A DNA stretch of 64,000 nucleotides from Octopus sinensis. Taxonomy: Eukaryota. A program made the translations under genes and the position numbers. Positions 1-64,000 of this stretch are shown one piece after another. The notes beneath the pieces were generated by a model. That model was not told the DNA's origin. It did no database searches and was given only the letters and a program-made list of their open reading frames with translations. Location of the stretch: positions 58,714,001 through 58,778,000 of the forward strand of contig NC_042998.1 in the NCBI RefSeq assembly GCF_006345805.1, given 5' to 3'. Within the stretch, counting starts at the first letter, position 1, and each line of letters opens with the position of its first letter.

Positions 1-200
1 AGAAATAAGTTGCGACGTCACTGATGCCAAGCTGTATTGGCTTTTGCCTCTCCCTTGGGATAATGCCAGAAGCACGGAGAGGGGAGGCTGGTACGTATGG
101 GTGATTGCTGGTCTTCCATAAACAACCTTGCCTGGACTTGTGCCTTGGCGGGGAATTTTCTAGGTGCAATTTCATGGTCATTCATGACTGAAAGGGCTCC
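1..200 (+). mobile_element. SINE family D, 3' part (other copies about 16130-16440 -, 32545-32680 -, 42475-42668 +, 57755-58033 -)
   Basis: Shared gtcttccataaacaaccttgcc...ctaggtgcaat block; full copies carry a tRNA-like head. Confidence 0.8.
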
Positions 201-1416
201 TTTATATGTATATTACAGTTGTTGTGTTTTGAATTACATGTATCTATTGGAAAGCTTCAGGTACACCTTCATATAGAGATCTGAAGGAAAATATAGATCT
301 GGAGTGATTTCACATGCTCTTTTCCTTTGAAATGATCCAACCTCAATACTATATTGTCAAACGAGCAGTAATATATTTTTACATTAAATAGTCTGGCATC
401 CTGCAAGCTAGGAAGTGAACCCTATGGTCACTCTACATATAGAAATAGTAGCCAAAATTTACTTTTATTTTAGCTGTGACCATCCAATGTTTTATATATC
501 TAAGGTTACAATGTCCTGTGACCCTTTCTTTGGATTGTAGGGAGTAATTTGAAGGAATTTAGCTGTTATTTCTAACAGATCAAGTGACTACATAGAGGCT
601 TCCTTATTAACTCCTCTAATTATTATGATCGTAATGCGTTTTAGAAATTGATTTTGTGTATTAATATTGTATTTGATATACGAATAGACGGGATGATTAT
701 GTACGGAAAACTTGATCATAAGTATTTGTAATTGAAGTTGATTTGAGACTAGTATATGCTTGTACCTTATTCATCCCCAAGAGTCTTCCAGTTGCATCCT
801 CTTTTATCCTTACACCCACATTCCCACTCCTCTGTGATCATCATAATATTAGATGAGCTAATAAGGGTCATTTATTATGTTAGAAATAGCAGCCAAATTC
901 CTTCAAATTACTCCCTTCCATCTAAAGAAAGTGTCACTGGACATTGTAATCCTAGATATGCAAAACGTTGGGTGGTCACAGCTAAGATACATTTGATCAG
1001 AGGTCAGCTTCTTTAAATTTAGCTTTTAAATCAGGTGGGAAGGCAGTGCTCATAACCATTTCTAGAGTCTTTTTTTTACTGGTGGAAAGATAGGAGGATG
1101 ATCTATTCAAAGTAGAAGTCTGACCTGAATACTTGCTACTGACCAGACACTGTTAAAGGTACCCAATGTGCCAGGTAGTATTAATAAGTTAGGCTACGGA
1201 TTGTCTCCCACCTTTGTTGGCCTTTACAGATACCAGTCCACCACTCTGGATTGATACTTTCTTTTCTTAAAAAGGATGAAAGGCAAAGTGACCATGGCAG
1301 GATTTGAACTCAGTGCATAAACGACAAAGTATTATAATGAATATATACAGTGCTTATCAAATTTAAAATATATATTCTATGATTATTTAATGAATTTTTA
1401 AAAACTTTCTTTCAAG

Positions 1417-1525
1417 GTCTACAGCACTGAAGTGTAAAAAGCCGTTATTGGTTCCTGTTGTAAAGGGTAGCTTTGAACAATCTCACAGAGTTACCATACT
1501 GGGAGCACTCCAAGGATTGTATGTT
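1417..1525 (+). CDS. aminopeptidase exon A (STALKCKKPLLV...LGALQGLYV)
   Basis: ttcaag acceptor, gtaagt donor; joins the next exon as LYV-PIEIRE. Confidence 0.85.
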
Positions 1526-2534
1526 GTAAGTAGATTGCCTTTGTATTGTTTCTTTGAAAATACTGTTAAGCTGGTTATCAAAAATTAATGACGAAGATCA
1601 AAAATCCTAGAATCTTTTGGTTATGTGATATTATTGCCTGTATGCCAACATGGTTATGCAATATTATTGTTTGTATGTATGGTAATCAAAAGATATCAGT
1701 AAAAAAGTTATGTGATATTATTGGTGCGAGGTAGTGAAAGTAGTAAAATTTGATCGTTAGGATAAAAACGGCTGGAAGAGATTCTGTGCTTTGGATAGAA
1801 GCACTCCGTCGGTTACGACGATGAGTGTTCCGGTTGATCCGACCAATGGAACAGCCTGCTCGTGAAATTAACGTGTAAGTGGCTGAGCACTCCACAGACA
1901 CGTGTACCCTTAACGTAGTTCTCGGGGATATTCAGCATGACACAGAGAGTGACAAGGCCGGCCTTTTGAAATACAGGTACAACAGAAACAGGAAGAAAGA
2001 GTGAGAGAAAGTTGTGGTGAAAGAGTACAGCAGGGATCACCACCATCCCCTGCTGGAGCCTCGTGGAGCTTTAGGTGTTTTCACTCAATAAACACTCACA
2101 ACGCCCGGTCTGGGAATCGAAACCGCGATCCTATGACCGCGAGTCTGCTGCCCTAACCACTGGGCCATTGCGCCTCCACATTCTGTGCTTTACTCCTTTT
2201 GAAAAAGAAAACTAAAGTATGTTGGATATCTGCATAAAGAGTGAAATATTGGTAACAAGCAACAGTTAAAGAGAAGATATATACACCGTGAAGAAGTACT
2301 CAGTTTAGCAAAGTAGAAATCTTGATAATTTCCTTCAATGAGAATATAACAATCTAGTCTCCTTCAACAACACCTAAGCATAGTCACTACATCTTTCCGA
2401 ATCTTGAAAAGCATTCAAATAAAATCTTCAAAATTGCTGTACATGCACCTTGGGCAAGTGTCTTTTACTATAGCCTTAGGCTGACCAAGGCCTTGTGAGT
2501 GGATCTGGTAGAAGGAAACTGAAAGAAGCCTGTC

Positions 2535-2576
<42 letters not shown>

Positions 2577-5500
2577 TCATCGTTTAGCGTCCGCTTTCCA
2601 TGCTAGCATGGGTTGGACGGTTCAACTGGGGTCTGGGAAGCCAGAAGGCTGCACCAGGCCCAGTCTGATCTGGCAATGTTTCTACAGCTGGATGCCCTTC
2701 CTAATGCCAACCACTCCGTGAGTGTAGTGGCCGCTTTTTATGTGCCGCCGGCACAGGTGCCAGACGAGGCTGGCAAACGGCCACGATCGGATGGTGCTTT
2801 TTACGTGCCACCGGCATGGGGGCCAGGCGAGGCTGGCAACAGCCACGAACGGATGGTGCTTTTTACGTGCCACCGGCACGAGGCCAGTCGGGGCGACGCT
2901 GGCAACGGCCTTGTTCGGATGGTTCTCTTACGTGCCACCGGCAATATATATATCTGTGTTTGCCCCCACCATCACTAATTTAGGCACAAGGCCAAAAAGT
3001 TTGGGGGAAGGGATTAACTAATCAAATCAATTCCAGTGCTTGAACAAATATCACCAGGTATTTTTTTTCCCGATGTCCTGACCTTGTGAATCAATTTACC
3101 TTTCCTGACAAGGCCAATGTTGGTGTGTTTACATCCTCGTAACTTAGTGGTTTGGCAAAAGCGACCGATAGAATAAGTACCAGGCTTACAAAGAATAAGT
3201 CTGTTCGACTAAAAGCGGTGCTTCAGCATGGCCGCAGTTAAATGACTGAAGCAAGTAAAAGAATTTTTTAAATTTGAAAGCGATTTGGCTGCTATGTTTA
3301 GCAGGTTAAGTGACTGTGTGGCGGCTCCTGTAGTTGTTTGACAAGTATATGCTATAAAAGCATCTGATCAAGGGACAGTACTCTGTTATGATTTTATCTG
3401 ATAATCGATTTTATTTCTAACTCAAAGATGTGTATCTAGCTAGAGTTTTTTTCTTTTTTTAACTGAAATAATTTCTTCAGCCAAACGACATCTCCGCTTA
3501 AATAAATGAAGATGAAGTAATTAGATATAATAGAGGTCACTCTGAAAAGATCTATCTACGACGATTTCATCTCAATCGAGGGAGAGGGGCTTTCTCCCTC
3601 CGGGTTGCAGATCCGTGGAATAAGCTGCCGGACGAGATAGTGAAGATGCCGACGACCGCTTGGTTCAAAGTCTCTCTTGACCAGAAATGGCCTGAACTCT
3701 TTGTATGACCACCCTCCCTGTATATAACTCCCTGTCCCCCTACATGGCTTTGCTTTTGCTTTTTGAGCCAATAAAAATTGAATTGTAAAAAAAAAATTTT
3801 TTTTAAAAGGAACTGAAACCACTTAAAAATGCCGTACAACATTTGTAACTTTCACTTGAAAACTTATCTTGGCATTTGACACCCCCCTTATTATATACAA
3901 GATTACCCCCTCCACCCTTAAATGTTTATTTTGACTGCATGGTTTTGTATGTATTTCATATTTTTAGCCAATTGAGATAAGAGAGGATGTGCCAGAGAGG
4001 GCTGTTAAAGCCGAAAAACTTGGAGTTTGGTTCTCAGATGCTTCTGTTGCAGATAAAGAACTGCTAGTATGCACAGCTTTAGAAGAAGGAAGGTATGTTA
4101 TAATTTAAGTTGGTCGAAATAGATAAAATTACGGATCTTTTCGGTTTGAATGGCAGTTTTTCTAGCGGTGTCATATGAAATTGTCACCCATAATTATGAC
4201 CCTAGAATCGATCTATTGCATTTCATTCTCTTTTAGGGTTAGTTAGGGGTGGGGGGAAGGGTATCTTTTTTTTTCTTCACAAATGTAAATAAACCCAATC
4301 TGTTTCTTAAACAAGGGACATATTCATATGGTACAGAATGCTTTTTAACTCACTGATTGGTTGAAATTGCAGAAATTGAAGAAAGACAAAAACAACAAAT
4401 ATCTTACAAACTATAGAATTTTCTCAATAAAGTCAAGTATAAACACATTCTACCAGTATACGAAGTTTAACATTTTTTAGTTAACCTAGAAATTATGTTA
4501 AAAACTGCCGTTCAAACCGAAAAGATCCAAAATTACATTCTACTAAAGTCTCACATTTTACAACATAACCTTTGTATTTTCTTGATACAGTTATTTCAAT
4601 GTAACAACTTAAATCAAATCTACTAAATTGACCATCAAGAACCTAGCTGGAAATAAAAATAGACTAAAATTATCACCTAGTACCTCTTCCTTCTGCCAGG
4701 AATGTTCTTGATTATATAAACCTCAATTCTTGAGTGATTCTTTATTTTATGGAAACCCCAGAAGAATAAAAGGCAATGTTGTGCTTGGTGGGACTTGAAT
4801 TCAGAATGTAAAGAACTGAAATAAATACTGCAAAGCAGTTTGTCTTATGCTTTAAAAGAAATTTGTACCTATTTACCACTAATAATGGTTTCAAATTTTG
4901 ACACAAAACCAGCAATTTTGAGAGTTGTGTGTGATTAAATTGACCCCAATGTTCAAGTGGTGCTTATTTTTATCAATCCTGAAAGGATGAAAAGCAAAGT
5001 CAACCTAGGCAGAATTTGAACTCATAATGTAAAGATAGACAAAATTCCAAAATTCCTAGCATGCTAATGATTCTACCATCACACCACCTTCAATTTATCA
5101 CTATTAATAATGATAATAATAATTATTATTTCAAGTTTTTGCCAAAAGGGCAGCTTAGGTGAGGTGGGGAAGAGTCAATTACATTATGGGTGAAATACTT
5201 TTTGTTATTATTGTTGCCTGGTAACTCAGGTAAGACCCAATCAAGCAACTTATGATCAAATGTATTCCACATGTGACCATCCTGCTGTTGAGTTCCATAA
5301 TATTAAGTAATCACTAAAAATTAGCATTTGTTTTCAATAAAGGCTCTCTGCTTTTCTTTGTAAAATGTATTATTAAAACTAAAATGTTTTTGAAAGAATT
5401 GTTTCTAATTTCTTAAACTTTTAGAGTGGTCACTCGAGACATTGGTGGGTCTGACCCAGAGAGGATGGCAGCACCAAAAGTGGCTGAATATGTGAAAAAA

Positions 5501-5769
5501 GTCTTGGGTGGTTCAAATTCTGACATTAAGGTAATTTCAATATTTACACTTAAATTTACAACTAATTTCAAGCTTATTAACATCGGATAGACTTTGATAA
5601 TTATTGATTATCTTCTTCAGCATAGATACATCTATGGCTGTGTGGTTAAGAAGTAAACTTCTCAAGCACATGGTTTTGGGCTCAGCACCACTGCTTGGTA
5701 CCTAACCTCAGATTGATCAAAGCCTTGTGAGTAGATTTGGCTGATAGAAATGGAAAGGAACCCTTATAC

Positions 5770-5802
<33 letters not shown>

Positions 5803-8800
5803 AGTCAATTCAGATAAATGAATAAAATTAATGGATAACAAAAAGGTGTGCACAAGGAGTGTGTTAGCTTGATGTTCTGAAAAAGGAGAGTTTGACATTT
5901 TGACCATAACCCTTCATCGAAAAGGAAAAGTCCAAAGAAGGAAAAGAAATTGCCAACAGCATGTGGTGTCACCGTGGGACTTGCACCTGGAAATATGTAG
6001 ACAGCATGTGCATATGTAAGAAAATGAGATGGCAAACAAATAAATGATTATCATACATATTTCATTAGTTTGCAACTGTTTTCTCTATAAAAGATGCGGT
6101 GGACTTGTAGCTGAGTGCTTCAGTAATACCTTATAGTATCATCAGAGCCTTGAATATGAAGTGCAATATATTAAAGCAGAAATGGCTGTAAGCTAATGAA
6201 GTTTGTAAGATAATCATTTATTCCTTTGTCATTTCATTTTATTACTGCTCTACACTTGTCTAAAACATCGTTCTGAAACATGCATATATTGAGTTCTACA
6301 CCAGGTTATTAATCTCTCAATGTATCTATATAGATATATATTGGGTTGTCCGGAAAGTTCGTGCCGATTTTTAAAGGTAAGAAAAAGGTTAATAAATACT
6401 TGCCATTACATTTTTAATCAATCAAATATGAGCCATTTTGTTGCACAATGCGTCTCCATCTTTCCTTTAACTTGAAAATACTCTCTTCCCAGAATTGAAG
6501 TGGTTTCCTGGTAAAGAATTCATCAAGGTATCTTTTTACATCATCCAAAGAATTGAATTTTTTACCATTAAGACTATTCTGCAGAAACCTGAATAAGTGG
6601 AAATCTGAAGGAGCAATATCTGGTGAATATGGAGGATGGGGTAACACATCCCAGCTGAGCTGCAGCAATTTTTGTCTGGTTCCCAAAGCATCAAGCACCG
6701 AAAATGAACTTTCTTATCATCCATTTTAAAGGGTTACAGAATTAACACAGGTTATAGGAACATAATTCTTCTACGAAATGATAGCTTAAGCTGTGCTCTA
6801 AATTGAGGTGTAGTCAAATCCTATTTTATGGACTCAACCATGTTCTAAAATAAGTCAAAAGGTAAGCTACTATAAATTGGCACAAACTTTCCGGACAACC
6901 CAATATATATGTCCCCCATGTGTGTGTCTTGTTGTGTTGGCCTTGCAAGGTAGCTGTAAACAAGTGTTGCCAAAATGGAAGAAATGTCATTCATTTCCAA
7001 TTTTCAATGTTGCTAAGTCCATTCATGGGAAAATATTACCTTCATTTAGAAACAAGTACTTCTGTGATCAAACTCAAACTTCTACATTTCCCTAGCTTAA
7101 ATATTTCGATAAACTCGGTTATGATGTATAAAAACATAAAGAACTCTTATTTTGTTGTGAAAATTTAATAAAATTATGCATTAATCAACAGTAACTCAAT
7201 TTTAATGAAGTTCTTTGCTTACAGTTCATCCAATGAATATGTTTTCTGTATATTCTAGATAACTGTCCAGTCAAATGTTGGTGAACTTGAGAAGAGCTAT
7301 CCACTCCTTGGAGCTGTTAACAGAGCAACTAGAAGTAAGTAGAGCTTTACATTGGAATTCTTATTTTACAAATAAGCTTTATTAGTTGATTAGTTTAACC
7401 ACCTTGAGTGATTAGTTTAAGCGGATCTTTTCGATTTGACCGGCAGTTTTTAAAAATAATTTCCACGTAACTAAACACTTTTAAACTTCGTATATTGGTA
7501 GAATGTGTTTATAAAACATCTTTTTCTCTTGGCTTTATAGAGAAAATTCTATGATTTGTAAGATATTTGTTGTTTTTTTTCTTCAATTTCTGCAATTTCA
7601 ACTAATCAATGACGTCTATTCAGGTGAAAACATTCTGTGCCGTATGAATATGTCCCTCGTTTAAGAAACAGATTGGGTTTATTTACATTTGTGAAGAAAA
7701 AATATACCCTTCCCCCCACATCTAACCCTAACTAACCCTAACCCTAAAACCGATTGAAATGCAATAGATCGATACTAGGGTCATAATTATGGGTGTCAAT
7801 TTCATATGACACCACTAGAAAAAACTGCCGTTCAAACCGAAAAGATCCGTTTAACCTGAATACCATTGATATTTAGACAAGGAAATTTGTTTTTGAAGAG
7901 CTTAGCCTTCTCTCTGGCACAAGATTGCCTTGTTATGTGATAATCAGGCTGTCTGGTCTCTTAATTTAGTTTTTAAGACTATCGTTTAATTTCATTTACC
8001 TCTGAACTCCATTACGTTTAGATAATAGCTTGTAAGAGTTGTTTCCCTTACACAAATATTTTCTTTTCCTCACGTAAATAAACGTAAATAACATCAATAT
8101 AAATACACATAAACACACACTTTGTGTGTTTGTGTGCATTTATATTGATGTTATTTACGTTTATTTTTAGTATTTTACTTTGGCTGGTCTTCCATTGCTG
8201 GTTGGGTCAAAGTTTAATATTTCTCCCAAATATTTTAATAAACCGGCGGCGAACTGGCAGAAACGTTTGCACGCCGGGTGAAATGCTTAACTGTATTTCG
8301 TCTGTTTTAAGTTTTATAGGCGTAGGAGTGGCCGTGTGGTAAGTAGCTTGCTTACCAACCACATGGTTTTGGGTTCAGTTCCACTGTGTGGAACCTTGGG
8401 TTATATGTATGTGTGCGTGTGTGTGTGTATGTTTGTGTGTCTGTGTTTGTCCCCCCCCCCAACATCGCTTGACAACCGATGCTGGTGTGTTTGAGACCGA
8501 TAGAATAAGTATTTGGCTTACAAAGAATAAATCCTGGGGTCGATTTGCTTGACTAATGGCGGTGCTCCAGTATGGCCACAGTCAAATGACTGAAACAAGT
8601 AAAAGAGTAAAACCATTAAAATATAGAAGGCACCACTTCGTAGTTGCTTGACCTGCTGTAAACGGTTGCCAAATTATGTCAAATTCAGACCAAGGGCTTA
8701 AGATAAAGAGAATACATTGGATGATGTAGTTCTTGATACACTACTTGTATAATAAAAGAGAGAGGGGGTGGGGCGCGGAGAGATCTTCACCCTTGAGAGT

Positions 8801-11800
8801 GATGAATATTTCTCTCTCCCCACTATTTCTTTTATTATACAAATAGTGTAAACATCATCCAGTGTATCCTTCTCTTTTTCTTAAGTCCTCTGTCTGAATT
8901 TAACATAATTTGGCAACAGTCTATAGCAGGTGAAAGGGTTACAGAATTAACACTGGTTATAGGAACATAATTCTTTTTCCATGAAATGATAGCTTAAACT
9001 GTGCTCTAAATTGAGGTGTACTCAAATCCTATTTTATGGACTCAATCATGTTCTAAAATAAGTTGAAAGGTAAGCTACTATAAATCGGTACAAACTTTCC
9101 AGACAACCCAATATATATGCGCACGTGCACACACACACACACACACATGGTGTGTGTGCCTTGTTGTCTTGGCTTTGCAAGGTTGTCTTAATAAGTAGGA
9201 AAGCAGACAAATCACAAATCCCTTGAGGTAGATGGCCCTGCTCGATCTATAGAAATGGCATAGGTAGAAACTCCATAAGATGTACCCAGTGTAAGCTATG
9301 GACACACATAAAAGATGCAGCAATATCAAAGGAAGGCAAACTGGGAAGATAGTTTTTGTGTGTGGCGAATGCTCAGTGGCAATAAACACTGAAAATGTGC
9401 AGAAAACGGTTTGTTTGCCAGAGGGAAAAACTAGAAGTAATTGATAGCTTCTGTTACCTAGGTGACCAAGTCAATATTGGGGGTGGATGCTCTGAGTGTG
9501 TAGCTGCAAGAATAAGAATAGCCTGGCTAAAGTTCAGAGAGCTCCTACCAGAGTAAAAGGTAGACTGTATGATGCATGTGTGTGAATAGCCATGCTACAT
9601 GGCAGTGAAACATTAGCCTTGACCACTGAGGACATGTGTAAGCTTGCAAGAAATGAAGCTAGTATGCTCTGCTAGATGTGTAATGTCAGTGTGCATAGAT
9701 GACAGTGTAAGTGCCCTGAGAGAAAAGTTGGACATAAGAAGCCCCAACAAGCCAAGTCAGACCATAACTCTGGCCTATGCCAGTGCAACATAACTGGCCC
9801 ATTTAAGAGTACCATTCAATCATTGGGCAATAAACTGTGCTTGTGAAGACCTGTTGAGTCAAGTGAAGTCATTGTCATGGCCGACGCCAGTAACGCTTAA
9901 CTGGCACCCATCCCGGTAGCATATAAAAAGCACCATTTGAGCATGGTCATTACCAGTGCTGCCTAATTGGCTCCTGTGCTGGTGGCATGTAAAAAACACC
10001 CACTACACTCTTCGAATGGTTGGTGTTAGTAAGGGCATCCAGCTGTAGAAACCTTGCCAGATCAGACTGGAGCCTAGTACAGCCTTCTGGCTTGCCAGTG
10101 CTTAGTCAAACCATCCATCACATGCTAGCATGGAAAGTGGATGTTAAACGACGACGATGATGATGGGCTTCTTTCAGTTTCCATCTACCAAATCCACTCA
10201 AAGTTTTGATCAGCCTGAGGCTCAAGGTACCACACAATGGGACTGAACCCAGAAACATTTGGTTGGGAAGCAAGCTTCCTGCCACACAGCTGTGCCTGTG
10301 CTTATGTACAAATTCTTTTTGCAAGGTTTCTATTCTTATGCCAATGTTCATTAAAAAAAGTATTTTTATGTCTTTTAAGACTTGGAGCGTCATGCAGCAA
10401 GAGTCCTCTTATTGGAATACACTGGCAGTGGGTCTACTGAAGAAAATGTCTATCTTGTTGGAAAGGTATTTTTATTATTTCATTATTAGCAGTTGTGTTG
10501 CTGAATACTTTAGTTTGGGATTTATTTGTATCAAATTTCTATGAAATAAGCTTTTCAGTGCTCCCAAATTATGGTTGAAGTTTGTAGGAAAAGCTAAACA
10601 AAAATGTAAAGAAACCCCAAAATATAGCATAAAAAACAGCTGTTTCTATGAGGTAGGTTGCCACAATTATTGAATTTGACTGCTCAATTAAGGTTGTTCT
10701 TCTTCACATGCTCTTGCCCAACCATATATATACATACACAAATAGATACATACAATAACACTTCACTTTACTAGGACCCACTGTACGAGACCCTGGGTTT
10801 TGAAATCAAAATCAAATTCGATGACTGGCATCCGTGCTAGTGGAGTGCTAAGAGCACCATCCGAGTGTGATCGTTGCCAGAGCAGCTTACTGGCTTCTGT
10901 GCTGGTGCAGCGCTAAGAGCAGCATCCGAGTGTGATCGTTGCCAGAGCAGCTAACTGGCTTCTGTGCCAGTGGCATGTGAAAAGTACCATTCGAGTGTGA
11001 TCGTTACCAGCGTCACCTTACTGGCACTTGTGATGGTGGCATGTGAAAAAACATTTGAGCGAGGTTGTTGCCAGTGCCGCTGGACTGGCTCCTGTGCAGG
11101 TGGCACATAAAAAGCACCATCTGAACGTGGCTGTTGCCAGTACTGCCTGACTGGCCTTCGTGCCAGTAGTATATAAAAGCAACCACTATACTCTTGGAGT
11201 GGTTGGCGTTAGGAAGGGTATCCAGCTGTAGAAACTCTGCCAGATCAGATTGGAGCCTGGTGCAGCCATCTCGTTCGCCAGACCTCAGTCAAATCGTCCA
11301 ACCCATGCTAGCATGGAAAGCGGACATTAAGCGATTATGATTGATGATTTTACAATAGATATAAGAAGATTAAACAACCATTTTGTGTGTGTGTCGCAAC
11401 ATTGCAACATGTTGCAACACTGGTTCTGATGCATCTACACAGCTGCACATAGCAACGGAATAAAAGCTTCTAAGCAAACAACTCTAGACTTGGTTTTTAA
11501 AAAGAAATCTACTAGTCTGTTTACAAGTGCTTGTGAATTGGTGATCACGTCTACAAGTGATGGTGTCTAGTGCAAGTGAAAGTGATTCAGAAAACGATTA
11601 TAATAATACATTATTTACATTTGACGGATATTTGTCCTCATCTTGTTTGTTGTTAACATAACATTTCGGCCAATATACCCTCCAGCCTTCATCAGGTGTC
11701 TTGGGGAAATTTCAAATCTGGGTTCTCATTACTAAGGTATTATTATTATTGTTTTTATTCAGGTCACTGCTTGGAATCGAACTTGGAATCTTGGGGTTAG

Positions 11801-13504
11801 TAGCCCGCAATCTTAATCACAAGATTCTGAGTTCAATTCCAAGCAGTGACCTGAATAATAACAATAATAATAATAATAATAATAATAGTAATAATAACAC
11901 CTTAGGAATGAGAACCCAAGTTCTAAATTTCCCAAAGACACCTGACGACGGTTGGAGGGTATATCAGCCAAAATGTGTTAACAACAAACAAGATGATGAC
12001 AAATATCCGTCAAATGTAAATAATGTACATAATTCCTCATCTCTTAAATATAGAACTGGATTATAATAATGTTTTTTATTATAAATGATCTTGACATTCT
12101 TTTTACTTTAGATAAAATATTCTTTCCATTCTACTGTTGTTTTATTGTCATTTATTCATGAGTGTTATAGATTTTATTGGTAAAATAGTTTTCTGGGAAT
12201 GAATTATGATTTATAACATTACTACTATGAGAAATTATTGGTCTATTTTATGAGATTTTGCTTTATGAGTGGTCTCTGGAAACAAATTAACTTTAATATC
12301 CAGGCATTACTGTATACACACCCGAGGATGAAATCAACATTATATATTGTGGTTGTGTGTGAGATTTGGTAGCCATTTTGATCTGTATCACTAGTGTTAG
12401 TGCTACCTCTCTCTTTTCCTTTCTTTCTTACTCTCAGAATCAACAACCTTGAAAAGACCAAGAAGGGAGTGTCCTCATCATGGTCACACTAAACCTTTCT
12501 CCACCACCCTGACAAAGAAAGAAAGAAAGACCTACTTAATTTTATTGACCCCCACCAGACTTTAAAATGCAAATATCACCTTGTTGGGATTTTGAATATA
12601 TTTAAAATTGCATTTTAAATTTTTTTTTAAATGTTTAAATTAAAAATTTTTTTTAATTTAAAATTTAATATTGCATTTTAAATATATTTAAAATGCAAAT
12701 ATCACCTTGTTGGGATTTTGATTACAACATTGTAATTTAATACTGACTTTATTTAGTCTCCACCAACACCCTAAGTGATATTTGAACTCCCAATAGTAAA
12801 GTACTTATTAGATATTAGAAATCTACTTGTCCTTTTATGAGTACTTTCTCTTTGTTGATTAAACCTGAATGGATGAAATTCAATGTAAGTGGAATTTGAA
12901 TTCAGAGCTCTGACTGTTAGTTTGCTGCCTACAAATCAATTATGGGCTTTTATTTACTCAGCTGTATACTTGGCCCACAAAAGTTGTGGTCTTGTTTCTA
13001 TGTTAGAAATCATTATCATTATTATTATTGAGTGAGAAAGCAGTGCATGCCATCAAAGTGACACTGGATAAAATATTCGATTATTATTAAGGCAGCAAGC
13101 TGGCAGAATTGTTAGCATGCCAGGCAAAATGCTTAGCGGTATTTCGTCTGCTGCTACGTACTGAGTTCAATTTCCACCAAGGTCGACTTTGCCTTTCAAC
13201 TTTTCAGGGTTGAAAAATTAAGTGCCAGGGAAATACTGGGGTCGATGTGATCAACTTACCCGCTCCTGTAAAATTTCAGGCCTTGTACCTATTGTAGAAA
13301 GGATTATTAATGTGATCAAATATTTTAAACTTTATTTTTGTGCTTATGCAGGGCATCACTTATGACACTGGTGGCCACGATATCAAAGCTGGTGGCCATA
13401 TGGCTGGTATGCACCGTGATAAATGTGGAGCAGCAGCAGTAGCTGGATTCTTTAAGGTAAGAAATTTATTTTCATTGATATTGTAGTGGCTGTTAAGGTT
13501 GGCC

Positions 13505-13545
<41 letters not shown>

Positions 13546-15205
13546 AGTGATATTGGGTGAGCTGTATCCCTATCTGGGCTGTGTGCATTTGGGTGAACTT
13601 CGAGACAAACTCCCTTGGGTAAAGCAGGTAGAGCATCATTCTTGGCTGAGCTGAACCAAACTGAATGAATGCTTTTGAAGATTGATTGTGGTGTGTAATA
13701 AGTGTCTTTAACTCTCCTATCGAATTTACTTGTAATTGTGTAATCTGTCTTTCATTGCAGGTGTTATCTATTTTGAAACCTAAAGGCATAAAGGTAACAG
13801 GATCCATGTCTATGGTACGAAACAGTGTTGGACCAGGTAAGCTGTCTGGCTAGTTGGCTGTCTGTCTGTTTCTCACTTTTATCGGTCAATGTTACCTGTT
13901 ATTTTTGCTTCTACAGGGTGTCCCAAAAGTCACTGATGGGTTTTAATTTTTAATAACTTTCTTAACTTTACAAATAAATGTATGAAAATATGAAAATTTG
14001 ATACAATATAAAGGACATAATCGAAATTAATATGCACAAGTAAAATTTTGCAACATCACCACATCACATATAGAAAATGACATCACTTAAATGGCAGCCA
14101 TTTATGGCTTTGCATGCTTGTGCTCTTTCCAAAACTTGCACCATAACACTCTCAAGAGTTTCAGACCCCACTTCTATGATTTCTCTATTGATGTTCTCTT
14201 TGTTGCACCAGGGTTTCCAGGTTGTTGACGTAAACCCTGTCTTTCAGGTATCTCCACAAGAAAAAATCCGGGTTAGTCAAGTCTGGGGAATGTGAAAGCC
14301 ATTCGAAGTAGATCTCGCATATGGTTGTGCTTGAGAAGACTCGTCAAGCCAGGTGAAATCGTAGTTATGGTTGTTGCTAGTGTCCTGTAAATGGTACCTG
14401 TGAAATTGTAGTCGTGCTGTTGCTGGTATGTAAATGACACCCATGCCAGTGGTACATGACAAGCACCCATTACACCCTCAGACTGGTTGGCATTAGGAAG
14501 GCATCCACCAATAGAAACCATGCTAAATCAAACTCCAGCATGGAGAGTGGACATTAAATGATGGTGAACTGTTAGGCATCTGATCACATTGTCCCACCAA
14601 ATTCAGTTTGTTGCCTCGTTTAGTGAGGTTCAATTTATCTGCTACAGTTTATTTAACCTTCCTAATAATCTCCCATTTTATTTGGAAGAGCATCTAATTG
14701 TGAAACAATTTCTTACCCTTTAAAATATAATTTGTAGGAAACATAGACAAAAAGATAGACATTCAGTATTTAAAATAACATTACAAATTTAAAGATTATT
14801 ATTATTACATTGAATTTTAGTGCTTTTTTTTTATTAAGGTTTTCTGATCAATTTTCTTAATTCTATTGTCTTTTTTGTTTTATTCTGTTTAATCAAATAT
14901 TGTTCAGTTATGACCATCCATCTTTTATTCCCACATAGTGTTTCTAGGACTACATTATTCAATGTCTGCTTCTAAGACAGTAAGGCAATTATTTACGTAA
15001 ATACTTCAGTAAGGCAATTATTTACGTAAATACTTCTTCACTGATCTGTAATATGATATTTTTTTTTGTTGGAGAGTATATATCTTTTAGGATTAAAGAC
15101 CTGTGGTTTCATTGTATAGTTTAAGGGAAATTTGGTGGATCTACAACTACATAGACATACATGCCTGTTTTATGAGTATAACGAAGTGTAACAAATTTGC
15201 ATTTA

Positions 15206-15241
<36 letters not shown>

Positions 15242-18200
15242 CAAGTTTCATGGAGGTGGTGACAAATGACCAAGGCTTCCAGTGACACTGTGTTTGGGAA
15301 GATGCATCAAGCTTAGTGAAATTGTGGCCAGTGCTGGTGACTTGTAAATAGCACCCAGTACACTCTGTAATGTGGTTTGCATTAGGAAGAGCATCCAGCT
15401 GTAGAAACAAAGCCAAAACAGATGACTGGGTCTTGGTGCAGCACTCTGGCTTGCCAGCTCCAGTCAAACCATCTAACCCATTCCAGCATTGAAAATGGGT
15501 ATTAAATGCTGATGATAATGATGCTCATAACTGTTTTATTGGTTATTTTCCTAATTTATTCTTTGAATTCTTTTATAGATGGCTATGTTGCCGATGAGAT
15601 CGTTACCTCTCGCTCCAATGTCCGGGTTCGTGTTGGTAACACTGATGCCGAAGGAAGAATGGTGATGGCTGATTTGTTGTGTTACATGAAAGAACAGGTT
15701 TGTAATTATTCTTGTTTTGATTGTAGACCAGAATGCTGGTGAACATATTGAGAGCATAGCTCCAAATCTGTAATTGTTTTGTGTTGATTGATCTTGCATC
15801 GTTTATAATAAGATCACTTGTTTAGGGCTGAAATGTTTATAAACTTAAAAAAAGAAAATTAATGAAAAAAGGAAAGGAAATTGCTCTTTTGGCCCTGTGC
15901 TATATAGTGTTACCATGAAAGAACAGTTTTGTATCATAGAACCAGTGGTGGTCTGGTGTCAAAAAGATTAAGATGTATGATGGTTTTAGATGTGTTGTTC
16001 TTGAAAGTATGATGTTTATGAAAGGGATTGTCATGCCTTTCCTGAAGGAACTTGTGATACCACAAAATGAAATTAGAACACTCAGGAACTATAACATATT
16101 ATTAAGTCAGTAGAAATGTCAAAAGGTTAAAGAATCCCTTCAGTCACAAATGACCATGGGATTGCACCTAGAAGGTGCACAAGTCTGGGCAGGGTTGTTT
16201 ATGGAAGACCAAGAGTCACCCATGCATACCAGCCTCCCCTTTCCATGCCACTGATGTTGTCCAAGAGAAAGGCATAGACTGATACTGCTTGGTACCAGTG
16301 ACATTGCAACTCATTTCTACAGTTGGGTGAACTGGAGCAACATGAAATAAAGTGTCTTACTCAAGAACACTCTGCCTCGTCTGGGAATCGAACCAACAAC
16401 TTCATGACTAATAGTCTGACACTCTAACCACTGAACCATGAGATGTCAAAATACCGAGATATTGTTGATCAGTCATTGACACATCTGAAGAAATGCTACT
16501 GAAAGTTTCCTATCCTCTCACAGAATTATAATAAACACAAGTGGCTTTGTCAATGTGGTGTCCCGGCTCCCAAAAATGATATTTTGAAGGATATTCATGT
16601 CACTGTCATTTAACAGATACTTGCCTGGTTGATAGTACAATTGAGTTTGAAATGTAATTGATATGATGAATGCTGTTTGCTATCCAATATAAGTTCTCAG
16701 TTCCTTTCAACCCACAAGCATTTAACCTCACAATCAGCAACTGAAAGTAGGAGCACACACATTATGAAATTTGGATGCCCCCAAACTCCATAATGGTACA
16801 AAGCTATAATCAAAGCTCTTATGCTCTATGTGATTGAAGCCATCATTATGACTGGTTGTATCAAGGGAGAAGTTATTTTCATTCATGACATCAGCTTTAC
16901 TGTTTCATTTGAAGCCCCTTCAGTTTCCAGTGACAATGTCCTTTGTATGACCATCATCAAGTTTGAGACCATTCCTTTACATTGCTCTATTTGAATTGAT
17001 AAGTCCACGTTTCTCTCCTGGTCAGTTCTATGGTGCATGATTACATTTTGAGCCAAGCAGACATCTTTACACCAATGCATCAAACTGCAAAACGAGAAAT
17101 AGTGTCTATTCCAGGTCATGTCTGTGCCTAGCGTCTTATACTATATATCAAAATATATTCAAAATGTGTGGCTAACTATTTTGTTATTTAAATGTGTGAA
17201 TATTTGTTGCTTAAATGTGTTTCTATTTCTTTTTCTGTACAGGCTAAAGGTGTGAAAAATGCTCATATTTTCACAATTGCTACCCTCACAGGCCATGCTG
17301 TACTAGCCATGGGACCTGATTACACTGTAAGTTAAATGTGATTTTTCTTTAGCTTTAAGATATATTAGGGAGATGTACTTGCATAGCAAGTGGTTTGATC
17401 TGAGATCGTGTGCTGAAACAAAGACAATTGCAGCATGGAAGGTGTTTGTAAGCCATTTAAGAAACACCCAAAAGCCGTTCAATTCACTTCAACATTTAAA
17501 TTTAATATTTCAAAATATTTTCGTCGTTATAAGACCGCGACCTGTTCACTGACAAAAATCCGTGCAGCAGCACGGATTTTTGTCAGTGAACAGTTCGCGG
17601 TCTTATAGCGACGAAAATATTTTGACATATCAAACTTAAATGTTGAAGTCAAGATATATTAGGTTTTAAATAAATATATTTATGTCAACCCAAGCATATC
17701 CTTTATGGCCATTTTAACCATAAAGCTGTCCGATTCAATTGCTAATCCTTCTGTAAGTACACTTAGCAGTATTTTCATTTTTCCCTCACTTATATTTTCT
17801 GCATGCCACAGTTTCTTATAACATTTTAAATCCTCTTCTTCATCAGCATTAGTAAGGTTAAGTGTGCTATTCCCCAACTACATCTAGATTTGCCTTGACA
17901 TACTGCTTCACAATCCAAAATACTTTCCACTCCAGTTACTCTCATTGCAGAACACTAACAAACCTGCTTTTCGCTTCCCTTCAAGTTATGTACACTTGTC
18001 ACCTAGCTTGTCTTAGTTATATAAGATAGTATAAAATGGCTCTAATTAGACAAGTTGTATCAAGTTAATAATTTAACATGGAGATACAAATTGTAAGGAT
18101 CAGTGAAAATCCCCCCAAAAAACTCTCGGCTCTACCTGGTTGTTGCCACCTTCTTTGGATGTTTAATTTTGACTTCAATTTACTTTTACTTTTAATTGCT

Positions 18201-21200
18201 CCCAGCTCAAATAAAAGAAGTACATGTAAGATACTGAAATCAGTCTGGGCAACCATGTCTTGCTTTTATAAAAGCTTTACATTGTATTGAAAGAAACACA
18301 TTTTCTGATTCAATAGTTACTGCTATGTTTTCTCTATTTTTTACCCTTCAACACTTTGAAAGTTACTCCACTTTTATGTTTTTTATCTCTGCAGGCGGTC
18401 ATGGATAATGGCCCAGCCAAGAAGAAGAAGATGTCTCAAACTCTCCAGGATGTTGGACATTCAATTGGAGATTTATTTGAAATTTCAAACATTCGCCGTG
18501 AGGTAAAATTTTATCCATCTTATCATCTTCGTTCCTTCCACTGGGGCAAAAAAAAAAATGGTATCAGCACTCTTCTCCTATTTCAGCTAAAAGAAGAAAA
18601 CCTAACAAAAACCTTTCAGTTTCCACAGTGCTCCTTTTAGACTTCAGTTGTTTTTAGTTTTTTTTTTTTTCATAAGTTAGTCTTGGTGGACAGGAGTGGT
18701 GTTCATCACTCTTATACATCCTCTAAAACTGCTAAAACTGTTGCAGTCGCTACTTAACTTGAATATCTGCTATGTGCTGTTCTATAGGAAAGCTGTGAAT
18801 AGAGTGGGAACCAGTGTCTTGTTCAAATGCTAGATTAGAGTATACTGTTAAAGGCACCCAAAGATCAAGTAGAGGTGTTGAACCTGGAAGCATGTGAGAT
18901 GTAGACTGTCTACGTTGTATAAAGAATTCTGTATTGAAATAATTTGAATAATTTCACAGTCACAAGAACCCATGAATTTTGGGTTTCGTCTAGGCTATCT
19001 AATCACTGCCTACTCTCTAAACTAGACTGGTACATTTAGTTTACTCATCCAGGAAGAATGAAAAGCATGAAAAGGCAAGGATGTTGCTTCAAATAAGATT
19101 TTTAGTGATGGTCATTGATGGGTCCAGTTTCTGCCTTAGTTACTCAACTCTAAGCTTTTTGTTTGTTCCTTCTCGAACCACGCCTGTCTCATAAGGGCCG
19201 GTTTCCTTGGCGTATAGGTTCCCCATCTGGATGGGACACCGATCCATCGCAGGTGATCTGCAAGATGCAGGAGGAAAGAGTGAGAGAAAGTTGTGGTGAA
19301 AGAGTCAGTAGAAGTTCGCCATTACCTTCTACTGGAGCCGCGTGGAGCTTAGGTCATTCGTTCATAAACACACACATTGCCCAGTCTGAGATTCGAACCC
19401 GCGACCCCTCAACTGCGAGTCCATTGCTCTAACCACTAGACCATATGCCTCCACAACTCTAAGCTAGAAAAATGTGACACTTTAGAAATATTTGATTTCC
19501 TAACTTAACATTGTTGTTTTCCTTTTTCTGTTCTCTTTGATCAAAGATCAGAAGTTTGTGATTTGGTGTCAGCTTTGTTACACCAAATAATTTTATCTCT
19601 TTTAAATTTAAGCCTCTTTGGCCAGTCACAAAATTGCACAAAACAGTGCCATGAAGTATGCAAAGGTTGTTTTGTCAGCAAAATAAACATCAGTGTATTT
19701 TGCTTAGTTCGATTTGTTGCTCTAATATTTTCATTAATCCCTTGGGGATCATGGGCACAATATTTATCTTTTTGGATTCTGAAGCATCAGAACTTACTCT
19801 GAAATTCTAGTACTGGTTCCTAATAAAATGCTTAATTCAAAAGATATAAAATGCATGCTTTTGCATGTACCTTTCTGTTAAGAACTACCAGCTGCAAGTT
19901 CCAAGTTCAAAAGTATAGCCATCAATTGGTACAATGAATTGGATCCAGCTCACTGTGCTAAATAATGGGAAAAATATATAATTTTAGAGTATTTTATTTG
20001 CTTGGATTGGTGACATTGAATGTTAGTCTGCAGAGAGTACCAACAAACCTCCTCCTATTATAGTCAGTGGTTGACAGATTTATATTTTGATGGGGATAGA
20101 CCTGCCATCTGAGAAGACCTGCAAAACCTGTGAAAACTTTTGATATCCTCAGACTAAATAATGCTTCTGAATTAGGCACAAGGACAACAATTTTGAAGAC
20201 AACTGTTGCCATTGAATCCTGTGATAGAATGGTATTTTGTTTTACCAATCTTGGTGGAGTGAAAGTCAAAATTAATTTCAATGGTATTAGAACTTAGAAT
20301 ATAAAGATTAGGAAGAAATACCACTAACCATTTTGTGTGACTCTAATGATTTTGCCAGTCCACCACCTATGATAATAATAATGGTTTCAAATTTTGGCAC
20401 AAGGTCAGAAAGTTGGTGGGAGGAGTAATAAAGAAATAGGTATTTTGCCTGTTGCTACATTCCAAGTTCAAATTCTGCAGAGGTCGACTTTGCCTTTCAT
20501 CCTTTTGGGGTCGATTAAATAAGTACCAGTTATGAAAGGTGAAAGGCAAAGTTGACCTCTGCAGAATTTGAACTGCTAGCATGGGTTGGACGGTTCGACC
20601 GGGGATCTGGGAAGCCAGAAGGCTGCACCAGAGCCTGGTGCAGCCTTCTGGCTTCCCAGATCCCCGTCGAACCGTCCAACCCATGCTAGCATGGAGAACG
20701 GACGTTAAACGATGATGATGATGATGATGAATGTAGCAACAGGCAAAATACCTATTTCTTTACTACCCACAAGGGGCTAAACACAGAGGGGACAAACAAG
20801 GACAGACAAATGGATTAAGTTGATTACATCGACCCCAGTGCGTAACTGGTACTTATTTAATCAACCCCGAAAGGATGAAAGGCAAAGTCAACCTTAGCGG
20901 AATTTGAACTCAGAATGTAACGGCAGACGAAATACGGCTATGCATTTCACCTGGCGTGCTAACGTTTCTGCCAGCTTGCCGCTAAGCATTTTGTCTAGCA
21001 GGCTAACAATTCTGCCAGCTTGCCGCCTTATTATTATTAATAATAATAATGATGATGATAATTTTTTCTACTCTAGGCACAAGGCCTGAAATTTTGTGGG
21101 GAGAGGGCAACTGGTAGCTTATCAACTCTGAAAGGATGAAAAACAAAGTCGATCTCTTTAGAACTTGAACTTGGAATGTAGCAATAGGCAAAATACTGCA

Positions 21201-21753
21201 AAGCATTTCGTCCAGCGTGCTAACAACTCTACCAGCTTGCCACCTTATTATTAATTATAATAATGGTTTATAAGATAAACACATTGTTAGAAATTTTGTC
21301 GTGGGGTTTAGTCTATTATATTGGCAAATAGTTATTGATCATTCCTATCTAAATGATGAAATGCTAAAGTTATCTAAATTAAAATCTTTCAACAAAATTT
21401 CATGTAATTTTGTTCCAAATATCATCTTAATAATGACAAAATAATTTTATGAACGTTTTCCTTGTTTTAAAAATTATTTGAAAACAAGGCAGAATATTTC
21501 AGTAGAAATATATCTTTTATCTGTTTCAATCATTAGATTGCAGCCATGCTGGGGCACTGGCTTGGAATTTTAGTCGAATGAATTGGCCCCAGTACTTATT
21601 TTTAAAGCCTAGTACTTATTCTGTGGGGGTCTCTTTTACCGAAGTGCTAAGTTATGGGGATGCAAACACACCAACACCAGTTGTCAAACAGTGGTGGTGT
21701 GACAAATAGTGGCAGAAAGAGAGAGAGAGAGAGAGAGAGAGACACACACACAC

Positions 21754-21786
<33 letters not shown>

Positions 21787-23332
21787 CACACAAACAAACA
21801 AAAAGTTAAGTTCTGGTCGTAGTGTTACCAATGGTTTCACAGCCTTGTGGACAGCTCATCAGACTCTATTCAAAGACAAAATTTAAGTTTCTAATCTTAC
21901 AGACATGACAAAACACTAGGATAATGAGATTTAACAGCTAAGATATAAAAACGTCTAAGAGGACGAGTTATCTCCCCTGGACAAGAGGCTAAAAGCCCTT
22001 TACAAACTCTTAAAAGCTTAACCAGCAAAATGGAGAGGTCCAGTTTTCCAGTAAGTAGCACCTGAAATGGACACGTTTAGAACAAATTTCTTTACAACTA
22101 TTTAATGCACCAGCTTTAGCATAGTCCTTAAGAATTTTGGTTCTCTCCGTGATGCAGATTTTGTAACGGCCACTCCCAGCCTTGATGTTCTATTATTTTC
22201 CACCTGATATCACATGGGGTCTCTTGATTTTTGAGGTGCCATATATGGCTGGCTAGGGATGTGATAAAACGTCTTTCTAGGACTCTGAAGGATGACTGGT
22301 GGTTGCAGAAGTGTTGTATGAAAGATGTACTGGTTGATCAGATATATTTAGAAACTTGGGAGGTGGCTATATTTGCACTCCTGGTATATCTCTGTTAGTC
22401 TTTGGATGTGGTGATGTTGTTGGTAACACCATTGCTGATGTTGTTATGATGCAATGATCCAGAAGTGTTATCTCCGTGGTTATCATTTCTGGTCATATGG
22501 TTGGCAATGATGCTGCTGGTGTTAGTGTAGCTGTGGCTGGTGGTAACGTATGGTGCAGGACCAGTCTCTTCATCATCTGTGATGGTAGTACTGGTGTCAT
22601 CAGTTACCTCCTCTGTGTTGTTGGTCCTGAACTGGTCGTCATTTCTGGCTGTCGCGATTGTACTGGTATAAGAGCTATTGTTGCTGTTGGATGGTACATT
22701 GCTGGTAATGCAGATACCAGATCTAGGTGTCACTGTAGCTTCATAGATGACTCCTTCAGCCTCTCATTGCCCTCCTCTCTTGTTTTGTGGGTGCTTGTTA
22801 AAATGCTTTTTATGTTAGGTGCACAACTAAAGGAGAATCCTAGGTTGTGCCTGTAAAATAAATGCCTGTATATCTATGTGTGTGTGTAAAATGCTTATCC
22901 ATTAATCGAAGGAAAATCCTTCTTACACAAGTCTTGATGTTAAGTGAGGAGGGTGGGGCAAACCAAATGATCTTTTTGCAGCACTTCCTTTTCTGGGTGT
23001 TAGGGCCTGGCATGCAGAGATGCAGTCCTTAAACCCACTCGATGTTAGTGCCTCATTGCAGTAGTGGGTAGTGGTGTTGAAGATATTTTGGCTAAATGAT
23101 AGATTCAAGGTCCTCTTGCTTACACCCTTCACTAGGTTCTTGACGATTATAGGGGGTGGCAGGAGGGTGTGTTAATATAAGACAGCTTCTTGTTTGACTT
23201 GTGATAGGGCCTGTATGCTTTAGAGCCCAGATCTAAAGTAACATCTAAGAAATTTTATACAGATAGATAGATATGGCTGGACTATTGGGTCAGCCCTGCT
23301 TTTTCGAATTTATGATTTACTGACTATATATA

Positions 23333-23386
<54 letters not shown>

Positions 23387-24029
23387 AAAAAAATACAAAC
23401 TGGGACAAGAATGCAAAACATTTAGAAGACGATACAAAAAACACGGACGGGACGTTCGAAGCCTTCAATCTTCAGTCAAGAACCGGATCATCCTCGCAAT
23501 TTCGGATGATTAATCTTGAGATTGCTCCAATCTGGCCAGCCCCAAGGAAAATCTAAGCTAAGCGCATTAAAACCATCATCGTTTAATGTCCTCCTTCCAT
23601 GCTGGCATGGATTGTATGGTTTGACAGGAGCTGGTCAGGCAGGTGCCTGCACCTTGCTTCAGTCTCTATTTTGACATGGTTTTTATGGGTTGATGCCCTT
23701 CCTGATACCAACCACCCAGCAGAGTGGGCTGAGTGCTTTTCATGTGGCACTCGCACAGGCGAGGTCAGCTTTGGAATGGTTTGTATAACTGGATGCCCTT
23801 CCAAATGCCAACCATATTATATACTCTTTTACTTTTACTTGTTTCAGTCATTTGACTGTGGCCATGCTGGAACACCACCTTTAGTTGAGCAAATCGACCC
23901 CAGGACTTATTCTTTGTAAGCCTAGTACTTATTCTATCAGTCTCTTTTGCCGAACCACTAAGTTACGGGGATGTAAACACACCAGCATCGGTTGTCAAGC
24001 GATGTTGGGGGGGACAAACACACACACAC

Positions 24030-24069
<40 letters not shown>

Positions 24070-27000
24070 ACAATAATAATAATATGAGGGAATATTATTC
24101 CAAACTTACAGGGAAAAATTCAATTTAGAAATATTAAATCAAATTTCACCAAATATAATATATATATATATATATATATAAATTTTATATATAGAATTAG
24201 GAAAAAACACCTTTTATCAATTCAATAATGAAAAATGAAATTATACCATCTAGAAAAATTACATCTTATAGAAAAATTAAATATAAGATAAAATATATAA
24301 CAATGATTAAGTAATGTGCAAAATAATGAATAAAACGTATATAATATATTTATTATTTTGCACATTACATAATCATTGTTATATATTTTATCTTATATTT
24401 AATCTTTCTATAAGATGTAATTTTTCTAAATGGTATAATTTAATTTTTTATTATTGAATTGATAAAAGGTCGTTTTAAGCACCAACCAATCATGGCCGTT
24501 GCCGGCCTACCCTGGTACCTGTGCCTGTTGCACCTAAAAACCACCATCCTTCTGTGGCCGATGCCAGCGCCGCCTTGACTGGCTTCCGTGTCGGTGACAC
24601 GTAAAAACCACCAACCGATCGTGGCTGTTGCCAGCCTCCCCTGGCACCTGTGCCAGTGGCACATAAAAAGCACCATCCGTACGTGGTCTATGCCAGCGCC
24701 ACCTTGATTGGCTTCTGTGCTGGTGGCACATAAAAAGCACTAACCGATTGTAGCCGTTGCCAGCCTCCCCTGGCACCTGTGCCGGTTGCATGTAAAAAGA
24801 ACCCACTACACTCATGGAGGGGTTGGCGTGAGGAAGGGCATCCAGCTGTAGAAACACTGCCAGTCGGACTGGAGCCTGGTGCAGCCTCCTAGCTTCCCAG
24901 ACCCTGGTCGAACCATCCAACCCATGCTAGTATGGAAAACGGACGTTAAACAACATGATGATGATGATATATATATATATAAATACATATATATATACAT
25001 ACATATATACGATGGGCTTCTTTCAGTTTCTGTCTACCAAATCCCCTCACAAGGCTTTGGTCGGCCCGAGGCTACAGTAGAAGACACTTGCCCAAGTCGC
25101 CACACAGTGGGACTGAAACCAGAACCATGTGGTTGGGAAGCAATTTCTTACCACATAGCTTTTGGTTAAAAAAAAAATGGGGCTAATGATTTCAGTCTCA
25201 CTATTATACAGGGGAAACTGATAGCCATGGGTACAACCCCTCTTCCAGACCCAGCAAATAAAAATGCAAAACAAACCAAAAATAAAAATGAAAAAAAAGT
25301 AGCCCAAGTAAAGTCTTTTGATGCTATATTTCATTTGTTTCCATTACCAGGATTATAGCTTCCATGCCGGTAAATCTGAATATGAAGACGTTCTTCAGTG
25401 TAACAATTTACCATCTTCTCAGACACCAAGAGGTCACCAGACACCAGCTGCATTCCTTATTTTAGCATCAGGAATGGACAAAGTAAGTTAACATCAATAA
25501 TATTGAACATCTTGCCAGTTCAAATTTATTTCATGTTGATTTTGTTTATTTTATTTTTTACTACAAAGAAATTAAGCTGTTTTCTTAATTATCGCTTTAA
25601 GTCTGAAATAATTGGCAGTGGCTTAAATTTCTTTGTTTCTTTATTTACTGCTGTTGTTTTTGTCTGTTTGTTTGTGGCCATATATATTATTGAGCCCACT
25701 TATCAGTAACTGTCTATATTTCTGCCTCTCTGTCTGTCTGTCTGTCTCTGCCTGCCTGCCTGTCTTTTTGTGTGCCTGACTGTCAGTCCGTCCATCCATC
25801 CATCCTTCCTCTTTAATTCCATTTACATCCGTTAATCTAGGTTATCAGTTCAAATTTTATGAAGGTCAGCCTTTTCTTGTACCCATCAAGTATTAGATTC
25901 CATTGATTATATAGTTCACCTACAAATTTTGGCTGTTCTGCCAAAATTAGAAACCATCATTATAACAGTTTATAAATATAATAGACCTTAATCCACTTAG
26001 TCACTTAAAAACATATCCTTTAGTTTTGTTTAATGATTTTCTCTGTGATGGCTTGTCATCTGCAGCCCCAAGGAGCCTGAATACTTTCAACACTTTTTCT
26101 GTAAAATAGTTACAATTATCATAAAGCCAATTGGTTTAATTATATCTGTTTGTTACTACTTCAGTTTTTAATAATGGGCAACTGTGTTATTCAGTCTCAA
26201 CATCACCATCATTTAATGACTGCTTTCTATGCTAGCATGGGTTTGACAGTTTGACTGGAGCCATTAAAGCCATGGGTTGCACCAAGCTCCAGTTGTCTTT
26301 TCTGACATGGTTTCTGTATGTGGATGCTTTTCCTAATGCAAACCACTTCAGAGTGTAGTGGATGTTTTCAGTATGAGCCCAGCATGAGTGCTTTTTATGT
26401 GGCACCAGCACCAGTATCAATTCTACTGTGGTGGACAGGTCTTCTTCTGTACAGCAATGCACCAGATATCTCTATCCTTAGTTGTCTCTTGTATAAAGCT
26501 CAGTGTTTTGAAATTGGCTTTCAATACTTGAAATATGTAGCTTTGTTTCAAAGTGGTAAAAATAAAAATGAGAATAATAAGAGCTGTAAGAATTAATAAA
26601 CTTAGAGAATGTGAAATAATTCTCTTTTGGAATAGTGGATCTTGAAGCACAAATCAAGCTATAAATAATAGCATGAAAATATTGGGTTCAAAAACCAATT
26701 TGAATAGAAGGGAGGGGCTAAGTCAATAAGATTTACACTGGTGTTCAACTGGTACTTAATTTATTGACCCCGCTCGATAATAATGATAATAAATGAAAAA
26801 AAACCCAGATCTATAGGGATGTTTTGTATATGTGTGTGTGTGTATGTGCATTTGTATGTATGTGTGTGTGTACATGCATTTCTATGTATGTGTATGTCTG
26901 TATGTACATTTGTATGTATGTGTATGTCTGTATGTGCATTTTTATGTATGTGTGTGTATGTGCATTTTTATGTATGTGTGTATATGTGCATTTGTATGTG

Positions 27001-27969
27001 TGCGTATGTGCATTTGTATGTGTGTGTGTAAGTGCATGTGTATGTGTGTAAGTGCATTTGTATGTATGTGTACGTGCATTTGTATGTATGTGTACGTGCA
27101 TTTGTATGTATGTGTATGTGCATTTGTATGTGTGTGTATGTGCATTTGTATGTATGTATTTGTGTATGCATTTGTGTCTGTGTGCATTACTGTGTATGTA
27201 TGTGCATTTGCATGTATGTGTGTATGTGCATTTGTATATGTGCATTTGCATGTGTATGTGTGTGTGTGTATGTGCATATGTATGTGTGTGTATGTGCATT
27301 TGTGTGCATATGTGTGTATTTGTGTATGTGAGTATGTATTTGTGTGTATATGCATGCATTTGTATGTATGTATCTGTGTGTATGTGTGCAGTTTTATGTA
27401 TGTTTTTGTGTGTGTATGTGTGCATTTGTATGTATGTATGTATTTGTGTGTATGCATTTCTGTGTATGTGTGTGCATTTGTATGTGTGTGTATGTGCATT
27501 TGTATGTGTGTGTGTGTGTATGTGCATTTGTATGTATGTGTGTGTATGTGCATTTGTATGTATGTGTGAGTATGTGCATTTGTATGTATGTGTGTGTATG
27601 TGCATTTGTATGTATGTGTGTGTATGTGCATTTGTATGTGTGTGTGTACATGCATTTGTGTGTATGTATTTGTGTGTGTATGTGTGCATTTCTACGTATG
27701 TATGTATTTGTGCGTGTGTGTTTGTGTAATATTTCTATATATTCGTTGCATATGTCTAATCCAGTGAAAACTGATAACAACTTGTGCCATTTGAAACAGA
27801 ACTGATATTTGTTTTCTGCTCGTTTTTCTTTTAGCATGGTATTGATTCCAACACTCCAATTCCTTACTCTCACATTGATGTTGCTGGTTCCAGCGGACCA
27901 TTTCCAGGTGTCCCTACTGGAGCTCCTGTTTTGGCTCTATCCAGTCACTACGTTCTCCCTCGTATCTGA
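1417..27969 (+). CDS. M17 leucyl/cytosol aminopeptidase (W07G4.4-like), 5'-partial, 12 coding exons in window
   Basis: Spliced by hand: 1417-1525, 3968-4092, 5425-5530, 7259-7334, 10380-10465, 13352-13456, 13761-13836, 15579-15697, 17243-17326, 18395-18502, 25351-25482, 27835-27969. All introns GT..AG, frame continuous. Motifs VGKGITYDTGGHDIK, MHRDKCG, NTDAEGR, TIATLTG, HIDVAG. Confidence 0.95.
1793..2179 (-). mobile_element. tRNA-derived SINE family A, full copy
   Basis: A/B-box head (tggcccagtggttagg...ggtttcgattcc); 12-bp TSD ATTCTGTGCTTT at 1781-1792 and 2180-2191; near-identical to 36716-37100. Confidence 0.9.
2574..2943 (-). mobile_element. RTE-type LINE 3' end with internal ~60-bp tandem repeats and (GAT)n tail
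   Basis: Same 3' UTR as the RT-bearing copy at 9180-10163; also about 10810-11348, 14320-14565, 15240-15520, 23576-23815, 24470-24967, 26200-26420. Confidence 0.8.
3532..3785 (+). mobile_element. CR1/L2-group LINE 3' end
   Basis: RGHSEKIY...FSLRVADPWNKLPDEIV...FKVSLD* (stop 3706-3708), typical ORF2 C-terminus, then 3' UTR with AATAAA. Confidence 0.8.
3968..4092 (+). CDS. aminopeptidase exon B (PIEIREDVPE...ALEEGR)
   Basis: tttttag acceptor, gtatgt donor, open frame. Confidence 0.92.
4133..4528. mobile_element. MITE, Merlin-like, copy 1
   Basis: TIR GGATCTTTTCGGTTTGAA(T/C)GGCAGTTTT; perfect 8-bp TSD AAAATTAC. Confidence 0.85.
5425..5530 (+). CDS. aminopeptidase exon C (VVTRDIGGSDPERMAAPKV...)
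   Basis: ttttag / gtaatt; RDIGGSDPERM motif. Confidence 0.95.
6341..6903 (-). mobile_element. internally deleted mariner element
   Basis: TIR TTGGGTTGTCCGGAAAGTT, TA flanks, transposase C-terminus WDVLPHPPYSPDIAPSDFHLF (6414-6698); a second copy of one end lies at 8933-9111. Confidence 0.9.
7259..7334 (+). CDS. aminopeptidase exon D (ITVQSNVGELEKSYPLLGAVNRATR)
   Basis: ttctag / gtaagt; YPLxxAVNRA motif. Confidence 0.92.
7423..7848. mobile_element. MITE, Merlin-like, copy 2 (inverted relative to copies 1 and 3)
   Basis: Same TIRs; TSD GTTTAAGC/GTTTAACC. Confidence 0.85.
9180..10163 (+). mobile_element. decayed RTE (Bov-B-like) LINE, 5'-truncated
   Basis: LEVIDSFCYLGDQV...ARIRIAWLKFRELLP...GRLYDACV..MLHGSET RT C-terminus with stops; 3' UTR ends in (GAT)n. 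Confidence 0.85.
10380..10465 (+). CDS. aminopeptidase exon E (LERHAARVLLLEY...LVGK)
   Basis: tttaag / gtattt; ends in the LVGK metal-site lysine. Confidence 0.93.
11608..12058. mobile_element. fold-back insertion: tRNA-like head plus hammerhead-bearing PLE-type body
   Basis: Inverted arms 11607-11793 and 11820-12027; 12-bp TSD GATTATAATAAT at 11596-11607 and 12059-12070. Confidence 0.85.
11655..11700 (-). ncRNA. minimal type I hammerhead ribozyme-like motif (C3-G8 core)
   Basis: Minus strand GACAC-CTGATGA-a-GGCTG...TGGCC-GAAA-tgtt-ATGTT; degenerate sister copy on + at 11937-11979. Confidence 0.7.
13352..13456 (+). CDS. aminopeptidase exon F (GITYDTGGHDIKAGGHMAGMHRDKCGAAAVAGFFK)
   Basis: atgcag / gtaaga; catalytic motif. 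Confidence 0.97.
13761..13836 (+). CDS. aminopeptidase exon G (VLSILKPKGIKVTGSMSMVRNSVGP)
   Basis: ttgcag / gtaagc. Confidence 0.94.
13912..14320 (-). mobile_element. Tc1/mariner-superfamily transposase C-terminus plus TIR
   Basis: TA-CAGGGTGTCCC end; minus-strand HSPDLTNPDFFLW.YLKDRVY...GCHLSDVIF. Confidence 0.7.
15579..15697 (+). CDS. aminopeptidase exon H (GYVADEIV...GNTDAEGRMVMADLLCYMKEQ)
   Basis: ttatag / gtttgt; NTDAEGR M17 signature. Confidence 0.97.
16540..16975 (+). pseudogene. Helitron PIF1-type helicase relic
   Basis: Frameshifted LKVGA..NLDAPKLHNGTKL..VIEAIIMTGCIKGEVIFI..LQFPV.MSF.MTI.K, matching the PIF1 C-terminal motifs. Confidence 0.75.
17243..17326 (+). CDS. aminopeptidase exon I (AKGVKNAHIFTIATLTGHAVLAMGPDYT)
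   Basis: gtacag / gtaagt; ATLTG motif. Confidence 0.96.
17370..17650. mobile_element. fold-back PLE-type terminal-repeat insertion
   Basis: Inverted arms 17486-17565 and 17570-17649; 13-bp TSD AAGATATATTAGG at 17357-17369 and 17651-17663. Confidence 0.85.
17581..17627 (+). ncRNA. hammerhead-like motif with G3-C8 core
   Basis: TGTCA-GTGAACA-g-(G/T)TCGC...GCGAC-GAAA-atattt-TGACA; mirror copy on - at about 17507-17554. Confidence 0.65.
18395..18502 (+). CDS. aminopeptidase exon J (AVMDNGPA...GDLFEISNIRRE)
   Basis: ctgcag / gtaaaa. Confidence 0.95.
19157..19453 (-). mobile_element. SINE, family A head with a different tail
   Basis: tRNA-like head; 12-bp TSD CAACTCTAAGCT. Confidence 0.8.
20754..20982 (-). 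mobile_element. tRNA-derived SINE family C, full copy
   Basis: Head ggcgagctggcagaaacgttagc...gagttcaaattcc; tail GCCCCTTGTGGGTAGTAAAGAAAT; many partial copies across the window. Confidence 0.85.
21900..23250 (-). mobile_element. decayed Penelope-like element (GIY-YIG C-terminus plus Thr/Asn-rich segment)
   Basis: Minus-strand TSLASHIWHLKNQETPCDIRWKII...KICITERTKIL...NSCKEICSKRVH; boundaries approximate. Confidence 0.6.
25351..25482 (+). CDS. aminopeptidase exon K (DYSFHAGKSEYEDVLQCNN...RGHQTPAAFLILASGMDK)
   Basis: taccag / gtaagt. Confidence 0.95.
26820..27730. repeat. compound minisatellite (TATGTGCATTTGTATGTATG(TG)n units)
   Basis: Recurrent TGCATT anchor every ~20-28 nt in (TG)/(TATG) repeats. 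Confidence 0.95.
27835..27969 (+). CDS. aminopeptidase last exon (HGIDSNTPIPYSHIDVAG...VLPRI*)
   Basis: ttttag acceptor; TGA at 27967-27969. Confidence 0.95.
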   Translation, partial: HGIDSNTPIPYSHIDVAGSSGPFPGVPTGAPVLALSSHYVLPRI

Positions 27970-28087
27970 AAAATCATTCCAAAACAAAATGAAATACAAT
28001 AGAGAAATATTTGATTTCCTTGTATTAATTCTAATAAGATTATTTTTCTCGATCTATTTTTTGATTCCTATTTGAAATCTTAACAGT

Positions 28088-28093
28088 AATAAA
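28088..28093 (+). promoter_or_regulatory. likely polyadenylation signal of the aminopeptidase gene
   Basis: AATAAA about 120 nt after the stop, followed by T/CT-rich sequence. Confidence 0.6.
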
Positions 28094-28699
28094 GATCACT
28101 CTTCAAAATTTCTTTGTCTCTCTCTCTCTCTTTTATAAAAAGCTTTAAAGATATTTTTCCTTTTCCCTTTCTTTTACTTATTATTCTCAAATTTCACTTG
28201 CTTATCTTTTATCGTTTCACTTGTCCCAGTCATTAGACTGTGGCCATGCTGGGGTACTGCCTTGAAGAATTTTTAGTCAAACAAATTGGCCTTAGTACTA
28301 ATTTTTTTTTTTTTTTGTGTAAAGCCTGGCACTTATTCTATCAGTCTCTTTTGCTTAACTGCTAAGTTACAGGGACATAAACACAGTGACACTGGTTGTC
28401 AAGCAATAGTGGGAAACACCCCCCTCCCCGCACACACAACAGATTTCTTTCAGTCGTTATTTACCAAATCTACTCAAAGCTATGGTGCCACACAGTGGGA
28501 CTGAACCTGGGATGATGTGGTTGGTAAACAAGTATCTTACCACACAGCCACACCTGTGCCTGTAGATTATACACACAAACAATGGGCTCTTAGTTTCCAT
28601 CTACTAAATTTAGTCACTAAGTTGGCCTGTACCTATAGTAGATATTTGTCCAAGTATTCAAGTTTCTTAACTGCATAACCATTCCTAATCTTGTTTACT

Positions 28700-29075
28700 C
28701 TTTTACTCTCTTTTACTTGTTTCAGTCATTTGACTGTGGCCATGCTGGAGCACCACCTTTAGTCGAGCAAATTGACCCCCAAACTTATTCTTTGTAAGCC
28801 TAGTACTTATTGTATCGGTCTCTTTTGCCGAACCGCTAAGTTACGGGGACGTAAACACACCAGCTTCAGTTGTCAAGCGATGTTGCGGGGGACAAACACA
28901 CACACACACACATACATATATACGACGGACTTCTTTCAGTTCCCACCTACTAAATCCACTCACAAAGCTTTGGTCAGCCTGAGGCTATAGTAGAAGAAGA
29001 TGCCATGCAGTGGGACTGAACCCAGAACGATGTGGTTGGTAAGAAAGCTACTTACCACACAGCCACTCCTGCACC
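28700..29075 (-). mobile_element. SINE family B (CORE-like box, internal TA/TG microsatellite)
   Basis: Head gcaggagtggctgtgtggtaag...gggttcagtccc; tail gtcaaatgactgaaacaagtaaaagag. Confidence 0.85.
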
Positions 29076-29615
29076 TTGAAGTTAATTGAAAATTATCCTC
29101 ATAGCTTGAAGGAAGTTATTAAGCATAAAGGAGACAGTATTGATTTTTAATTATTGAATTTTGTAGAGGTGCCAATAATTTTGAACAATCCAATTACTTT
29201 GTTTTTCTTTTACTCATTAAAAATAGTTTTGAAAATTTAATTTTTGTTTGTTCTTTAAACAATTTTGCATACATTGACCTTAAATCATTTATGTAGACAC
29301 TAATTTTATTGAGAAATTCAATAAAAACCCATTTTTGACTAGGGGTGCCAATAATTGTGTGCATGAGTGTGTATGACTAAAAGAGGCTGAAATCACGTGA
29401 TCTGGTAGTCCTGGCATTGGAAATAAGTGTCTGCCACTGGTGATAGCTATTATGTGCTTTTATGCACTGAAAATCCATATGGAAGCCTTTCTTGCTTGGT
29501 AAATATCACAGTATTTGTGTGTTTTAGTGCAGTATACACTTTTAAGTGGTGAATATTTTACCTTTTGGTATTAATGCTTCAATCTCCCCCTTCACTCTCT
29601 CTCTCTCTCTCTCAA

Positions 29616-29645
<30 letters not shown>

Positions 29646-29648
<3 letters not shown>

Positions 29649-29849
29649 TCTTTTACTTGTTTCAGTCATTTGACTGCGGCCATGCTGGAGCACCACCTTT
29701 TAGTCGAGCAAATCGACCCCGGGACTTATTCTTTGTAAGCCCAGTACTTATTCTATCGGTCTCTTTTGCCGAACCGCTAAATGACGGGGATGTAAACACA
29801 CCAGCATCGGTTGTCAAGCAATGCTAGGGTGACGAACACAGACACACAA

Positions 29850-29898
<49 letters not shown>

Positions 29899-30056
29899 TA
29901 CGATGGGCTTCTTTTCAGTTTCTGTCTACCAAATCCACTCACAAGGCATTGGTCGGCCCGGGGCTATAGCAGAAGACACTTGCCCAAGATGCCACGCAGT
30001 GGGACTGAACCCGGAACCATGTGGTTGGTTAGCAAGCTACTTACCACACAGCCACA
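29646..30056 (-). mobile_element. SINE family B copy (others about 8318-8610, 23820-25155 split, 46065-46410, 60942-61107)
   Basis: Near-identical to 28700-29075. Confidence 0.85.
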
Positions 30057-30664
30057 ATAGGGTAATAAGAAATTATTATTGTCAGTGGCCTAGCACAGAA
30101 ACGAATTAGTCATTAGACAATATATAATTCACATAGAAATACAATAAGAGGCTTCCAAATAGGAAAGCCTTGTGCTAGAAAGAACAGTAGAAAACTCAAA
30201 CCACCAAATAAGGATAAATTCTCGAAAGGAATGACAATTAAAAACGTTTACCATCTCAATTATTTCCCAGACCATGGTTTCTAACTATTTCCAGCAAAAA
30301 AATATTTGCTGAAGCCCAGTTTCATCAGTGGGACAGCCTTTCGATTTCAAATATACGCACAGCCAGATCCACATGTAAAACTAACTGCCTGTATATCCTA
30401 ACTTTTCAGACCACTGTGCAGACGCAGATTATACCCGGAGACAGAGAAGATGCCAGTAAAAATTTCAAACAAATTTATCAAAGAATATTTAAACATAATA
30501 AATAACAATAGGGTAATAAGAAATTATAATTACCAGTGGCCTAGCACAAAAACGAATTAGTCATTAGACTATTTATATTTCACATAGAAATACAATAAGA
30601 AGCTTCCAAATAGGAAAGCCTTGTGCTAGAAAGAGCAGTAGAAAACTCAAACCACCAAATAAGG

Positions 30665-31031
30665 TGGCTTGTGCTAGGAGAGTTTTGTATCTCTTCAGCA
30701 GCCTCAAGTTTTGGTCTCCTAATTCTGATTATATGTGTGAGGCATGATTGAAAAAGACATCCACTACTCTACCTGTAACACCAAAGCCAAGCTGGTGGCC
30801 AATATGAGAAAAATGTTCAGAGATCTTCCCAGGAAAGCAGTGAGGAATGCATGCACCAGGTTCCAGAGATGTCTTGAGGTTGTGGCAGAACCTGAGAGCA
30901 TCTACTTTGAGTAAACTGTTCTCCCTGTCATAATTTCATTGATATTTTTTGATTTTTAAAAATATCTTTACTTTTGGATTTTACTTCTTTTCCTTTTATG
31001 GAAACTGCCAAATTTAGCCCCAACCCCCTAT
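30665..31031 (+). mobile_element. Tc1/mariner-superfamily transposase C-terminal fragment plus terminus
   Basis: FWSPNS..DY..GMIEKDI...AVRNACTRFQRCLEVVAE..YFE*. Confidence 0.6.
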
Positions 31032-32507
31032 ATTTTTATTATATATCTAGAACTAGATAATTCCGTATATAGTGTAATTTGAGGGTGATGAGGCAGCTAT
31101 TACTAGCAGGTAGACCTCCTGTGCTTGGTGATTATTTATATTGTTAGTGTTATTTAGCCCAAGGTTAATTTTAACTGAACTGCTCATGTGTATGCCATGT
31201 TTTCCCAGGCTCAATCTACCCAATGCCACAGTATTCAAATATGTTCTTGTCTATAACAGGATGTAATTTGAGGGATATTTGACTGCTATTGCAAACAGAC
31301 TGAACTCTGTTATTGGCTCATCTTACTTTCTTAGTTGTTTAGTTCCAAGTCAGCTTTGATGAAACAGACCTATGATCAGACATTCCGGCAGTGACCATCC
31401 TCCCTTTTTTTCCCCTTTGTACAGAGAATCTGGGACTGCATTATATGCTGCTTATTTATAAGGCTACAATATGATTTAAAGGACTTTTGACTGTTATTTC
31501 TAGTAAGTCGAGTGACCACATAAAAGCTCCCTCAATTTGTTGGTTGTTGGTTATTTTCCATGCTGTAATGAGATTAGACAATTACTGTAATAAGATCAAT
31601 TTTTGCTCATTACATAAGTAGAAACTTGTTTATTTTGGACAGTAAATTTATTTTAAGTCACAATACCACTGGCTTGAATCAATAGAAGAAGATAATTACG
31701 ATATGTCTGCTGGTTGATGGTTCACTGATTTTCTGCACTGTGTGTCCTGAACAATTTCTTAGCTACAAACAATACTGTTGCTTACATCTTCACTGTAAGT
31801 TACTTAGAACTCTCCAACCCAAATAGCAATCTATAAAACTTTGGACAAAGAAATATCAACCGCATCATTTTTAACAAAATGTTTTCCATGTTATCTCATT
31901 GGTTTAGTGGATATGCAAAACTGTGAGTTATCCTTAGAAAATTTTTGCCTAGAATTCTGTACATTTGATATGGCTGCAGTTTGTAACAACTTTAATTCCT
32001 CCACTTCAACCTCCTCTTCCTCATCCTCTTGTCCACATCCTCCTCCTCCTTGACCTTGTACTTGTCCTCCTCATCCTCCTTGCCTACTTTGTCCTCATCG
32101 TCCTCGTTGTCCTCCTCCTCATCATAAAAATCACCATCATCATCACTGACACTGATATCATCACCATCACCATTACCAATCATCATCACCACTATCATCA
32201 TCATCATCATCATCATCACTATCATCATCATTATTATTTTAATGTTCACTTTTCCATGCTTGCATGGGTTAGTGGTATTAATTGAGACAAATTTTATGCA
32301 GCCAGATGCTGTTTTTGTTGCCGGCTGTCACTTGTTTCTAAGCAAGATAATATTTCTCCATGATCAGACATGTTTTCATGAAAGATTGAAAATGAATGAC
32401 ACTGCTTGCACGATAATAACACATGTTTATAATTGTCATACAATATTAAGACGAGGTGGCACAAACACACATACATATGCACACACATGCATGCACAAGC
32501 ACATGTT

Positions 32508-32540
<33 letters not shown>

Positions 32541-32689
32541 GCTGAGACCCCCTTCGGTCATGACTGACCATGGGATTGCACCTAGAAGGTTACCCTCCGA
32601 GGCACAAGTCCGAGCAAGGTTGTTTATGGAAGACCAGCAGTCGTCCATGCATACCGGCTTCCCCTCTCTGCGCCACCAATGTTTTTGGG

Positions 32690-33775
32690 TCTGAATAAAA
32701 ATGAATAATATTATCAATACACATAAAATCCTTAAATGCAAAAGGCAACATAAATCTTTGAAAAAACTCTTAACAAATGCCAAACTTCAGACACTACATC
32801 CACTCCCATCAGTTAAAAATTGTGCAGGCCATAACTGTGGTACCTGCCCCTTCCTACTTGAAGGCTCTGAATATACTTTCAAACAAGGAACAAAGTTTAA
32901 AATCTCCTGTTCCTCTGAGAACCTCATCTACGTTCTCACATGCGCCGGTTGCCAACACAATTATGTTGGACAAACGAAGAAGAGTAGCGGTTCATAAAGA
33001 ACAGATAAATCTCCCACAATACCGTCAAATTCCACTAAGTAGCCACATAGACTCTTGCGCTAGAGATAAAAATCCCAAATTTCACATATTCCCTTTCTAC
33101 CACTGTAAAGACGGAATCTCTACACAAGAAAGAATCAACAAGGAGAATCTTTTTATTGAAAAGTTCCAAACGCATCTTAATATGCAAACTCCACGATTAC
33201 CATACTCCTTTTTCTAGCATCCTATCTGACAAAAAATTGATATAAGCATCCTGTTTGACAAAAATCCATCTTTCCAATTAAAGAGCATAAAATCCACAGA
33301 ATTGTCTCCCCTTACTCATAGGAACTGGATAACTCCTATCCCATTTCCTGTTTTGACACACATTCACCCAACGCTTTAAACTAAGCACTACATTTAAGCA
33401 CATGGATCCTAATCCTTCAAAGAAGTTTTTCCAAGGACTATTATTGAACTCTAAAAGCATAAAGACTCTAAAATGTATTGGTATACTTATTTATTAGTTT
33501 TTGTATATATGTATTATTATTTTTTTGAAAAAAACATTGTAAATTTCTTTTTTTTTCCCCTTTCTCAATTTAAAAAAATTTCTTTTCCACTTACAAATCT
33601 TGAAAATTTGCTTTGCAATGAAAATCGGTATGATTTATTATTATTTTTTTTTAATTTTCCATACACCCATCTTTATTAAAATTTGCTTTCAATTTAACAT
33701 TCTGCTTTATTATGATTTTCCCTCTCCTATCATTTCTCCACGTGCGGTCAACACAACCCCACCATTTACTGATTT
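32690..33775 (+). mobile_element. Penelope-like element 3' part: Cys-rich linker, GIY-YIG endonuclease and terminal repeat
   Basis: CAGHNCGTC...SCSSENLIYVLTCAGCQHNYVGQT / RVAVHKEQI...SHIDSC...ERINKENLFIEKF (frameshifted, stop 33217); hammerhead-like motif at 33595-33636. Confidence 0.85.
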
Positions 33776-33835
33776 ATATGTATATATATATATTTCTTTA
33801 CTACCCTCAAGGGGCTAAACACAGAGGGGACAAAC

Positions 33836-33892
<57 letters not shown>

Positions 33893-33895
<3 letters not shown>

Positions 33896-35255
33896 TATCT
33901 CACAGAAGTATGTACACTCAAAAAAAATTTCAGTAAAATTGCCATTACTCTGATTATAGCGGAGGAAATCAAATGAAATTTATGCTGAATAAAATATATT
34001 ATTTATGCTAGCATTATACAAATTTGGAACACAAAACAATGAAGATTTTCAAAGATATGAACGAAATATTAACTTTCAAAAGTTACAAAAATATGTACAC
34101 CCTAAGGGAAATTTGCTATATTTAATGTTTTGTCCACTTTTTATTAATTAAATTCAAATATTGTCGATAATTTCAATTCTAATAAATTATTTCTCCCGGC
34201 ACTTTTGCACTGGTGGTTGTTATTGCATCTGCAGGAATTCTGATTCGTGTATCGTGGTGGAAATCTTCATTGTCATTAAAACGGCACCACAACTAAAAGA
34301 ATTGTCTGACGATTTAAAGAAAATTATTTTTACTTTGCACAAGAATTGTTTCGGATACAAGTTAATTAGCAGACGAATACATATTAGCGTAAACGTAGTT
34401 GACAAAGTTATTCAGAAGTACAAAGCTATTGTACGGCTAAGCAATAATCATCGCCCGAGTCGTCCATCTATTTTAACAGCACGTGATATTCTTTTCTACT
34501 CTAGGTACAAGGTCTGAAATTGTGGGGGGGGGGGACCAGTCGATGAGGTCGATCCCAGTGCACAACTGGTACTTAATTTATTGACCCCGAAAGGAGGAAA
34601 AGCATAGTCGACCGCGGCGGAATTTGAACTCAGAACGTAAAGACAGACGAAGTACCTATTTCCTTACTACCCACAAGGGGCTAAACACAGAGAGGACAAA
34701 CAAGGACAGACACACGGATTAAGTCGATTACATCGACCCCAGTGCGTAACTGGTACTTATTTAATCGACCGCGAAAGGATGAACGGGAAAGTCGACCTCG
34801 GCGGAATTTGAACTCAGAACGTAGCGGCAGACGAAATACCGCTAAGCATTTCGCCTGACTTGCTTATGTTTCTTATTTCTTTATTGTCCTCAAGGGGCTA
34901 AACATAGAGGGGACAAACAAAGACAGACAAAGGGATTAAGTCGATTACATCGACCCCAGTGCGTAACTGGTACTTAATTTATCGAACCCGAAAGGATAAA
35001 AGGCAAAGTCGACCTCGGCGGAATTTGAACTCAGAACATAGGGACAGATGAAATACCTATTTCTTTACTACCCACAAGGGGTTAAACACAGACGGGACAA
35101 ACAGACAGACAAACGGATTAAGTCGATTACATCGACCCAGTGCGTAACTGGTACTTAATTTATTGACCCCGAAAGGATGAAAGGCAAAGCCAACTTCTGC
35201 AGAATTAAATACCGTCAAGCATTTCGCCCGGCGTGCTTACGATTCTGCCAGCTCG

Positions 35256-35318
<63 letters not shown>

Positions 35319-35330
35319 TATATGTATGTA

Positions 35331-35402
<72 letters not shown>

Positions 35403-36477
35403 TGTATGTATGTATGTACGTACGTCTTCACTGCGCGTGATGTTCACCACATCCAACGTTGCGTGATGGACCACAGGCGTCGTACCGCTTCATCTTTGGT
35501 CCAAGAAGTATCTTCTGTTAGTGGAAAGAGTGTATCCGCTCAAACAGTTCGCCGAAGCTTGAACCAGTGTGGTCTTCATGGACACATTCCTCGTAGGAAG
35601 CCTCTCCTCCCTACCAGGCATAAATCAAGTCGTCTTTCTTTTACCGAAACCTATGTGAGTAAGGAGAAGAAGTTTTGGAATAAAATTCTTTTTGCTGATG
35701 AAACTAAAATCAACTTGATTGGGTCAAGTGGTGTTAAATGAGTATGGCGATGGCCAGGGGAAGATAATAGCGACAAACATACTGTACCTACCGTGAAACA
35801 CAGTGGCGGAAGTTTTATGCTTTAGGGATGCATGAGTGCAACTGAAGTCGGAGGACTCACATTTATTGAGAGAACAATGGATTCAGGGCTTTATTGTGAC
35901 ATATTGCAGTAAGCAATGTTGAAAAGTATCAAGGAACTAGGAAGACATTCCTTGTTCCAATGACCCTAATGACTCTAAACACACTTCAAAGATGACAACT
36001 AAGTTTTTATCAGATAAAAAGGTTAAGGTGTTGCCTTGGCCTATCATGTCATCTGATTTAAACCCGATGGAGCATCTTTGGGGTGTTTTGAAAAGAAAAG
36101 TTGAGGAGAAAAAATCTTGCAATGTAACACAGCTGAAAGACATTATTTAGGATGAATGGAGGTCGATTTCATCGGTTATATGCAAAAATTTAGTCGACTC
36201 TCTGCCCAGAAGACTTAATGTAGTCATTGAAAGCAAAGGCAGTCACACCAAATATTGAATATAGCAAATAATGCTTTAGAGTGTACACATTTTTGTATCG
36301 CTTGAAAATTAATATTTCGTTCATATCTTTGAAAATGTTTAATGTTTTGTGTTCCAAATATGCATAATGATTGCATGTATAATATACTTTATTCAGTATA
36401 AGTTTCGCTTGATATATTTCGATAATGACAATTTTACTGAAATTTTTTAGGGGTGTACATACTTCTGTGAGATACTG
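33893..36477 (+). mobile_element. Tc1 (DD34E) element with long IR/DR-type TIRs, interrupted
   Basis: TA-CAGTATCTCACAGAAGTATGTACAC at both ends; ~210-bp diverged TIRs with an inner direct repeat; transposase KELSDDLK..., [24 protein letters not shown] (36258), with stops. Confidence 0.92.
34491..35258 (-). mobile_element. head-to-tail array of family C SINE units inside the Tc1
   Basis: Repeated units with tails at about 34658, 34875 and 35059. Confidence 0.85.
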
Positions 36478-36715
36478 TATATGATTGTTTCTTTCAGTTT
36501 CTACCCACCAAATCCACTCACAAGGACTATAGTGAGACTGAACCCAAAGCCAAGTGGTTCGAAAACAAACTTCTTAACTACACATGCCTGTGCATTGACT
36601 GTTCACATGAAATGAGTATTCCTAATATATTTCCTTTCTCATTTTTCTAGTATTGTGCCAATGTAAGGAATGATTTGATTGTAACTACTGACATATTTAG
36701 AATACTAGCTTAAAA

Positions 36716-37100
36716 GTGGAGGCGCAATGACCCAGTGGTTAAGGCAGCGGACTCGCGGTCATAGGATCGCGGTTTCGATTCCCAGACCGGGCGTTGTGAG
36801 TGTTTATTGAGCGAAAACACCTAAAGCTCCACGAATCTTCGGCAGGAGATGGTGGTGATCCCTGCTGTACTCTTTCACCACAACTTTCTCTCACTCTTAC
36901 TTCCTGTTTCTGTTGTACCTGTATTTCAAAGGGCCGGCCTTGTCACTCTCTGTGTCACGCTGAATATCCCTGAGAACTACGTTAAGGGTACACGTGTCTG
37001 TGGAGTGCTCAGCCACTTACACGTTAATTTCACGAGCAGGCTGTTCCGTTGATTCGGATCAACCGGAACCCTCGTCGTCGTAACCGACGGAGTGCTTCTA
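36716..37100 (+). mobile_element. SINE family A, full copy
   Basis: Reverse-complement match to 1793-2179. Confidence 0.9.
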
Positions 37101-37807
37101 AAGAGACTCTGGACATAATTTTGCTATCTAGACGTCTGACATCCCACCTCTATCTTTTATGTAGTTCAAATAACAAGCTACCGGCATACTTCCTATTGCA
37201 GCTCTGTTAGTTGCCTCTTATATGATATATTGGGAGTTTTGGAAGGTTGAAGGCGTAATGTATTTAGAATAACGAGAAAATATGTCAAAATCTACCCTTG
37301 GCACCGGCGAGAAATGATTAGAGTGAACTTTTATTAGTCAATGGAAAGAACCAGGGCAACATTCGATCAAATTCTGTTTACACAAAAGAAATATTTATCC
37401 AATATGAAGCAAAAAGCTAACAATTGCAAATAGGAAAATGAGAAAATATGTATGTCAGAATATATCATTGGCATTGGCGAGAAATAATTGGGGTAAACTT
37501 AAAAAGTCAATGGAAACAAGCAGAGCAACATTCAATGTCTGTTCTTCCCTTTTTGTTACATAATCGGAAGAAATATTTATCCAATATCAAGTAAAACGCG
37601 AACAGTTACAAATAGGAAATTAGCTTCTATACATGGGGTGGAGGTCAATATTTGATTGTATTCTACAGTATTGATTATTATAGTTACCGATATTGGAAAG
37701 AAATTGTGTTGCTATGTGAAAAGTAACAAATTTATTTTTCGTATAACGTATATAAGCCTTGATTTCTAGCCATAAGACATATTGAAGAAAGGTGGGATGT
37801 GTACTAC

Positions 37808-37838
<31 letters not shown>

Positions 37839-38098
37839 AGAAATATCCTAGCTTCAGTATTTTCTGTCTGAACTACCGAGGCAAACAAAGAAACCACAGA
37901 GTGCCGCTAGACCTATCAGAAAAAGTAACTAAATATTCCTCAAATCACGTCCTACCATCTCAAAAAAGAAAAAAAGTTCCTAGATAAATGAGTTGAAATG
38001 GCTACGGATGGAATACCTTTGATTATTAGGTCAACTGAGTCGAGACGTAAACTAGTGTTTCTTAATCTGTATTACTCTACGCTCCACTTGGATATCTG

Positions 38099-38528
38099 GG
38101 ATCTTTTTCGGTTTGAACGGTAGTTTTTTCTAGCGGTGTCATATGAAATTGTCACCCATAATTATGACCCTAGTATCGATCTATTGCATTTCAATCTGTT
38201 TTAGGGTTAGGGTTAGTTAGGGTTAGGAGTGGGGGGAAGGGTATCTTTTTTTCTTCAGAAATGTAAATAAACCCAATCTGTTTCTTAAACGAGGGACATA
38301 TTCATACGGCACAGAATGTTTTTACCTCAATAGACGTATTTGAATGGTTGAAATTACAGAAATTGAAGAAAAAAATAACAACAAATATCTTACAAAATAT
38401 AGAATTTTCTCAATAAAGCCTAGAGGAAAAGATGTTTTATAAACACATTCTACCAGTATACGAAGTTTAAAAGTGTTTAGTTACGCGGAAATTATTTTAA
38501 AAAACTGCCGTTCAAACCGAAAAGATCC
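38099..38528. mobile_element. MITE, Merlin-like, copy 3
   Basis: Same TIRs; TSD GATATCTG/GATAGCTG; internal TTAGGG repeats. Confidence 0.85.
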
Positions 38529-39397
38529 GATAGCTGTCCTTCTCCATCTGCAAAATGCACGTTATTATTACGAAGGTTCAAAGTTAGTATGACGAATATA
38601 CGTATATATTCAATAGCATATAAATGTTCAAAGGAAGTTTAAATTAAAACTTTATTGCAGCTATCATTCATTTGTTACTTACGCGCTATTCTGAACTATC
38701 CCACCATCCCAAATGCTAACATGCTCCACCGGTAGGAGCACTCCCCTTCATTCAGAAACACTGGTCTAGACGAACAAATTAGCACCTACTCTCCTGGTAC
38801 TAAGACTTGTTGAACTGGATAACATGGACGTTTCGTGACTTTGAACTAAAAACAAAATCAAAAATCATTGGAACAGAATTTTATTACCTCCAGTAAAGAC
38901 AGGTAGTGGTAATGACGGTGGTGTTTGCATTAACTTTGGCGCTGATGATGGTGATAGTAGGAGCGGGGTATTGTTGGTAGTTTTGGTGTTCTTAATTGTA
39001 CCGCTGTTGCTATTTAGTCTAAAGCCAATCCTCATTGATCTAAAATCAAAGAGATTTAATTCAACTTTTAAAATACATTAAGGCTATCGCATTATCTCGT
39101 GACATTGTCTTTTATATTAGATGGGTGTCTTCTACCCCGTCTTTGTTTCAGTTGTTGGTCATTAAAGAGCTTGGTGGGTTGGAGGCGGCAGTGCCTTTAT
39201 TGGTTTTGGTGGGGATAATGGTGTTGAGGTGGGGATGAAGATTTACATGCATACACACACACATACATACACACATACACACACACATACATACACACAT
39301 ACACACACATATATATACATACGCACGTCCATCCATCCATCCATACAAACATACAAACATACAAACATACATACAATATATATATATATAAATATAT

Positions 39398-40398
39398 TGA
39401 TACGAGTAGGTCAAATTGGTAAACAACTGCTATGACCTACTTTGCTGGCTTGTAGTCTGAAGGTCTGGAATCTAAAGTTATTGTCCTTTGTTCTGTCAGA
39501 TTCACGAAGGAGTAATGAGCTTTGAGGGGACCTTTGGTCTTGTGCCGGTCAGGGAAGGGTCAAGGAAACTACCCTATAAAAAAGCGACGAACTGTGAGTC
39601 TGTTAGACAGTTCGGCCGGAGAAATTGAGTTGGTAACAAGGCAGATGGGATTACGGAGGAGGCGGTCAGTTGAGAAAGACAGACAGATAATCTGAGAGAT
39701 GACAGGCGAGAGAGTGACAGTGACAGCGGTGAGAACGACAGGCAGACAGTGAGAGGATGAGAGGTTGAGAAAGACATACACAGAGGACTGAGAGCGAAGG
39801 AGGGATTACGGCGGATAGAAGGCACGGCTATTATAGTAGGAATTGAAACGGTATGTGTTGTTGAGTTGTGTTAAAATGTAAAAGAATTGATATGTGAATT
39901 AAGTAAAAGACTTGTCGAAAAGAAAGAACAGTGCTAAAGAGATTATAAAGAACAATGTGAATTGTGTTGATACGTGACGTGAAAAAAAGAAAGAGAAAGA
40001 CTTTAATGTATTGAACTGTTCTGATTTGTCTTTGAACTGTATCGTGAACATTAATGTGATTTGAACATTGTATATTGTATCTGCATGTTTAAATGCTTTG
40101 ATTTGTTGTATACCTGATGTATCTTGATTTATTTGATGTTGTAATAAGTGTTATAAACCGTTGTTAAATGTAAGCCAATTGCCTTCCGCCGTCTCTCTTT
40201 GTGTCTCTTCTTCCTGCTGTTGTTGTTGTCGTTATCTCTCCGGTCGCCGGTTGCCGGGTTCGCTGCCATTCTCCCCCACAGAATTCTCTCCTTCCGTGGC
40301 GAATTGCCCGTTCGATCCAGCCGGTCAATCGTCGTCGCTCGACTTAGTAGGGTCCCGGGTTTTTCCCGAAGAGTTTGAGCGACGGCAGGTTCGTAACA
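39398..40398 (+). mobile_element. solo LTR (Gypsy-like)
   Basis: Termini TGATACGA...TCGTAACA (imperfect inverted repeat, TG..CA), ATAT on both sides, TATAAA at 39575. Confidence 0.7.
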
Positions 40399-40972
40399 AT
40401 ATATATACATATATACATAAATACATACAATAATAAATCTCTGAACGAGGTATAAACAGTACATACATACACACATAAATAAATACATACATACATGCAT
40501 ACATACACACATACACACATACATTTATATAAAGATACACACATTCATACACACGCATACATTTACATATAGATACAGACACATACATACACACACATAC
40601 ATGCATACTCACATATACATACATACAAACATACATACATGTATACACACATACACACACATACATACATACATACATACATACATACATACATACATAC
40701 ATACATACGTACATACATACATACAACATACATACATAGATACATAGATACATACATACATACATACATACATACATACATACATACACACATACATACA
40801 TACATACATACATACATACATACGTACATACATACAAACATACATACATACGTACATACATACATATATACATACAAAAATACTCCGCTGATTTTGTTGA
40901 AATTTCAATGAAGGAGCCTTGGATCTAGGTTAGAAACTGATTCTTTCTCTATTGGCCAGAAATCTTGAAATA

Positions 40973-42214
40973 TCAGGCTGAGTAAAAGGTAAACAACGTT
41001 TTGAAACATGAAATTCATCACAATATATTTCAACAATGTGGAAATTTTATTCATCGAAGTAAGTACCATTATAACCAACACATTTTTGGCAACGAGTTAC
41101 AAGTTTGTTTACTCCAGTAGCATAAAAATTTGGAGTTCTGAAGCTGATGAACTCTTTAAACTCACTTTTAGCATCGGTTTGACTTTTGAAGTCCTCTCGC
41201 AGGAAATCATCAAGGTGCTTGAGAAAGTGGTAGTCGGTAGGAGAAAGTTCTGGGGAATAAGCTGGGTGGGGAAGAACTTCGTGGCCAAGTTCCCTCAATT
41301 TCTGGAGCGTCATTAGTGAAACATGTGGTCGAGCATTGTCATAAAGAATGATTGGCCCTCTTCTGTTGATCAGTTTGCGACGGAGGAGTAGCAGTTTTTC
41401 GTCCATTTTGGCAATTTCATGCCAAAATGTTTCTACAGTAATTTTTTTCCGGGTTTTTAGTTACAGTGGATGAGTCCAGCAGTATACTACCAAACAGTCA
41501 CCATAACCTGCTTTTTGAAGAGCTCGGATTTAAGGAAGGTTTTCGGTACTTCATTTTGGTCCAACCACTGCGACGAACGTTTTTTATTATTGTACAGAAT
41601 CTTTTCAACGCAAGTTACAATGCGGCCGAGAAATGGATCGGTCTGGTTACGGATTTTCTGATTTTCATTCAAATCGTATGATACCCATTTGTCGAACTTT
41701 TTTGATTTTCCGATCGCATGTAAATGGTTGCAGGCAGTTTTCTGGCTAACTTGAATTTCTTTTGCGAATTCTCAAGTGGTTTTACGTGGAACTTTCTCGA
41801 TGGCGGTCTTTAATTGACCGTCATTAATGACAGATGGGCGTCCACTGCGCACACGATCTTCAAGGCTCAGGTCTCCACCGCGAAATCGTTTAAACCAGTT
41901 TCCAGATGACCACCCACTGGTCATTTCCTCACCAAACGTTTCGTTGATATAGCGAGTAGTTTCAGCTGCCTTACATCCTTTTTTTGAAATTGACTAGCAA
42001 AATTTCTCGAATATCGCACTTTGACGGAGCTATTTCAGATGATTGTAACAACGGTGAAAAAATATCAATGTCAATCCATTAATGCATTTGAGCAAGTTTA
42101 TGTCTGTATTATCAGCCAATTGTAAAACACATGTTCAAAAGAAATTCAAAACTATAAAAATCCGGTACAAATTCTTTATGATTCAAAACGTTGCTTACCT
42201 TTTACTCAACCTGA
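40973..42214 (-). mobile_element. full-length mariner (DD34D) with disrupted transposase
   Basis: TIR TCAGG(C/T)TGAGTAAAAGGTAA, TA flanks, ~1.24 kb; RIVTC.EK.ILY, YDNARPH, HPAYSPELSPTDYH. Confidence 0.92.
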
Positions 42215-42670
42215 TAAAACTGAATAATGACATACATTCATACATACATACATACATACATACATATTGAGCAAAAACACCTAAAGCTCCACGAGGCTCC
42301 GGCAGGGGGTGGTGGTAATCCCTGCTGTACTCTTTCACCACAACTTTCTCTCACTCTTTCTTCCTGTTTCTGTTGTATTTGTATTTCAAAGGGCCAGCCT
42401 TGTGACGCTGAATCTCCCCGAGAACTAGGTTACGGGTACACGTGTCTGTGAAATGCTCGGTCACTTGCACGTTAATAAATGAGCTGCGACGTCACTGGTG
42501 CCAAGATGTATCGGCCTTTGCCTTTCCTTTTCCCTTGGATAACGTCGGCGGTGTGGAGAGGGGAGGATGGTATGCGTGGGCGACTGCTGGTCTTCCATAA
42601 ACAACCTTGCCCAGACTTGTGCCTCGGAGGGTAACTTTCTAGGTGCAATCATGACTGAAGGGGGGGGGTC

Positions 42671-42703
<33 letters not shown>

Positions 42704-43259
42704 CACACATATACATATTAGAGGGAAACCACTATGTGGACACCCTTATGCTATGGGAAGACCATAGCGGATCTATTTCTAGCATAAGGGTGTCCACATA
42801 GTGGTTTCCCTCTAATATGTATACACACACACACACACACACATATATAACTGAGTTAGAAGTTAAACTAACCGTCTAAGGGATAGAAGCATCCATTACA
42901 CTACCGGTATATTACCTATGTTTAGCCATAGGTATACACATGCAAGCATATTATGTTCATAAATTATAAGTAAAGACAAGAATAAACATGAGTTTATCGA
43001 GAATCAAAATTTCATGAAGCCAGAAAATTGAGAAATATCGATGAACAACAATTGACTTCGATTATTATTCATTAATCCATTACAAATAGACTGCATCTCA
43101 TTCCTCTACATTTGATCTTGTAATTCGTAATGGTTAGTCTAATGGTAAAATAAACTAATAGGAAATAGCTGGGAATGTAATCTTATGTATTCTTCGTTGG
43201 ATTTCATAGAAATTTATATCTTTATCACTATCAGGTGATAAAACAGATTCGGAACTTCA

Positions 43260-44460
43260 AAGAGAATGCCAATTACATCAATGACGGTGCACGGTGTAAC
43301 CATTTACATTTCCGAATTTGCTTTTTGTGGCTCGGCGAATTGAGTCGAAAGTTTTGTTAAAATCTATAAATGATAGAACAACTTTTATGTTCTGATATTT
43401 CATAGCTTCAATAAAACATCGTAAAGCATGGATTTGTGATAATGTTGATTTTCCTGGACAAAACCAATTTCATTGGTTCTTTGTAACAGTGCGTGTTCTT
43501 AAAAGAAACATTTGTTGTTGTATTTACCAGCAGTAACCGATAAAATAACGCTTTTGTATTGTTTATTATATCCGAGATTTTCCTTTCGATAGGTTCGGCA
43601 CTCAATCATTTTTCTACCAGATTTCATGGTTGTCTTTTGTGTGAGGTTTTATTACATTCCGCATGTAGTGGGTACAACATTGCTCCTGTTTTCCTTTCGT
43701 CCACTTGTAAATTGTCAAGGTATGGTACCTTAACGTCTGAATAGAACTTAATATAATTCTTTATTTCTTCTCTGGTACAGTAATCTCCACGAATAGATAT
43801 TTCTTTTGCAATATTACCGATAATTTGGACTATAATATTTATTGAATACCCCAAAAGACCAGGAAGTACTCTATCCAATTATTTAAATTCGGTCTCCAGG
43901 CTTGTCTGCTTTTAATTTCCATTTATTGGTTTACTTTCTCCTTGTTATTTCCTTCACAGTTGCCATGCGAGAAAAATTTGTTGGTTTTCCGAAACATTTT
44001 CGATTATATTACTTTGTAAATAACTTTCAAGTTCTTGTTTATAAGTTTCTTTTTGTTGATGTTTTTCCATTTTCCAGTGTTGCTCTGCCAACTCTCATGG
44101 GTTTATTTATTTTCGATGTATCTTTATGTGTTAGCTTTGATTCTTCCTCTTATTTAAAAACAATATTTCTTGGTTTGCTCTTGTGATACGATTGTTTTTT
44201 TCTCTTTTCATTATACTTTCGGATATCTGCTTCTTCTGCATTTTTATGTGCATTTATAAAGTTATTGTAAATGCAGTTCACATTTTTGCTATTATCTAAA
44301 ATTTGTAATGCTTCGATGAGATTTTTGTTATCAACTTTAGTTGATTTTCTTGCGACAGCATCGAAGGTAAGCTGCTTGCAAGTTGAAGGCATTGAATTTT
44401 TATTAATGTTCTTACAAACAAGCTCAGCCTGAATATTCCTGTCGCAATTCGACGATTAGA
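43260..44460 (-). mobile_element. decayed RTE-like LINE ORF2 fragment
   Basis: GF.PGKSTLSQIHALRCFIE...FIDFNKTFDSIR RT motifs. Confidence 0.65.
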
Positions 44461-44942
44461 TTATCAAAGTAATTTATACACGTATGTATGTATGTATGTA
44501 TGTATGTATGTATGTATGTATGTATGTATGTATGTATGTATGTATGTATGTATGTATGTATGTATGTATGTATGTATGTATGTATGTATGTATGTATGTA
44601 TGTATGTATGTATGTGTGTGTGTATGTATGTATGTATGTATGTAGTGAGAGGCCTAGTGGTTAGGGTGTCACTATCGCGAAATCGTGCGTTCGATTCGCG
44701 GAGCCGGCAGTGTGTTGTGTTCTTGAGTAACACACTTTAACTCTCGTTGTTCTACTATCACTTAAACCTCTAACGCGCGGCACACTGTGCACCTGTACAG
44801 ATAGTGTCAATTTGCTGTAAGGAGTGAGCTAATGTACAGCGTAAACAATTTATCACTATAAATAATTCATCTGTGTTGGTCGTTCAGCAAGAAATTGCAA
44901 GAACCGTCTTTCACGGACATGAAAAAATACCATGTATGTATG

Positions 44943-47403
44943 TTTCTCTTCTGATTTTAATTATATGAATTCTTCCTTTGAAAACGGATACACTGCTCTA
45001 TCATTGGAATGTAGCCAACGAAAACAATGTCACATTTTCAACCCGAAAAAAGTCTTGCATAGTTTTACTATTCCGGTTACAAATTGTATTTGTAATATGT
45101 AAGTCAGCTGGTTGAGTTCTTTTTCTGAAAATCCAAGCTTATCCCGACTGACAGTTAACTATTTTAATTACAAATCCAAGTGCTCCAATTAATATTGGTA
45201 CAAATGTAAATTTTAGAAGCTGGAAGATTTGAAGCAGTTCCCCATAGTTATTTTCTTTCCCTTTGATTATCACAGCGATATTCACATCAGTAGGACAGCT
45301 GACCTCTATGATGGCACATGTGTTTTCTTGCCTGTCCCAAACAACAATATCCAGCCTGTTATGTTTACACTTGATATATGTTTAGATGGGAATGTTACAC
45401 TAATATTCCTTGTGTTGATATTCGTGTACGTATTCAATAACAGGGGGTTTGTCTATATCTATTCCAGGACTCATTCTTTCTGGATGGCATTGCTTATTGT
45501 TATTGCGTCAGCATCGTGTTGTACAAGGAGGTAGTACCTCGATGACATTTTTGGGCAGTTGCAAATCACATGTGTGATGTCTTCCAAATAAATATGTTAT
45601 AATCTACATTTTCGGTTTCATTTTGGAACTCTAAAAGCGTCAGAGTTTCTTTTGATTATTACATATTTAGTAAAAATCTCCTGTTCTCTCTTGAGTTGCA
45701 AACGTATAGCCTTCGGAGTGTGATGTAGCGGTAACGGGTCCTTCATGCCAATCGTACTATCTTCTTCAGGTCCTCGGGAAACATACCTATGCATGGGTTT
45801 TTTTTGGGCGGGGTGTGTGTGTGGTGATGAGCGTTTCCCTCCAGGTCTTCTTTGAGACATGTTAGCCCGGTTGATTTGGGGTTGTATGGGAGGTCATCAG
45901 GAAAAGAGTGCTTCCAGAAGAACCCGCCTCCGATGCGTAGGATATTGTTTTCTTCCCTTTTCAGCACTAATTCAATGTACTTTTTCTTCAGCTTGTACCT
46001 CCTTTATGTCCTCTTAGGCAGAGCCTATCGATATCGTTATTTCCTTCATCTTTTATTAGACTAGGGTCATGCTGGGGCATCGCCTTGAGGAATTTTAGTT
46101 GAACTAATCGACCCCCAGTACCTATTTTCTTTTCTTAAGCCTGGTACTTATTCTATCGTTCGTTTTCTTACCGAACTGCTAAGTTAAGGGGTCGTAAACT
46201 CCCAAATAGCGGTTGTCAAGCGGTGGGGGAGGCAAACACAGACACAAGGATACACACACACCATACTTTTCTAAGTTTCCCTCTACCAAATCGACTTACA
46301 AGGTTTTGGTCAGCCTGAGGCTATAGTAGAAGACACTTGCCCAAGGTATCACGCAGTGGGGTTGAATCCGGAACCATGTAGTTGGGAAGCAAACTTCTTA
46401 CCACACAGACAGAATCTTATGGGTTTTAATGTCTTTGGAGTGCATTTCTTCTACAGACCAGTCAAGTATCCCAAATGTTGGGATCAGCACTGGTACTTAA
46501 AATGCATTGTGGGATATTGTTTTGTTATAAGAAGTTAGTTCCCACTGCCATATTTTTCTTAGTTTGGTGTAATATTCTTGGGTCATTCTATTTTTATTCA
46601 CAGTACCTTCGTATGATATACTTTCATCAATGCCTAGATACTTGTAGCATTCTTTGTGTGGTAAGGAAAGATGGTGAGACCATTAATGCACAGGTTTTGT
46701 GTCTGGGGCGGGGTTGGGTTTGGTTATCTCCGTTCAACAGATATGGACATTTCTTTTGACCAAATTCCATTCCTGTGTCAGCTGGAATTAATGACATTTA
46801 TTCCAGCTGTTTTTTTCTTTTTAGCATTGCTGACATTTTTAACATAAATCTTGAGGTTATCCACAAAGAGATTATGGGTTACATTAATATCTCTATGAGT
46901 TGCAGACCCTAGAATGTAGCCATTTGAGCAGGAAGGATAATGGATTTAGCGCTAAAATGAACAGAATTACAGAGGGACTATTTTCTTGGAATATTCCCTT
47001 TGAAATATTTATGGCATTGGAAACTATCATTGCACTCTCTCTTCTACGAGTGAGAATTGTTGCCCAGGTTTTTGGCCTTTGTGAACTTCTCAATGGTAAC
47101 AATTAAGATAATAGGCATTTTTGCCAAACGAACACACACTTCAGCAGCCATATATGGGGAATAGAGTCAAATACTTTCATATAATCAAGCCATATTGTTG
47201 TAAGGCCCCTACAAGGTATTTTTAACTGCAGGCAGAACAGAATTTCTTATCAAAAGTTGTTCAGCACATACTCACACCCCCTTCCATTGACCGGCCTGAT
47301 CACAATGATCTTGGAAGAATTGGTTGAGGCAGCTTATGTACAGTTTGTACAAAATACTTAGGCAAGTGATGGATCTAGAGTTTTCAGCCCACTCGATAGT
47401 TTC
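44943..47403 (-). mobile_element. R4/Dong-type RLE non-LTR retrotransposon relic, interrupted
   Basis: RT (KGIFQ.NS.S.ILFILALNPLSFLL; HNLFVDNLKIY), CCHC region (EDITHVICNCP...RHD) and REL nuclease (HNRLDIVVWD...IIEVSCP.D). Confidence 0.8.
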
Positions 47404-47434
<31 letters not shown>

Positions 47435-48109
47435 TATATGTATGCTTATCTCAGGTCACTTTCGAGTGCTACTGGTAACATGTAACCCAGTACAACCTGT
47501 TGCATGGTCGGGTCGTCGGCAACTAAACCGGCAACCCCATCAAGTTTGCTTGGTGAGGAGGGTGTTTATTGGACACCCTGCGGGATGAAAATCAAAACCC
47601 GTCAAACGGCGGAGGAACTCTTGAGAGTCAACGGCCATCCAATAAATGTCTTAAGGCTGTATCATGCGCGGGGACAGAGAAATAATCGGACTGAATACCC
47701 GATCGCGCGGTTAAACCACTGGGAGTGAAGGTTAGAGCATCCTTCTAGGAGAAGGTAACTCAGGTAACTGGGATAACTCCCACATAAAACCTGTGGCTCA
47801 GTGGTTACCGATGATGTTGACTTATTCTTCTTTTCGGATTATGGCTGCTGTTGCTTAGTGAGTGGGATTGAATCAGTGCACAGACTTTCCTCACTTAAAA
47901 AAAAAACTTCTTGCACAGGCATTGCATGATAACCACATTAATTAAGCTTCGTGCAATGGCCATACTCGATAACGAGGAGGGCAGCCACCATGTATGTATG
48001 TATGTATGTATGTATGTATGTATGTATGTATGTATGTATGTATGTATGTATGTATGTATGTATGTATGTATGTATCTATGTATGTATGTATGTATGTATG
48101 TATGTATGT

Positions 48110-48149
<40 letters not shown>

Positions 48150-48188
48150 ATGTATGTATGTAGGTAGGTAGGTATGAATGAATGAATG

Positions 48189-48705
48189 TTCTCTTTCTCT
48201 TTTTAACATAGAGTAGATTTTGACCGGCCATCTAGTTAGTAGCGAGGTTGTGAAGGAAAGTATCGTGTTTTAACGATCATCCTTTAAATCTTAAGGTCTT
48301 GCAGATTTTTATACCCTGAGATATCGTGATCAGTAGTAGTTTATGAATTAAAGACTTGCGTTTTCTCCCTAGACCCCTAGGTTCAATCATACTTTCATCC
48401 AGACAGGTACGTATATATCCTGTTGCTCCAATAATAATAGGTATGAAGTAGAAAGTGTATATTGGGTAATAGATTTGCAGACTCCTTATGAATTGTCCAT
48501 AGATGTCCTCTCACTCTTGCATTTTTCTAACCACATTGGTGTCGAGAAGGCAGCTAATTTCCACAAGAGAACATATCTTGTCTTTGTTTAACGGTACAAC
48601 AATATCTGGCTGGTCGAATTTTAACTTGGTAGCTGTTTTACTTTTTACAGTCCACCAATATTTCGTCGAATCATTCAGTTGCACGTTTTCTTTCACATGC
48701 AAAAG
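48189..48705 (-). mobile_element. second RLE retrotransposon 3' end
   Basis: YWW...DQPDIVV...LVEISCLLD REL motif; 3' end abuts (CATT/CATA)n. Confidence 0.75.
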
Positions 48706-49425
48706 ATTTTTCTACCAGCATACACAAGCAAGCAAAAGATGTTTTTAGACAATTTCTCTCTACCAAATTCTCTCACAGAGTAATCTAAAAGCATATCATG
48801 TTTGCTTGTGTATGTTGGTATAAAACCCTGCTTTATGCAAAAGAAAATGTGCCACTGAATAATTCGATGAAATAATGTTCGCTAACGTAAGTATGAAAAT
48901 GAAAATGAGTGACAGATCAATATGATTGACTAAAACATCTAATAGTATTGTCCCGGTATGAACGCATTCCAGTGACTGAAACTAGGAAAAGAATAAAAGA
49001 GTATAAATAAATACCCAAATATATATATGTATATGCACATGTATACAATTACATAGATATATATATATGTACGGATGTATGTATATTTATGTATGTATAC
49101 ACACACACACACATGTACTGTAGCCTCTGGTACTCCGAAACTGTGTGGAAATCCCCCTTATCTTTTATATATATATGCGTATTTGTGTTTACAGACATCT
49201 TAGAACTGGAGTGCATATTGTGTCTCTCAATGTCTTCTAACATAAACTTTTCAGCAAATATCAGGGTGAAAAATAAACCCAAAACAATGATTTGATATGA
49301 TCAACTAAAATCCGTTGAAAGTAGTGACTCAACACAAGTCCTATGAGTGAAAACAGTAAGACTAAAACGATGTATCTATGTGTGAACCGTCTTTGTCGGA
49401 CATGAGAGACTACTCTGTATGCATG

Positions 49426-49790
49426 TTTCTCTTCAGCTTTTAATTATATAAATTCTTCCTTTGAAGAAGGAACTGGTTTCTAGCAAAGATACACAGCGCC
49501 ATCATTGGAATAACAATGTCACATTTTAAATCTGAGAAAAGTCTTGCATAGTTTTACTGTTCCGCTTGCAATTTGCATTTGTAATGTGCGAGTAAGTTCT
49601 TTTTCTGAAAATCCAAGCTTATCCAGAATGACAGTTAGGCATTCACTTACAAAACCAAGTGCTCCAATGATTATTGGTATAATGTAAATGTGTAATGTGG
49701 ATATAGAAGCTGGAGGTTTCGAAGCAGTTGTCCATAGTTATTTTCTTTCTCTTTGATTTCCTTTTGCCTTGATGTTCTCAGTATATATTG
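49426..49790 (-). mobile_element. RLE retrotransposon 3' end, paralogous to 44943-45290
   Basis: KENNYGQLLRNLQLLYP and matching 3' UTR. Confidence 0.75.
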
Positions 49791-50094
49791 ATGGATGCTT
49801 GAAGTATTCATGCTTGAGTGCATGCCTGAGTATATATGTCGTGCGTTTTGTTTTGTTCGAAGAATCGAGAAATTTAAAGCTGTTTTTACGAAGCTTAATT
49901 GTAAATGAAGCTGTAAATAAAGCTCATAAAATTTCAGGTAAAACACATCTTAAAAGGAAAAGTTGAACATAATCAAGTAAGGGATCAAATCATGGAAATG
50001 CTCGAGACATTACGATCGTGACAAACACCAAAGAAATATTGATAAATCTGAACCGTTAAATTAGAAGTCTTTATCTATACAAACGAAAAGGGAA

Positions 50095-50179
<85 letters not shown>

Positions 50180-50939
50180 GCCTGCCTGCCTGTCTGTCTG
50201 TCTGTTAGTGTGTGCGCGCGCGCGCGTGTAAGTGTGCGTCTAGGCACAAGTGTTTCAGAGAAAAGCCGAACAACACACTTGACGACATCAATGGATTCGA
50301 TCTGGCAACAACAATTTAATACTATTTTCTCTATGTCTATTCAACAAGTAATATTCAGCCTTCCAGTTATAATCTCTACCACTTAGTTTTCTTTATGAAT
50401 CTAACCACCGACAGTACCATTGAAATTAGTCAGGGAATATTATATAATATAATTATATTTTGTGTAAAATGGCAAGTTTTTACATTTTTTGCTCCATACA
50501 ATTTATACTTTGTCCTAGAAGTTTCTCATCACATTGCTTACTCAAGGATATATTTTCCTTTCTCTTTCATTTTTTTTATAGTTTTGTACATTTATATATG
50601 CATAAATACACAATTACAGACACACACACACACATATATATATGCACCCATATATATATGCACCCATATATATATAAACATACATATACATAAACACACA
50701 CACACATATATATATGCACCCATATACATACATATATATAAACATACATATACATAAACACACACACACATATATATACACACACACATATATATATATG
50801 AATACATATATCTTGATGTTATACATTCTAACAAATGCACGTGTGTGTGTGTGTGTGTATGGATGTATATGCATATCTATATTTGTGTTTGTATAAATAT
50901 ATATCTATTTTTATATATGTATATATGTGCGTGTATACA

Positions 50940-50977
<38 letters not shown>

Positions 50978-51088
50978 GTATTTGTATATATGCATATGTA
51001 TATGTATATATATACACACATTCATACATATATATTTATATATATATACATACATACATACACACACACAAACACACACATACACACA

Positions 51089-51166
<78 letters not shown>

Positions 51167-52363
51167 ATCACATACATAAATTCGTGTGTATCCGCGTATG
51201 GTTAGATCCATATATAGTTATCTCTAATCATATATTAAAATATTCCATGAGAATTGGCAGAAATTACAAACTCTTGCATATACATACATACATACATACA
51301 TACATACATACATACATACATACATACATACATACATACAATGTGTACAAGTAATATGTATATACATGCGACATGGTTAAGAAATTTTATAGAGACCTGA
51401 GGGTGGGTATCTTAAGATCTATTCATAATAACACATTTCCACCCTCCCAGCCCATCTACCGTCTTTTCCAGTGAGTCATTTGAATGGTTCCTACAATTGA
51501 ATGTTATGTGTGAATAGAGTAAATTCTTCTGTTGAATATATGCTGGACGCTTTTCTATTTTATTAATAAGCTTCGCTTAATATATCCAGTTTTCAATTAT
51601 TTCCATTGAAAATGATATTGGAAAATTCCTCTTGATTTCTCTTCTACGGTACTCATTCAAAGACCATTTATAGTATGATTCAACTTAGCGTATAATACAG
51701 GCAATGTGCTTGATTAAAGTTGCTATCGTTCAGGTCCGTTTAGTATCATTATAATATTGTTAAGTAGAAATAAAATACCAATAATTGTTTTTTCCATAGG
51801 CACAAGGTCTCTTTTCGGAACGTAAACAACTACAACACTGTGTAACATGATTTTTATCCTTGGGTAGCAACTATTGTTTCCTTTTTGCTCACCCCTAGCC
51901 AGTATGAAAAATCGCTAATATTCCCTTTAAACGTTAATTTTGTTATGATATTTATTCAAATTTCAAAGAATCTCTCTCAACGCATGGCTATGATGCTCCC
52001 TCACTACTCCTGCTTACGATCAGAGATGCACATATTGTCAGCCACTAAGGGACATGTTCAAATGACTAATATTAAGCAACTAACAAGCTCATCCATTTTA
52101 TTGAACTGAATATTTGCAACACGATTTTTGACCTTGTGTAGTAACCGTTATTTGTAAAGCCTGATACTTATTCTATCGGTTTCTTTCGCCGAACGACTAA
52201 GTTACGGGGAAATAAATGCATCAACATTAGTTGTCAGACGGCGGTGGGGAACAAACACAAACACACATACACACACATGCACACACACACACACATATAT
52301 ATGAGGTTTTTATTCCCATTCTAGCCACCTGATATGATCGGTATTTTGAATAACGATCTTATT

Positions 52364-52500
<137 letters not shown>

Positions 52501-53183
52501 ATATATATATATATGTATATATATATATAGACCAACGTGTGCGTACGCCGCTATGGTTTATATATAAAAGAATACAAAATGGGACAAAAACGCAAAACAT
52601 CCAGATAGACGATACAAAGAAAACAAGGACGAGTCATTCGGAGTTTTCTTTCTTCAGTCGAGTTCCATATTATCTTTGCAATTTCGGCTGGTTATACTCG
52701 AGATTGCTCCAATCTGGCCAGCCCCAAGGAAAAACTAAGCTAAGAGCATTAGATTCATTGGAAGAAAGCAGCGAATGTATACGAAAACAAGGACGGGAAA
52801 CTACGTAGTCGAAAGACACCTGTAGTTATGTACTGTTATTTGTATTTATGTAACATTCTCCATTTTTCCATCCTTGTTTTCGTATGCATAGTTGCTTTCT
52901 TCCAAAGAACCTAATGCTTTAAGCTTAGTTTTTCCTTGGAGCTGGCCAGATTGGAGCAATCTCGAGTATAATCAGCCGAAATTGCAAAGATAATCTGGAA
53001 CTCGACTGAGGAAAGAAAACTCCGAATGACCCGTCCTTGTTTTCTTTGAGTCGTCTATCTGGATGTTTTGTTGTCCATTTCTTGTATCACATTACTGTCT
53101 GGATGTTTTGCGTTCTTGTCCCATTTTGTATTTTATATATATATATATATGTGTGTATATATATATATATGTATATATATATA

Positions 53184-53307
<124 letters not shown>

Positions 53308-54347
53308 TATACATATACACACACACAATAGGCTCTTTTGAGTTTCCACCTACCAAATCTACACTTGCCCAGGTGCGAAGGACTGAATTCGCAACCATGT
53401 GGTTGGGAAGCGAACTTTTTACCGCACACCCACGCCTTCTTACATTTGATAAACTGCAATAAACGATTTATTCGTACATTTGTACTCTTTAATCCTTCTG
53501 AAGAGTATATCCACGCACCCATGCATGGACACACACACACAAACACACACACCCGCACACACACACACACACACACATACATATACTTGAGAGTGCATCA
53601 AAATTTAGTTTACATGTATACGTGTAAATACATACATACATACATACATACATACATACATACATACATACATACATACATACACACACACACATACAAA
53701 TATACATACATACATACATACATACATACATACATACATACATACATACATACATACATACATGCATACATACATACATACATACATACACATGCATAGA
53801 TGTATACACAATGTACACAGTTGTATACATTCAGAGGAGATAAATTTATTTGTACGAGCAACTGAAGGATTACAAGCAAGATTTTTAACTTGTATTTGTA
53901 TTTATTCTTCGATAATTCCAATCTAAGTTTTATGGTGAATTTGAATTATGAGTTATGGTGTATTAGATGTACCAGAAGCCATGTTTAAATAAACGAAATA
54001 CCACAGGAAATAAGTTAGAGATATTTAAGTATGCCAGGTGGGTTTTTAGTAATACATCTGTCACAGCTTTCCGGCTAACAAAGATCAGATTTCTTCTCAC
54101 AAAGTATGAAATACTTAATTCTGATAAATTATCGCCATTTTCTTTGTGATTTGGATAATTTTTATCGTACATCATTCAGTACAGCAACGCCTACTAGAAA
54201 TTTCATAATGATTTGAGTACTGAACTTTATATCAATGTCAAAAATACTGGTTCAATAATTAATTTGTAGTTCGGCCAAGCTACTTTTACTCTGTGCAATA
54301 TATACTACTTTTGTACCCCCACCCATAATAATGATAATAATAATAAT

Positions 54348-54903
54348 TGCCCTGATGCAGTACCAGACAGTGTCTCTCATGGCTTCTGATCTTAACTGAT
54401 TGGAATGGTTATCATGTACATTGTTTTGTCTTGGTATAAAAGATGTGCTACAGTAAATATTCTGCTCAATACCACAGATTTGTTTGTCAGTTAGATGACC
54501 TTAAACAGTTGACAGTGTCCTTTGGTGGCTGAAGATATGCGCACCTCTGATCACGAGCAGAAGTAGTGGGGGAGCATCATAGCCATGTGTAGAAAGGAAT
54601 TCTTGGAGGTTCGATAATTCACCTTTGGAAACATGGGTGGTTCGTTCAACATCCTTAAACAATTCTTATTCAGTGACCTTTTGAGCGAGATGGGCTACTT
54701 GACCAGAAGAATATTCTAACTGAGCCCCACCTGCAAGACCACGCGCTGTTTATCTTGATATGAGATCACCATGTCGCGCATATATGGTTGTGATGTATGT
54801 GCCTGATGTACCCTTATTAGGCAGGTAGTCATGATGGGTATATTGGACTTCATATATTTGTACCCCAGTGTCACTTTGATGGCATGCACTGCTCTCTCAC
54901 TCA
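54348..54903. mobile_element. non-coding interspersed element embedded in (TAA)n
   Basis: (TAA)n on both sides; partial copies at 13028-13068 and about 51975-52090. Confidence 0.65.
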
Positions 54904-56099
54904 ATAATAATAATAAATAACAATAATATTGATAATAACAATAATAATAAGGATACTATAAAAAGCTGAGCCACGTTTATGATACCACACTTCCTTTAAA
55001 TAATGCCGAATTTAATATCATGTTACTGCTTAAAATATTACATTAAAGGTGGTTCACCTAACTTGTTTTCGTTTTATTACTTTTTCACTTGTACATTATG
55101 AATCAATTGTCAGAATTACCAGAATTGCCCATAATATATATACATACATACAGAAACACACACAAACCCATCACTGCAAACAGTAATAGGTTCTCTTGTG
55201 TAGCGGTTCACAAACTATGATTCTGTATCATACCAAAAGCTTCGCGAAGAAAGTATTTTCTATTTACTTTTGACATTTTATGTGAATGAAAAGTGCGCAT
55301 GAATATACCAAACTAAATTGGTTTAGCGTAGGGTGTGTTTAAGGCAATGTGCAGTCAATTTGGCTACGGTATAGGGAGGTCAAAACCCACTCTACACCTC
55401 TGGTAAACCATAGGCATAGGGTCTATGTGGACTAGTGGTTAGTGTGTTCGGATCATGGTCATAAGGTCGTACGTTCAATTCTTTGACCGGGTCGTGCGTT
55501 TTGACTTTGATCGAAGGACTTCATTTCACGTTGGTCTCGTCTATTCAACTTTAAATGGCTGCTAGTAGGAATCTGGTATAGCTCGCTCTCTCCCTTCAGT
55601 TACCATATCATATATATGCTGTTGGATCTAGTGTGAAGCGATTGACAGCATAAACATTTAAATGCTGAAGCATAACAGAACCGAGGAATATTTCCTCTGA
55701 GGAAATTTTCACTGGCATATAAACTAAAATAATACAAAATAACGCCATGGAGGGGTAAATACCTGAAAAATATTAAACTGAATCGTGATGACAAAAGGTT
55801 GTAGACGATCTATCAAATAAAATTAAAATAAAATTGATGCTAGCACGCATCCCACTTTGACTCTCAATGTAACACAAAACTCTGCAAAGCTTGAATTCGT
55901 CTGTATGCCCTGAGTCATCAGGATGGACATCCAGATCTTCTTAGTGCTTAATATAGGCCCAACCGATTTACTATATCACACACACACACACACACACACA
56001 CCACACACACACACACACACACTCACGCGCATTCCGTTTATTTGAATCCTTATTGTTTATTAACGATTTTTATCAGATTATAATATAATTCTCCTTCAT

Positions 56100-57230
56100 T
56101 GTTCATGACTTCTTGCCAATATTCCTTTAGCTCTTCAATTGTCAATGTATTAGTGGTAGAAATCACCGGGTTTTGACACAAAGAATTCATGGAGCAACGT
56201 TTTCAGCTCAACATCGTTGAATGTAATATCTCGAAGACTGTTGGAGAGTGACCGTAAAAGGTAATAGTTTGAAAGTGCTATAGCAAGAGAATACACTGGG
56301 TACAGAATTCTTGAATAGCAATTTTGGTTAAATTAGCGACGTAGGGGTCAGTGTTATCGCGTTGAAGCATGTCTTGTCGCTGGTCAGATCGTTTTAGCTT
56401 GATTGCCTCGTTGAATCGGTGCATTTGCTGACCACGTTGTTGCTTTTAAGCTTTTCGTAGTAGATTAGCCATTTTTAATCCCATCAAACGCAGATCTCAC
56501 TTGGCATGAGGTGTTGTCTATTTGTCGGAACTCAACCATCAACGTAAATACACCATTTTTATCGCCGGTAACGATGCGGAAAATAAATCACTTTCATCAG
56601 GAGTAGGTTGGCGTCAAGCAAACTTGTGTAGGAGAGCTAAAATTTATCTCCTTCATTCAAAGCGTATTGCACCCATGCACCGAATGTTTGAACCTTACCT
56701 ATCGACTGACGGTGACGGGTGAAGGTATCATGAGAGCATCCCATCCGCTGGGCCATTTCCCTTGTGGAATGGGTTGGATACTCGAGGATAAGCTCGTTCA
56801 ATTGGTCTTCATTGGATTGAACAGAGTGACCAGAAATGGAGAAATTGTGAGAACTAATTTCCATTCTTTGAAGAAGGAAAACCATTTTTATACAGCTCTT
56901 TAAGTAATAGCACCTGATTTTGTACAAAGACCTGTTTTGTCTCAAGCGGCTTTGGCAGTTTTGGAACCTTGGTTGAAAGCGAAAAAAGCAGGTACCAAAA
57001 ATGTTCATTTCTTTCTACTTGGCACTCCATCGTCTGATAAAAGTCCATAAGTCTGATAAAAAAGGTAAAACTTCTCAAATTTCAAAAACAATAAACAAAA
57101 GTTGTAAAGGTAGAATAAAGCTACAGAAACAAAAACAACAAACAAAAACATAAAACACTACGATAAAAATATTTTTCGTGTTAATTCAAATACCATTGGA
57201 AATAAACCAACGAATTTATCTGACAGCCAT
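56100..57230 (-). mobile_element. decayed mariner element
   Basis: STREMAQRMGCSH...IGKVQTFGAWV (WVPHEL-like motif); boundaries approximate. Confidence 0.7.
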
Positions 57231-57238
57231 ATATATAT

Positions 57239-57289
<51 letters not shown>

Positions 57290-57290
<1 letters not shown>

Positions 57291-57627
57291 AAAAAGAAAT
57301 GAAGAAAATGCTGACAAAATAATTTAAGTAAGGGAGAGTGTATTTAATTAGGTGAAAGTTCTTTTTACCGGTTGCGCATTTGTTATGCTTATCAAAAGAT
57401 ATTTTTTAAAGAGAGATAGAGTTCCTTTCTGATAGACTTTTTTTTCTCTTATCTGATAAGAGAAAAAAATTCTATCAGAAAGGAACTCTTTTGATAAGCA
57501 TAACAAATGCGCAACCGGTAAAAAGAACTTTCACCTAATTAAATACACTCTCCCTTACTTAAATTATTTTGTCAGCATTTTCTTCATTTCCTTTTTTTAT
57601 ATATCACAACTCGTGTTCCACATCTCC
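57290..57627. mobile_element. fold-back PLE-type terminal-repeat insertion with U3-A8 hammerhead-like motif
   Basis: Palindrome centred at 57454; TTGATAA-GCAT..ATGC-GCAA-CCGGTA at 57491-57520. Confidence 0.7.
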
Positions 57628-57635
57628 TTTTTTAA

Positions 57636-57704
<69 letters not shown>

Positions 57705-57707
57705 ATA

Positions 57708-57744
<37 letters not shown>

Positions 57745-58052
57745 AATATATGTCTCACCGTGGGATTGCACCTAGAAAGTTACCCTCCCAGGTACAAGTC
57801 CAGGCAAGGTTGTTTATGGAAAACCAGCAGTCGCCCATGCATACCGGCCTGTCCTCTCCACACCGCTAGTGTTATCCAAGGAAAAAGCAGATACAGCTTG
57901 GCACCTGTGGTGTCGCAACTCATTTCTACAGCGGTCTTACTCAAGAACACAACACGCACCCCGGTGCGGGATTCAAACTCACAACCTCACCATCGTAAGC
58001 TCGACACTCTAACAATTGAGTCATGCGCCTTCACATGTATGTGTATATATAT

Positions 58053-58572
58053 ATCTTTATATATATAAAACAGAGAATGTGTGTCTGTGTGTGTGTTTCC
58101 CTAAAACTTGAGAACTACACAACCAATTTCATTCAAATTTTACACATGCCTTACTTAGGGTCCGGGGAGTGTCAGCGTAGGGCAAGCCCACTGCAATATC
58201 ATATCTTCTCCACTACGATTCCCTAAAACTTGAGAACTACACAACCGATTCCATTCAAATTTTACACATGCCTTACTTAGGGTCCATGTAGTTTCATGGG
58301 CAAAAAATGTTCAACTTCTTGCCTAGAGCGAGCCCATAACAATATCATATCTTCTCCACTATTTCAGTATTACGTGTTAAAAGTGAAACAAAAACGTTTC
58401 TCTATTTTATGTCAGATACTTTCACATTAACAATAAAAATAATAATAACAATTGAATTATATGTAGTAAGTAATAATTAAAATCAAACTAAAGTAACATA
58501 ACAAAAGTAAAAATAGCAATTGGTATAAAATTGCATCAATGATTTGAACTTGAATAAGTGGTTTCACATGAA
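58053..58572 (+). mobile_element. non-autonomous Helitron-like 5' part with internal ~125-bp tandem duplication
   Basis: Starts TCTTTATATATATAAAA like the 5' end of 62083-62456; repeat unit ttccctaaaacttgagaactacacaacc at about 58097 and 58219. Confidence 0.55.
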
Positions 58573-58688
58573 TGGGAATAAATTAAAAATAAAATTAGCG
58601 TGCAGAAATGGAATAGTCCAGATGGATAATATAAAATTAAATTAAAGAAAAGACTATTGTCTATAAAGTATGTAATGTAGAGAAAAAA

Positions 58689-60367
58689 GGTCGCGTTTTT
58701 TTTGCGCTCTGTAAAATTCGGTTAAAAAAGAAAAAAGAACAAAAAGTGAATTGTGGTTGCGGAATTGGAACGTCGTTTGGTGCGGTTTCGCGTCGCACTG
58801 GTTCTGTGCGTCACACGTTTTCTGTTCGGGAGGCCGTTTTTCGGTCTGAGGCGACTATGAGCCGCCTCTACCAAACGGATGAGATGGAAGGGAGAAATTT
58901 CTCTGAAAATTCGTCGACATCTGAGGAGGAGTTGGCGGTGAAAAAAATGGAAAGCACCTACGCAGGTATAACGAAGAAGTCAACAGAAAAAGAGATAGAC
59001 CTGGCTAAGTTGACGGACTTCCAGGAGTTCATGAAGGAGGAGGAGAACGGAGAGGTTGAGCTGTTGCCTCTAGCAGGGCGCGGAGACTGGTTCCATCGTA
59101 GAACCATTAAATATAAAGTATTTATGAATGGAGGTAGAAAAATGGAAGTGTTTAACATGGAAGCAATTGAAGAGGCTTTCAAACAGACAGGAGAAGAAAT
59201 TGTGTACATGACAAAAGGATTAGAATATGGAACCATAACGGTACAATTTAAAAGTGAGAAAGCAGCCAGGAATATAGCAGCCAAGGTGGTGAGTACAGAA
59301 AAGTTTTACTTGTTCCCCTCGTATCTGAATATAAGGACCACCAGAATTAGGGTGGAAGGAATACCTCCACACCTAGAGGGCGAATTAATAACGGCTGCGG
59401 TTATCAAAGGAAATGAAGATAAAGTGGACATCCTCCACGCCATTATGAAATATGAAGGCGTGAGAGGTGCTACACTAGTGATGAACATACAGACGGAGGC
59501 GGAAGTTATAGAAAAGCTTACGGACAGTATAAAAACTGGAAATATTATTATGAGAGTGTGGGTGGAGGGTAGGGCGCCCAGGTGCTACAAGTGTGGCCTG
59601 AGGGGTCACATAAGAGCCTACTGCCCTCCCCCACCAAAGGAAAAAGAAAAGGAAATCGTCGCGGAAGCCCCAAAAGAGGAAGAAACCAAAGAGAACCAAA
59701 CGGAAAAAGAAACGACAGAAGAAGAGGAGATGCAACAAGAGTGGGAAGAAGGAAGAAAAAAGAGAAAAAGAAAGAAAAAGAAAAACTGTGCGAAGCCCCA
59801 ACCCACCCCAACACCACCCGCACCCTCTGAATCCCACCCTCCCCCTGCAGACAGTGAACCCACCCGCTCCCCTCCAACAAGAAAACAAAAGAAAAATAAT
59901 AATACATACAGACAAGTGTTTGAAAACGAACCCAGGCCGAACATTTATATTGTGACTGAACAGAAAGAGGTTGAAAGGGTAATGGAGGAGTATGAATGGT
60001 ATCAAATGGATGGGACCAGATATGCAGTGCTGGAAAAGAAGAATATAGATGAGTTTGTGTTGAGGTGTGAAAGGGAGAATTGGGAGGTGAAAGATACAAG
60101 AATGAGCGATGAATTCGTGGAATATATGGAGGACAGTTTCGGAGTAAGAATGGATATGGATGGTCTTCGTATTGGGAATGAACATTCAGGTGACAGTGAA
60201 AACAAAAGGACAGATAAGTGATGCTGGCGGAGGGGGCCGTTAGCATCGCTTTCATATTATCATTTTTTCATTTTCATTTGCTCATAAATTTAATCATATT
60301 GTTCTATGTCCCCCATGTTTTGTTATGTCCGCCATTCTTCGTGGCCCCTGGTGGGTAATAAAGAAAT
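58689..60367 (+). mobile_element. ORF1-only non-LTR retroelement (HAL1-like organisation)
   Basis: CpG-rich 5' leader, single intact ORF, short 3' UTR ending GCCCCTGGTGGGTAATAAAGAAAT; no ORF2. Confidence 0.75.
58857..60221 (+). CDS. gag-like / LINE ORF1 protein with CCHC zinc knuckle (454 aa from first ATG)
   Basis: Uninterrupted ORF; VEGRAPRCYKCGLRGHIRAYCP (CX2CX4HX4C), then acidic, basic (RKKRKRKKKK) and Pro-rich tracts. Confidence 0.85.
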   Translation: MSRLYQTDEMEGRNFSENSSTSEEELAVKKMESTYAGITKKSTEKEIDLAKLTDFQEFMKEEENGEVELLPLAGRGDWFHRRTIKYKVFMNGGRKMEVFNMEAIEEAFKQTGEEIVYMTKGLEYGTITVQFKSEKAARNIAAKVVSTEKFYLFPSYLNIRTTRIRVEGIPPHLEGELITAAVIKGNEDKVDILHAIMKYEGVRGATLVMNIQTEAEVIEKLTDSIKTGNIIMRVWVEGRAPRCYKCGLRGHIRAYCPPPPKEKEKEIVAEAPKEEETKENQTEKETTEEEEMQQEWEEGRKKRKRKKKKNCAKPQPTPTPPAPSESHPPPADSEPTRSPPTRKQKKNNNTYRQVFENEPRPNIYIVTEQKEVERVMEEYEWYQMDGTRYAVLEKKNIDEFVLRCERENWEVKDTRMSDEFVEYMEDSFGVRMDMDGLRIGNEHSGDSENKRTDK

Positions 60368-60861
60368 AACATGGAGGAAAGTACCTTCGAAAAGTGTCTT
60401 GGTGCGACTATGAAAGGTATCTAATCAGAGGCGGTAAATTCGCCACAATAGAAGCAAGGTTCGAGTCAACGGAACGTGCAAGGGAGTACTCGACTCGAAC
60501 TTGCAAAGTGGAAATATTATATTTTTACCTTTATATCTGGGACGTAGGACGTCCCGGAAAAAAATTTTTAATGCACCCCCCCCCCCAGAAGTAGCGCTAG
60601 GCTGGATTGTAGCCACACTTCTATACAAGAGGGAGGACAAGATACAATTGATCGAAATTACAAGAGACGGGCTAACAATTCCAGTCTGTTATATATTTTG
60701 AGTATTGATATCACTAGCGATATCAAGATATAACTTTGTATTTTGTATTTTATGTGTAGATGTGTATATATAGATGTACATGTAATATGTACACATATAT
60801 ATATACGCATATATACATGCACTAGCACTATGACCCGGCAACGACGGGTCTTTAATGCTAG

Positions 60862-60904
<43 letters not shown>

Positions 60905-61105
60905 TGTGTTTGTGTGTGTGTGTGTGTTTGTGTAAATATTATAGGTGCAGGCGTGGCTGTGTGACAAGAAGCTTGCTTCCCGACCACATGGTTCTGGGTT
61001 CAGTCCCTCTTCGTGGCACCTCGGGCAAGTATCTTCTTCTATATCCTCGGGCCGACCAAAGCTTTGTGAGTGGATTTTGTAAACGGAAACTGAAAAAAGC
61101 CCGTC

Positions 61106-61171
<66 letters not shown>

Positions 61172-61224
61172 CTATATATTGAAGAAGACAAGGTCTCACC
61201 TTCAGTATCTCTAATGTGAGATCT

Positions 61225-61318
61225 CTTCCCTGAAGAAGGAGGCTCGTTTCATCCTATGATGGAATTAATCTACAAACATTAGTATGGTTCGCCGAGCCCC
61301 TTGAAACAGTAGTTGGAT
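61225..61318 (+). ncRNA. hammerhead-like motif (C3-G8) in a probable PLE terminal repeat
   Basis: TCC-CTGAAGA-AGGAGGCTCG...CGAGCCCCTT-GAAAC-agta-GTT-GGA. Confidence 0.55.
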
Positions 61319-61556
61319 TTCTATTACTTTTCCTCCACCCCTTTAATTCTCTATAACATTTCTAATCTGTGTAATTTGGACCTTTTTTATATGTATACAT
61401 ATATATACGTTTTGTAGTTCATATACTTAATACACTTTATATATTGATCTGTCTAATTCGCTTATCCCTACATTTACCTCTATACCCGCTTAAGTTTAAA
61501 TCTATTGAGCACTACTAAGCTTATTCTATACGGAGAATATTTGGATTTCATCTATG

Positions 61557-61654
<98 letters not shown>

Positions 61655-62082
61655 TTATGTGCACATTAGTAGGTCTTTGATATAGTTTCCGTCCACTAAA
61701 GTCTACTTACAAGCTAGAGATGAACCTAAAGACGGTCAACCTTAATGTATGGTGTAGTAGTGGGAGATTGAACTCGAGATCGCGGATAACTTTTTAATCC
61801 CACAACTACGCTTGTGATCCTGTATATTCGTACAACTACATACTCATGGATAGCTTATGTTCCAACTCAGAGTCTTTATATTTAGAGGATGTCATCTTAT
61901 TTTCTACTTGGCTTTTGTCCCACAGCACCAGATATCCACATCCATACACTAAGATAGCGCATTAACCGAAAACGTCCGGATTTAGATTAATCAAAACACA
62001 GTGTAGCAGATAAAGACATGGAAATTAATAGTCTGGAGATTTAATGTATCATAGCAACGACTCATCTTTGAAATATAAATAA

Positions 62083-62456
62083 CTAGCAGTATCGCCCGGC
62101 GTTGCTCAGGTTTGTAAGGGAAATAACTATAAAGCATTTTTAGAGAGTTATAGCCAAAAAATGGAAAAAAATATGGTAAATTTTTTTTTGAGAGTTAAAA
62201 AAGGATGGAGTTGCGTCCCCTAGACAGTTTGTGGTTCGTGTTTCTAATTCTCGACCCCATGTCGAATTTATCGATTTTTTTCAGAACTGGGGGAACTTTT
62301 CAAAATTTTCGCTGCGTTAGTTTTGAATTATGACATTGGGCTATGTGTGTGTCAAGTTTCATCAGAATCGGTTGAAAGCCGTGGTCAGGGTGAGGGTACA
62401 AGCAAACAGACACACAGAAACACGCACAGACAAACTGCCGTTTATATATAGAGAGA
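62083..62456 (-). mobile_element. non-autonomous Helitron
   Basis: Minus-strand 5' TC, subterminal hairpin, CTAG 3' end, inserted between A and T. Confidence 0.8.
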
Positions 62457-62809
62457 TTAATGTAAGAAGTGGAGGTGAAAACACAGGATACTGTAATTAA
62501 TTCTTTGTAATATTTAATTTCGTACCATCGTGATTTCAAATCACTAGGTGTCAGATTGTACCTGTCATCCCTTTGTGGCCTGTATATAAAAGTATTATTT
62601 ATAATAAAATAGTAATCTCGCTTCATCAGTACATCACTGTAGTGTTGTTGTTTAACTCCTGATCAACCCTATACGAGCAGATCTATGATCAAAAGCATTT
62701 CAGTCATGATCAACTGGTCATTCCAAATGTCTAGGGTCACATGTATTGATATGGCCATCCACTTTTTATTTGAGGGGATTTGATTGTTGTTTTCAGAGCT
62801 TTACTCTCA

Positions 62810-63057
62810 TTCCATTCAGCAGCAGCGAAATGGAAGAAGCCTCGTGGCAGACCCCGCACCAGATGGCTGGACGTGATTAAAGAAGATCTCCAGAGGCTTG
62901 ACATCACATTGGAGGATGCAGTGGGGCTAGTACGGGACCGCAAGGGATTTAGAGCACTGGTGGAACTGGTCGGCTCTCCTCATGATGACGTCTCACGGAC
63001 CACTAACCGGGGATGTCCCCAGCCCTATCAAGCAAGAGTATGAAGCAAGCAAGCAAA
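62810..63057 (+). mobile_element. RTE LINE 3' end
   Basis: WKKPRGRPRTRWLDVIKEDL..DRKGFR; (GCAA)n tail. Confidence 0.8.
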
Positions 63058-63759
63058 CGGTAAGAACAGCTGTGTTGCCACCAACATTGGCTCACTTGCC
63101 ATGTATGACTAAAGTAGTAGCAGTTTCTGTTTCTGTACAGCCCTTATCTGTTTCGATCAAGAAATCTTACTCCAACAGGATACTCATTCAAGCAATTTGA
63201 CGTGACTCACAGACATTTTCTTCTCACTTGTACAATCTGCCTAACTGAGGGCCACATCGTACACTCCAGAATACAGTATTGAGATGCAGTGTGTCTGGAC
63301 ATGCTGTACGCTCTTCCTTGTTTTAAAATATGTGAATATACTGGACATGGTTGTGTTGCAAAGGAATTTGCTTTACAACATAGCGTCATGTTCAGTCCCA
63401 TTGTGCAATACATCCACAAACAAATTGGCTATATGTCTTCTTTCAGAGACAAAAGTCGACCAAAACCTTACGAGTGAAATTTAGTTGTTGGAGAAAGTGT
63501 CTGACTTTGAAGGGTAATCTTCCTCCGTTACCGAGTTCAACTCCAACATTTGGCCCTCGGGTATCTTTAGCGATTACCCTTCAGTTACAAGCGTTCATAT
63601 TACGTCTCCAGTTTGACTATATCTACTTCACTCTCTACCATTTTTCCTGAATCCCTTTCAACGGGATAAATTATAGTTTAGCTCTTATCTGTTCTGAGAA
63701 ACTTTAATTTATATATAGCTTTTTCTTGTTTTATTAGTATTCTCATTTAGCAATGCAAT

Positions 63760-64000
63760 CATTATCATCCTTCGACCAACCTATGGTTGGTTGGAACTCC
63801 AGTGACAATCCCCTTTCATAATACACGGTCCTGCATTGCTGTGTTCAGATCTCTAATATCCAACCCTGAGTCCCGAGATATAGTATCTGGAAATGTCAGT
63901 TTCCTTGAGAAAAAACTTCTAAGGGGATGCGATAGGAGAAAGGATGAGATAACCTCTTTTTCTGCTCGATGAAGTGGCCAAGTCGTTTCTGCTTTAGCTT
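63760..64000 (-). mobile_element. RTE-like LINE 3' end (runs off the window)
   Basis: RAEKEVISS..RKLTFPDTISRDSG..DLNTAMQDR. Confidence 0.7.

Follow-up and report, generated by a model that had tools for sequence, protein, structure and literature searches.

Does an intact ORF1-type reading frame that stands alone in the genome of Octopus sinensis belong to a mobile family, to a host gene or to one deleted copy of a longer element? The frame lies in the window analysed here, that is, the whole stretch of 64,000 nucleotides at positions 58,714,001 to 58,778,000 of contig NC_042998.1, and a first-pass annotation made from the letters alone had read it either as a young family resembling HAL1 or as a domesticated gag-like gene. 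HAL1 (half-L1) elements of mammals are described as non-autonomous, coding for ORF1p only and needing ORF2p in trans; they arose more than once and kept their ORF1 coding capacity for long (PMC5753468, PMC3627910). Our results show that the family reading stands and the gene reading does not, and that the first-pass annotation overlooked a fixed site of insertion in a Helitron, an autonomous partner, sibling ORF1-only families and their arrays.

Results

The window copy and its family

The element, called family A here, occupies positions 58689..60368 of the window (+ strand, 1680 bp). It starts with a CpG-rich 5' leader, or head (58689..58856; 17 CpG, observed/expected 1.97 vs 0.57 for the whole window), which at other loci is itself an insertion site for sibling families. 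The head is followed by the intact ORF1 of 454 aa (58857..60221, from the ATG at 58857 to a stop that ends at 60221) and by a 3' UTR (60222..60368) whose terminal ~45-nt tail is common to the sibling families and to autonomous elements. The stop-free frame and the CpG-rich leader had both been annotated correctly, as had the 3' UTR with its AATAAA (60357), but the latter is 147 nt long instead of 146 and ends at 60368 instead of 60367, where no poly(A) tail is present. The 5' boundary at 58689 was also well placed: it is the 5' end of the family and was recovered as an exact junction 52 times genome-wide, a count that takes in sibling families with the same head. As annotated, no endonuclease or reverse transcriptase (RT) follows ORF1 in the window, where the right arm of a Helitron comes next, and this frame is the only long intact transposon ORF. 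Among 38 frames of at least 120 aa it is the sole long non-repetitive sense ORF, the others being microsatellite frames, antisense frames of family A and short transposase relics. Four short frames (41047-41460, 56637-57014, 34152-34517 and 35181-35741) are broken, and we take them to resemble relics of mariner/Tc1 transposases. The window also contains a G+C-rich minisatellite with a 62-67-bp unit in three arrays (2733-2943, 10824-11121 and 24477-24803).

Family A has at least 73 copies, a lower bound from exact genome-wide matches to a 35-nt tail pattern. At the DNA level, a search of the same genome gave 839 candidates, of which the 40 scored yielded ~40 near-full-length matches at 90-100%. 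Copies diverge pairwise by 1.2-1.3%, and an ORF of at least 445 aa is intact in 13/62 near-full-length copies. By its own terms, the first-pass annotation would be refuted if other copies ran on into ORF2, which would make this locus a one-off internal deletion. A motif that A has in common with its closer siblings occurs 394 times in the genome, and at the first 30 of these group-I ORF1 loci by coordinate no endonuclease was found within 1.5 kb (0/30); in the autonomous elements T and T2 described below, the endonuclease lies ~0.7 kb past the same motif. The shared tail ends 29 of these 30 loci, 757-840 bp on. With at least 73 copies and 0/30 reaching ORF2, a one-off deletion is ruled out, and a young family of the HAL1 kind, its members ~1.3% apart, is what remains of the original proposal.

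The ORF1 protein

In an alignment of 15 ORF1s with 20 invariant columns, the CCHC zinc knuckle formed by C243, C246, H251 and C256 (residues 243-256, 59583..59624) is invariant in 15/15. The Pfam zf-CCHC match to family A ORF1 is weak (E 0.078, under its cut-off), and there is no Pfam match to Transposase_22. A structure model with the 15 ORF1s as input (mean pLDDT 64.7, pTM 0.41, core blocks mostly 80-88) places two alpha/beta domains ahead of the knuckle and a further, small one C-terminally. Alignment and model together predict a conserved core of two tandem RRM-like domains (~residues 83-240, 59103..59576), then, past the knuckle, a disordered linker rich in acidic, basic and proline residues and a small alpha/beta C-terminal domain (~residues 360-440, 59934..60176). 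The top Foldseek matches are tandem-RRM proteins (IMP3, Sex-lethal and HuR), at E 2e-5 to 1e-4 and target TM-scores of 0.45 or less. The modelled protein fits a type I ORF1 (RRM-like plus CCHC) and not the mammalian L1 type; type I ORF1s have been linked with the Tx1 clade in animals (PMC5203782).

Homologs of this protein occur in other octopods. A word-index protein search returned three Octopus vulgaris proteins and a profile search gave 1902 matches with E no higher than 0.001, zinc-knuckle repeats among them; among ten profile matches looked up, six came from O. vulgaris, O. bimaculoides, O. sinensis and Argonauta hians. One O. vulgaris homolog (P0005) is annotated as 'EPM2A-interacting 1-like', which is probably a transposon ORF mis-annotated as a host gene.

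Across 10 ORF1-only pairs with finite dS, dN/dS was 0.09-0.25 (A vs B was saturated), measured between families and not within one host-gene locus; these ratios indicate that the ORF1 core is under purifying selection in two ORF1-only lineages. An intact ORF with a selected core is also what a domesticated gag-like RNA-binding host gene would display. However, family A is no single conserved and immobile locus of the L1TD1 kind: its copies are dispersed, 49/62 are broken, and some are 5'-truncated and flanked by target duplications. The window copy itself has two near-identical sisters on other contigs, both broken, and selection seen between families is what a mobile lineage predicts. We regard domestication as extremely improbable.

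The Helitron target

The repeat that flanks family A is a non-autonomous Helitron with 5' TC and 3' CTAG ends and a 3' hairpin, lying between A and T. Its left arm (58054..58688, + strand) begins with TC after an A and finishes with ~50 bp that form the first part of a dead, captured ORF1 fragment. The right arm (60369..60861, + strand) carries the remainder of that fragment to ~60670, the hairpin (60832-60850) and the CTAG end followed by T. Among 30 empty Helitron loci, 26 have the 5' end motif and 26 the 3' subterminal hairpin, the latter nearly always followed by CTAG and T; the hairpin has a z of -6.05, with equally stable shuffles in 0/200. By tblastn, the dead fragment is a piece of ORF1 from the retroelement group to which A belongs (5/5 empty copies, E down to 1e-8), and the insertion target falls inside it. 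A ~120-bp internal duplication in the left arm (58098-58340) varies in copy number between loci.

Empty sites read GATTTGAAC directly followed by ACATGGAGGAAAG, a sequence with 353 exact matches genome-wide. In the window, the downstream half of the target, ACATGGAGGAAAG, was located at 60369..60382 (+ strand) by the empty-site match and the tail survey, and the 9-12 bp ending in GATTTGAAC that are present at empty sites are missing at the 58688 junction. A blunt insertion with GGTCGCGTTTT retained as the empty site was rejected, since that sequence has 0 matches and the real empty site has GATTTGAAC. Contigs from four runs, presumed to be RNA but possibly not, cover the 3' part and include both empty and filled junctions, a pattern that is uninformative about transcription.

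The tails of family A are almost confined to this site: 67/73 lie in the Helitron, 66 of them directly before ACATGG-type sequence, and the first bases past the tail are AC in 72/73 and ACA in 71/73. The tail is followed by the Helitron right arm in 41 cases, by a sibling head starting ACATG-like in 25 and by a repeated left-arm piece in one, and six tails lie outside the Helitron. In work on Tx1 elements, a target preference was recognised where more than 20% of flanks fell in one repeat type (PMC4494074); family A exceeds this share, and so does T, whose long ends lie directly before a Helitron right arm in 7/8 cases. In a coordinate-ordered sample of 30 right arms, 17 were empty, 4 were preceded by an A tail and 9 by the tail of another family. 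At L158 and L260, older units of greater divergence form an array that includes a third autonomous-like element (76% to T). The junctions in this array begin 8-10 nt upstream of the ACATGG site, which suggests that the cut position in the Helitron shifted over time.

Independent insertion and marks of reverse transcription

Full-length A copies mostly have one and the same 5' junction, with the 9-12 target bases lost (52 places; 39/62 near-full-length copies), target duplications are absent at these fixed-junction sites, and the Helitron ends are intact around the window copy. Such uniformity would follow if one or a few insertions had taken place and rolling-circle transposition of the Helitron had then copied the composite. 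However, where insert and arms were compared at the same loci, the divergence of the arms was 2.5-4.5 times that of the insert. Mean divergence was 1.3% for A copies and 3.6% (left, n=24) and 6.2% (right, n=15) for their own Helitron arms; in empty Helitrons it was 3.8% for the left arm and 7.8% for the right, after four near-duplicate empty loci were dropped. The A copies in this set were picked by likeness, and the comparison was repeated on nine coordinate-ordered copies, which differed by 1.2%, with 1.45% for the insert vs 4.9% for the right arm at five loci. A tree built from 14 filled and 20 empty Helitrons, star-like with 2/31 branches starred, has the filled copies interspersed with the empty ones: 11 changes of the filled label are required vs a shuffled mean of 11.1, and a single clade of filled Helitrons appears in 0/200 bootstrap trees. 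As the filled Helitrons predate their insert and do not group together, the insertions are independent. Furthermore, loci differ in which of A, B, C, D, F, G and T they combine, and truncated copies with duplications lie outside the Helitron. Copying of a composite is thus most unlikely and largely refuted already. Divergence from the majority sequence is 0.76% for family A and 1.9-4.0% for the Helitron arms, which on the approximate scale of JC 0.09 per 25 My given in the literature (PMC13282606) would correspond to rough ages of about 2 My and 5-11 My, respectively.

Family A has spread by retrotransposition, as seen from its fixed 3' end, 5' truncation and target duplications. All six off-target copies are 5'-truncated 3' fragments of 34-325 bp between 16-18-bp direct repeats starting ACA, while shortening by more than 100 nt affects 2/67 on-target copies (Fisher p 2e-7, or 5e-6 if six are counted). 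Copies with the rarer junction, class J2, group together on the element tree (4 changes vs 6.8; 1/500 shuffles), and the two-T upstream variant of this class has only one exact empty site; the main class, J1, is not clustered (17 changes vs 19.0). The clustering of J2 and its upstream variant suggest that, by pairing with the upstream arm, the cDNA end may carry the donor junction over, in the manner proposed for R2 and SINEU (PMC4494074, PMC6530143). A more uniform left arm in filled copies, as a donor-derived flank would give, was not clearly seen over its last 30-120 bp.

The near absence of shortened copies on target and their donor-like junction are unusual for target-primed reverse transcription (TPRT). 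They would accord with homing at the DNA level, in which a partner endonuclease nicks the empty site, gene conversion from a filled copy follows and reverse transcription makes only the truncated off-target copies. However, a co-converted flank is not apparent in the left arm, whose last 30-120 bp are not clearly more uniform in filled copies, and the arrays are locus-specific mosaics. Lone copies of T, F and G at the same Helitron site also keep the upstream target intact. Homing therefore appears very unlikely to us.

Autonomous partners and sibling families

Element T (5.2 kb), found in the arrays examined, has ORF1, endonuclease, RT and zf-RVT, with an unbroken ORF2 of 1132 aa at 2/12 further loci, and ends in the same ~45-nt tail as A. 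T2 is a second autonomous family, 81% to T (copy at L149:1550-6915); its ORF2 has human L1 ORF2p as best PDB match (E 1e-60; R2 1e-22). The best-scoring informatively named homolog is 'Transposon TX1 uncharacterized 149 kDa protein' (32% identity, an automatic label). Their predicted N-terminal APE, L1-like RT and C-terminal zinc finger place T and T2 in the L1 clade in the wide sense. Family A ORF1 matches the ORF1s of T and T2 (tblastn E 1e-31) at a core identity of only 34-37%, and no autonomous parent with an A-like ORF1 was present at the 30 group-I ORF1 loci. A T-type element that shares the Helitron target is the likely helper of A. The cues conflict, however: the target of A is that of T, but A is nearer to T2 in its head and last 12 nt, and the one T2 copy examined lies at a SINE site.

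At least seven ORF1-only families have the ~45-nt tail in common with T and T2. Their cores form two groups (8 and 3 rows, support 100/100), each far from the autonomous ORF1s, a set of four in which one was assigned from context only. No conserved stem-loop was found in the shared tail, which forms a 4-bp stem only (-4.4 kcal/mol, a value without shuffle control). T2 and family B insert at one SINE-head site, between C and AGAAACG, with 11-15-bp duplications and in arrays of 4 to 9 or more units (L146-L152), and the heads of both contain a small ACGTCA...TGACGT inverted repeat. Lone family D copies (L153, L156, L157 and L187) lie at unrelated sites, all four with G after the tail, and have duplications of 19-22 bp at the two loci where the 5' end was read. 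The tail motif occurs five more times in the window, all on the - strand (20754-20776, 33792-33814, 34658-34680, 34875-34897 and 35059-35081), where 0 were expected. It lies within an abundant SINE-like repeat, upstream of GTTCAAATTCC, which we take to be B-box-like (L111-L113, L120, L126, L128, L131, L136 and L138), and may be an old truncated-tail insertion that was fixed in a SINE master copy.

Arrays

Head-to-tail arrays occupy the space between one left and one right arm, with 11 units (18.7 kb) and 10 units (21 kb) among the arrays listed, in which the order is mixed but usually runs from C/B/D to A and then to F/G/T. Arrays of B and C are also found at SINE sites. The position in the A head at which a preceding tail joins depends on the family: +18 for D (3 loci), +4 for C (4 loci), +15 for F/H (2 loci) and +5 for B (2 loci). 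At two loci, a locus-specific target variant is repeated on either side of T. D-A or C-A dimers that move as one unit were rejected, as A copies with an upstream sibling are scattered (14 changes vs 13.7). Some units start with variable lengths of left-arm sequence right after the preceding tail, a pattern that speaks for arrays arising in a single event, with the RT jumping from the end of one RNA template to the next, as reportedly happens with R2. However, the joining base in the A head varies with the incoming family, and the local variant flanks T on both sides; both observations favour successive targeted insertion. Template jumping, which concerns array building only and may operate alongside our preferred explanation, is unlikely. 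A separate region (69532287-69556450; G000:C1, L195-L206) spans 24 kb and contains an array of at least 12 units of families F and G, with heads that start CCACGG and not ACATGG.

Discussion

Our results make it highly probable that family A is an ORF1-only, non-autonomous element of the Helitron site which spreads by TPRT, using ORF2p of a partner in trans and its own ORF1 in cis. This explanation rests on observed copy number, fixed ends, a fixed target, empty sites and independent insertion, as well as on truncated copies with duplications, the shared 3' tail and purifying selection on ORF1; from these, we infer the identity of the helper, expression and the RNA-flank mechanism. Mobilisation in trans by ORF2p, with ORF1p supplied in cis, is suggested by the tail and target that A shares with T and by the dN/dS ratios. 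The RNA of a donor copy would begin in or near the Helitron left arm and be packaged by the predicted RNA-binding ORF1p. The partner ORF2p would then bind the shared tail and nick right before ACA(TGG). At the Helitron, the cDNA end could pair with the upstream arm, which would give a full-length copy with the donor junction and without duplication, whereas elsewhere a truncated copy with a 16-18-bp duplication would result. As the target would survive insertion and heads would also serve as targets, later insertions could build the head-to-tail arrays.

A more far-reaching reading is that the system is a self-made safe harbour with an RNA-encoded memory of its target, donor flanks on both ends of the RNA setting the landing base. 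A Helitron would have taken up part of a Tx1-type ORF1 and carried it to hundreds of sites, which a guild of autonomous and ORF1-only retroelements would now exploit. The endonuclease would matter less than the donor flank for the exact landing base, so that one tail could serve different homes: ACATGG for A, the SINE AGAAACG for B and fixed bases of the A head for D and C. We hold this reading only tentatively and consider it rather improbable; if true, it would describe a natural RNA-steered, full-length APE-type integrator that accepts passengers of 1.7-1.9 kb in trans.

HAL1 is among the closest known systems. Family A resembles it in being non-autonomous and coding for ORF1p only, in keeping ORF1 coding by selection and in the homology of its ORF1 to the ORF1 of an autonomous L1-clade element. 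Further parallels are an origin on more than one occasion and a probable dependence on ORF2p in trans. Mammalian HAL1 has a poly(A) tail. In the strict mammalian sense, with a type II Transposase_22 ORF1 and poly(A), A is not a HAL1: its ORF1 is of type I, its 3' tail lacks poly(A) and is common to the partner, and it has a strict target site, tandem arrays and a mollusc host. We conclude that A, much like HAL1, is a rider on a Tx1-type system, here one whose target is another transposon.

The HeT-A, TART and TAHRE elements of Drosophila form head-to-tail arrays at telomeres, where a gag-only element stands beside RT-coding partners. The octopus system likewise combines an element of the gag-only type with RT-coding partners in mixed-family head-to-tail arrays. 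Unlike theirs, these arrays are not at chromosome ends (the window is at 58.7 Mb of a 208-Mb contig and copies are spread through contigs) but interstitial, at hundreds of Helitron and SINE sites and with target duplications. The elements are L1/Tx1-type and not jockey-type, and there is no sign of a host function.

Members of the Tx1 clade are described as targeting other transposons, such as Tx1L in the piggyBac Tx1D, Tx1-Mar in Mariner-N4_AMi and Tx1-9_AMi in Harbinger, and also LTR elements, with SINEU as non-autonomous riders and with tandem insertions (PMC4494074). Shared features are the L1/Tx1-type APE-RT partner, the fixed site in a non-autonomous DNA transposon, riders with the same target, tandem insertions, and target duplications and deletions. 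Here, however, insertion is into a Helitron, at a site within a dead ORF1 fragment that stems from the retroelement group itself, the riders are protein-coding half elements of two deep lineages, and arrays reach 11 units or 21 kb. R2 and R1 are described as co-transcribed with target flanks (PMC6530143, PMC4494074), and the octopus elements have similarly precise 3' junctions without poly(A) and fixed 5' junctions, as expected if an RNA flank anneals to the target. Unlike in R2 and R1, flank annealing is read here from junction patterns alone, and the target is a dispersed transposon and not rDNA.

The literature searched contained nothing on ORF1-only Tx1-type riders, a Helitron target or an octopus system of this kind, though Repbase or Dfam may list some of the families. 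A 2026 repeat annotation of O. vulgaris reports 13 recently active L1-Tx1 families, and the terms 'ORF1', 'target' and 'nested' are absent from its main text. Each part of the system has a precedent; the combination was present in none of the papers searched.

With these findings, the known range of ORF1-only half elements comes to include a mollusc and a target-specific system of the L1/Tx1 type, and Helitrons join the list of retroelement targets. They also describe a nested dependence, in which a retroelement fragment captured by a Helitron has turned into a landing pad. The two separate lineages under strong ORF1 purifying selection support the idea that ORF1 acts in cis and ORF2 can be borrowed, and A with its partner offers a natural helper/passenger pair for testing that idea. 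That nearly all on-target copies are full length is relevant to the formation of 5' junctions and to site-specific RNA-based gene insertion. In octopods, finally, intact ORF1s of the family A kind get annotated as host genes.

Follow-up and report, generated by a model that had tools for sequence, protein, structure and literature searches.

A common 3′ tail in an ORF1-only retroelement, several LINE families and a SINE of Octopus sinensis

The 64,000-nt stretch of Octopus sinensis DNA analysed here (hereafter, the window) contains a 1.68-kb element, A1, which encodes only an ORF1 and closes with GCCCCTGGTGGGTAATAAAGAAAT at 60344-60367 (+ strand). The same 24-mer lies on the minus strand in five tails of a short repeat, SINE C (20754-20777, 33792, 34658, 34875 and 35059). 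The question that this locus raises is which enzyme copies A1, and whether A1, the SINE and their partner form one system. The original prediction was a three-part system, with an unseen LINE, the ORF1-only element and the SINE sharing a tail; the sharing stood, and instead of three parts there is a guild in which the SINE is joined by several LINEs and by two lineages with ORF1 only.

The common 3′ terminus first noticed by inspection was borne out by six matches to the 24-mer in the window, against none in 100 shuffles, and the TGTCC-rich tracts noticed with it do lie before both tails. Aligned locally, the SINE and A1 ends have 39 identical positions over 47 nt (z 9.8). Compared alone, the tract 5′ of the last 28 nt showed no significant likeness between SINE and A1 (p 0.71), so what they have in common comes down, in essence, to the last ~25 nt. 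The shared tail (60344-60368, + strand) is predicted to form a 4-bp stem with a 5-nt loop, followed by AATAAAGAAATA; the covariation of the stem is weak (2 pairs, 8/500 shuffles, from 18 related rows of which one is misaligned). A1 extends one base past the 24-mer, to the A at 60368, and the fixed target sequence comes next. The short span of strong identity, only ~25 nt, could speak for the motif at 60344 being a piece of SINE or a chance match. This origin is refuted and keeps next to no probability: the tail ends all 30 fetched A1 copies, 123 nt 3′ of the stop codon, it is also terminal in the related subfamilies A2-A5, B1 and B2, and the shuffles gave none. A further 77 exact tails of A1's commonest form were counted.

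A1 occupies 58690..60368 (+ strand), as established from near-full-length matches and an empty-site comparison. The genome search with window positions 58700-60400 (best 40 of 840 candidates) gave 41 near-full-length matches with 91-100% identity, plus diverged relatives. ORF1 (58857..60221, + strand) encodes 454 aa with two predicted RRMs, a CCHC knuckle, an acidic/basic/Pro-rich linker and a small C-terminal domain. The zf-CCHC match is weak in A1 itself (Pfam, E 0.078) and above the cut-off in two relatives. The structural model has a pLDDT of about 80 over residues 41-260 and a pTM of 0.36, and its best Foldseek matches are tandem-RRM proteins (E 7e-6); the two RRM domains and the knuckle are thus predicted features. 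ORF2 is absent: the reading frame stops at 60221 and 30 of 30 A1 loci finish at the tail, while none of 30 A3-A5 loci has an ORF2 inside the element. An ORF of at least 440 aa is retained in just 8 of 30 A1 copies, owing to decay or assembly indels.

Five subfamilies, A1-A5, are 55-90% identical in the ORF1 core and form one clade (100/100), and a second ORF1-only lineage (B1, B2) forms a separate clade. The A- and B-type cores are 26-39% identical to every sampled LINE ORF1. Among the best 40-150 candidates scored per search, none was a parent LINE bearing an A-type ORF1; such a parent would be either extinct or unsampled. The ORF2-less layout is older than the split of A1 and A3, because these two are alignable through the ORF end and the 3′ UTR. 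The dN/dS values were 0.14-0.22 in six of the seven A-A subfamily pairs tested (the seventh was saturated) and 0.09 for the B1-B2 pair, each calculated from single copies, which makes the estimate err upward; these ratios indicate that ORF1 evolves under purifying selection. Within A1, private and shared changes showed no difference (pN/pS 0.65 vs 0.43, p 0.33). The protein database returned only three matches to ORF1, all partial and all octopus gene models, and the nearest database proteins were Octopus gene models and one Argonauta protein. Pieces of A-type ORF1 lie inside the Octopus vulgaris gene models P0121-P0123, one of them in a CFAP65-like cluster, and are probably annotation carry-over.

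All fetched A1 copies are inserted in one host repeat of ~1 kb. Its 5′ part (58054..58689, + strand), common to filled and empty copies, starts A/TC (the slash marks the boundary), and its 3′ part (60369..60861, + strand) carries the target motif ACATGGAGGAAAG at 60369, a subterminal palindrome at 60832-60850 and the end CTAG/T. In PMC4778049, Helitrons are described by a 5′-TC, a CTRR-3′ end, a 3′ palindrome, insertion between A and T and no inverted repeats. Among 13 empty host copies examined, the A/TC start was present in 9 of the 10 with the 5′ end found, and the palindrome with CTAG/T in 10 of the 11 with the 3′ end found. Judged by its ends, the host is a probable non-autonomous Helitron. 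The search of the 64-kb window for a further host or LINE copy found none.

In the first 30 of 426 exact host-site matches, those on C1, 17 sites were empty, of which five look like local duplicates, and 13 were filled at the identical base, by A elements (5), the LINE alpha (7) and a B element (1). The empty site reads GAAAAAAG(AAG)ATTTGAAC-ACATGGAGGAAAG. A search for an empty site with the host halves within 6 nt gave 0 matches, the real one being ~30 nt longer; most of this extra sequence is already present in the window flank. A1 inserts without target duplication, and 8-11 nt of the empty site are gone at the 5′ junction. The identical deletion junction occurs in 21 of 22 A1 copies adjoining the host, and the same deleted host junction is found in the far more diverged A2, A3 and A4 (L119, L120, L121, L126).

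This uniform junction could be read as the trace of a single event, in which A1 inserted once and the loaded Helitron then spread it, since one amplified insertion would give one 5′ junction. The 3′ host flanks of filled copies also differ a little less among themselves (5.6%) than from those of empty copies (6.8%). However, in 14 A1 copies with both flanks the flanks differ by 4.5% and the element by 1.4%, and flank divergence exceeds element divergence in all 91 A1 pairs. The 30 A1 copies fetched were the best BLAST matches to the copy in the window, a choice that lowers the apparent divergence of the element. Moreover, filled hosts are no nearer to each other than to empty ones (3.4% vs 3.4%), flank and element distances are uncorrelated (rho -0.06), and on the flank tree, itself weakly supported, filled hosts show no grouping (8 changes against 7.9 after shuffling). 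Since divergence in the flanks is threefold that in A1, repeated insertion is favoured over hitch-hiking in the Helitron. That one and the same base has different occupants, with 5′ truncations of variable extent, and that subfamilies far more diverged than the hosts have the same junction, also stands against hitch-hiking, which is disfavoured and appears very improbable. Seven of 30 A1 copies follow the tail of another element and lack between a few and ~80 nt of their 5′ end, and several A4 copies are flanked by 13-23-nt duplications. Together, the 5′ truncations, the target duplications or deletions and the independent-insertion comparison indicate that A elements spread by retrotransposition. 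A young branch of A4 (L214, L217, L218, L219, L221, L222, L225, L227) is located in another repeat, in five separate places, and its copies carry a 19-21-nt duplication.

The RT-encoding LINE that had been predicted to bear this tail exists, and in more than one form. Alpha, beta, gamma and delta, autonomous APE-RT families of the L1/Tx1 group, carry it, which makes at least four; they are 72-89% identical in ORF2 and have a common GCCCCT-GTGGG hairpin. In a zf-RVT search (best 150 of 24,042 candidates), 15 of the top 30 loci terminate in the tail. A pattern for non-SINE tails was of no use as a route to LINEs, the first 30 of its 5,531 matches all being SINE variants. Where the 3′ flank of an A1 copy left the host, the region downstream held alpha, a LINE of 5.25 kb, in 10 of 12 cases. 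Alpha has its own ORF1 and a 1132-aa ORF2, open in L034 and L038, in which Exo_endo_phos, RVT_1 and zf-RVT score above the cut-off (Pfam) and the catalytic motifs are present; the best PDB match of ORF2 is human L1 ORF2p (2e-64). Fourteen other alpha copies are 97.1-99.6% identical to L034, an age like that of A1.

In the families epsilon, zeta, eta, theta, iota, kappa and lambda, the TGTCC tract is kept and the end is mostly AATAAAG-like, while the hairpin sequences, compared by eye, differ. The partner LINEs combine an ORF2 with APE, RT and a C-terminal zinc finger with a CCHC ORF1, an architecture that defines the L1/Tx1 group and not Tx1 alone; 'Tx1-like' is a label given from architecture and target habit. 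Named Tx1 references were absent from the best 120 homologs and from the atlas clusters. The ORF2 tree was built by FastTree and carries a long-branch warning for the outgroups. Every family with a full-length 5′ part (alpha, beta, gamma, delta, eta, iota and lambda) has its own CCHC ORF1, 27-39% identical to the A-type in the core, which argues against the proposal that A1 supplies ORF1p to its partners.

Several loci display further features of these LINEs. L198:1950-6461 is a chimeric LINE with an unrelated ORF1 start, an A3-like ORF1 piece and a gamma ORF2, which suggests template switching between guild members. At L148:2228-2391, a U1 snRNA gene (Rfam RF00003, E 1.8e-31) begins directly where the 3′ end of an eta-like LINE stops. 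The young LINE iota has a 1137-aa ORF2, open in L268; in 8 of 8 loci (L268, L269, L270, L275, L276, L278, L279, L281) it occupies a single position within the head of a different abundant SINE, and an apparent uninserted copy of this SINE lies in the window at 60944-61108. The old and broken theta (L240, L248, L251, L255, L257, L261, L262) and some beta copies (L197) abut a tRNA-like repeat in antisense, as judged by eye. A second alpha site lies ~300 nt downstream in the same host (L193:6665) and accounts for 7 of 100 alpha-type tails.

The choice of target was compared through the sequences following the tails. The junctions of A1, alpha, beta and gamma were counted by eye, with patterns that leave out C in the final position; tandem copies are among those counted. 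After the A1 tail, 54 of 77 junctions read exactly WACATGG and 70 of 77 were within one mismatch of ACATGG. For alpha/B-type tails (first 100 of 211), 41 read CATGG and 68 were within one mismatch of ACATGG. The A1/alpha site was used by 0 of 24 beta and 0 of 48 gamma copies, 17 of the latter being at GGCAT, and A3-A5 are mostly elsewhere (1 of 28 at this site). According to Kojima 2015 (PMC4494074), a Tx1 target preference is recognised when >20% of flanks lie at multicopy sequences; the corresponding counts are 68/100 for alpha, 17/48 for gamma and 8/8 for iota, and 0/24 for beta at the A1/alpha site. The A1 tail scores 63-70 against beta and 35-47 against alpha. As it is nearer to beta while the target of A1 is that of alpha, tail and target indicate different partners. 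Because alpha uses the exact A1 insertion site in the Helitron-like repeat, it is the candidate for the reverse-transcribing partner of A1, and target and age make this pairing likely despite the beta-like tail.

SINE C has the features of a SINE: it is short, non-coding and high in copy number, with target duplications and a LINE-like 3′ end. In the window it is represented, on the minus strand, by a full-length copy of ~232 bp with tail (20753..20982), identified by tail match and junctions, by the last 45 nt of a 5′-truncated copy between TA repeats (33791..33835), and by a head-to-tail array (34538..35257) with units at 35058-35257, 34874-35056 and 34657-34873 and a partial unit at 34538-34655, in which the tails adjoin the SINE's own body. 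The genome contains 37,045 exact 32-mer SINE C tails. The mean pairwise difference among 16 full copies is 12%, and a 15-17-nt target duplication is present in 5 of 16 copies with the head. Motifs resembling the Pol III A and B boxes stand at SINE nt 15 and 79. ARAGORN found no tRNA in the window, and Rfam gave no tRNA match for three SINE loci; the Rfam matches that were returned for the SINE are chance microsatellite hairpins. SINE C may resemble the MetaSINE superfamily, in which a 66-bp Meta domain follows the tRNA head.

The 3′ end of SINE C is a mosaic of a 30-nt tract almost identical to the iota/theta 3′ UTRs (28/30) and the hairpin of the beta/alpha/A type. None of 60 SINE 3′ junctions is at the A1/alpha site (CATG); 26 of them join the tail to the body of SINE C itself, a position at which no LINE was found. 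Several LINEs were considered as its partner and set aside. Beta matches best over the last 27 nt, but has a G at tail+3 in only 3 of 24 copies versus 48 of 60 for the SINE; gamma has this G in 35 of 48, but a poorer tract (these counts were made by eye, and tandem copies are not independent). Iota and theta share the tract, but have a different hairpin, and SINE C was found in the SINE head occupied by iota only once in 30, 3 nt away. The idea that the SINE parasitises both the LINE and A1 did not hold, as its junctions avoid the A1/alpha site and its longest match is to other LINE families. SINE C belongs to the guild, probably with a partner other than alpha, and likely uses the same tail code via a different guild member.

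Taking these results together, A1, several LINEs and the SINE end in one tail, and we think it probable that alpha ORF2p copies A1 and that A1 ORF1p packages A1's own RNA. The ORF2p of alpha would bind the tail hairpin, as in stringent recognition, and its endonuclease would nick the host at GAAC/ACATGG, after which target-primed reverse transcription would proceed. Transcription likely starts a little upstream of the element, and the cDNA ends would then bear flank sequence. Such an end may anneal to the new target, so that 21 of 22 A1 copies are left with an identical small deletion; alternatively, it may bring a fresh target motif, giving mixed head-to-tail arrays; flank-bearing cDNA ends would thus explain both.

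A more far-reaching account is that the target is inherited through the RNA: A1 transcripts would read into the host on both sides, the target would be recognised by pairing with these tags, and the copy could be made by any ORF2p of the guild, such as that of beta. Old ORF1-only lineages would accordingly switch LINE partners via the tail code, and sub-lineages would keep their site through flank-derived tags instead of the partner's endonuclease. The mismatch of A1 tail and target fits this, as do the identical deleted host junctions in diverged A2, A3 and A4 (L119, L120, L121, L126), the A4 5′ ends with remnants of other copies' target duplications and the alpha/B 5′ ends that begin with target variants unlike the local host (L113). 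In addition, an A4 sub-branch of eight copies has another common target (2 changes vs 7.2 shuffled, 0/500), and cotranscription with the target can strengthen specificity, as stated in Kojima 2015 (PMC4494074). However, tags and ordinary target duplications look alike in tandem arrays, and the A4 clustering could stem from near-copies or from duplication together with the flanks (95-98% identical). As alpha itself encodes an endonuclease and uses the site, the simpler account suffices, and we regard inheritance by tags, and the partner switching that goes with it, as unlikely. Still less probable is the division of labour originally proposed, with RT from the LINE, ORF1p from A1 and a SINE in need of both. 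Selection on ORF1 and the common arrays of A1 and alpha agree with it, and ORF1-only proteins are considered likely to multimerise with partner proteins and enhance transposition (Kojima 2018, PMC5786205). Against it stand the seven full-length LINE families with their own ORF1 and the absence of SINE junctions from the A1/alpha site, and selection on a parasite's ORF1 would be best explained by a benefit to its own RNA. Reverse transcription by alpha, with A1 ORF1p serving A1 RNA, is the reading preferred here.

ORF1-only derivatives of LINEs are known as HAL1 (from L1, in mammals), HeT-A (Jockey) and Ag-Sponge (CR1), according to PMC5786205 and PMC5753468. Like these, A1 encodes only ORF1p, has a LINE 3′ end and needs a partner's ORF2p, and the class has several independent origins, in the octopus lineages A and B. 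Unlike them, A1 comes from an invertebrate L1/Tx1-group radiation, has a tail defined by sequence and hairpin instead of poly(A), is site-specific within another transposon, and has no sampled parent LINE closer than 39% in ORF1. Tx1 elements that target non-autonomous DNA transposons include Tx1-Mar, with SINEU, in crocodilians and Xenopus Tx1 in Tx1D (PMC4494074). These systems likewise have LINEs and non-autonomous passengers piled up at one or two transposon sites, tandem insertions, a partner assigned by the common target and use of a second host site. The octopus host is Helitron-like, whereas the Tx1 systems described there use Mariner, piggyBac or Harbinger, and the octopus passenger A1 is protein-coding, unlike SINEU with Tx1-Mar. 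SINE C differs from SINEU in its apparent tRNA-type box layout, its LINE-like tail and its not sharing the common site. Stringent LINE/SINE pairs of the L1 clade in maize/sorghum and Chlamydomonas have a ~45-nt common 3′ end with a predicted hairpin (PMC3747384). The octopus L1-group LINEs and SINE share a 3′ end with a predicted hairpin in the same way; they differ in belonging to an animal, in having no poly(A), and in a tail common to many LINE families (72-89% in ORF2) and to ORF1-only elements. The O. vulgaris repeat library of PMC13282606 lists 80 L1-Tx1 families and gives no description of them.

The open literature, to which the search was confined (Repbase and Dfam lie outside it), yielded no published account of this octopus system, of a Tx1-like element with ORF1 alone or of a Helitron as target. 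The component traits are known from other animals and their combination is new; the surprise is moderate, the parts being individually known, unless tag-guided targeting holds, which would mean RNA-guided heritable site choice in a guild of APE-type retrotransposons. Young copies of LINE, half-LINE and SINE coexist here, their tails swapped and their targets distinct, which makes the recognition of tails experimentally separable from the choice of site. The guild thus lends itself to two questions: how ORF1p serves an element lacking RT, and what sets the partner and target among LINEs reading a common 3′ hairpin. Moreover, it links a major SINE of octopods with the L1/Tx1 group.

The window also contains other repeats. 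A long inverted-repeat (fold-back, MITE-like) element with a 78% opposite-strand self-match lies at 57229-57682, and at 62080-62450 (- strand) there is another short element whose ends, with a palindrome and CTAG, look Helitron-like by eye. Five ORF fragments, at 41047-41460 (-), 56637-57014 (-), 34152-34517, 35181-35741 and 32695-33217, presumably resemble mariner, Tc1 and GIY-YIG/Penelope proteins.
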